Origin: Mycobacteriales bacterium
Lineage (GTDB): Bacteria > Actinomycetota > Actinomycetes > JALYNC01
Length of the DNA stretch: 32,239 nt
NCBI GenBank assembly: GCA_050999825.1
Contig: JBPCOX010000260.1
Coordinates: forward strand, 1 to 32,239
Direction of reading: 5' to 3'
Part shown: positions 1-32,239 of the stretch, piece after piece
Layout: each line of letters starts with the position of its first letter
Numbering within the stretch: the first letter of the stretch is position 1
Translations under genes and position numbers: made by a program
Notes under the pieces: model-generated
Database searches by the model: none
Told to the model about the DNA's origin: nothing
Seen by the model: only the letters and a program-made list of their open reading frames with translations

Positions 1-33
1 AAGCGGATCGCCCGGGTCTGCCGCCGCCAACGC

Positions 34-882
34 GTGGCCATGCCCTACGGCCAGAAGGCGGTCCTGCCCAAGGCGTTCCTGGTCGGGATCAGCGCGGAGG
101 AGTACGCCGTCGTCGAGCCGTTGCTCGACACGGTCCAGGAGGCGGTCTCGGCCAGCCTGTTGCGCACCGCCCGGGAGAAGCAGTGGCTGCACTCGGGCCC
201 ACCGCGGGTCGTCGTACAGGACAGCGAGACCGTGGCCGAGGGCCGCCCCGAAGTCATCTCGACGACGCTGCCCGGACCGGGGGCCCTGTCCGGCGGTGGT
301 GCCGACGCGCCGCGCGAGTCCACGACCACGTACTCCCCCGGCGACGCCGTCGCTCCCGGTTCGGAGCCGACCCACACGGTCTCGGCCTCCGCCAAGCCCG
401 AGACACCGGCCCTGATACGTCCCGAGACGCGGCCCGAATCGACCCATGCGATCCGGGACACCCCGCCGGCCGCACCGGCCAGACCCGTGCTCGTGCCGGT
501 CACCCGTGACCTGCGGGCCGAACCCACGGCGGCCGAGCTGCACGGCGCCGGGGTGCACCGGTTGCGCGGCACGGACGGAGAACCGGACATCGTGCTCACC
601 CGAGAGGCGTTGGTCGTCGGCCGGGCCGAGGACTGCGACGTGACGATCGGCTACCCGTCGGCCTCGCGGCACCACCTGCGGCTGGTTCCGACGTTGGCCG
701 GCTGCCGGGTGGAGGACCTGGACAGCCGGCACGGCACCCGGGTGAACGGCGCGCTGGTCCGCCAGCCGGTGTTGCTGCGGGCGCGCGACACGCTGCAGCT
801 GGGCAGTATGGGACCGTGCTGGACCTACCAGCCGCTCGTGTCTACTCCTGTTATGCGCGGAAGCGGCCAGGCGGGCACGTGA
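34..882 (+). CDS. FHA-domain protein (C-terminal FHA, Pro/Thr/Ala-rich N-terminal half)
   Basis: The C-terminus has FHA hallmarks: VVGRAEDCDVTI..SASRHHLRL..DLDSRHGTRVNG. The stop TGA at 880-882 overlaps the GTG start of the next gene. The start could be GTG 34 or ATG 40. Confidence 0.72.
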   Translation: MAMPYGQKAVLPKAFLVGISAEEYAVVEPLLDTVQEAVSASLLRTAREKQWLHSGPPRVVVQDSETVAEGRPEVISTTLPGPGALSGGGADAPRESTTTYSPGDAVAPGSEPTHTVSASAKPETPALIRPETRPESTHAIRDTPPAAPARPVLVPVTRDLRAEPTAAELHGAGVHRLRGTDGEPDIVLTREALVVGRAEDCDVTIGYPSASRHHLRLVPTLAGCRVEDLDSRHGTRVNGALVRQPVLLRARDTLQLGSMGPCWTYQPLVSTPVMRGSGQAGT

Positions 883-1604
883 CGGCGGTGACGGTGCACT
901 GGCAGGTCGGTGCCCACACCGAACGCGGGGCCCGCCGCGGCACCAACATGGACGCGCTGCTCGTCGCGCCGCACTCCGGTCTGGTCGTGCTCGCCGACGG
1001 GATGGGCTCCACGAAGCGCGGCGGGGAGGCCGCGGCGATGGCCGTGGCCGTCTTCGCCGAACGCCTCGGGGTCCAGGATCGGGACGAGGACGGGGTCAAC
1101 GCCGCGGTGGCCGCCGTCCAGGACCAGCTGGTCGCCGAGTTCGCCGCCGGCGGGCTGCTGACCGGGGCCACCACGTTGTGTGCCTTGGTCGCCGCCGGTG
1201 ACGGTTTGCTCGTCGTCAACGTCGGCGACTCCCGCGCCCACCTGCTGCACGACGGCGTACTGCAGGTTCTCACCACCGATCACACGGTCGCCGCCCATCT
1301 GGTCGCGGTCGGCGCCGCGGAGCCTGATTCGCCCCTGGTCCGGCGTACGACGAACCATCTGCGCCGGTACCTCGGCAACCCGGCCGGAGCCAGCGCGGAC
1401 ATCACGCGGCTCCGGCCGGTGCCGGGTGACACGGTCCTGTTGTCGACCGACGGCGTACACGGCGCGCTGAACACCGCGCAGATGGCCGACATCCTGGCCG
1501 GTTCGCGCGATCCCGAACTCGGCGCCCGCCGGCTCGTGGTCGCGGCCGCGGCGGCCGGCGGCACCGACGACGCAAGCGCCGTCGTGGTCCGCCCCCAGCG
1601 ATGA
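879..1604 (+). CDS. PP2C-family Ser/Thr protein phosphatase
   Basis: PP2C/PPM motifs are present: LADGMGS, VNVGDSRAHL, LLSTDGVH and a C-terminal DDASAVVV. I chose GTG 879 because it is in frame with ORF 816..1604 and forms a GTGA overlap with the upstream stop. The longer ORF start at 816 looks like an extension. Confidence 0.85.
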   Translation: MTAVTVHWQVGAHTERGARRGTNMDALLVAPHSGLVVLADGMGSTKRGGEAAAMAVAVFAERLGVQDRDEDGVNAAVAAVQDQLVAEFAAGGLLTGATTLCALVAAGDGLLVVNVGDSRAHLLHDGVLQVLTTDHTVAAHLVAVGAAEPDSPLVRRTTNHLRRYLGNPAGASADITRLRPVPGDTVLLSTDGVHGALNTAQMADILAGSRDPELGARRLVVAAAAAGGTDDASAVVVRPQR

Positions 1605-2422
1605 GCGAGCGCGGCATGAGCCGGGTCGTCGTCCGCGCCCCCGACGGCCAGCAGCACACGCTGTCGCCGGGGCAGTCGCTGATCTTCGGCCGGCCCGGTG
1701 GCGGGGCGGACCTGTTGCTGGCCGGCGACGTCCACCTCTCGCGCCACCACGGCCTGATCGAGGCCCAGCCCGCCGGCTGGCAGCTGACCAACATCTCCGA
1801 GGTCAACCCGCTGTACGTCGACACCCTGGAGGGTTCACTGATCCCGCTGCGCCCCGGTGCGCGCTGGGTCGCCGACCGGGCGGCGGTCACCGTCGGGACG
1901 GCGACCATGGTGCACCAGGAGCGCGCGATCGCCATCAGCTGTACGGCGCTGGCGGCCGAGCCGGCCCCCCTCGATCGTGAACTGCCGGCCCTGACCGGCG
2001 AACCGACCCGGCCCGGCGCCGGTGTGGCACTGGCCGAGGACGCGCAGTACTTCCTGACCGCGGTGTTGCTGTGCCAGCCGTGGCTGCGCGACCAGCTGCG
2101 GCTGCGCCGGTTACCGTCCGCGGCCGAGATCGGCGGGGAGGTCGCGGCGCTGACCGGCGTACCGGCCGGAGCCGCCACCATGGACGAACTCGAGCGGTAC
2201 GTCGTCACCGACCTCAAGACCCTCAAGCAGAAGCTGCTGGACGCCCGGGTGTTCACCGAGCGTCCGGTCAGCCTCGGCATGGTCGCCGCGGCGCTGATCG
2301 GCCACGGGATGGTCACCCCGGCTCACCTGGCGCAGCTGCCGGGCCAGGCCCGCGAGTGGCGTTACCGTTGGGGGGCCCGGTTGACGACGAACAGCGGCGC
2401 CGGCGGGAGGGCTGGACGGTGA
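1601..2422 (+). CDS. FHA-domain protein with uncharacterised C-terminal domain
   Basis: The N-terminus is FHA-like: LIFGRPGGGADLLL..HLSRHHGLI..NISEVNPLYV. ATG 1601 overlaps the PP2C stop as ATGA. An alternative in-frame ATG lies at 1616. Confidence 0.72.
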   Translation: MSERGMSRVVVRAPDGQQHTLSPGQSLIFGRPGGGADLLLAGDVHLSRHHGLIEAQPAGWQLTNISEVNPLYVDTLEGSLIPLRPGARWVADRAAVTVGTATMVHQERAIAISCTALAAEPAPLDRELPALTGEPTRPGAGVALAEDAQYFLTAVLLCQPWLRDQLRLRRLPSAAEIGGEVAALTGVPAGAATMDELERYVVTDLKTLKQKLLDARVFTERPVSLGMVAAALIGHGMVTPAHLAQLPGQAREWRYRWGARLTTNSGAGGRAGR

Positions 2423-4464
2423 ACACCGAGCGGACCTACCTCGGGTACGCCGCTGCGCCGGCAGCCACCGGAACCCAGGTCACCGGTACCCATGGACTGG
2501 GCCAAGCCCAGGCCACCGAAGTCTTCGGGTCCTACACCATGCCCGAGCACTCCCCCGCCGGGTTCGCCCTGGACGTCGGCGCCAGCCTGTCGATCTGGAC
2601 GATAACCGCCTGGGTGAACGCCGGCGTGAACGCGCACGTCTACCGGGCCAGCGACCCCGACGCCCTGCACGGTCGCGACGTCGCGCTCAAGGTGCTGCTG
2701 CCGCAGTCCGCCCACGGCCGCCAGGACCAGGTAGTGCACGAGGTGGCGGCGATGAGCTCGCTGACCCTCGGCCATCCGCACCTGATGTCCTCGACCATCG
2801 CCCGCCGGATCAACTCCGGGCCCTACACCGGCGGCGTGCTCATCGTCATGCCGTGGGCGTCGCTGAACCTGCGCGAGTACGTGCTGGCCATCCGCCGCGG
2901 CGACGAGCTGCCCGACGAGGGTCGCTGGGCGCGGACCACCTCGATGTGCGAGGCGCTGGCCGGCATCGCCGACGGGCTGGCCCACCTGCACGAGCTGCAG
3001 ACCTCGCACGGCGACGTCAAGCCCGACAACATCATGCTCGTCGACGGGGTGTGGAAACTCGGCGACTTCGGGCTGACCCGGCCGATGGAGGGCTCCTACG
3101 TCCTGTCCGCGCCGGGCACTTTGAGCTACACCGCACCGGAGGAGGCTCGCGCCCAGCACGCCGACCCGGCCGCGGAGATCAAACGGCGACCGGCCGGGGA
3201 CGTGTGGGCCCTAGGGGTCACCCTGCACTTCGCGGTCACTGGCGGCCGGTTTCCGATGCCCGGCATCACGCCCGACGAGCGGCTGGCCGCGGTCCGGCAA
3301 GGCGTCATCCAGATCTCGCCGGAGGTCCAGCTGCCGGAGCTGCGGCACCTGCTCGGCGAGCAACTGCTCGTCGACGACATGCACCGAGGGGCGCAGTCAT
3401 ACGAGCGGCGGACCTCGGCGTCGATGGCCGGTGAGGTGCTGCGCCGGATCGCGGCCACCGAGCACCTGCCGACCCGGCGGATCCGGGTCGAACCGGTCGT
3501 CGACTCCGACGCGATGCTGCGCTACCGCGGCCAGTGCGAGCGGGTCGCGGCGCAGACCGTCGAGCAGTGGCGCGACCTCGGGCCCTGGGACTCCGACCGC
3601 GCGGCGACGACCCAGCGCTCACGCGGCGTCCTGGGCACGATGCTCACCAACCGCCTGTCCGGCCTGGAGCCACCCCCGGAGTTGCGGCTGCGCAAGAGCG
3701 TGCTGGCCCGGACGTTCGGTCTGCGGGCGCCGTACGAGAGGTGCCGCGTCGCGGCCCGGGAGAACGCGGTAGTGCGGTACGCACCGCCGATCGAGGACAG
3801 CTCCCGGGTGGCCCGGCGGCTGCTCGCGGTCAGCACCTTCCTGGTGCTGCTGACCGCCCTGACCACCGCGGGGACGCCGCCGGCCGCTCGGACGATCCTG
3901 GCCGCGGGGTTGATGGCCGGGGTGGTCGCGTTGTTCGCCGCCGTCGCGATCGGCGGCCGGTTCCCGGAGCCCGCCTACGTCTTCGGTTCACGGTCCGGGC
4001 CGCTGGTCGGCGCGCTCACCGGGGCCGTCCTCGGGCTGTCCGCGCTCGTACCGCTGACCCGCATCGTGGCGGGGTCGGGCGCGGCCGCCGGGTCGGCCGA
4101 CGCCTCCGGCGTACGCGCGCTGCACGACGTGCTGCTCGTCCTTCCTTCGGGTGCGGCGGTGGCCCTGCTCGGCTGGTACGGCGCCGGAGTGCTGACCACC
4201 CGGCACGCCATCGCCACCCAGCGGCGGGCCGCGAACCCGGTACGTGGGGACGTTCCCCACCCCAGCGGGCGACCGGCGCCGGCCCCTCAGGTGCAACACC
4301 GGCCGGTCCAGCCGAACTGGTCCCCACCGCGGGTCACGGAGCCGCTGCGGATGCCACCGACCGCGGTCCCGGTGCCGTCGCCGGTACGGGCACCGGTGGC
4401 CCAACCTGATCCCGAACCCGTCTCCCGGCGCCGGTCGTCGCGCCGGCGTACCCGTGGCGGGTGA
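2419..4464 (+). CDS. Hanks-type Ser/Thr protein kinase with multi-pass C-terminal membrane region
   Basis: Kinase motifs are present: VALKVL (catalytic Lys), SHGDVKPDNIML (catalytic loop, HGD rather than HRD), LGDFGL and SYTAPEE. The C-terminal third has about four hydrophobic helices (LLAVSTFLVLLTALTT, ILAAGLMAGVVALFAAVAIGG, LVGALTGAVLGLSALVPL, LLVLPSGAAVALLGWYGAGVL). GTG 2419 forms a GTGA overlap with the upstream stop and follows a GGGAGGG Shine-Dalgarno at 2405-2411. The 2071 ORF start is an out-of-gene extension. Confidence 0.85.
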   Translation: MNTERTYLGYAAAPAATGTQVTGTHGLGQAQATEVFGSYTMPEHSPAGFALDVGASLSIWTITAWVNAGVNAHVYRASDPDALHGRDVALKVLLPQSAHGRQDQVVHEVAAMSSLTLGHPHLMSSTIARRINSGPYTGGVLIVMPWASLNLREYVLAIRRGDELPDEGRWARTTSMCEALAGIADGLAHLHELQTSHGDVKPDNIMLVDGVWKLGDFGLTRPMEGSYVLSAPGTLSYTAPEEARAQHADPAAEIKRRPAGDVWALGVTLHFAVTGGRFPMPGITPDERLAAVRQGVIQISPEVQLPELRHLLGEQLLVDDMHRGAQSYERRTSASMAGEVLRRIAATEHLPTRRIRVEPVVDSDAMLRYRGQCERVAAQTVEQWRDLGPWDSDRAATTQRSRGVLGTMLTNRLSGLEPPPELRLRKSVLARTFGLRAPYERCRVAARENAVVRYAPPIEDSSRVARRLLAVSTFLVLLTALTTAGTPPAARTILAAGLMAGVVALFAAVAIGGRFPEPAYVFGSRSGPLVGALTGAVLGLSALVPLTRIVAGSGAAAGSADASGVRALHDVLLVLPSGAAVALLGWYGAGVLTTRHAIATQRRAANPVRGDVPHPSGRPAPAPQVQHRPVQPNWSPPRVTEPLRMPPTAVPVPSPVRAPVAQPDPEPVSRRRSSRRRTRGG

Positions 4465-4567
4465 CCTCCGCCACCCCGGTCCGGTCGCGTTTGCCGCGCA
4501 GGTCGCCCCGGCGGTCGACCGGGTCGCCATCGGCGTCCACGTCGCGTCCCGTTCCGAGGCAGCGCAG

Positions 4568-5194
4568 GTGCTGCGTCGCTTCGGGCTGCCCAGTGCCGTC
4601 CCCCTGATCGAGCTGCGGCTGGGCCTGCCGCTGCGGCCGATCCCCCTCGTCCAGGCTCGAGCCGTCTTGCGCTACGTCGCCGAGGCCGATTTCCAGGCCC
4701 ACCTGCTCGGCCAGGTCGCGGCCGGCATTCTCACCGTGCGGGACGAACACATCGCGCTCACCGGCCGCGGGCAAGAGTGCTGCACGGCGCTGGCGGAGGT
4801 CCACGAGCGCACCGCCGACGTCCTCTGGCGTGGTCGGGCACAGAGCCTGCCCCGGCTGGGCGCGCTGGCCGGCCGGTTGTTGACCGCGGCGCAGGCCGAT
4901 GCCGGTCCGGCGTTCCGGGGCAGCGCTCCGTCGTACGAGCCGGTCGGTGCGTCACCCGGCCTGCTGCTGTTCGGCCAGTTGTGTGCGCTGCGCCTGCACC
5001 GGGCCGATGCGCACGCCGCCGCCTGGGCCGAGGCCGGCCTGTCTGCGGAGCAGATCCAAGCGCTGCCGGCCGGCGCGCAGCGCGGCCGGATCGAGGTGCG
5101 GACGAATGAACTGGCGGCGCCCCCGTACGCGAGCCTGTCCGAGACCGAGCGGCGGGCCTTCCTGGCCGGGCTGGTCGCGCTCGGCTCCGCCTGA
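4568..5194 (+). CDS. hypothetical protein, possible winged-helix (MarR-like) fold
   Basis: This is the in-frame tail of ORF 4244..5194. GTG 4568 is the first canonical start after the kinase stop, and GTG 4454 is an alternative. The segment GILTVRDEHIALTGRGQE resembles a MarR wing. No catalytic motif was recognised. Confidence 0.4.
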   Translation: MLRRFGLPSAVPLIELRLGLPLRPIPLVQARAVLRYVAEADFQAHLLGQVAAGILTVRDEHIALTGRGQECCTALAEVHERTADVLWRGRAQSLPRLGALAGRLLTAAQADAGPAFRGSAPSYEPVGASPGLLLFGQLCALRLHRADAHAAAWAEAGLSAEQIQALPAGAQRGRIEVRTNELAAPPYASLSETERRAFLAGLVALGSA

Positions 5195-5198
5195 ACCG

Positions 5199-5804
5199 TC
5201 ACGCCGGGCTCAGTCCGGCCAGGGTCAGGGTGACGAGTCGGCGCACCGCGGCCTTGGAGGGCAGCTCGCCGGCCGCGGCCAGCGCGTTCAGGCAGTAGGT
5301 GGCGAGTTCGTCCGCAGGGACGTCGGCACGCGCCTGCCCCGCAGCGACAGCTTCGGCCAGCAGGTCCCGCAAGAACCGGTTGAGATTCTCCTGGGCCAGG
5401 GCCATGTGCTGACCCCGGTGCACGAGGGCCGCGAGTTCGGCGCCGCGGGGCCGCCCGCGGGACAGCTGGGCGTACGCCGTCAGGACGGCGTCCAAACGCT
5501 GCCGGGCATCGCCGGGCCGATTCCGGATCTCGGCGAGCTGTTCGAGGTGGCCGGTGACCTGACGCTCGTGCCAGGCGAGCAGGATCGCCTCGATGTCGGG
5601 GAAGTACTTGTAGAGCGTGGCGCGCCCGATACCCGTCGCCTCGGCGATCCGCGACATGGTCACCGCCGCCAGCCCGTGCTCGGCCACCAGCGCCGCCGTG
5701 GCGTCCAGGGTCGCGTCGCGCACCGCGCGGCGATGAGCCTCGACCGTGTCGGTCCACAGCTTCGGCACGCGGCGGACTATACGCTGCGTCCACGTTTGAT
5801 ACAT
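5199..5804 (-). CDS. TetR/AcrR-family transcriptional regulator
   Basis: The N-terminal HTH reads TMSRIAEATGIGRATLYKYFPDIEAIL. The start could be ATG 5804 or GTG 5768; the latter would leave an AT-richer spacer as the promoter region. Confidence 0.85.
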   Translation of the reverse strand: MYQTWTQRIVRRVPKLWTDTVEAHRRAVRDATLDATAALVAEHGLAAVTMSRIAEATGIGRATLYKYFPDIEAILLAWHERQVTGHLEQLAEIRNRPGDARQRLDAVLTAYAQLSRGRPRGAELAALVHRGQHMALAQENLNRFLRDLLAEAVAAGQARADVPADELATYCLNALAAAGELPSKAAVRRLVTLTLAGLSPA

Positions 5805-5865
5805 ACTGACGCTTATGGAGACAGGTCATATTGCAAACAGTTCTGGTTCCGGCACGCCCCGGTGG
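5769..5865. promoter_or_regulatory. AT-richer divergent spacer between the TetR gene and downstream membrane-protein genes (probable promoter/operator region)
   Basis: By eye this stretch is locally much less GC-rich than its surroundings (ggactatacgctgcgtccacgtttgatacatactgacgcttatggagacaggtcatattgcaaacagttctgg). It sits between divergent genes. I could not define a clean palindrome. Confidence 0.3.
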
Positions 5866-6012
5866 GTGAAGCTGTCGGTGCTCATCGCCGTCGTCGTCGT
5901 CCTGATGGTCGTCCTGTTGCTCTCCGGCGGCCTCGGGGAGCACGGCCCCGGTCGGCATGCGTCGTCCGGCGACCCTCTCAGCGGGCAGGCATGGTCCGTG
6001 AGCGCCGCCTGA
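5815..6012 (+). CDS. small single-pass membrane protein (hypothetical)
   Basis: It has one strongly hydrophobic helix (VKLSVLIAVVVVLMVVLLLSGG), lies divergent from the TetR gene, and its stop is 2 nt before the next ATG at 6015. An alternative start is GTG 5866. It could be a chance ORF. Confidence 0.35.
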   Translation: METGHIANSSGSGTPRWVKLSVLIAVVVVLMVVLLLSGGLGEHGPGRHASSGDPLSGQAWSVSAA

Positions 6013-6014
6013 CC

Positions 6015-6548
6015 ATGACCCCTCGCCTGCGCAAGCTCGCGCTCACCGCGCATGTGATGTCCTCGGTGGGCTGGCTCGGCGCGGTCCTCGCCTTTTTGGC
6101 TCTGGCCGTCACCGGACTGACCAGCCAGGACACCGAGACGGCGCGCGCGGTCTACCTCGCCGCCGAGCCGCTCACCTGGTACGTGCTCGTACCGCTGGCC
6201 GTCGCCTCGCTGCTCACCGGGCTGGTCTGCTCGCTGGGCTCACCCTGGGGCCTGTTCCGGCACTACTGGGTCCTGTTCAAGCTCCTGCTCAACGTTCTGG
6301 CCACCGTCGTGCTGCTCCTCTACACCCGGACCGTCAGCACATTCGCCGACCTGGCCGGGGCACCCGGTGCCGACCTCGACGCGTTGCGCGCGCCCACCTT
6401 CGTGCTCCATTCGGCCCTCGCCCTGCTGGTGTTGCTCGTGGCCACCGTGCTGGCGGTGTACAAGCCGCGGGGCCTGACCCGTTACGGACAGCGCCAGCAG
6501 AGCGACGAGCGTCGTCGGCGCCGGGTGCCAGGAGTCCTGGTGCCCTAG
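6015..6548 (+). CDS. integral membrane protein, about 4 TM helices (function unknown)
   Basis: This is the tail of ORF 4899..6548. It has four hydrophobic segments (VGWLGAVLAFLALAV, LTWYVLVPLAVASLLTGLV, YWVLFKLLLNVLATVVLLLY, FVLHSALALLVLLVATVLAVY). An alternative start is ATG 5991. Confidence 0.6.
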   Translation: MTPRLRKLALTAHVMSSVGWLGAVLAFLALAVTGLTSQDTETARAVYLAAEPLTWYVLVPLAVASLLTGLVCSLGSPWGLFRHYWVLFKLLLNVLATVVLLLYTRTVSTFADLAGAPGADLDALRAPTFVLHSALALLVLLVATVLAVYKPRGLTRYGQRQQSDERRRRRVPGVLVP

Positions 6549-6598
6549 CCACTGCTAGGTCGGCGAGCCGGCGATCGACCACTCCGTACGGTGAACCG

Positions 6599-8020
6599 GT
6601 GAGCCATCCGGCGCCGGACTGCGATCTCGTCGTGCTCGGGGGCGGCGCAGCCGGCCTCACGGCAGCCTGGCGGGCGGCCCTGGCCGGGCGCTCGGTCCGG
6701 CTCTACGAGCGGGCGCCGGCCTTCGGCGGGCTGGCCGCGTCCTTCGACGTCGCCGGCATCCGGGTAGACCACGGCAGCCACCGGTTGCACCCGGCCACCG
6801 CGTCCCACCTGCTCGCCGATCTGCGGGAGTTGCTCGGCGAGGACTTGCAGACCCGGCCCCGCCACGGGCGGCTGCGGCTGTACGACCGCTGGGTCAGCTT
6901 CCCGCTGCGGCCCGGCGAGCTGGCCCAGGCCCTGCCCCGCGCGGCGATCGGCCGGATCGCCCGGGACGCGGTCTTCGAGCCGTTCCGGCGGGCCGGCTGG
7001 CCCGGCTACGCCGACCGGCGGACGTCGTACGGCGGGCAGCTGGCGGCCACCCTGGGGCCGGAGCTGTACCGCGCGCTGTACGCCCCCTACGCCGAGAAGC
7101 TGTGGGGACTGCCCGGCCAGCAGATCGACGTCGAGCAGGCCCGGCGCCGGGTCAGCGCGGACAGCTCCTGGAAGATCGCCCGGCGGGCGCTGCGCCGGTC
7201 GGACCCCCAGGGCCGGGTCTTCCACTACCCACGGCGGGGTTTCGGGCAGATCGTGGACGCGCTGGCCGCGGCGGCCACGGTCGCCGGTGCCCGGCTGCAC
7301 AGCGACGCCGAGGTCACCGCGGTGGAACTGCGCGGGCCACGGCCAGTCGTACGCCGCGCCGACGGGACCGGCGTCCGGGCCGGGCACGTGCTGTCGACGG
7401 TGCCACTGCCGGTGCTGGCCCGGCTGGCCCGGCCGCAGCCGCCACCGGCGGTCCTGGACGACGCCAGGAGCCTGACCCTGCGGGCGATGGTGCTCGTCTA
7501 CCTGGTCCACCGCGGTGGCCGGTGGACCCAGTACGACGCGCACTACCTGCCGGCCGGCGACACCCCGGTCACCCGGGTCAGCGAACCGGCCAACTATCGG
7601 GACAGTCCGGAGGATCCGGCCGACCACACCGTGCTGTGCGCCGAGATCCCGTGCGCCATCGGCGGCCGGTGGTGGAGGGCCGACGACGCAGAACTCACCG
7701 CGGCCGTGACCCGCATCCTGGCCGACGTGGGCCTGCCGCCGCTGGACCTGGCCGGCGTCGCCGTCCGCCGGCTACCGCACGTCTACCCTGTCTATGAGAT
7801 CGGGTACGCGCAGCGGCTGGCCGGGCTGCAAATCTGGGCCGACGGCCTGGACCGGGTGACGACGTTCGGCCGGCAGGGGCTGTTCGTGCACGACAACACC
7901 CACCACACGATGGCCATGGCCTACGACGCGGTCGCGGCGATCGGGCCGGACGGCAGGCGGGACGAGGCGGCCTGGTCAGCGGCGCTGGAACGCTTCAGCC
8001 ACCACGTCGTCGAAGACTGA
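6599..8020 (+). CDS. FAD-dependent oxidoreductase (amine-oxidase / UDP-galactopyranose-mutase-like superfamily)
   Basis: The N-terminal Rossmann dinucleotide motif is DLVVLGGGAAGLTAAWRAALAGRSVRLYERAPAFGGLA. An internal YAPYAEKLWG segment resembles the UGM-family Y..K.WG segment. The start is GTG 6599. Confidence 0.78.
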   Translation: MSHPAPDCDLVVLGGGAAGLTAAWRAALAGRSVRLYERAPAFGGLAASFDVAGIRVDHGSHRLHPATASHLLADLRELLGEDLQTRPRHGRLRLYDRWVSFPLRPGELAQALPRAAIGRIARDAVFEPFRRAGWPGYADRRTSYGGQLAATLGPELYRALYAPYAEKLWGLPGQQIDVEQARRRVSADSSWKIARRALRRSDPQGRVFHYPRRGFGQIVDALAAAATVAGARLHSDAEVTAVELRGPRPVVRRADGTGVRAGHVLSTVPLPVLARLARPQPPPAVLDDARSLTLRAMVLVYLVHRGGRWTQYDAHYLPAGDTPVTRVSEPANYRDSPEDPADHTVLCAEIPCAIGGRWWRADDAELTAAVTRILADVGLPPLDLAGVAVRRLPHVYPVYEIGYAQRLAGLQIWADGLDRVTTFGRQGLFVHDNTHHTMAMAYDAVAAIGPDGRRDEAAWSAALERFSHHVVED

Positions 8021-8021
8021 G

Positions 8022-8522
8022 CTACTCGTGCAGGCGGCGGGCCAGGATCTCGCGCAGCACGGGGAGCGCCCTCCGGTCCTTGTCCCGGCCGGCCGCCTCC
8101 TTGCTCCGGATCACGTCCGCGAGGGAGGCCACCCAGATCCGCAAGCCACGAAAGCTCGTCTCAACGGCATCCCGCCGGAGATCGTCGTAGCCGGCCGTCC
8201 CCGTCGGGGTGAAGGAGATGTCGAAGAATCCGTGCGGTGTGGCCAGGTTCCACACGTCGACCGCGGCGAGGGAGCGAGCGTCGTGGCTGAACGGCAGCGG
8301 CTCGTCCAACTCGACCGCGCGTATCTTCGCCTCGAGCTCACGCAACGCATCCGACAGCCGTCGGAGGTTCGGCTCCGTGCGCACCGGCGTGATGTCGATG
8401 TCCTGGGTCAGCAGGGGCGAACCGTGCATGGCCGCGGCCATTCCGCCGATGAGAATGAACTCGACTTCGTGCCGTTGCAGGGCAGCCAGCATCGCCTCAG
8501 GCCGGAACGGCGGGTCAACCAC
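8022..8522 (-). CDS. minimal nucleotidyltransferase-fold protein (putative toxin or antitoxin partner of the upstream HTH gene)
   Basis: The Pol-beta/MNT signature GS..D.D is present in LIGGMAAAMHGSPLLTQDIDITP. GTG 8522 overlaps the stop of the upstream XRE gene by 8 nt. The longer ORF extending to 8678 overlaps the HTH gene and is unlikely to be real. Confidence 0.62.
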   Translation of the reverse strand: MVDPPFRPEAMLAALQRHEVEFILIGGMAAAMHGSPLLTQDIDITPVRTEPNLRRLSDALRELEAKIRAVELDEPLPFSHDARSLAAVDVWNLATPHGFFDISFTPTGTAGYDDLRRDAVETSFRGLRIWVASLADVIRSKEAAGRDKDRRALPVLREILARRLHE

Positions 8523-8844
8523 GGTGGGCCCCCGTAGTCGCACGCATGTCGTGGGCCAGCGCGGCGAAGGACACCATGTTGTCGAAGCGCTGCTCGGGGG
8601 TGCCCTGGAGCAGTCGGGTCGCCTGTGCGAGGTCGGAATCGTCGTAGGGGTCGAGTGCGACCAGCAGGTTGAAGCCACACAACCGCATCAGCCGGCGCAC
8701 CGTCTCGAAGCCGGGATCCACCCGTCCGGACTCGACGCGGGCGATCGCGGACTGCGTGGTGCCGGCCCTTTCCGCGAGTTCCCGCTGGGTCAGACCCGCG
8801 CGACGGCGAGCCTCCCGGATCAGATCGCCGCCCATGCTGGCCAC
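8515..8844 (-). CDS. XRE-family helix-turn-helix protein
   Basis: The HTH reads LIREARRRAGLTQRELAERAGTTQSAIARVESGR. The start is GTG 8844 or ATG 8835. Confidence 0.8.
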   Translation of the reverse strand: MASMGGDLIREARRRAGLTQRELAERAGTTQSAIARVESGRVDPGFETVRRLMRLCGFNLLVALDPYDDSDLAQATRLLQGTPEQRFDNMVSFAALAHDMRATTGAHRG

Positions 8845-8845
8845 G

Positions 8846-8856
8846 TATCAATGATA
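8846..8856. promoter_or_regulatory. palindrome TATCA-A-TGATA immediately upstream of the XRE gene (candidate autoregulatory operator)
   Basis: Perfect 5-bp arms are read directly from the sequence. This is the only AT-rich patch in the 16-nt gap between the GT2 stop (8861) and the HTH start. The element is short and could occur by chance. Confidence 0.25.
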
Positions 8857-8860
8857 GCGC

Positions 8861-10477
8861 TCAGGCTATGTTCGCGGGTCGGCCTTCGGTGGCGTTCAGT
8901 TCGGCCCGTACGGCGGGCAGCACCGCCCGCAGGTAGGCGCCCAGCCGGACGAAGGAGCGCCCCGACGTACGGAAGGCATAGCCGATGGGGACCTCGGCGT
9001 ACCCGAAACCCTGGCCCAGCAGGCTCAGCGTCAGGACCTGCGCGTAGTTGTAGTCGTGCCGGATCACCGCCGCGGCCGCCGCCTGCGGGCTGAACGCGCG
9101 CATACCGCTCTGCCCGTCGGTCAGGTCGCGCCGCCTGGTCATCCAGCGCACCCATCGGGTGAGCAGCACGTTGCCGAGCCGGCGGTGCACCAGCATCCGG
9201 TCGATCCGCCCGGCGAACCGGGAGCCCACGACGTAGTCGGCGCTGCCCTCGAGCACCGGGCGAGCCAGGTCGGGCACCTGCTCGGGCGGGTACTCGCCGT
9301 CGGCGTCGAGGTACACGACGCAGGCCGGCCCGTAGTCCACCGCCTCGGCCAGGCCGCAGCGTAGGGCCGCCCCCAAGCCGGTGTTGGTGCCCAGCGACAC
9401 CACGACGGCCCCGGCCTGGCGGGCCTGCGCGGCGGTGGCGTCGGTCGACCCGTCGTCCACGACGAGACGCACGACGGGCCGGCCGGCCACCCGTTCGGGG
9501 ATCCGGGCCACGACGCCGCCGACCCGCCCCTGCTCGTCGAACGCCGGCAGCACGACGACCACCGGCGCCGTGTCGGCGACCGGTGCCCGCTCGGGGCGGG
9601 CCGGAAGCTGCCGCGGCAACCGGAGCCGGCCGGCGTACGACGGTTCCGGTGCGACCAGCGCGATTCCGCCCACCACGAGGGCGTACAGCGTCTTCAGCGC
9701 GTGCGCGAGGAGGGCCGCGGCCAGCGCCGGTCCGGCCGGGAAGCCGAGGCCGACCAGCGCCGCGGTGGCCGCCGCCTCGTAGCTGCCGAGGCCGCCCGGC
9801 GTGACGGCCACGGTCTGCGCGGCGATCGTCGCGGCGGTCACCACCACCGCCTGGGCGTAGGACAGCGACAGCCCAGCGGCCTCGGCGGCGGCCCACACGA
9901 CCGCGGCCTCCAGCAGCCACGCCACGGTCGCCGCGGCGGCGATCCCCGGTCCGGGCCGGCGCACCGCCGACCCGCCGGCCTGCAGCCGGCGGAGCCACCA
10001 CAGGGTCGCCGCACCCACCGCGAGCAGGACCGCTGTCGCCAGCCAGGGCCAGGGCCCGCGGAGCAGGGTCGGTGCTCCGACCGCGGCCAGCCCGAGCACG
10101 GCGAGCAGGTCGGCGGTCCGCAACGTGACCGCGCTGGCGACCACCTCGGCGGCGGCCAGGTCGGTACGCCGCAGCACGCTGGTCACCCGCAGCACCTCGC
10201 CCAGGCGCAGGGGCAGCAGGTGGTTGCCCAGCAGCGAGACGTGCAGTGCCGCCCAGGACTGGCCGGCCGACAGCCCCGGCAGCATCCGGGACCAGGCCGC
10301 GGCCCGCAGCCCGAACGCCCCGGCGTACAGGACGAGGGCGACCGCCAGCCCGAGCGGCTGCGCCAGCGCGGCGGACAGGGCGGCCCCGACGGGTGCGGCC
10401 GGTACGACGTGCGCCAGGTAGCCCACGGCGAGGGCCAGCACCGCCAGGCCGGCCAGCAGCCGCAGTCGCAAACGCAC
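8861..10477 (-). CDS. fusion protein: N-terminal multi-pass flippase-like (lysyl-PG-synthase-TM/UPF0104-like) domain plus C-terminal family-2 glycosyltransferase (polyprenyl-phosphate sugar synthase-like)
   Basis: The C-terminal half has GT2 motifs: VVVLPAFDEQ, LVVDDGSTDAT, YLDADGEYPPE. The N-terminal ~300 aa are highly hydrophobic with many helices. I chose GTG 10477 because it follows a purine-rich GGCGAGGGGCGGGGG stretch. The longest ORF start (10633) and ATG 10531 would run into the divergent gene. Confidence 0.78.
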   Translation of the reverse strand: MRLRLRLLAGLAVLALAVGYLAHVVPAAPVGAALSAALAQPLGLAVALVLYAGAFGLRAAAWSRMLPGLSAGQSWAALHVSLLGNHLLPLRLGEVLRVTSVLRRTDLAAAEVVASAVTLRTADLLAVLGLAAVGAPTLLRGPWPWLATAVLLAVGAATLWWLRRLQAGGSAVRRPGPGIAAAATVAWLLEAAVVWAAAEAAGLSLSYAQAVVVTAATIAAQTVAVTPGGLGSYEAAATAALVGLGFPAGPALAAALLAHALKTLYALVVGGIALVAPEPSYAGRLRLPRQLPARPERAPVADTAPVVVVLPAFDEQGRVGGVVARIPERVAGRPVVRLVVDDGSTDATAAQARQAGAVVVSLGTNTGLGAALRCGLAEAVDYGPACVVYLDADGEYPPEQVPDLARPVLEGSADYVVGSRFAGRIDRMLVHRRLGNVLLTRWVRWMTRRRDLTDGQSGMRAFSPQAAAAAVIRHDYNYAQVLTLSLLGQGFGYAEVPIGYAFRTSGRSFVRLGAYLRAVLPAVRAELNATEGRPANIA

Positions 10478-10529
10478 GCCAGCCCCCGCCCCTCGCCTTC
10501 GGAAGTTAGGCAAGGCTACCTTTACCGTC

Positions 10530-12008
10530 ATGCCCGTCCGGAAGCTGTCCGCGGACACCGTCGCTGACCCCGCGGACGTGACCGGTGCCGGCCGGCTGCG
10601 CGCGGGCCTGCTGCTGGTGTTCCTCGTCGCCACCTCGGCCGGGGCCCTCGGCGTCGGCGTGCGGGCCAGCGCCGAGGGCTACGCCGCGGTGGACGAGCCG
10701 CAGTACCTGCTCAGCGCACTGTCCCTGTTCGAGGACGGCGACCTGGACATCGCCGACGAGTTGGCCGAGCGGCGCTGGCTGGCCTTCCACGCCGAGGGCG
10801 CGCTGCCGGTCCAGACCGAGCTCCGGCCCGACGGGCGCCAGCTGTCGCCGCACGACCCGCTGCTGCCGCTGTTGCTCGCCGTGCCGATGGGGCTGGGCGG
10901 TGTCGTGGCCGCGAAGTTGGCGCTGGCGGTGCTGGCCGGCTGCACCGCGGCGGGCACGTTGTGGATCGCCGTACGCCGACTCGCCCTTCCGCCGACCGTC
11001 GCCGTCCCGGGCGTCGCGCTGCTGTTCGGCTGCTCGCCGCTGGCCGTCTACGGCCAGCAGGGCTACCCCGAGCTGCCGGCCGCGCTGGCCGTGCTCGGCG
11101 CGGTGGCCGCACTGACCGGGCCCCTGGACCGCAGGGGCTCGGTGCTGCTGGTCGGCGCCGTCGTGGCGCTGCCCTGGCTGTCGGTGAAGTACGCCCTCGT
11201 CGCGGCGTCGCTGGCCCTGCTCGGATTGACCCGGCTGGGCCGACGCCGCGGCCCGATCGCCGCCGCCGCGGCCGCCCTCGGACTGGCCGCGGCCGGTGCG
11301 GTGTACCTGCTGCTGCACGAGCTGATCTACGGCGGGTGGACCGTCTACTCCGCCGGGGACCATTTCCAGGGCTCCGGCGAGTTCGGCGTGGTCGGCTTCG
11401 ACCCGGACTACCCGGGTCGGAGCATCCGCCTGCTCGGGCTGCTCGTGGACCGTGACTTCGGGTTGGCCGCCTGGCAGCCGGCCTGGCTGCTGCTGGTCCC
11501 GGCGGCCGCGGCGCTGGCCGCGGTGCGACCGCGGCACGGCCTGACGCTGGCCGTTCCGCTGGCCGCCGGCTGGTTCACCGCGACGTTCGTCGCCCTGACC
11601 ATGCACGGCTTCTGGTGGCCCGGCCGCCAGCTCGTGGTCGTGCTGCCGCTGGCCGGCCTGGTCGGATTGTGGTGGGTGGCCCGGCTGCCGGCCGCGGTCC
11701 GCTGGCTGGCCGCGGCCGCGGCGGCGTGGGGGGTGGCGATCTACGGCGTCGTGCTGCAGGCGGGCTGGACGGGGCGGGCCGACTGGCTGGGGGCGCCGGA
11801 CGACCTGTCGCTGCATGTGCCGCTGGCCTGGGTGTTTCCCGACGACCGGGTGCTGGCCGGCACCGACGTGGCGCTGTACGGCCTGTGGCTCGCGCTGGCC
11901 GCCGTCGCGGCCGTCGCGGCGTGGCTCAACGCGCGCGAGTCGTCGCCCGCGCGAACCAGCGGCCCTCGGCCTGCTCCAGGTGCAGGGACGTCCCGAACGT
12001 CGCGCTGA
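10530..12008 (+). CDS. polytopic membrane protein, GT-C-type (ArnT/PMT-like) glycosyltransferase candidate
   Basis: It has about 10 or more hydrophobic helices. An acidic motif sits in the first extracytoplasmic loop (AAVDEPQYLLSALSLFEDGDLDIADE), as in GT-C enzymes. It lies divergent from the GT2 fusion gene. The 3' end overlaps the convergent ABC gene by 83 nt. Confidence 0.6.
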   Translation: MPVRKLSADTVADPADVTGAGRLRAGLLLVFLVATSAGALGVGVRASAEGYAAVDEPQYLLSALSLFEDGDLDIADELAERRWLAFHAEGALPVQTELRPDGRQLSPHDPLLPLLLAVPMGLGGVVAAKLALAVLAGCTAAGTLWIAVRRLALPPTVAVPGVALLFGCSPLAVYGQQGYPELPAALAVLGAVAALTGPLDRRGSVLLVGAVVALPWLSVKYALVAASLALLGLTRLGRRRGPIAAAAAALGLAAAGAVYLLLHELIYGGWTVYSAGDHFQGSGEFGVVGFDPDYPGRSIRLLGLLVDRDFGLAAWQPAWLLLVPAAAALAAVRPRHGLTLAVPLAAGWFTATFVALTMHGFWWPGRQLVVVLPLAGLVGLWWVARLPAAVRWLAAAAAAWGVAIYGVVLQAGWTGRADWLGAPDDLSLHVPLAWVFPDDRVLAGTDVALYGLWLALAAVAAVAAWLNARESSPARTSGPRPAPGAGTSRTSR

Positions 12009-12753
12009 GGTGGTCCTCGGTCAGCACGTCGGTGAGCAGTCCCGCCGCGACCACCCGCCCGGCGCGCAGCAGCAGAGCGTGGGTGAACCCGGGCGGGATC
12101 TCCTCGACGTGGTGGGTGACCAGGACCAGGGCGGGCGCATCGGGGTCGGCGGCCAGTTCGGTGAGCCGCGCGATCAGGTCCTCCCGGCCGCCGAGATCCA
12201 ACCCGGCGGCCGGCTCGTCCAGCAGCATGAGTTCCGGATCGGTCATCAGCGCGCGGGCGATCTGCACCCGCTTGCGCTCGCCCTCGGACAGCGTCCCGAA
12301 CGTCCGCTCGGCGAGGGGGCCGACCCCGAGCTGGCCGAGCAGCGCCGTGGCCCGGCCCAGGTCGGCGTCCTCGTAGCGCTCGCGCCAGCGCCCCACCACG
12401 GCGGACGACGCACTGACGACCACGTCCAGCACCCGCTCGTCGGCCGGGATCCGCCCGGCCAGCTCGGCGGTGGTCAACCCGATCCGCGGCCGCAGCTCGA
12501 ACACGTCCACCGCGCCGAGCTGCTCGCCCAACACGAACGCCGTCCCGGCGGTCGGGTGCAGCTGGGCGCTGATGAGCTGCAGCAGCGTGGTCTTGCCCGC
12601 GCCGTTCGGGCCGAGGACGACCCAACGCTCGTCGAGTTCGACCGACCAGGAGAGTTCGGCCAGCAGGTCGTTGCCGCCGCGGCGTACGGAGACCTCCGCC
12701 AGGTGGACGACGAGATCCTCGTGCAGGGCAGGCACCGCCCAATCCAACCGCAC
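11926..12753 (-). CDS. ABC transporter ATP-binding protein (stand-alone ATPase, no permease gene adjacent)
   Basis: Walker A is GPNGAGKTTLLQLI, the signature is LSEGERKRVQIARAL, and Walker B is LMLLDEPAAGLD. The start is uncertain (GTG 12753, GTG 12735 or ATG 12798). Confidence 0.8.
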   Translation of the reverse strand: MRLDWAVPALHEDLVVHLAEVSVRRGGNDLLAELSWSVELDERWVVLGPNGAGKTTLLQLISAQLHPTAGTAFVLGEQLGAVDVFELRPRIGLTTAELAGRIPADERVLDVVVSASSAVVGRWRERYEDADLGRATALLGQLGVGPLAERTFGTLSEGERKRVQIARALMTDPELMLLDEPAAGLDLGGREDLIARLTELAADPDAPALVLVTHHVEEIPPGFTHALLLRAGRVVAAGLLTDVLTEDHLSATFGTSLHLEQAEGRWFARATTRAR

Positions 12754-12796
12754 GCCCGTCCGGCCGGTCGCGCGGTGCACCCTAGGGTGCCCCAGC

Positions 12797-14872
<2,076 letters not shown>

Positions 14873-14873
14873 C

Positions 14874-15917
14874 GTGAGTCGCGCACGGTGTGAGGTGGTC
14901 CCCGGTCCCGGCAGCGTGGCGCGGCGACGCGACAGCCTGTTGTGGGCCTCGGAGTCGATCCCGGAATCGGTGTGGGACACCCTCGTCGCCTGCCTCGGAC
15001 TGGGTGCGCGGGCCGGCGCCAGCGCCGCGGTCTTGCAGGGCCTGGCCGAGACGATGCTGCCGGGCCTGGATCACGGCAGCGCGTTCGCCATCGTGGTCAG
15101 CGACGGCACGGCCGGCTTCGTCCTGCGGCACGGTGGGGCCGAGGTGCTGGTCGATGGCGAACCGATCCCGGGCGGCCCTCTGACGCCGCTGGGCGCCGGA
15201 ACCTCCCTGCTCGTCGGCGAGCCGACCGCGGTGCGGGCCGCGGCCGAGCAGGCACCGGCGTACCGGCACGACCTCGACGGCGGCGCCGTGCCCGGGGCGG
15301 CATTGCGCTGGACCCCCGCGGCGCGTGCCGAGGCGCTGGCCTCGGCCGTTCCCGCGCCGCCGCCCGCGGAATCCGCGCCCGTCGTCGCGCAACCCGGACC
15401 GGAGTTGCCGTCGGCCGGCCTGTTGCCGTCGGCCGGCCTGTTGCCGTCGGCCGCCCCGTCGCCGTCGGCCGCCCCGTCGCCGACGCCCGAATTCGCGGCC
15501 GAGGCGACCTCCGACCCGGAGCGCACCGAGTTCCACCCGCCGCCGGATCCCGAGTCCCCGACGACCAGCGGGTTCCGGCCGAACGCCGGAGTGCTGGTGT
15601 TCGAGGACGGCGCGACCATCTCCCTGCACGGTGACGTCGTCCTCGGCCGGCGACCGGACGCCCACGAATTGGTGGTCAACGGCCAGGCCGAGCCGGTGGT
15701 CATCAACGACCCCGATCACGTGCTGTCCGGGGCCCACGCCGCCATCCGCTGTCACGGCGACGACGTGGTCGTCGTCGACCTGGATTCGCTGAACGGCACC
15801 CACGTCGCCGCGCCCGAGGCCCGGGAATGGACCCGCCTCAACCCCGGTGCGCCGTTCCGGATGGAGGACGGCTTCCGGATGCTGCTGGGCTGGACGGTGC
15901 TGACCTACCGGCGCTAG
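14874..15917 (+). CDS. FHA-domain protein (C-terminal FHA, repeat-containing Pro/Ser/Ala linker)
   Basis: The C-terminal FHA reads VVLGRRPD..VLSGAHAAI..DLDSLNGTHV. GTG 14874 lies 1 nt after the glgX stop (14870-14872) and follows an AGGGAGG Shine-Dalgarno at 14863-14869. Confidence 0.75.
   Translation: MSRARCEVVPGPGSVARRRDSLLWASESIPESVWDTLVACLGLGARAGASAAVLQGLAETMLPGLDHGSAFAIVVSDGTAGFVLRHGGAEVLVDGEPIPGGPLTPLGAGTSLLVGEPTAVRAAAEQAPAYRHDLDGGAVPGAALRWTPAARAEALASAVPAPPPAESAPVVAQPGPELPSAGLLPSAGLLPSAAPSPSAAPSPTPEFAAEATSDPERTEFHPPPDPESPTTSGFRPNAGVLVFEDGATISLHGDVVLGRRPDAHELVVNGQAEPVVINDPDHVLSGAHAAIRCHGDDVVVVDLDSLNGTHVAAPEAREWTRLNPGAPFRMEDGFRMLLGWTVLTYRR
15404..15485 (+). repeat. in-frame 18-bp tandem repeat, about 4.5 units, inside the FHA gene
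   Basis: The units are gttgccgtcggccggcct x2 (identical, 15404-15439), then gttgccgtcggccgcccc, gtcgccgtcggccgcccc and a partial unit. Together they encode LPSAGLLPSAGLLPSAAPSPSAAPSPTP. Confidence 0.85.
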
Positions 15918-15936
15918 GACGCTGGAGGCGACTAGG

Positions 15937-16419
15937 TCAGCCGACCACCACAGCGAGGGCCCAGATCGCCACCGCGACCAGACCGGCGGCCAGTTCGATG
16001 AGCACGCCGAAGCCGACGGCGCGCAGGGTGGTCCGGGTCGAGCGCCACGCCGCGGAGTTCCTACCCAGGCGGCGGAGTTCCGCGGCGTAGACCCCGAGCA
16101 CGCCGCCGACCGGCAGGCCGATCACCGGGATCACGAAGAACCCGACGACCGCCGCCAGCGCACCCACCACCAGCGTCGAGCGCGGCGCCCCGGCCGCGGC
16201 CAGGCTGCGCGCGGGAAGTACATACTTCGCCACCGTGCCGACCGCCAGCACGGCCAGGATCACCCCGAACACCACCCAGGCGTAGCTGTCCTGCTCGGCC
16301 AGCGCCCAAACCAGAGCCGCCCCGGCGACCAGCAACAGCCCGGGCAGCAGCGGCACCAGTACCCCGATGACGCCCACCGCCATCACCAGGGCGACGAGCA
16401 GCAGGCCGCCGGCTTCCAC
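15937..16419 (-). CDS. DUF456-like small integral membrane protein
   Basis: It is hydrophobic and Gly/Val/Leu-rich (LLLVALVMAVGVIGVLVPLLPGLLLVAGAALVWA.., VVGFFVIPVIGLPVGGVLGVYAAE). GTG 16419 lies 2 nt after the glgP stop. The longer ORF extending to 16761 overlaps glgP. Confidence 0.68.
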   Translation of the reverse strand: MEAGGLLLVALVMAVGVIGVLVPLLPGLLLVAGAALVWALAEQDSYAWVVFGVILAVLAVGTVAKYVLPARSLAAAGAPRSTLVVGALAAVVGFFVIPVIGLPVGGVLGVYAAELRRLGRNSAAWRSTRTTLRAVGFGVLIELAAGLVAVAIWALAVVVG

Positions 16420-16421
16420 GC

Positions 16422-18998
16422 TCAGGCCGAGACGACGAGCCCGAGTTCGGCCGGCGTGCAGAGCCGGTCGTGCCGCGGCAACACCCGCACCGTGTAGCCG
16501 AACCCGCCGGTGCGCTCCAGCGGTACCGCCGTCTCGTACCAGTGCCGGCTGCCGTCCGAGCCGACGAACTCCATCGGTAGCAGGCTGACGTCGTGCAGCA
16601 TCTCGGCGTCGTCGGCCGGGCCGTACGCCGCCTGGACTTCCACGTCCTGCGGGTTCAGGCCGCCCAGCACGACCTCGGCCCGCAGCGACAACCGGCTGCC
16701 GAGTTCCGGGATGTCCCCGACGCCGCTGGACTCCACGTGCGCCACCTGGACCTCGGGCCACTGCGCGCGGATCCGCTGCTGCCAGGCCGACAGCTCGCGT
16801 GCACCGGCGAAGTCGTCCTCGGCCAGTGCGGTGGCCGCTCGCGCCGCGGGGGCGTAGAGGTGGTCGACGTAGTCGCGGACCATCCGCGAGGCCAGCACCT
16901 TGGGACCCAAGGTCTGCAGGGTGTGGCGCACCATTTCGACCCAGCGCCCGGGGACCCCGGCGGCGTCACGGTCGTAGAACCGGGTCGCTACCTGCTTTCC
17001 GAGCAGGTCGTAAAGCGCGTTGGCCTCCAGATCGTCGCGCCGCTCGGCGTCGTACACCCCGTCCGCGGTCGGGATGGCCCACCCGTTCGCGCCGTCGTAC
17101 ATCTGGTCCCACCAGCCGTCGCGGATCGACAGGTTAAGCCCGCCGTTCAGCGCCGACTTCATCCCCGAGGTGCCGCAGGCTTCCAGGGGCCGTAACGGGT
17201 TGTTCAGCCAGACGTCGCAGCCCCAGTAGAGGTAGCGCGCCATCCCGATGTCGTAGTCGGGCAGGAAGACCAGCCGGTGGCGGATCTCCGGATCGTCGGC
17301 GAAGCGCACCATCTGCTGGATCAAGGCCTTGCCGCCGTCGTCGGCCGGGTGGCTCTTGCCCGCGATGACCAGTTGCACGGGCCGGTCGGGGTCCAGGAGC
17401 AGGTCCCGCAACCGCTTCGGGTCGCGCAGCATGAGGGTCAGCCGCTTGTACGACGGCACGCGGCGGGCGAACCCGACTGTGAGCACGTCCTCGTTGAGCA
17501 CGGTGTCGGCCCAGCCCACCTCGGCTTCGCTGGCGCCGCGCTGCAGCGCCGAGGCCCGCACGCGGCGGCGTACCTCTTCCACCAGCCGGCCGCGCAGCGT
17601 GCGACGTAGCTTCCAGATCGTCTCGGCCGAGGTGTCCGCGATCGGCGCGAAGTCCGCCGGATCGCCTTGCAGCCGCAGGCCGTCGCCGTGCGTGGCCAGT
17701 TCCAGGATCTCCCGCGCCGCCCAGGTCGGCGCGTGCACGCCGTTGGTGACCGAGGAGATCGGCACCTCGGTGGTGTCGAACCCGGCCCACAGCGAGCCGA
17801 ACATCTCCCGGCTGACCGCGCCGTGCAGCGCGCTGACGCCGTTGGCCCGCTGGCTCAGGCGCAGACCCATGTGGGCCATGTTGAACACGCCGGTGTCCCC
17901 CGCCTCGGCGCCGAGGGCGAGGATGCGATCCAGCGGTACGCCGGGTGGGGCGTTGGATCCGCCGAAGTAGGACCGGATCAGCTCAACCGGGAAACGGTCG
18001 ATCCCGGCCGGAACCGGGGTGTGCGTGGTGAACACGGTGCCCGCCCGCACCGCCTGCAGGGCCTCGTCGAAGCTGAGCGGGGTGCCGCCGGCCGAACGCT
18101 CGGTGAGCTCGCGGATCCGCTCCAGCCCGAGGAAGCCTGCGTGGCCCTCGTTGGTGTGGAACACCTCCGGCTCGGCGCTGCCGGTCAGTCGGCAGTAGGC
18201 GCGGATCGCGCGTACGCCGCCGATGCCGAGCAGCATCTCCTGGACCAGGCGATGGTCCTTGCCGCCGCCGTAGAGCCGGTCGGTGACCTGGCGCTGCGCG
18301 GGGTCGTTGTCCTCGATGTCGGAGTCGAGCAGCAGCAGCGGCACCCGCCCGACCTGCGCCCGCCAGAGTTGGGCGTGCAGGGTGTGCCCCTCGGGCAGCC
18401 CGATGGAGATCCGCACGGGGGTGTCGTCGACCTCCCGGACCAGCGACAGCGGGAGGCCGTGCGGGTCCAGCGCCGGGTAGTGCTCGAGCTGCCAGCCGTC
18501 GGCGGACAGGCTCTGGCTGAAGTAGCCCGCCCGGTAGAGCAGGCCGACGGCCAGGATCGGTACGCCGAGGTCGCTGGCCGCCTTGAGGTGGTCACCGGCC
18601 AGGATGCCCAGGCCACCGGAGTACTGCGGGAGCACCTCGGTGATGCCGAACTCGGGGCTGAAATAGGCCACCGCGGCCGGCCCGGCGTCCGGCCCCCGGT
18701 AGTGGTCCTGGTACCACTGCGCCGCGCTGAGGTAGTCGCCGAGGTCGTCGACCAGGTCCGACAGCCGGCGCAAGAAGCGCTTGTCCTTGCTCAGCGCGGC
18801 CAGCCGCGGCGCGGACACCTCGCCGAGCAGGGTCACCGGATCGCCCTTGGCGGCCCGCCACAGCTCGGGATCGATCGCCTCGAGCAGTTCACGGGTCTCC
18901 GCATGCCACGACCAGCGCAGGTTGTGCACAAGCTCGCCCAGCGGCTCGAGCTGCGGTGGGAGGGTGGCCCGCACGGTGAAGCGGCGCAGTGCTTTCAC
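16422..18998 (-). CDS. glgP: alpha-glucan (glycogen/maltodextrin) phosphorylase, actinobacterial GlgP type
   Basis: GGLGILAGDHLKAASDLG is present, as is the PLP-lysine region EACGTSGMKSALNG. The N-terminus VKALRRFTVRATLPPQLEPL is typical of the family. I chose GTG 18998; the upstream extension to 19115 is Gly-rich repeat translation. Confidence 0.9.
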   Translation of the reverse strand: MKALRRFTVRATLPPQLEPLGELVHNLRWSWHAETRELLEAIDPELWRAAKGDPVTLLGEVSAPRLAALSKDKRFLRRLSDLVDDLGDYLSAAQWYQDHYRGPDAGPAAVAYFSPEFGITEVLPQYSGGLGILAGDHLKAASDLGVPILAVGLLYRAGYFSQSLSADGWQLEHYPALDPHGLPLSLVREVDDTPVRISIGLPEGHTLHAQLWRAQVGRVPLLLLDSDIEDNDPAQRQVTDRLYGGGKDHRLVQEMLLGIGGVRAIRAYCRLTGSAEPEVFHTNEGHAGFLGLERIRELTERSAGGTPLSFDEALQAVRAGTVFTTHTPVPAGIDRFPVELIRSYFGGSNAPPGVPLDRILALGAEAGDTGVFNMAHMGLRLSQRANGVSALHGAVSREMFGSLWAGFDTTEVPISSVTNGVHAPTWAAREILELATHGDGLRLQGDPADFAPIADTSAETIWKLRRTLRGRLVEEVRRRVRASALQRGASEAEVGWADTVLNEDVLTVGFARRVPSYKRLTLMLRDPKRLRDLLLDPDRPVQLVIAGKSHPADDGGKALIQQMVRFADDPEIRHRLVFLPDYDIGMARYLYWGCDVWLNNPLRPLEACGTSGMKSALNGGLNLSIRDGWWDQMYDGANGWAIPTADGVYDAERRDDLEANALYDLLGKQVATRFYDRDAAGVPGRWVEMVRHTLQTLGPKVLASRMVRDYVDHLYAPAARAATALAEDDFAGARELSAWQQRIRAQWPEVQVAHVESSGVGDIPELGSRLSLRAEVVLGGLNPQDVEVQAAYGPADDAEMLHDVSLLPMEFVGSDGSRHWYETAVPLERTGGFGYTVRVLPRHDRLCTPAELGLVVSA

Positions 18999-19067
18999 CG
19001 GGGGCACGATACCCAACCTCGGTACCAGTCCCGGACCGTCGATGACAGCGCTTTCAGGGTGGCCGCT

Positions 19068-19142
19068 CCACGCCGATCCGGCCCCACGCCGACCCACGCC
19101 GATCCCGCCGCCCACGCCGATCCCGTCCCCCCACGGCGATCA
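19068..19142. repeat. five iterated 12-mers CCACGCCGAYCC in the glgP upstream region
   Basis: Copies start at 19068, 19094 and 19112 (all perfect CCACGCCGATCC), 19084 (CCACGCCGACCC) and 19131 (CCACGGCGATCA). The last copy overlaps the left arm of the 76-bp repeat. Confidence 0.65.
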
Positions 19143-19210
19143 TGAAGATTGGTGGACCGATTTGCCGGGAAACGCCCGATGCGACACGTTCGAAGGTTCA
19201 TGATCGCCGG
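19135..19210. repeat. 76-bp repeat, copy A, with 12-bp terminal inverted repeats
   Basis: The sequence is ggcgatcatgaa...ttcatgatcgcc(gg). It is 68/76 identical, without gaps, to 20348-20423 in the same orientation. The arms are at 19135-19146 and 19197-19208 and are perfect reverse complements. Confidence 0.88.
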
Positions 19211-19299
19211 CAAAGGGTGGTTTCCACAGAGCGGACGGCGTGTCCACCAAGTGCCGGCTACGCCACCACGCCGAGGCGCACGGACCTATACCAGTGCTC

Positions 19300-20295
19300 A
19301 TGTCAACTCCGGCCGGGCTCGCAGATCTCGTGCAGGCGCAACAGGGATGCCTGAGTCGCCTGCAGGCCCGCGCCCGCGGAGTGACGGACGCGGGCATCGC
19401 CGAGCGGCTGAGGGCACTGGAGTGGCGGTCGGTGCACAACGGCGTGCTGTGCCAGCCGAGCCCAGACGCGGATGCGACGAGGTTGCGAGCGGCACTCCTG
19501 ACGCAGTGCCCGGACGGCCGGTGGCAGGAAGGCGTCGCCCTGAGCCACGCGACAGCCGCGGCCATCCACGGGTTCGAAGGGCTCTCGCCCGATCCGCGGG
19601 TGCACCTCGTCGTACCCAGGATCTGGACGCCCCAGCACCGAAGGACCGGCGTGCGGTTGCACCGATGCCTCACGCCGGCTGAGCACATCCGGGCCGCCGA
19701 GGGGTTCCCGGTGACGACGGCCGCTTGGACCGCACTCACGCTGATCCGCCTCGGCGCACGGCGCCAGGCGGTCGTCGTGGCCGACAGCGCGCTGCGCTCC
19801 GGGGCGTGCACCCTGGCCGACCTGCGGGCCGGCTTGCCCCTGCTGGCGCGGCTGCGCGGCTGCGTGCAGGCCCGCGAGGTCGTTGACCTGGCCCGTGCCG
19901 GCACCGACTCGCCCCAGGAGTCGGTCACGCGGATGATCATCCTCGAAGGCGGGTTTCCCCACCCGGACGTCGACATGCGGCTGTACGACGAGTTCGGCAC
20001 CCTGCTCGCCCGCGGTGAACTCGGCTACCGACGGCTGCTGATCTGGCTGGAGTATGACGGCTACGACGCACATACCCGGCGTCCGGCGTTCCGCCTGGAC
20101 CGATCGCGACAGAACTGGTTGGCCGACCGCGGCTGGTACATCCTGCGCTACGTCGACCAGGATCTATGGCAGGGCGAGCGGCGCATCCAGTACGACGTAC
20201 GCCGCGCTATAGAGCGAGCCCCCGTGCGGATCGCGGCCCTGCCCGCGGGTCTGTCCCCGGAGGCCGACGAAGCCCGCCGCGCTTTGCACAGCTGA
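19300..20295 (+). CDS. DUF559 / Vsr-like endonuclease-fold domain protein with an N-terminal putative HTH region
   Basis: The C-terminus LIWLEYDGYDAHTRR..RSRQNWLADRGWYILRY is typical of actinobacterial DUF559 proteins. I chose ATG 19300; ATG 19240 is the longest-ORF alternative. Confidence 0.72.
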   Translation: MSTPAGLADLVQAQQGCLSRLQARARGVTDAGIAERLRALEWRSVHNGVLCQPSPDADATRLRAALLTQCPDGRWQEGVALSHATAAAIHGFEGLSPDPRVHLVVPRIWTPQHRRTGVRLHRCLTPAEHIRAAEGFPVTTAAWTALTLIRLGARRQAVVVADSALRSGACTLADLRAGLPLLARLRGCVQAREVVDLARAGTDSPQESVTRMIILEGGFPHPDVDMRLYDEFGTLLARGELGYRRLLIWLEYDGYDAHTRRPAFRLDRSRQNWLADRGWYILRYVDQDLWQGERRIQYDVRRAIERAPVRIAALPAGLSPEADEARRALHS

Positions 20296-20347
20296 CCGGC
20301 CCACCATCCCGCTCCGGCCGCCCGACCCGCTACCGGCGGCCCGCCGT

Positions 20348-20423
20348 GGCGATCATGAAGATGTGTGGACCGATCTGCCCGGAATCGCCCAGTGCGACAC
20401 GTTCGAAAGTTCATGATCGCCGG
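20348..20423. repeat. 76-bp repeat, copy B, with 12-bp terminal inverted repeats
   Basis: The arms are at 20348-20359 (ggcgatcatgaa) and 20410-20421 (ttcatgatcgcc). The copy ends 59 nt upstream of the glgE ATG. Confidence 0.88.
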
Positions 20424-20482
20424 AGAGGACGAGTGGCGGGCCGGTTCGAGGCCCGAGCCGGTGCTCGGTAGCGTTGCTCGCG

Positions 20483-22518
20483 ATGACAGGACGCCTGGGA
20501 ATCACCGACATCTCCCCCGCAATTTCCTGCGGGATGTACTCCGCTCGCGCCGTCGTCGGCGAGCGGGTGCCGATCGCGGCCACCGTGTTCCGCGAGGGGC
20601 ACGACAAGGTCGGCTGCAACGTGGTCTGGACACCGCCGCGGGAGGGCGCCGCGCGCCGGGAACGCCCGCCGTTCCTGCCGATGACGCCCGGTACGCCGGG
20701 GCTGGACCAGTGGCACGCCACCGTGGTGCCCGATCGCCCGGGCCCCTGGACGTTCGTCATCGAGGCCTGGAGCGACGAGCTGGGCACCTGGCGCTACGTC
20801 ATCGGCAAGAAGACCGAGGTCGGGCAGAGCGCCCAGGAACTGGCCAACGACCTGGAGCACGGCGCCCGGCTGCTGGAGCGCGCGTCGCGGCTGGTGGCCA
20901 AGGAGTGGAAGCCGCGGGTGCTGGACGCCGCGGCCACCCTGCGCGATGAGACCCGGGAGCTGCAGCACCGGCTGTCCCCCGCCTTCGAGCCCGAACTGCA
21001 CGAGATGCTGCTGCGGCACCCCGTGCGCGAGCTGCTGACCAAGTCCCGCCGCTACGACATCTGGGTCGACCGCCCGCGGGCGCTATACGGCAGCTGGTAC
21101 GAGTTGTTCCCCCGGTCCGAGGGCGGCTGGAACGACGACGGCAGCCCGCGGCACGGGACCTTCCGCGACGCGGCCAAGCGGCTGCCGGCCATCCAGGACA
21201 TGGCCTTCGACGTGGTCTATCTGCCGCCGATCCACCCCATCGGCGAGGTGAACCGCAAGGGCAAGAACAACACCCTGGTCACCACGCCGGACGACGTCGG
21301 CTCGCCCTGGGCGATCGGCAGCAAGGACGGCGGGCACGACGCGATCCACCCGGAGCTGGGGACGATCGAGGATTTCGACGACTTCGTCGAGCAGACCCGC
21401 GCGCTGGGCATGGAAGTCGCCATGGACTTTGCTCTGCAGGTCGCGCCGGACCATCCGTGGGTGACGAGCCACCCCGAGTGGTTCACCACGCTGCCCGACG
21501 GGACGATCGCCTACGCCGAGAACCCGCCGAAGAAGTACCAGGACATCTACCCGATCAACTTCGACAACGCAGCGCCGGCGAAGCCGGGCGACCAGCCGGG
21601 CGACCTATCGGGGCTGTCCGCCGAAGCCCTCCGCGTGCTCACCCACTGGTGCGAGCACGGCGTGCGCATCTTCCGGGTCGACAATCCGCACACCAAGCCG
21701 CTGGACTTCTGGCACTGGCTGATCTGGCAGGTCAAGCGGGACTTCCCGGACGCGCTGTTCCTCGCCGAGGCGTTCACCCGGCCGGCGATGATGCACACCC
21801 TGGCCAAGATCGGGTTCACCCAGTCCTACACCTACTTCACCTGGCGCACCCAGCGGTGGGATCTGGAGCAGTACGGCCGAGAGCTGGTGGACTCCGCGGA
21901 CTACATGCGGCCCAACTTCTTCGTCAACACACCGGACATCCTGCACGCGAGCCTGCAGTACGGCGGCCCGCCGATGTTCAAGATCCGCGCCGTGCTGGCC
22001 AGCACGATGTCACCGACGTGGGGCGTCTACTCCGGTTACGAGCTGTTCGAGCATGTCGCGGTGCGGCCGGGCAGCGAGGAGTACCTGGACTCCGAGAAAT
22101 ACCAGCTGCGCCCGCGCGACTGGGAGGCCGCCGGCCGCGAGCACCGCACGCTGGCGCCCTACCTCACCCGGCTGAACTGGGTACGCCGCGAGCACCCGGC
22201 CCTGCAGCAGCTGCGCAACCTGCACTTTCACCACGCGGACAACGACAACATCATCGTCTTCTCCAAGCGGGCCGAGCGGGAGGACGGCACGGAGGGCACC
22301 GACGACGTGGTCCTGGTCGTCTGCTCGCTGGACAGCCACACCACGCAGGTGTCCTCGCTGGCCCTGGACATGCCCGCGCTCGGGCTGGACTGGCACGACC
22401 GGTTCGCCGTCGAGGACCAGATCACCGGCGCGACCTACCACTGGGGCCAGTCCCCGTACGTCGAGCTGAACCCCTACCTCGAGCCGGCGCACCTGCTCGT
22501 CGTACGGCGGTACGGGCC

Positions 22519-22522
<4 letters not shown>
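20483..22522 (+). CDS. glgE: alpha-1,4-glucan:maltose-1-phosphate maltosyltransferase GlgE
   Basis: The N-terminus is [29 protein letters not shown]. Family blocks are present: [19 protein letters not shown] and [30 protein letters not shown]. Confidence 0.92.
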
Positions 22523-24191
<1,669 letters not shown>

Positions 24192-24195
<4 letters not shown>

Positions 24196-25553
24196 AGCTG
24201 GGCGAGCTCCTCAAGGTGTGGATGCCCGAGCAGAGATGGTTCGCCGGCAAGGGGCGGGTTCTGTCCACTGTGGACACAAGGGCCATCGAATTGAGCTCGG
24301 ATCCCTTGGTGGAGTTGCATCTTGTGTACGTCGTCTTCAGCGACGGCGGCAAGGACACGTTCATCGTCCCGCTGAGCCGACGGTCCGTCCGGGACGAGCA
24401 ACTCGAGCGGGTGCTCGTCGGCGAACTCGACGAGGAGCCGCGTTGGGTCTACGACGCCATGCGCGACCGCCAAGCCACCCCGCTGTGGCTCGACCTGTTC
24501 GCCGCTCGGCATGAGCACCGGGAGCTGCGGTTCCACCTGGAACCCGGCGCCACGGTCCCCCTCAACCTCCCCGGCGACATCGTCAGCACCGAGCAGAGCA
24601 ACAGTTCCCTCGTGTTCGGCGATTCGGCGATCCTGAAGCTGTTCCGCCGGCTCGAACCCGGGCTGAACCCGGATGTCGAGATCCACGACGCGCTGCATGC
24701 CAGGAAGAATCCGCACGTCGCCCCATTGCTCGGTTTTCTCGCGATCGAGGGTGAGAAGTCCAAGGGTCAGGAGGACGGCACGATCGCGATGCTGCAGACG
24801 TTCCTGCCCGCGGCCAGCGACGGCTGGTCACTGGCGGCGGCGAGCATCCGCGACCTGTACGCCGAGGGCGACCTGCACCCCGACGAGGTCGGCGGGGACT
24901 TCGCCAGCGAGTCCTACCGCCTGGGTGGGGCGACGGCCTCGGTCCATGCCGACCTGGCCGCGGTGCTGCCGACGGGCACCATCGACGGCGACGAACTCGG
25001 CGGGGTCGTGGCCGGCATGAGCGCGCGGCTGGACGCGGCGCTCGACGTCGTACCCGAGCTCGCCTCCCACGCCGAGGGCCTGCGGGCCTGCTTCGCCGAA
25101 CTCGCCGAACTCGCCGAACCGATCCCGGTGCAACGCGTCCACGGCGACTACCACCTCGGCCAGGTGCTCCGGACGTACCAGGGCTGGACGATCCTCGACT
25201 TCGAGGGCGAACCGGCTCGACCGCTGGCCGCCCGCCGCGGTCTGGACAGTCCGCTTCGTGACATCGCCGGGATGCTGCGCTCCTTCGACTACGCCGCGCG
25301 ACACCTCCTCGTCGAGGGGCACACCGACCCGCAGCTGGACTACCGGGCCAACGAGTGGGCCGGACGCAACCGGCAGGCGTTCTGCGACGGCTACGCGAAG
25401 GTCACCGGCAGCGACCCGGGCGAGCAAGCGGCGCTGCTGCGGGCATTCGAGGCGGACAAGGCCGTCTACGAAGCGGTGTACGAGGCGCGCAACCGCCCGC
25501 ACTGGCTTCCCATCCCGCTCGCCTCGCTCGCCCGGTTGGCACAGCCCGCATGA
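24192..25553 (+). CDS. pep2: maltokinase (Pep2/Mak), makes maltose-1-phosphate
   Basis: The N-terminus is [12 protein letters not shown]. Kinase-like motifs are present: [12 protein letters not shown] and [11 protein letters not shown] 24192 forms an ATGA overlap with the treS stop. Confidence 0.88.
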
Positions 25554-25563
25554 AGGGTCCGCT

Positions 25564-27744
25564 GTGACCGAGCCGACACCGGCGGAACTGGCCCGGCTGG
25601 TCGCCGGAGAGCACGCCGACCCGCACGCCATCCTGGGCGCCCACCCGGCCGGCTCCAGGACCGTGATCCGCACATTGCGGCCGGAGGCTCTCGCCGTCAC
25701 CGCGGTCGTCGGCAAGCGGCGGGTCACACTGGACCGCGTCCACGAGGGCGGGTTGTTCGTCGGCAGCCACGCCGGCAAACCGCAGGACTACCGGCTCGAG
25801 GTCGACTTCGAGGACGCTACCCACGACGTCGACGACCCCTACCGATGGCTGCCCACGCTCGGTGAGATGGACCAGCACCTGATTGCCGAGGGGCGGCACG
25901 AGCGGCTCTGGGACGTGCTGGGTGCCCACGTGCGGGCCTACGACACCCCCGGCGGCCCGGTCGTGGGCGTCTCGTTCGCGGTGTGGGCGCCGAACGCTCG
26001 TGGCGTCCGGGTCACCGGCGACTTCGACTACTGGCAGGCGCGCGCCTACTCGATGCGTGCCCTCGGGTCGACCGGCGTCTGGGAGATCTTCGTACCGGGC
26101 GTCACCTCCGGCATGCTGTACAAGTTCGCGGTTCTGGGCGCGGACGGGGTGTGGCGGGCCAAGGCAGATCCGATGGCCTTCGCCACCGAGATTCCGCCGG
26201 ACACCGCATCCAAGGTGTACGCGTCGTCGTACACCTGGGGTGACGAGGAGTGGCTCAGCCGACGGGCGGAGACCGAGTGGCACGCGGCACCGATGAGCAC
26301 GTACGAGGTGCACCTCGGGTCCTGGCGGGCCGGCCTGTCCTACCGCGAGCTCGCCGAGGAACTCGTCGAGTACGTGAATGAGACCGGCTTCACCCACGTC
26401 GAACTGCTGCCGGTCGCGGAGCATCCCTACGGCGGATCGTGGGGGTACCAGGCAACCTCCTTCTACGCCCCGACCGCGCGATTCGGCGAGCCGGACGATT
26501 TGCGCTACCTCGTCGACCGGCTGCACCGGGCCGGGGTCGGTGTCATCGTGGACTGGGTCGCCGGGCACTTCGCGACGGACAGCTTCGCGCTCGCCCGCTT
26601 CGATGGCACGGCGCTGTACGAGCACGCCGACCCGCGCCGGGGCGAGCAGCCGGACTGGGGCACCCTGGTCTTCGACTTCGGCCGCAGGGAGGTCCGAAAC
26701 TTCCTGGTTGCCAGCGCGCTGTTTTGGCTGGAGGAGTTCCACATCGACGGCCTGCGGGTCGACGCCGTCGCCTCGATGCTCTACCTCGACTACTCCCGCG
26801 GCCCGGGGCAGTGGCTACCCAACAAGTACGGCGGGCGGGAGAACCTTGAGGCGGTCGCCTTTCTGCAGGAGATGAACGCGACCGTCTACAAACGGGTCCC
26901 GGGAGCGATCACCATCGCGGAGGAGTCGACGTCGTGGCCGGGGGTCACGAGGCCGACACACCTCGGCGGGCTGGGCTTCGGCTTCAAATGGAACATGGGT
27001 TGGATGCACGACACCCTCGGGTACGCGGCCCGAGCGCCCGTCCACCGCAGCCACCACCACCAGCAGATGACGTTCTCGCTGATGTACGCGTATTCGGAGA
27101 ACTTCGTCCTGCCGATCAGCCATGACGAGGTGGTGCACGGCAAGGGCTCGTTGCTGCGCAAGATGCCGGGCGACCGCTGGCAGCAGCTGGCCAACGTGCG
27201 CTGCCTGCTCGCCTACATGTGGGCGCACCCGGGCAAGCAACTGCTCTTCATGGGCAGTGAGTTCGCTCAGGACGCGGAATGGGCCGACGGCCGGTCACTG
27301 GACTGGTGGCTGCTGGAGTCGCCGGCGCACCACGGCGTACAACGGCTCGTCGCCGACCTGAATCGCGTCTACCGGGACAGTCCGGCGTTGTGGTCCCTTG
27401 ACGCGGATCCGGCTGGTTTCCAGTGGATCGACGCGAACGACGCATTGAGCAACGTCTTCTCGTTCATCCGGCGCGGTGCCGACGGCGGCACGCTTGCCTG
27501 TGTGGCGAATTTCGCCGGTGTCCCATACATCGGCTACCGCCTCGGGCTGCCGCTCGAGGGCCAGTGGACCGAGGTCGTCAACACCGACGCGCACGTCTAC
27601 GGCGGCTCCGGTGTCGGGAACATGGGCGCGGTGACGGCGACGGCCGAGAGCTGGCACGGACAGCCGTTCTCGGCGAGGCTGAACCTGCCACCGCTCGGGG
27701 TGCTCTGGCTGCGACCCGACCGGGTGATACCGGCCGGGGAATAG
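25564..27744 (+). CDS. glgB: 1,4-alpha-glucan branching enzyme GlgB
   Basis: Family blocks are present: [66 protein letters not shown] 25564 lies 10 nt after the pep2 stop. Confidence 0.92.
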
Positions 27745-27825
27745 TCCCCTCACAGCGATTTTTCCGCTGCCGTGTCACCATCGCTACCTGCACGCGAGTG
27801 TCCACGGAAAGGGACGTGCCCAACG

Positions 27826-29220
27826 ATGCTTCCGCCAAGTTCGCGTCGGACCGCCGTGGTGCTGTGCACGCTGGCACTGCTGGTGCCGAGCTGTGCCCGG
27901 CTCGTCGACGGCCAGGGGGAGACCTCGGACGGTGTACGCCCCAATGTCGCGCCGTCCACGCTCGAGATCGTGGGCGCCACGGACGAGGACATCGACACCC
28001 TGTCGCGCAACGCCCTCGCCGACCTGGGGACGTTCTGGGAGGAAACCTTCCCTGAGGTGTACGGCGCCGAGTTCGAGCCGCTCTCCGGGGGGTACTTCTC
28101 CGTCGATCCGGACAACTTCAACGACGAGGACTACCCCGACGACATCGGCTGCTTCGACGGGCCTGAAGACGTCGAGAACAACGCCTTCTACTGCTTCCCG
28201 CAGGACGAGGGCGGCGACAACGTCGTGTACGACCGCACGCTGCTCGCCGGGCTGGCCGCAGACTACGGCCGCTTCATCCCGGCGCTGGTGATGGCGCACG
28301 AGTTCGGGCACGCCGTCCAGGGCCGCGAGTCACCGCCGAGCACGCTGTCGATCGTGTTCGAGACGCAGGCGGACTGCTTCGCCGGCGCCTGGACCGGCTG
28401 GGTGGCCGAGGACAACGCCCAGCACTTCTTGATCAGGGCCTCCGAGCTGGACGACGTCCTGCGCGGCTACCTACTGCTTCGTGACGCGCCAGGCTCCGGA
28501 CCGATGGAGGATGGCGCGCACGGCTCCTACTTCGACCGGGTGAGCGCCTTCCAGGAGGGCTACGACGACGGCGCACAGGCGTGCAAGGACAACTTCACGG
28601 ACAACCGGATCTTCACCCAGCAGGAGTTCAACGACCAGACGGACTTCGACAACGAGGGCAACGCGCCGTACGACGACTCCATCACGATCAGCGAGGAGAC
28701 CCTGGATGCGTTCTGGGCTACCCAGTTCAGCGAGGTCTTCGACGCCGAGTGGCAGCCGCCGACGCTGCAGCCGTACGAGGGCGCCCGACCGGAGTGCGAC
28801 GGGGCCAGGCAGCGCCGCGACGTCACGTTCTGCGAGCCGGAGAACCGGGTCGACTTCGACAACCAGTCCCTGATGCCGACGATCCACAGCGAGGTCGGTG
28901 ACTTCGCCGTATCGACGCTGCTGTCCATCAACTACGCGCAGGCCGCCCGCGGTCAGCTGGGCCTGGACTATCGCGGCGAGGAGGCGTTGCGCAGCAGCGT
29001 CTGCCTGACCGGCTGGTACACCAGCCAGTTCTTCCTGGCCAACATCGATGCCGGGGCCACCATCTCACCCGGTGACGTCGACGAGTCGATCCAGGTGCTG
29101 CTCGAGTACGGCGAGAATCCGACCGTGCTGCCCGACGTGGGGCTGTCAGGTTTTCAGCTGGTCGATCTGTTCCGGCAGGGGTTCGTCCGCGGGCCGTCCG
29201 CCTGCGATGTCGGTGTCTAG
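27826..29220 (+). CDS. secreted or lipoprotein neutral zinc metallopeptidase-like protein
   Basis: The HExxH motif is in ALVMAHEFGHAVQG. The N-terminal signal is MLPPSSRRTAVVLCTLALLVPSC, with a possible lipobox Cys. ATG 27826 follows a GGAAAGGGA purine tract. Confidence 0.72.
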   Translation: MLPPSSRRTAVVLCTLALLVPSCARLVDGQGETSDGVRPNVAPSTLEIVGATDEDIDTLSRNALADLGTFWEETFPEVYGAEFEPLSGGYFSVDPDNFNDEDYPDDIGCFDGPEDVENNAFYCFPQDEGGDNVVYDRTLLAGLAADYGRFIPALVMAHEFGHAVQGRESPPSTLSIVFETQADCFAGAWTGWVAEDNAQHFLIRASELDDVLRGYLLLRDAPGSGPMEDGAHGSYFDRVSAFQEGYDDGAQACKDNFTDNRIFTQQEFNDQTDFDNEGNAPYDDSITISEETLDAFWATQFSEVFDAEWQPPTLQPYEGARPECDGARQRRDVTFCEPENRVDFDNQSLMPTIHSEVGDFAVSTLLSINYAQAARGQLGLDYRGEEALRSSVCLTGWYTSQFFLANIDAGATISPGDVDESIQVLLEYGENPTVLPDVGLSGFQLVDLFRQGFVRGPSACDVGV

Positions 29221-30132
29221 CTAGAACAGAGCGTTCGTGAGGGCGCGGCGAGCCGCTACCACCCGCGGGTCGTCGCCGCCGACCACCGCGAACAGCTCCA
29301 CCAGATGCTCGCGGGCCTGGTCGCGGTCGGCTCCCGGACCTCGGCGTACGACCTCCATGAGACGGGCGAAGGCGCCGTCCACGTCGCCCGTGGCGACGAG
29401 GGCGTCCGCCGCGGCGCACTGTGCGGTGACGTCGTGCGGCGCGGCATCGGCAGCGGCGACGGGGTCCGGTCCCGCTTGACCGATTCGCTGCATCAGCTGG
29501 ACCTGGCGCAGGGCATCCGCTGCAAACGGATGCGCCGGCTCGGCGGTCACGATGTCGGTGTAGATGCGGGCCGCCTCGTCGAGATCGCCCTGCTCCAGCG
29601 CGTCCTCGGCAGCGATCACGCGCGGGTCTTCAGGCTCCGGCGGCAGGTCCTCGGCGCCGGCAGGGGGAGGAGGGCCACCGGCTGCCTCCAGCAGGGCAGC
29701 GATGAACTGCCGCGCCTCCGCCTCCGGGATGGATCCGCTGAACTCGGCGGCGAGCTGACCCTGTACGACGGCCTTGACGGCGGGAATGCCTTGTACCCGC
29801 AGTGCCTGGGCGATCCGCTGGTTCGCGTCGACGTCGATCTTGGCGAGGATCCAGGAACCGCCCCCCTCAGCGGCGAGCTTCTCCAGGATCGGGGAGAGCT
29901 GCTTGCAGGGCTGGCACCAGTCCGCCCACAGATCGATCACGACCGGTACCTGCATGGAGCGATCGATCACCTCGGTCTGGAAGGTCGCTTCGGTGACATC
30001 GACCACGTTCGGGCTCGCCGCTGGGGCAGGACCACCCGGAGCGGGCGGCGCAGCTGTCGCCCGCGCCTTGAGGGCGGACAGGTCGAGGGCGCCGGCCATC
30101 GACGCGGCGAGTCGGGTTTCACCAGGTTGCAT
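29221..30132 (-). CDS. thioredoxin-domain plus TPR protein (YbbN/CnoX-like)
   Basis: The thioredoxin fold has WADWCQPCK. The C-terminal half is helical and TPR-like. ATG 30132 follows a GGGAGA Shine-Dalgarno; ATG 30099 is an alternative. Confidence 0.78.
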   Translation of the reverse strand: MQPGETRLAASMAGALDLSALKARATAAPPAPGGPAPAASPNVVDVTEATFQTEVIDRSMQVPVVIDLWADWCQPCKQLSPILEKLAAEGGGSWILAKIDVDANQRIAQALRVQGIPAVKAVVQGQLAAEFSGSIPEAEARQFIAALLEAAGGPPPPAGAEDLPPEPEDPRVIAAEDALEQGDLDEAARIYTDIVTAEPAHPFAADALRQVQLMQRIGQAGPDPVAAADAAPHDVTAQCAAADALVATGDVDGAFARLMEVVRRGPGADRDQAREHLVELFAVVGGDDPRVVAARRALTNALF

Positions 30133-30182
30133 GCGTACGAGTCTCCCAGATCGGCCGAGACGCTGACGCCGCCAAGGAGCGG

Positions 30183-31877
30183 CTAGAAGCGGGCCGGTTC
30201 GGTGTAGGCGCCCCACTCCTCGCGCAGCGCCTCACAGATCTCGCCGAGAGTGGCCTCGGCCCGGCAGGCCTCGAGCATGGCGGGAACCATGTTCTCGTCG
30301 GTGCGCGCTACGTCGACCATCCGGCGTACGGCCGCCCGGGCGGCGTCGTCGTCACGGGCGGTGCGGCGGGCACCGAGCGCGCGGTTCTGTTCGATCTCGA
30401 CCTCGTGGCTGACCCGCAGGATCTCCAGCGGGTCCTCCACCGACCGGGTGAGAACGTTGACGCCGACGACCTTCTTCTCGCTCTTCTCCAGCTGCCGCTG
30501 GTAGACGAAGGCGGCCTCGGCGATCTCGGACATGAACCAGCCGTCCTCGATGCCCCGAAGCAGCCCCGACGTCATCGTTCCGTCGGTTCCCATCTCGCGG
30601 ATGTGGGTGAAGATCTCCTCGGCCTGCCGCTCCAGCTCGTCGGTCAGCGCCTCGACGTACCACGATCCGCCGAGCGGGTCGGCGACGTTCACCACACCGG
30701 TCTCCTCGGCGATCACCTGCTGGGTCCGCAGCGCGATCTGCGCCGCCCGCGCCGACGGCAGCGCGAGGACCTCGTCCAGCGCGTTCGTGTGCAGCGAGTT
30801 CGTCCCGCCCAGTACAGCGGCCAGCGCCTCGATCGCCGTACGCACGATGTTGTTGTCCGGCTGCTGCGCGGTCAGCGACACGCCGGCGGTCTGCGTGTGG
30901 AAGCGCAGTTGCTGCGCCTTTGCCGTCTTCGCTCCGTAGACGTCGCGCATCCAACGCGCCCAGATCCGCCGCGCCGCGCGGAACTTCGCGATCTCCTCGA
31001 AGAAGTCGATGTGCGCGTCGAAGAAGAACGACAGGCCAGGCGCGAACTGCTCGATGTCCATCCCGCGGGACAGCCCGAGTTCGACGTACCCGAATCCGTC
31101 GGCCAGCGTGAAGGCGAGCTCCTGCGCGGCCGTCGACCCGGCCTCCCGGATGTGATAGCCGGAGACGGACAGCGGCTTGTACGCCGGAACCTCGCGGGCG
31201 CAGAACTCCATCAGGTCACCGATCAGGCGCAGATGTGGCTCGGGCGCGAACAGCCACTCCTTCTGCGCGATGTACTCCTTGAAGATGTCGGTCTGCAGCG
31301 TGCCGTTGAGCACCCCGATGTCGGTGCCCTGGCGCTCGGCCGCGACCAGGTACATGCAGAACACCGGTACCGCGGGACCGCTGATCGTCATCGACGTCGT
31401 GGTCTGGGCCAGCGGGATGTCCGCGAAGAGGATGTCCATGTCCGCCGCGGAGTCGATCGCGACACCGCAATGGCCCACCTCGCCGAGCGAGCGCTCCTCG
31501 TCGCTGTCGCGGCCCATCAGAGTCGGCATGTCGAAGGCGACCGACAGCCCGCCGCCGCCCTCAGCCAGGATCATCTTGTAACGCTCGTTCGTCTGCTCGG
31601 CGTTGCCGAAGCCGGCGAACTGCCGGATCGTCCAGGTCCGGCCGCGGTAGCCGGTGGGGTGCAGACCCCGGGTGAACGGGTACTCCCCCGGCCACCCGAT
31701 CCGGTCGAACCCCTCGACCGACTCGGGATCGCGCGGTCCGTAGACCGGATCCACCTCGACCCCGGAGAGCGTGGTGAAGTCGGCGTCACGCACAATGGCG
31801 GCGTCGAAGCGCTCCTGCCAGCGTCGGCGCCCGTCGACGATCTCAGATACATCCATGGCGTCGATAGTAAAGGCCAC
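30183..31877 (-). CDS. acyl-CoA mutase large (substrate-binding) subunit, methylmalonyl/isobutyryl-CoA mutase family, without a fused B12-binding domain
   Basis: Family blocks are present: YPFTRGLHPTGYRGRTWTIRQFAGFGNAEQTNERYK, GLSVAFDMPTLMG, ISGYHIREAG-type block (SVSGYHIREAGSTAAQE). The start is GTG 31877 or ATG 31856. Confidence 0.88.
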   Translation of the reverse strand: MAFTIDAMDVSEIVDGRRRWQERFDAAIVRDADFTTLSGVEVDPVYGPRDPESVEGFDRIGWPGEYPFTRGLHPTGYRGRTWTIRQFAGFGNAEQTNERYKMILAEGGGGLSVAFDMPTLMGRDSDEERSLGEVGHCGVAIDSAADMDILFADIPLAQTTTSMTISGPAVPVFCMYLVAAERQGTDIGVLNGTLQTDIFKEYIAQKEWLFAPEPHLRLIGDLMEFCAREVPAYKPLSVSGYHIREAGSTAAQELAFTLADGFGYVELGLSRGMDIEQFAPGLSFFFDAHIDFFEEIAKFRAARRIWARWMRDVYGAKTAKAQQLRFHTQTAGVSLTAQQPDNNIVRTAIEALAAVLGGTNSLHTNALDEVLALPSARAAQIALRTQQVIAEETGVVNVADPLGGSWYVEALTDELERQAEEIFTHIREMGTDGTMTSGLLRGIEDGWFMSEIAEAAFVYQRQLEKSEKKVVGVNVLTRSVEDPLEILRVSHEVEIEQNRALGARRTARDDDAARAAVRRMVDVARTDENMVPAMLEACRAEATLGEICEALREEWGAYTEPARF

Positions 31878-32051
31878 CGAAACCGGAACATTCTCCCCAC
31901 GTCACCCAGCCGACCTCACCGAACGGGCGGGTTCATACCGCCCAACCAGGCAGGGTGCCCGGCTGGTGGGTGCTGCGATCCTCTGATTCGCCGCGGAAGC
32001 GGTTGCCGCCGTGTCGACTCGCCGGTGGCCTACCTCCCGGGAGGAACCTAG

Positions 32052-32239
32052 ATGAGTAGCTCCGCTGCAGATGCCGACGCCGGCGAAGGCTCGGGCCACG
32101 GCCCCGGCCACCACGAGGTCATCGAGGCCGAGCCTGCGGCCGCAAGCGGCCCGCTGGCCGGCGATCCCGCGGTGCTCGGCCTGATCATGTTCGTCCCGGG
32201 CGGGGTCAGCCTCGGCCTCGCCCTGACCGGCTACACCAG
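32052..32239 (+). CDS. 5'-partial membrane-protein gene, possibly a GPR1/FUN34/YaaH-type acetate/succinate channel
   Basis: ATG 32052 follows a GGGAGGAA Shine-Dalgarno. My own translation is MSSSAADADAGEGSGHGPGHHEVIEAEPAAASGPLAGDPAVLGLIMFVPGGVSLGLALTGYT. The DPAVLGL plus hydrophobic helix resembles the NPAPLGL start of that family. The ORF runs off the window end. Confidence 0.4.
   Translation, partial: MSSSAADADAGEGSGHGPGHHEVIEAEPAAASGPLAGDPAVLGLIMFVPGGVSLGLALTGYT

Follow-up and report, generated by a model that had tools for sequence, protein, structure and literature searches.

A conserved FHA/PP2C/FHA/kinase cassette of uncultured actinobacteria and its candidate two-gene core

Layout of the cassette and its proteins

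The stretch of DNA analysed here (the window; G000:C174:1-32239, 32,239 nucleotides) starts at a contig end, which is its position 1. Four ORFs, all confirmed on the same strand, follow from this end, with FHA, PP2C, FHA-like and Ser/Thr kinase domains in that order. This content had been proposed in a first-pass annotation, and is upheld by Pfam and NCBIfam matches together with a fold match for gene 3; the accompanying claim that no gene for an enzymatic output lies within the cassette is likewise supported. Successive genes overlap by 4 nt each (GTGA at 879-882, ATGA at 1601-1604 and GTGA at 2419-2422). The three start/stop overlaps are present as described, and an NTGA overlap is kept at 21 of 21 junctions in seven loci, with gene-3 proteins that are 78-92% identical. 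At several loci the downstream frame opens just 6-15 nt 5′ of the overlapping start, so that no alternative start is possible there. A single NTGA junction is commonplace, being found in ∼19% of close same-strand ORF pairs in the assembly by crude ORF calls. A crude scan of the assembly returned 69 runs of one such junction, 10 runs of two and none of three, but this comparison is weak because the cassette itself also went unregistered, probably since its PP2C frame did not pass a comparable GC3 filter.

Gene 1 (1..882, + strand) encodes an FhaA-like scaffold protein. A partial FhaA_N domain (nt 4-252) is followed in it by a linker rich in Pro, Thr and Ser (about nt 256-525) and, towards the C-terminus, by an FHA domain (about nt 613-804). 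The FhaA_N match scores 27.6-34.3 bits (Pfam cut-off 25) with coverage limited to positions 29/32-113, and the FHA domain scores 56 bits in Pfam. An earlier assignment of the start to position 34 proved wrong. The gene is 5′-truncated, with ∼52 codons missing, because it runs into the contig end, its reading frame is open from base 1 of the window, and full-length orthologues carry ∼52 additional N-terminal residues (MSPWVFVLVIVATGLLVARRW...) before reaching the window's opening KRIARVCRRQRV sequence. The FhaA_N profile match begins at position 47 for the protein from start 34, compared with position 32 for the open frame. Full-length orthologues are 298-332 aa long and begin with a hydrophobic helix (residues 1-19); in relatives, gene 1 appears from its sequence to be a membrane-anchored FhaA paralogue. 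The long Pro/Thr-rich region noted previously is confirmed by 16 P, 12 T and 8 S in 90 aa. The FHA domain has a His at the position of the loop Asn of most FHA domains (SRHGT versus STNGT).

Gene 2 (879..1604, + strand) starts with a GTG that overlaps the gene-1 stop, and encodes a soluble PP2C/PPM Ser/Thr phosphatase of 241 aa that consists of the catalytic domain alone. It matches Pfam PP2C_2 with 61 bits (cut-off 24) and the Stp1/IreP model with 129.6 bits over the full length, short of the equivalog cut-off of 230. Its metal-binding motifs are intact in the translation (NMD, DGMGS, GDSR, TDG and TDDAS), and its lone hydrophobic stretch falls within the PP2C fold. Identity to the catalytic domain of the canonical PstP of a related MAG is 30.5%; a relative's canonical PstP has 480 aa.

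Gene 3 ('FHA2-Cdom'; 1601..2422, + strand; 273 aa) encodes a divergent FHA domain (about nt 1619-1948) and an all-helical C-domain (about nt 2018-2398), joined by a disordered linker. Its ATGA overlaps the gene-2 stop and a second in-frame ATG lies at 1616, with which the MNRVVV start of the orthologues aligns; the window carries 15 extra nt after the overlap. Despite the second ATG, the ATGA overlap position is conserved in all relatives. The AF2 model has a pLDDT of 78.5, and Foldseek matches its N-terminal domain to the FHA domains of APLF, OdhI and Rv0020c in the PDB (E 1.5e-5 to 1e-4, probability 1.0), with 36 FHA chains in total at E<1e-3. The Pfam FHA sequence model does not match gene 3, and Yop-YscD_cpl reaches 20.7 bits, below its cut-off of 33.2. 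The GR, SRxH and N..S..N residues are nonetheless invariant in 22 homologues, and the invariant positions (G30, R31, S47, R48, H50, N64, S66 and N69) include the phospho-threonine-binding residues. As modelled, the N-terminal domain is a genuine FHA fold.

The C-domain of gene 3 had been flagged as unrecognised, and family-profile searches and structure prediction bear this out. Its 125 aa are modelled with confidence (pLDDT 86, pTM 0.80), and the model finds no match in the PDB (best E 2.2) or among viral structures, nor is a family found in Pfam or NCBIfam. On the predicted structure, this is a new helical domain without known relative.

Gene 4 (2419..4464, + strand) encodes a membrane Hanks-type Ser/Thr kinase of 681 aa. 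The gene overlaps the stop of gene 3 through GTGA, and a Shine-Dalgarno-like run, GGGAGGG, lies 7-13 nt before the GTG. The kinase domain (about nt 2623-3312; Pfam Pkinase 75.6 bits, cut-off 31.7) is followed by a conserved middle region, four TM helices located by a hydropathy scan (aa 468-589, about nt 3808-4185) and a Pro-rich tail of ∼70 aa that occurs only in the window and its closest relative. The catalytic motifs VALK, HGDVKPDN, GDFG and TAPE are readable and intact. The catalytic loop (HGDVKPDN) is of non-RD type, and catalytic activity is not assured, because the Gly-loop is degenerate (NAGVNAHV).

Distribution and the kinase-FHA pair

The four genes occur together and in identical order in 10 of 10 related loci examined (the window, L003, L004, L026-L029, L108, G403:C93 and G416:C28), while their flanks differ. 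This constancy supports the proposal of a dedicated, translationally coupled unit of writer, eraser and two readers. All ten loci come from MAGs of uncultured "Geodermatophilaceae" or from soil metagenomes. Genes 1 and 3 belong to families of the same narrow range, which form 24 and 22 clusters, respectively, at 90% identity, with members from MAGs or soil metagenomes without exception. No homologue of gene 3 was found among 72,556 plasmids or 50,697 phage records.

Gene 5 (4454..5194, + strand; 246 aa) probably starts at a GTG that gives an 11-nt overlap with the kinase stop. It is SCO6745/HTH_67-like by weak profile matches (HTH_67 26.4 bits, cut-off 27; SCO6745 family model 33 bits, cut-off 120). 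The gene follows the kinase in L003, L004, L026 and G416 and is missing from L108 and G403, and is a variable accessory neighbour of the cassette rather than a fixed member. At the regional scale, synteny with housekeeping genes is maintained.

A canonical FhaA is encoded besides the cassette paralogue in all four relatives searched, scoring 132-137 bits over positions 1-115 compared with 33-36 bits for the paralogue. Two of the canonical contigs were read, and carry fhaA-fhaB-pstP and fhaA-pstP-rodA, respectively. Since these relatives have canonical FhaA elsewhere, the cassette is a divergent, paralogous second system. Its distinctness from the fhaA-fhaB-pstP-rodA-pbpA-pknA-pknB cluster, as originally claimed, is therefore supported, as is also indicated by the lack of rodA and pbpA.

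Remote homologues of FHA2-Cdom adjoin or overlap an STK gene in seven of eight distant actinomycete loci. The kinases at those seven loci are all non-RD, with HGD in six and HAD in one. HRD is present in all 30 comparison kinases from two Streptomyces genomes, these being the 30 best-scoring Pfam kinase matches, a choice that favours canonical kinases, and also in all four other kinases of the window's own assembly. Judged from these sequences, the evolutionary core of the cassette appears to be the pair of genes 3 and 4, spread far beyond the window's lineage. To this core, the window's lineage has added the FhaA-like and PP2C genes. Such a pair, of an unusual kinase and a reader bearing a new helical domain, is undescribed.

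Proposed working and alternative readings

As a whole, the locus is best explained, in our judgement with somewhat better than even confidence, as a second Ser/Thr phospho-signalling operon built on a two-gene core and inherited vertically within a small clade of uncultured Geodermatophilaceae-like actinobacteria. The ancient core would consist of a non-RD Hanks kinase, embedded in the membrane by four TM helices and without an extracytoplasmic sensor domain, and a dedicated FHA/C-domain partner. Two genes would later have been set before it, for a soluble PP2C and for a membrane-anchored paralogue of FhaA, the scaffold of envelope growth. The kinase may phosphorylate its own threonines and those in the Pro/Thr-rich linker of gene 1, and possibly those of other proteins, and both FHA domains would bind the resulting phospho-threonines. 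By way of its C-domain, the gene-3 protein could be held at or close to the kinase, to act as a regulator or an adaptor for substrates; FhaA_N would bring in a membrane or envelope target, and the PP2C would reset the system. The 4-nt overlaps would couple translation of all four genes, and may fix their stoichiometry as first suggested. Against this reading stand the degenerate Gly-loop of the kinase and the His in the loop of the gene-1 FHA domain. A role of the C-domain in kinase docking is suggested by gene adjacency and by one fusion of an STK with a C-domain (P0061), in which the kinase is HRD and not non-RD. The output is probably scaffolding at the membrane, and not catalysis or transcription.

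A transcriptional output would follow if gene 3 were a phospho-dependent transcription factor whose helical C-domain binds DNA, which we consider unlikely. The C-domain is a compact helical bundle, in which the pattern 'EIA..L ... V.EHLK.LR.KL' resembles the HTH helices of LuxR/GerE. Some gene-3 family members have an extra XRE-type HTH in front (of FHA2-Cdom in P0029, and of the FHA2 part alone in P0099), which ties the family to transcription, and regulators that combine FHA with HTH are known, EspM among them (NCBIfam NF052403 description). However, the DNA binding of the family, where present, comes from this separate XRE domain. A LuxR/GerE HTH identity of the C-domain is contradicted by hhalign against 30 GerE domains (probability 2.3%, 18 columns), by the lack of any match of the GerE Pfam model at gene-3 loci in three genomes, and by the fold search; the C-domain also has no HTH family match at E<5, and no DNA-binding protein in the PDB has a matching fold. 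Far less probable is an anti-phage or conflict system built on the kinase, like MADS Mad6, PD-T4-6 or Stk2, a link to phage defence having been suggested earlier. Although the gene-4 kinase domain matches the PADLOC models mad6 (82 bits) and PD-T4-6 and the gene-2 PP2C matches PDC-M21C, these matches are confined to the generic kinase or PP2C domain and, with the NCBIfam ones, score well short of the family cut-offs; NCBIfam MAD6 gives 48 bits against a cut-off of 460. Moreover, no methylase, nuclease or other defence partner gene was found at the loci examined, gene 3 is missing from the plasmid and phage records searched, and the position of the cassette is conserved among housekeeping genes. 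The suggested link is thus unsupported, as is a role as a mobile element.

The surroundings of the cassette offer another candidate output, namely phospho-control of the neighbouring alpha-glucan (GlgE-pathway) cluster through a third FHA protein, coupled translationally to glgX 10 kb downstream. In the four contigs with enough downstream sequence (the window, G401:C363, G403:C93 and L108), one and the same ABC-GlgX-FHA(-GlgP-GlgE) block is found at a distance of 2-8 kb from the cassette, and conservation of the FHA gene linked to glgX amounts to 52-71% identity. In M. tuberculosis, GlgE is reportedly regulated by Ser/Thr phosphorylation. The intervening genes are, however, variable and unrelated (amine oxidase, TetR, glycosyltransferases and molybdopterin oxidoreductase), loci of the L003/G416 type have other genes after the cassette, and no glg genes lie near the distant FHA2-kinase pairs. 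Common descent alone predicts shared synteny among close relatives. We regard such control as improbable, if marginally less so than a DNA-binding C-domain. The reading as an inherited second operon on a two-gene core can also be extended into a more ambitious proposal, which we find possible but doubtful. FHA2-Cdom and the non-RD membrane kinase would be a signalling pair of ancient origin in actinomycetes, hitherto undescribed and equivalent, on the Ser/Thr side, to a two-component system. Its C-domain would be a dedicated module for docking to, or regulating, kinases that work without activation-loop phosphorylation, and the four-gene cassette would be a switch acting through FHA scaffolds over membrane/envelope or alpha-glucan metabolism.

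Comparison with known systems

The cassette is a variant of a known kinase/PP2C/FHA signalling theme. Among its closest known parallels is the fhaA-fhaB-pstP-rodA-pbpA-pknA-pknB growth and division operon, Rv0020c-Rv0014c in M. tuberculosis (PMC11898655). As in that operon, gene 1 joins FhaA_N through a long, disordered Pro/Thr region to an FHA domain at the C-terminus, a PP2C gene follows the FHA gene, a membrane Hanks kinase comes last, and the genes are tightly packed. In contrast, the cassette lacks rodA, pbpA and PASTA domains, and has a single, non-RD kinase instead of two. No FTSW_RODA_SPOVE or transpeptidase gene is found within the cassette at any locus, and the PknB_PASTA model covers only the kinase domain of gene 4 (61.6 bits, cut-off 450). 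Unlike PstP, the cassette PP2C has no TM segment or extracellular part; unlike canonical FhaA, the cassette FhaA_N covers only part of the profile (positions 29-113) and comes after a membrane helix; and unlike FhaB/FipA, the second FHA protein joins an FHA domain to the new C-domain.

Conceptually, genes 3 and 4 resemble KbpA-AfsK of Streptomyces, where a kinase-binding inhibitor is encoded beside its kinase (PMC6988585). In both cases a Ser/Thr kinase has a small protein without catalytic function encoded next to it, and in KbpA-AfsK this protein binds and regulates the kinase, but AfsK differs from gene 4 as an RD kinase with PQQ repeats. Six-frame ORFs within 1.5 kb of afsK in one Streptomyces genome (G176), where KbpA was not identified by name, do not match the gene-3 HMM (E>1).

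The threonine-phosphorylation pathway of the Pseudomonas aeruginosa H1-T6SS consists of the kinase PpkA, the PP2C PppA and Fha1. There the FHA protein serves as a substrate as well as a scaffold, and the output is the assembly of a membrane machine, not an enzyme reaction. The cassette is a comparable set of writer, eraser and reader. Its kinase, however, has no periplasmic vWA sensor domain as in PpkA, and a previously suggested link to secretion is unsupported, with no secretion genes at any cassette locus and 17.2 bits for the T6SS FHA model TIGR03354 (cut-off 120).

Finally, the biochemically studied operon DRA0331-DRA0334 of Deinococcus radiodurans encodes a vWA protein, an STPK, an FHA protein and a KI-FHA::PP2C, in which FHA domains serve as docking switches that exert a push-pull on kinase phosphorylation (bioRxiv 10.64898/2026.01.23.701218). 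Like the cassette, it is a self-contained set of kinase, FHA reader and PP2C. It belongs to another phylum, has soluble kinases and a vWA protein in place of the FhaA-like scaffold, and lacks the C-domain. An FHA-PP2C fusion is nevertheless common to this operon and the gene-3 family, in which P0086 joins PP2C to FHA2.

Organisation and conservation of the four-gene cassette

The window begins at the end of a contig from a 1.9-Mb metagenome-assembled genome (MAG) that is 61% complete, and nucleotides 1-4464 are occupied by four open reading frames (ORFs), all on one strand. They encode an FhaA-like protein (gene 1), a PP2C phosphatase (gene 2), a protein with a divergent FHA domain and a helical C-terminal domain (gene 3; FHA2-Cdom, its helical part being the C-domain) and a Ser/Thr kinase (gene 4). 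The first-pass annotation had read start-stop overlaps at all three junctions, and these are present as described: cacGTGAcgg at 879, gcgATGAgcg at 1601 and acgGTGAaca at 2419. The start that it assigned to gene 1, at position 34, is wrong. The frame is already open at base 1, the Pfam FhaA_N model aligns only from profile position 32-47 on, and orthologues on related contigs start about 52 residues earlier, with MSPWVFVLVIVATGLLVARRWLPDR...TKRIARVCRRQRV; the final portion of this stretch is exactly the opening of the window. Gene 3 has two candidate ATGs, at 1601 and 1616. The orthologue start MNRVVV aligns with 1616, and the ATGA overlap position is nonetheless kept in all relatives. This second, in-frame ATG arises from a 15-nt insertion (AGCGAGCGCGGCATG; window 1601-1618) directly after the conserved overlapping ATG, which adds five residues that are missing from most of 21 aligned homologues; three homologues bear different, longer N-terminal extensions.

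A single NTGA junction is ordinary, as about 19% of close same-strand gene pairs in this genome offer one. Crude ORF calls, which also missed the cassette itself, gave no run of three such junctions elsewhere in the assembly. The real evidence for coupling is the conservation of the overlaps: NTGA is present at 21 of 21 junctions across seven loci, and at several of these the frame of the downstream gene is open for no more than 6-15 nt ahead of the overlapping start, so that no alternative start is possible.

The proposal of a self-contained module is borne out by co-occurrence, since the four genes have the same order and strand in every related contig read (L003, L004, L026-L029, the 390-kb L108, G403:C93 and G416:C28, from 'Geodermatophilaceae' MAGs or soil metagenomes). 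Upstream lies usually a divergent hexapeptide O-acetyltransferase gene, or a TPP enzyme gene in L108. Downstream there is a PepSY gene with an SCO6745-like gene, a molybdopterin oxidoreductase gene or, in the window, an SCO6745-like gene directly. As the flanks vary around a constant order, the four-gene block is the constant unit. The gene following the kinase in the window (gene 5, SCO6745/HTH_67-like, 4454-5194) has a probable start at GTG 4454, giving an 11-nt overlap with the kinase stop. It was considered as a fifth member and rejected, since L108 and G403 lack it and other genes stand between it and the kinase in L003 and L004; it is treated here as a variable neighbour. In other relatives the kinase is followed first by the PepSY gene (107 aa) and then by the SCO6745-like gene.

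Close homologues of gene 3 form only 22 clusters (55-91% identity), all from 'Geodermatophilaceae bacterium' MAGs or soil metagenomes, and the 24 clusters of gene 1 have the same provenance. The cassette was found in six of 151 genomes of the family Geodermatophilaceae, all small MAGs, and in none searched from the window's own GTDB family and order. Judged by its housekeeping genes, the contig is nearer to Geodermatophilaceae MAGs than to the nominal genus of the bin. It may be mis-binned, or the bin may be chimeric or misplaced.

Domain architecture of the encoded proteins

Full-length gene 1 products of relatives have 298-332 aa, with an N-terminal hydrophobic helix (residues 1-19) followed by a partial FhaA_N domain, a 90-aa linker containing 16 Pro, 12 Thr and 8 Ser, and a canonical FHA domain (56 bits). 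Gene 2 encodes 241 aa comprising the catalytic domain alone (PP2C_2, 61 bits), with intact metal-binding motifs and an end-to-end match to the Stp1/IreP model at 129.6 bits, below the cut-off of 230. Four related MAGs each carry two FhaA_N genes, one scoring 132-137 bits and the cassette copy scoring 33-36 bits over positions 29-113 only. On the two contigs read, the strong copies sit in canonical clusters, comprising FhaA, FhaB and PstP at locus L038 and FhaA, a 480-aa PstP and RodA at locus L039. The latter PstP shares only 30.5% identity with gene 2, and canonical FhaA and FhaB share 35-39% with the FHA domain of gene 1. The cassette is a second system, whose FhaA-like and PP2C genes are old paralogues of the canonical ones and not recent duplicates. 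The FhaA_N gene present in the window's incomplete assembly is the cassette copy only.

The sequence resemblance of gene 3 to FHA domains is barely detectable (Yop-YscD_cpl, 20.7 bits; no match to the Pfam FHA model), and PDB sequences searched with a gene-3 profile gave only marginal FHA matches, with E values of at least 0.22. At E<1e-3, however, 36 solved FHA domains match its AlphaFold model (pLDDT 78.5), among them APLF, OdhI, the Rv0020c FHA domain and Rv1747, and the phospho-threonine-binding residues GR, SRxH and N..S..N are invariant among 22 homologues. Because a fold search with the whole model returned nothing except FHA domains, the C-domain was modelled alone. The first-pass annotation had described an unrecognised C-terminal domain in this protein; it is modelled as a compact domain of six helices (aa ~140-266; pLDDT 86, pTM 0.80) after a disordered linker. 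It has no family match, in Pfam even at E<5 or in NCBIfam, and its fold search gave no PDB match (best E 2.2) and no viral match.

Gene 4 encodes a Hanks kinase (75.6 bits) with the catalytic Lys, DFG and APE motifs, a degenerate glycine loop and the catalytic loop HGDVKPDN, which is of the non-RD type (HGD or HAD in place of HRD). A conserved middle region precedes four transmembrane helices with short loops (aa 468-589), and the protein is devoid of an extracytoplasmic sensor domain. Its Pro-rich tail of about 70 aa (window 4216-4461; kinase aa ~600-681) is also found in the closest relative, L026, and is missing in two aligned relatives (L003 and L004); kinase matches in most other relatives end before it. 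Aligned against the same two relatives, gene 4 also carries a 16-aa N-terminal insertion (window 2437-2493).

Distant pairs of FHA2-Cdom and non-RD kinase genes

Searching 1.84 billion representative proteins with the gene-3 profile revealed few relatives, namely three clusters below 1e-30 and about 20 more at 1e-10 to 1e-22. The latter are mostly 260-300 aa long and align end to end, and thus have the same FHA and C-domain architecture. Weak matches were present in 20 of 400 sampled genomes of the class, and eight of these distant loci were read. A Ser/Thr kinase gene adjoins the gene-3 homologue in seven of the eight, directly downstream in five Streptomyces-like loci, and the two reading frames overlap, by GC3-based ORF calls, in all three Streptomyces-like loci with both ORF ends read. 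An FhaA-like or PP2C gene was found near none of the eight homologues. All seven neighbouring kinases are non-RD (six HGD, one HAD). By comparison, HRD is present in every one of the 30 best-scoring kinases from two of those Streptomyces genomes and in the remaining four kinases of the window's assembly; this baseline is a small one that favours canonical kinases.

Fusions occur among the library proteins of this family: P0061 carries the C-domain at the C-terminal end of a kinase, in P0086 the FHA2 module comes after a PP2C, P0029 is an FHA2-Cdom preceded by an XRE HTH, P0099 an XRE HTH with the FHA2 part only, and P0105 an MgtE_N with the C-domain. Kinase adjacency, non-RD status and fusion proteins together point to an ancient unit of FHA2-Cdom and non-RD kinase, of which the four-gene cassette appears to be a lineage-specific elaboration. 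In one Streptomyces-like genome (G176), the paired non-RD kinase at L021 6342-7877 has a weak C-terminal match to a lytic transglycosylase domain (SLT, E 3.8e-4), a possible sign that the pair family includes at least one member connected to the cell wall.

Signalling model and alternatives

Operons of kinase, PP2C and FHA genes are a known theme, exemplified by the actinobacterial division operon, the T6SS PpkA/PppA/Fha1 pathway and the Deinococcus operon. The cassette lacks the defining features of the T6SS pathway and also, in agreement with the first-pass annotation, those of the division operon. What is new is the FHA2-Cdom family, with a helical domain that has no family or fold relatives, its apparently strict association with non-RD kinases, and an FhaA paralogue with a remodelled N-terminus and a predicted membrane anchor.

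The prevailing view is that bacterial Ser/Thr kinases are promiscuous and have no partners of their own. In the present case, a reader protein bearing a new domain is tied genetically to one unusual kinase subclass, the non-RD type, across distant actinomycetes, among them Streptomyces-like genomes, which are culturable and manipulable. This pair offers a concrete, testable handle on the regulation of non-RD bacterial kinases, and the C-domain defines a new domain family that structural and interaction studies can take up. In the four-gene version, such a pair is seen to recruit FhaA scaffold copies and a phosphatase into what would be a complete switch; its practical importance is limited until a target is found.

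On balance, we consider the following general model probable. The kinase would be held in the membrane by its four helices with both ends cytoplasmic and, as a non-RD enzyme, is probably independent of activation-loop phosphorylation and needs other control. FHA2-Cdom, co-encoded with non-RD kinases and once fused to a kinase, is the obvious candidate for a controller. It would attach to the kinase through the C-domain and use the FHA domain to recognise a phospho-threonine, either on the kinase or on a substrate. The FhaA paralogue, with its predicted membrane anchor, may offer its Thr-rich linker as substrate and its FHA domain as reader, its FhaA_N domain may recruit the target, and the PP2C would reset the system. 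Mycobacterial FhaA scaffolds envelope-synthesis proteins (PMC11898655), and the Deinococcus DRA0331-0334 operon provides a biochemical precedent in which FHA proteins and an FHA-PP2C act as push-pull docking switches on kinases (bioRxiv 10.64898/2026.01.23.701218).

That the C-domain instead binds DNA is unlikely: compared by hhalign as a 51-sequence alignment with a 30-sequence GerE alignment from three genomes, it failed as a LuxR/GerE HTH, with a probability of 2.3%. A role in phage defence, raised by the first-pass annotation, is highly improbable. PADLOC and NCBIfam defence matches are to generic domains and far below cut-offs, and plasmid and phage collections contained no gene 3 homologue, which also speaks against a mobile origin. 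Homology of gene 3 to KbpA found no support in one Streptomyces genome, where no ORF beside AfsK (located with NF053615) matches the gene-3 profile.

Control of the neighbouring alpha-glucan genes by the cassette is a slightly better prospect than DNA binding, and still a doubtful one; what favours it is synteny. The rest of the window is housekeeping, with TetR, amine oxidase, a glycosyltransferase pair, an ABC ATPase, GlgX with a coupled third FHA gene, GlgP, GlgE, TreS, Mak, GlgB and methylmalonyl-CoA mutase. In four contigs (the window, G401:C363, G403:C93 and L108), 2-8 kb separate the cassette from the same ABC-GlgX-FHA block, an arrangement that fits vertical inheritance, a functional link being possible. 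The third FHA-domain gene (14874-15917), directly after glgX, encodes a protein 52-71% identical among contigs, which could be an extra reader or a target of the kinase. GlgE and methylmalonyl-CoA mutase (20474-22522 and 30183-31877) show 78-92% identity to those of the 'Geodermatophilaceae' MAGs G401, G403 and G416, and only 62-81% to those of G003, a genome nominally of the same genus.

What the first reader, a model, noticed from the sequence alone, without database searches (positions are those of the whole stretch)
19135..20423. A DUF559-type gene bracketed by two 76-bp repeats with perfect 12-bp terminal inverted repeats, wedged between glgP and glgE
The segments 19135-19210 and 20348-20423 align without gaps at 68/76 positions in the same orientation. 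All eight mismatches fall in the interior, at positions 16-61. The outer 15 nt on each side are identical, and they contain reverse-complementary arms GGCGATCATGAA / TTCATGATCGCC. Each arm carries the TCATGA palindrome, and a TTCGAA site abuts the right arm. Copy A lies 137 nt upstream of the glgP start on the opposite strand. Copy B ends 59 nt upstream of the glgE ATG. The only gene between the two copies is a DUF559/Vsr-fold gene. As far as I recall, glgP and glgE-treS-pep2-glgB are directly divergent neighbours in other actinomycetes such as Streptomyces coelicolor. This therefore looks like an insertion into the shared control region that duplicated, or brought with it, a TIR-bounded element. 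The element could be three things. It could be a MITE-like mobile element. It could be a duplicated operator pair whose half-sites are about 62 bp apart centre to centre. Or it could be the footprint of an uncharacterised DUF559-associated insertion mechanism.
Basis: partly seen in the sequence, partly recalled or inferred. Interest (0 to 1): 0.75.

Follow-up and report, generated by a model that had tools for sequence, protein, structure and literature searches.

The report
Nuclease gene bracketed by palindromic repeats
The two 76-bp repeats are real. They are the left and right bookends of an old, vertically inherited gene-plus-repeats unit: a DNA-binding nuclease gene of unknown function flanked by short palindromic elements that also occur alone elsewhere in related genomes. 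This gives a first testable clue to what a very large family of actinobacterial proteins acts on.

Summary
Positions 19135-19210 and 20348-20423 match at 68/76 in direct orientation, and each copy ends in perfect 12-13-bp inverted arms (GGCGATCATGAA/TTCATGATCGCC).

The gene between them (19300-20295) encodes an AbiEi-like DNA-binding part fused to a Vsr/DUF559-type nuclease.

This is not a recent or glg-specific oddity:
- Relatives at 31-76% protein identity are bracketed in the same way in about 21 of 23 non-redundant loci. A 29%-identity relative in a third chromosomal context is bracketed too.
- The arm sequence changes between lineages, but it stays inverted-symmetric and is the same on both sides of a given gene.
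- The two copies in one genome are more alike (78-89%) than copies at the same position in different genomes (57-80%).
- A Modestobacter genome without the gene has no element in its glgP-glgE spacer.
- In Geodermatophilaceae the same element family also occurs as solo copies, at least 16 in one MAG. These are never inside genes and sit a median of 13 nt after stop codons.

Best reading: the repeats are the cognate DNA sites of the encoded nuclease, in a REPIN/RAYT-like partnership that uses an unrelated enzyme. Binding, cleavage and mobility are inferred, not shown. I found no prior description.

The parts
19135..19210 (.). Left palindromic element (copy A), 76 bp, type-2 family
   Evidence: Direct repeat of copy B at 68/76. 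nhmmer family match.
20348..20423 (.). Right palindromic element (copy B), 76 bp, same orientation as copy A
   Evidence: It begins 52 nt after the stop codon of the bracketed gene.
19134..19146 (.). Outer arm of copy A (CGGCGATCATGAA)
   Evidence: 100% complementary to 19197-19209 and to 20410-20422 (I7 and I8).
19197..19209 (.). Inner arm of copy A (TTCATGATCGCCG)
   Evidence: I7.
20348..20359 (.). Inner arm of copy B (GGCGATCATGAA)
   Evidence: I10 and I11.
20410..20421 (.). Outer arm of copy B (TTCATGATCGCC)
   Evidence: I10 and I8.
19300..20295 (+). Bracketed gene, 331 aa. The AbiEi-like winged-helix and middle domains cover about residues 1-200. A Vsr/DUF559-type PD-(D/E)xK nuclease domain covers about residues 205-300. 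A conserved C-terminal helix follows.
   Evidence: PADLOC AbiEi models, E 3.5e-17 over residues 7-190. PDB profile hit to 3hrl, E 3e-6. AF2 model with pLDDT 92.6. Foldseek hits to 6y8q/1zel (AbiEi, Rv2827c) and 3r3p (I-Bth0305I). E207, E251, D253 and G254 are conserved.
19223..19249 (+). Direct repeat TCCACAG-N13-TCCACCA between copy A and the gene start. Probable promoter or operator of the gene.
   Evidence: The TCCACAG motif lies at the same place upstream of nearly all family members, including the 31-34% clade and a Streptomyces homolog. Its function is inferred.
19068..19129 (+). Three to four degenerate arm-like repeats (CCACGCCGATCC) immediately left of copy A
   Evidence: the repeat finder D2/D3. 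They resemble the arm CCACGGCGATCATG (read). They were seen only in this window, and their significance is unknown.
16422..18998 (-). glgP-type alpha-glucan phosphorylase. Host gene on the left of the insertion.
20483..22522 (+). glgE maltosyltransferase. Host gene on the right of the insertion. A -10-like TAGCGT at 20468-20473 is retained between copy B and the ATG.
   Evidence: TAGCGT plus ATG is conserved in L106, L108, L152, L154 and in the gene-less Modestobacter spacer.

Best explanation
The two repeats are the paired cognate DNA elements of the gene they bracket.

The unit has four pieces, in order:
1. a palindromic element of about 75 bp;
2. a TCCACAG direct repeat;
3. a gene for a protein with an AbiEi-like DNA-binding module fused to a Vsr/DUF559 nuclease;
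4. a second palindromic element.

Shown here:
- The unit entered the glgP-glgE spacer in an ancestor of a Geodermatophilaceae/Frankiales-level clade and has been inherited vertically since.
- It recurs with the same architecture at other loci and in other clades of the gene family.
- The arms keep inverted symmetry while their sequence changes.
- The two copies of one genome evolve in concert.
- The same element family occurs as solo copies at gene 3' ends in Geodermatophilaceae.
- One genome has a solo copy exactly where relatives have element-gene-element.

Inferred mechanism:
- The AbiEi-like winged-helix module binds the arms. These are two inverted half-sites about 60 bp apart, so they lie on the same face of the helix. 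It may also bind the TCCACAG repeats for autoregulation.
- The nuclease domain nicks or cuts at or near the arms.
- Repair of those breaks homogenises the flanking copies, occasionally flips the interior or the whole gene, and occasionally copies the small element to new sites.
- Recombination between the two flanking copies deletes the gene and leaves a solo element.

Functionally this is a REPIN/RAYT-like partnership of one vertically inherited enzyme gene with its own small palindromic repeats, built on an unrelated enzyme.
For: Bracketing is a property of the gene family.
- A hairpin scan and an upstream-versus-downstream flank alignment find a significant flanking repeat in about 21 of 23 non-redundant loci with enough flank. 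Alignment scores are 58-137 against 27-39 for shuffled controls, apart from L124, which is counted on its hairpin arms alone (flank score 34 against 32). Protein identity to the window ranges from 31% to 76%.
- The chromosomal contexts are glgP/glgE and mutB-meaB/AIG2 (L021, L080, L093).
- A 29%-identity relative in a third context (L155) is bracketed by elements of 74 and 72 nt with unrelated arms, CGACTTCACCCAC.

Arm sequence differs between lineages but is the same in both arms and both copies.
- Variants seen: CGATCATGAAG, CGATCATGACG, GGTGATCATGAC, CGATCAAGAAC, GTGATCATGGCGTT, CGAGACCTGCGT and CAGCGACGTTTGCGTCACG.
- In 33 elements, 12 of 18 arm positions show changes on both sides. The covariation score is 0.318 against 0.167 in shuffles, with 0 of 500 shuffles reaching it. 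Versions slid by 1-3 columns score 0.03-0.14.
- Element length stays at 68-82 bp although the interiors cannot be aligned between clades.
- In the GTGATCATGGCGTT group each element carries three arm copies, F-F-R on the left and F-R-R on the right. An odd number of sites looks like repeated protein-binding sites.

Concerted evolution: within-locus left-versus-right identity is 78-89%, against 57-80% between loci.

The protein fits.
- The AbiEi fold and models match. AbiEi-family proteins bind inverted repeats (PMC7319586).
- The nuclease domain resembles the I-Bth0305I homing endonuclease, which likewise combines a putative N-terminal DNA-binding region with a Vsr-like nuclease and appears to act as a dimer on a pseudopalindromic site (PMC3239194).
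- Residues at catalytic-type positions are conserved.

Solo copies.
- About 60 copies with exact arms were found in Geodermatophilaceae and allied genomes: 16 in MAG MGR_bin242 and 9 in Blastococcus MAG RYN_128.
- In MGR_bin242 the solos belong to the same family as the copies flanking its glg-locus gene.
- None of 50 classified copies lies inside a called gene. 31 are between tandem genes, 18 between convergent genes and 1 between divergent genes, against a background of 179/38/60 (p = 7e-5). The median distance to a stop codon is 13 nt, and 15 copies supply the stop codon from their arm.
- Solos show no orientation bias relative to the upstream gene, 4 against 5.

Presence and absence.
- Modestobacter has neither gene nor element in the spacer.
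- Geodermatophilus sp. TF02-6 has a solo element where relatives have element-gene-element.
Against: - No binding, cleavage or transposition has been shown. Everything mechanistic is inference.
- Copy number is modest. nhmmer profiles over 517 kb of fetched loci found only one further solo, and the window's own genome could not be counted.
- No target-site duplication and no clean empty-versus-filled pair was found. The one candidate, L008 against L024, has a different native hairpin at the empty site.
- A PD-(D/E)xK nuclease alone is not known to carry out transposition.
- Two paralogous gene clades (31-34% identity) in Geodermatophilaceae share the same arm, CGATCATGAAG, whereas orthologs in Frankiales-like genomes use GTGATCATGGCGTT. 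The arms therefore track host lineage as well as the gene. This also fits recognition by a host factor, or cross-talk through a shared repeat pool.
- Some relatives have no element (L117, L149) or only the upstream one (L142, L156).
- Long retention in one metabolic spacer could mean a host function rather than a selfish one.
- Solo copies were ascertained by exact arms, so their arm conservation is partly circular.
Confidence: 0.55

Rival explanations
1. The unit is static and regulatory or defensive. The arms, the TCCACAG repeats or both are operators for the AbiEi-like repressor part of the protein. Two operator sets flank the gene so that the DNA is looped and the nuclease gene is kept tightly repressed. 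The nuclease is an effector, for example a one-protein abortive-infection or toxin-antitoxin-like system. Solo copies are extra or decoy binding sites or relics, not products of mobility.
For: The N-terminal two thirds matches AbiEi antitoxins in sequence and in fold. AbiEi and Rv2827c autoregulate by binding inverted repeats (PMC7319586). A conserved TCCACAG repeat lies just upstream of the gene. The gene keeps a fixed chromosomal position over long times. The arm spacing of about 60 bp is constant.
Against: No AbiEii toxin gene is adjacent. A downstream operator set has no precedent in AbiE systems. Solo copies sit at the 3' ends of unrelated genes, are nearly absent from promoter-containing divergent spacers, and reach at least 16 per genome. 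Interiors, not only arms, are homogenised between the two copies. The interior and the gene orientation flip between lineages.
Confidence: 0.2
2. The elements are ordinary REP- or MITE-type repeats mobilised by an unrelated transposase or maintained by a host factor. The nuclease gene is merely a passenger, or a favoured neighbour, caught between two copies.
For: Solo copies far outnumber gene-linked ones. Two distant paralog clades share the same arm within one host family. The elements prefer 3' ends, as classical REPs do.
Against: The same gene family is bracketed in about 21 of 23 loci across three contexts. Arm sequences range from GATCATG-type to the unrelated CGACTTCACCCAC and CGAGACCTGCGT. 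Chance capture cannot recur that often. No transposase gene lies next to any copy examined. The gene-less Modestobacter spacer has no element.
Confidence: 0.1
3. The elements act as nucleic-acid hairpins: bidirectional transcription terminators, insulators or mRNA-stabilising stems. They are selected for structure and came to flank the gene in order to insulate it.
For: The arms covary as a stem would. Type-1 relatives are near-perfect 68-nt hairpins. Copy A folds with z = -3.6. Solo copies hug stop codons.
Against: Copy A lies between two 5' ends (glgP and the gene), where a terminator has no role. Type-2 interiors are unstructured and variable: copy B has z = -1.6 and the minus strands -1.0 and -2.0. 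There is no T-tract and no terminator-like site. There is no Rfam match. The three-arm F-F-R/F-R-R layout and identical arms in both copies are not explained by a simple stem.
Confidence: 0.08
4. It is a glg-specific control element: a duplicated operator pair through which a regulator co-ordinates glgP and glgE-treS-pep2-glgB.
For: It lies in the shared control region. The unit is conserved in that spacer across lineages whose GlgE is only 51-56% identical to the window's.
Against: The same architecture sits at non-glg loci. Solo copies sit next to unrelated genes. Modestobacter runs the same gene cluster without it. The conserved -10-like TAGCGT of glgE lies outside the element.
Confidence: 0.05

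Closest known systems
REPIN/RAYT systems: REP doublets plus a REP-associated tyrosine transposase (PMC3116915, PMC3337134, bioRxiv 10.1101/2021.07.10.451892)
   Same: One enzyme gene is flanked by copies of a short palindromic repeat that is also dispersed in extragenic space. Gene and repeat sequence appear to co-evolve. The gene is inherited vertically at a fixed position. The repeats favour 3' and convergent intergenic space.
   Different: The enzyme is not an HUH/Y1 (IS200-like) transposase. It is an AbiEi-like winged-helix protein fused to a Vsr/DUF559 PD-(D/E)xK nuclease. Copy numbers are units to tens, not hundreds. Each element has long terminal inverted arms separated by about 50 nt. 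Mobilisation is unproven.
MITEs and their parent insertion sequences
   Same: Small size (about 70-80 bp), terminal inverted repeats, dispersed non-coding copies, and the same termini flanking a protein-coding unit.
   Different: No target-site duplication was seen. The linked gene is not a known transposase. The gene is flanked by two complete TIR-bearing elements rather than by one TIR at each end. The gene-bearing unit stays at one locus over long evolutionary time.
EDxHD/Vsr-like homing endonucleases, prototype I-Bth0305I (PMC3239194; PDB 3r3p)
   Same: A C-terminal Vsr-like nuclease fold joined to a putative N-terminal sequence-specific DNA-binding region. Expected action as a dimer on a (pseudo)palindromic site. 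Presence/absence polymorphism of the gene at a fixed site.
   Different: It is not in an intron or intein. The N-terminal module is AbiEi-like rather than NUMOD/HTH. The gene is flanked by two whole copies of the putative site instead of splitting one site. Similarity is at fold level only (E 0.06, probability 0.99).
AbiEi antitoxins of type IV toxin-antitoxin/abortive-infection systems (PMC7319586, PMC3985639; PDB 6y8q, 1zel)
   Same: The N-terminal winged-helix domain and the following domain are homologous. AbiEi proteins bind inverted repeats near their own gene.
   Different: There is no AbiEii (DUF1814) toxin partner. A nuclease domain is fused instead. Repeats lie on both sides of the gene and also elsewhere in the genome.
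Solo LTRs
   Same: A single repeat copy is found (TF02-6) where relatives carry repeat-gene-repeat. Recombination between flanking repeats would produce this.
   Different: This is only an analogy of outcome. The elements are about 75 bp, and the unit is unrelated to retroelements.

Membership tests
REPIN/RAYT system | The associated gene encodes an HUH/Y1 (IS200-like, RAYT) transposase | tested here: not met
   Pfam, NCBIfam, PADLOC and fold search give only AbiEi-like and Vsr/DUF559 matches.
REPIN/RAYT system | The enzyme gene is flanked by copies of the repeat | tested here: met
   The window, plus about 21 of 23 related loci.
REPIN/RAYT system | The same repeat is dispersed in extragenic space of the genome | tested here: inconclusive
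   Met in relatives: 16 copies in MAG MGR_bin242, which also holds a flanked gene. The window's own genome could not be scanned, and the window holds only the two copies.
REPIN/RAYT system | Vertical inheritance of the gene at a conserved position | tested here: met
   The same spacer is occupied in lineages whose GlgE is only 51-56% identical to the window's. A second clade is fixed between meaB and AIG2.
MITE | Terminal inverted repeats on a short non-coding element | tested here: met
   Perfect arms of 12-13 bp on a 76-bp element.
MITE | Target-site duplication flanking each copy | tested here: not met
   Flanks extend the palindrome (C-rich on the left, G-rich on the right) instead of repeating directly. 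The one filled-versus-empty comparison shows no duplication.
MITE | A parent element with the same termini encoding a recognised transposase | tested here: not met
   The only linked gene is the AbiEi-DUF559 gene. No transposase lies in any examined locus.
EDxHD/Vsr-like homing endonucleases | Vsr-like catalytic domain with conserved acidic and histidine residues | tested here: met
   3r3p at Foldseek probability 0.99 and profile E 0.066. 3hrl at E 3e-6. E207, E251, D253 and H258 are conserved.
EDxHD/Vsr-like homing endonucleases | The gene resides in an intron or intein, or splits its own recognition site | tested here: not met
   The gene is free-standing and intergenic, flanked by two whole elements.
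EDxHD/Vsr-like homing endonucleases | Cleaves the gene-less allele | not testable with these tools
   This needs an in vitro or in vivo cleavage assay.
AbiE type IV toxin-antitoxin system | AbiEi-type antitoxin domain | tested here: met
   PADLOC AbiEi, E 3.5e-17 over residues 7-190. 6y8q at E 3.7e-6 and 1zel at E 8e-5.
AbiE type IV toxin-antitoxin system | Adjacent AbiEii (DUF1814) nucleotidyltransferase toxin gene | tested here: not met
   The neighbours are glgP and glgE. None is present in L106-L109, L152 or L021/L080/L093.
DUF559 / REase_MTES_1575 (Vsr-like PD-(D/E)xK) | Match to the family profile | tested here: inconclusive
   The window protein scores 22.2 bits on PF18741, below the 38.2 cut-off. 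Homologs carry precomputed PF18741/PF04480 hits. The family profile matches the DUF559 structure 3hrl at E 3e-6.
Any Rfam RNA family | Covariance-model match | tested here: not met
   There were no gathering-score hits in the window. Only chance-level hits (E > 2) appeared in 18900-20600.

The most novel reading that the evidence does not exclude
AbiEi-DUF559 proteins form a very large actinobacterial family with no known function. In the most novel reading they are the drivers of a previously unrecognised class of repeat-enzyme systems. Each gene sits between two copies of a palindromic element of about 75 bp whose arms it recognises. Its Vsr-like nuclease cuts them, and break repair spreads, flips and homogenises the elements. 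The result is a persistent, vertically inherited 'replicator' analogous to REPIN/RAYT, but it evolved independently and does not use an HUH or DDE transposase.
Probability: 0.35. Interest if true: 0.85.

Novelty: new variant of a known kind. Interest (0 to 1): 0.72.

Why it matters
- The AbiEi-plus-DUF559 architecture is very common. A profile of the close relatives hits 18,753 50%-identity clusters at E <= 1e-10. The papers I could search contain no functional study of it and none linking DUF559 with AbiEi or with flanking repeats.
- The gene-repeat linkage predicts a DNA site for each family member that can be tested directly. The arm sequence can be read off next to each gene.
- If the nuclease acts on the arms, this would be an independent invention of the REPIN/RAYT lifestyle. 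It would also supply natural nucleases whose specificities differ between lineages.
- Locally, the unit splits the shared control region of the GlgE-pathway genes in part of the Geodermatophilaceae/Frankiales radiation.
- Practically, the repeats may break short-read assemblies. The only public contig with this exact gene ends inside copy B, and many homologs lie on contigs of 1-2.5 kb.

Tried and rejected
- Rfam, at gathering thresholds and permissively: nothing.
- Sigma-70 promoter and intrinsic-terminator scans of 18900-20600: none found.
- PHROGs: no hit. NCBIfam: no hit for the gene.
- Spacer-duplication model: rejected, because the gene-less Modestobacter spacer has no element.
- Target-site duplication: none seen. 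The flanks extend the palindrome instead.
- High-copy REP idea: not supported. Only one extra solo was found in 517 kb of related loci, and none in the other 31 kb of the window.
- Orientation-dependent (RNA-like) function of solos: no orientation bias, 4 against 5.
- A small ORF starting at the ATG in the arm: the interiors vary and contain indels, so this was rejected.
- A LexA-type box at GTTCGAAGGTTC: the two halves are direct, not inverted, so this was rejected from the sequence.
- About 45 of the 104 genome-scan hits are unrelated chance or coding matches, for example one conserved Microbispora gene hit in seven species.
- The first attempt at a metagenome scan used an alignment that was too diverse and failed. 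It was repeated with closer sequences.
- Distant paralogs L148 and L149 show no bracket, so the architecture is not universal in the superfamily.
Full report
**1. The observation**

- Positions 19135-19210 and 20348-20423 are direct repeats matching at 68/76. All eight differences are interior.
- Each copy ends in perfect inverted arms of 12-13 nt, separated by 50 nt.
- The 12-mer arm occurs exactly four times in the window. Shuffles give 0.06 matches on average at up to 1 mismatch.
- The neighbours are a glgP-type phosphorylase on the minus strand and glgE-treS-pep2 on the plus strand.
- The distances quoted, 137 nt to the glgP GTG at 18998 and 59 nt to the glgE ATG at 20483, are correct.

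**2. The gene**

The ORF 19300-20295 encodes 331 aa.
- Pfam sees only a sub-threshold REase_MTES_1575 match.
- PADLOC AbiEi models cover residues 7-190 at E 3.5e-17.
- A family profile matches the DUF559 structure 3hrl at E 3e-6.
- A confident AlphaFold model (pLDDT 92.6) resembles AbiEi and Rv2827c over the first 200 residues or so. [quoted passage not shown]
- Acidic and histidine residues at catalytic-type positions are conserved across the family.
- No AbiEii toxin gene is nearby.
- The architecture is very common: 18,753 50%-identity clusters at E <= 1e-10.

**3. The unit is old and sits in the same place**

- Proteins 62-65% identical lie between glgP and glgE in Geodermatophilaceae MAGs and metagenome contigs, and every one has an element on both sides.
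- A metagenome scan with the family alignment returned 32 loci.
- All of those with enough flank to judge, even at 35-45% identity, again lie between glgP and glgE (L123 is an ambiguous case, see noticed in passing). There GlgE is only 51-56% identical to the window's. The nearest named relatives of that distant group are Frankiales and Mycobacteriales MAGs.
- In several of these loci the gene points towards glgP instead of glgE.
- The window's own GlgE is closest to a Geodermatophilaceae MAG (79%) and is 67% identical to Modestobacter.
- Modestobacter sp. DSM 44400 has glgP and glgE directly divergent with a 138-nt spacer, no gene and no element.
- So gene and elements belong together. They are an insertion, and they did not arise by duplicating a resident spacer motif.

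**4. Bracketing is a family trait**

- A hairpin scan and an upstream-versus-downstream alignment show a significant flanking repeat in about 21 of 23 non-redundant loci with enough flank. About 12 pairs are direct and 8 inverted.
- A paralogous clade at 31-34% identity sits between mutB-meaB and an AIG2-like gene in Blastococcus and Geodermatophilus. It is bracketed too.
- A 29% relative in a third context is bracketed by elements of 74 and 72 nt with the unrelated arms CGACTTCACCCAC.
- Two other distant relatives have only an upstream element, and two have none.

**5. The arms**

- Arm sequence differs between lineages but is always the same in both arms and in both copies of a locus.
- On 33 elements, 12 of 18 arm positions show compensatory changes. 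The covariation score is 0.318 against 0.167 in shuffles (0 of 500 reach it), and slid controls score 0.14 or less. Relatedness inflates such numbers, but the pattern is plain by eye.
- Element length stays at 68-82 bp whatever the interior.
- In one group each element holds three arm copies, F-F-R on the left and F-R-R on the right. This looks like repeated protein-binding sites rather than a simple stem.

**6. Concerted evolution**

Left and right copies of one genome are 78-89% identical. Copies at the same position in different genomes are 57-80% identical. Interiors are homogenised as well as arms, so some recombination or conversion process keeps acting on the pair.

**7. Solo copies**

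- The genome-collection scan for the arms gave 104 loci. About 60 elements come from Geodermatophilaceae and allied MAGs and isolates. The rest are chance or coding matches.
- Two interior types share the arms. Type 1 is a near-perfect 68-nt hairpin and goes with the meaB-clade gene. Type 2 resembles the window copies and goes with the glg-clade gene.
- In MAG MGR_bin242, 16 type-2 solos coexist with a flanked glg-locus gene of the same element family.
- With a GC3-based gene caller, which recovers the known genes of the window, none of 50 classified elements is inside a gene.
  - 31 are between tandem genes, 18 between convergent genes and 1 between divergent genes. The background is 179/38/60 (p = 7e-5).
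  - The median distance to a stop codon is 13 nt.
  - In 15 cases the TGA of the arm is the stop codon.
- Orientation relative to the upstream gene is random.
- Copy number is modest: profiles found one further solo in 517 kb.

**8. Presence and absence**

- Geodermatophilus sp. TF02-6 has a single element between meaB and AIG2, exactly where three relatives have element-gene-element. Recombination between the flanking copies would give this. So would the reverse, insertion of the gene into a solo element.
- One solo that is present in G. sp. DF01-2 is replaced in G. sabuli by a native hairpin. No target duplication is visible there.

**9. Interpretation**

- The most economical reading is that the arms are the cognate site of the encoded protein. 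Gene plus elements then form one unit that is, or once was, able to copy its small element.
[quoted passage not shown] The enzyme here is unrelated to RAYTs.
- AbiEi-family proteins bind inverted repeats (PMC7319586). Vsr-like nucleases fused to putative DNA-binding regions act as homing enzymes (PMC3239194). Both facts make the inferred steps plausible.
- None of those steps is shown here.
- The main caveats:
  - low copy number;
  - no target duplication;
  - no observed fresh insertion;
  - two distant paralog clades in one host family share the same arm.
- The chief rival is a purely regulatory or defensive role for the arms. A glg-specific operator, a generic MITE with a passenger gene, and a terminator hairpin are each contradicted by several results.

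**10. Novelty**

Searches of the held literature found nothing linking DUF559 with AbiEi, with flanking repeats, or with repeats in these taxa. I rate it a new variant of a known kind: an enzyme gene partnered with its own dispersed palindromic repeats. It could be more than that if nuclease-driven spread is demonstrated.

Noticed in passing
window 19223-19249; also L106 9925-9950, L108 9800-9830, L021 1743-1768, L149 about 2955: A TCCACAG motif, usually two direct copies about 20 nt apart, lies between the left element and the start codon of nearly every family member. This includes the 31-34% clade and a Streptomyces homolog that has no flanking elements. It may be the family's own promoter or operator.
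   Followed up: partly
window 19068-19129: Three to four degenerate tandem repeats, CCACGCCGATCC(C/G)G, lie immediately left of copy A. They resemble the arm plus its flank (CCACGGCGATCATG). They are not present in the orthologous loci examined.
   Followed up: partly
window 20468-20485; L151 4985-5003; L106 11214-11230: A -10-like TAGCGT lies 8-9 nt before the glgE ATG. It is conserved with or without the inserted unit. This suggests a leaderless or near-leaderless glgE mRNA whose core promoter lies outside copy B.
   Followed up: partly
window 15404-15493: Four to five tandem 18-nt repeats (GTTGCCGTCGGCCGGCCT) lie inside the FHA-domain gene upstream of the DUF456 gene and glgP. They would encode a short repeated peptide.
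   Followed up: no
L105 (Logan SRR33880239 contig, 1788 bp): The only public contig carrying exactly this protein ends inside copy B. Many homologs lie on contigs of 1.2-2.5 kb. This fits short-read assemblies breaking at these repeats.
   Followed up: partly
L122, L125, L126, L128 compared with the window, L106, L108 and L124: The bracketed gene points towards glgP in the Frankiales-like group and towards glgE in the Geodermatophilaceae group. The two elements are direct in some loci and inverted in others, including orthologous loci. The arms provide inverted repeats 1.2 kb apart that could mediate such flips.
   Followed up: partly
flanks of elements, e.g. L106 9815-9831/9909-9925, L152 3665-3680/3755-3770, and many solos: Elements are usually preceded by a C-rich tract and followed by a G-rich tract (CCCC...arm ... 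arm...GGGG). The palindrome therefore extends weakly beyond the conserved arms, and the real element may be about 85-100 bp.
   Followed up: partly
L020, L052, L055, L058, L083, L086, L089 (Microbispora, Sphaerimonospora): Seven pattern hits are one orthologous, apparently coding sequence with 84-98% flank identity that happens to contain both arm decamers 52 nt apart. They are false positives for the element family.
   Followed up: partly
L142 2804-2905: A roughly 100-nt GC-only tandem repeat (GCCGCCGCGCGCC...) lies directly upstream of the 72-nt element that precedes a distant family member (P0067).
   Followed up: no
L123 175-756: A glgE-like N-terminal fragment (41% identity, residues 3-202) lies upstream of a family gene and reads towards it, unlike all other loci. 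It may be a truncated paralog or a rearrangement.
   Followed up: no
L009 5489-5558 (uncultured Frankineae MAG): A solo element with CGATCATGAA arms carries a third, internal arm copy (GCATGATCGCC). This links the two-arm Geodermatophilaceae type to the three-arm F-F-R/F-R-R type.
   Followed up: no
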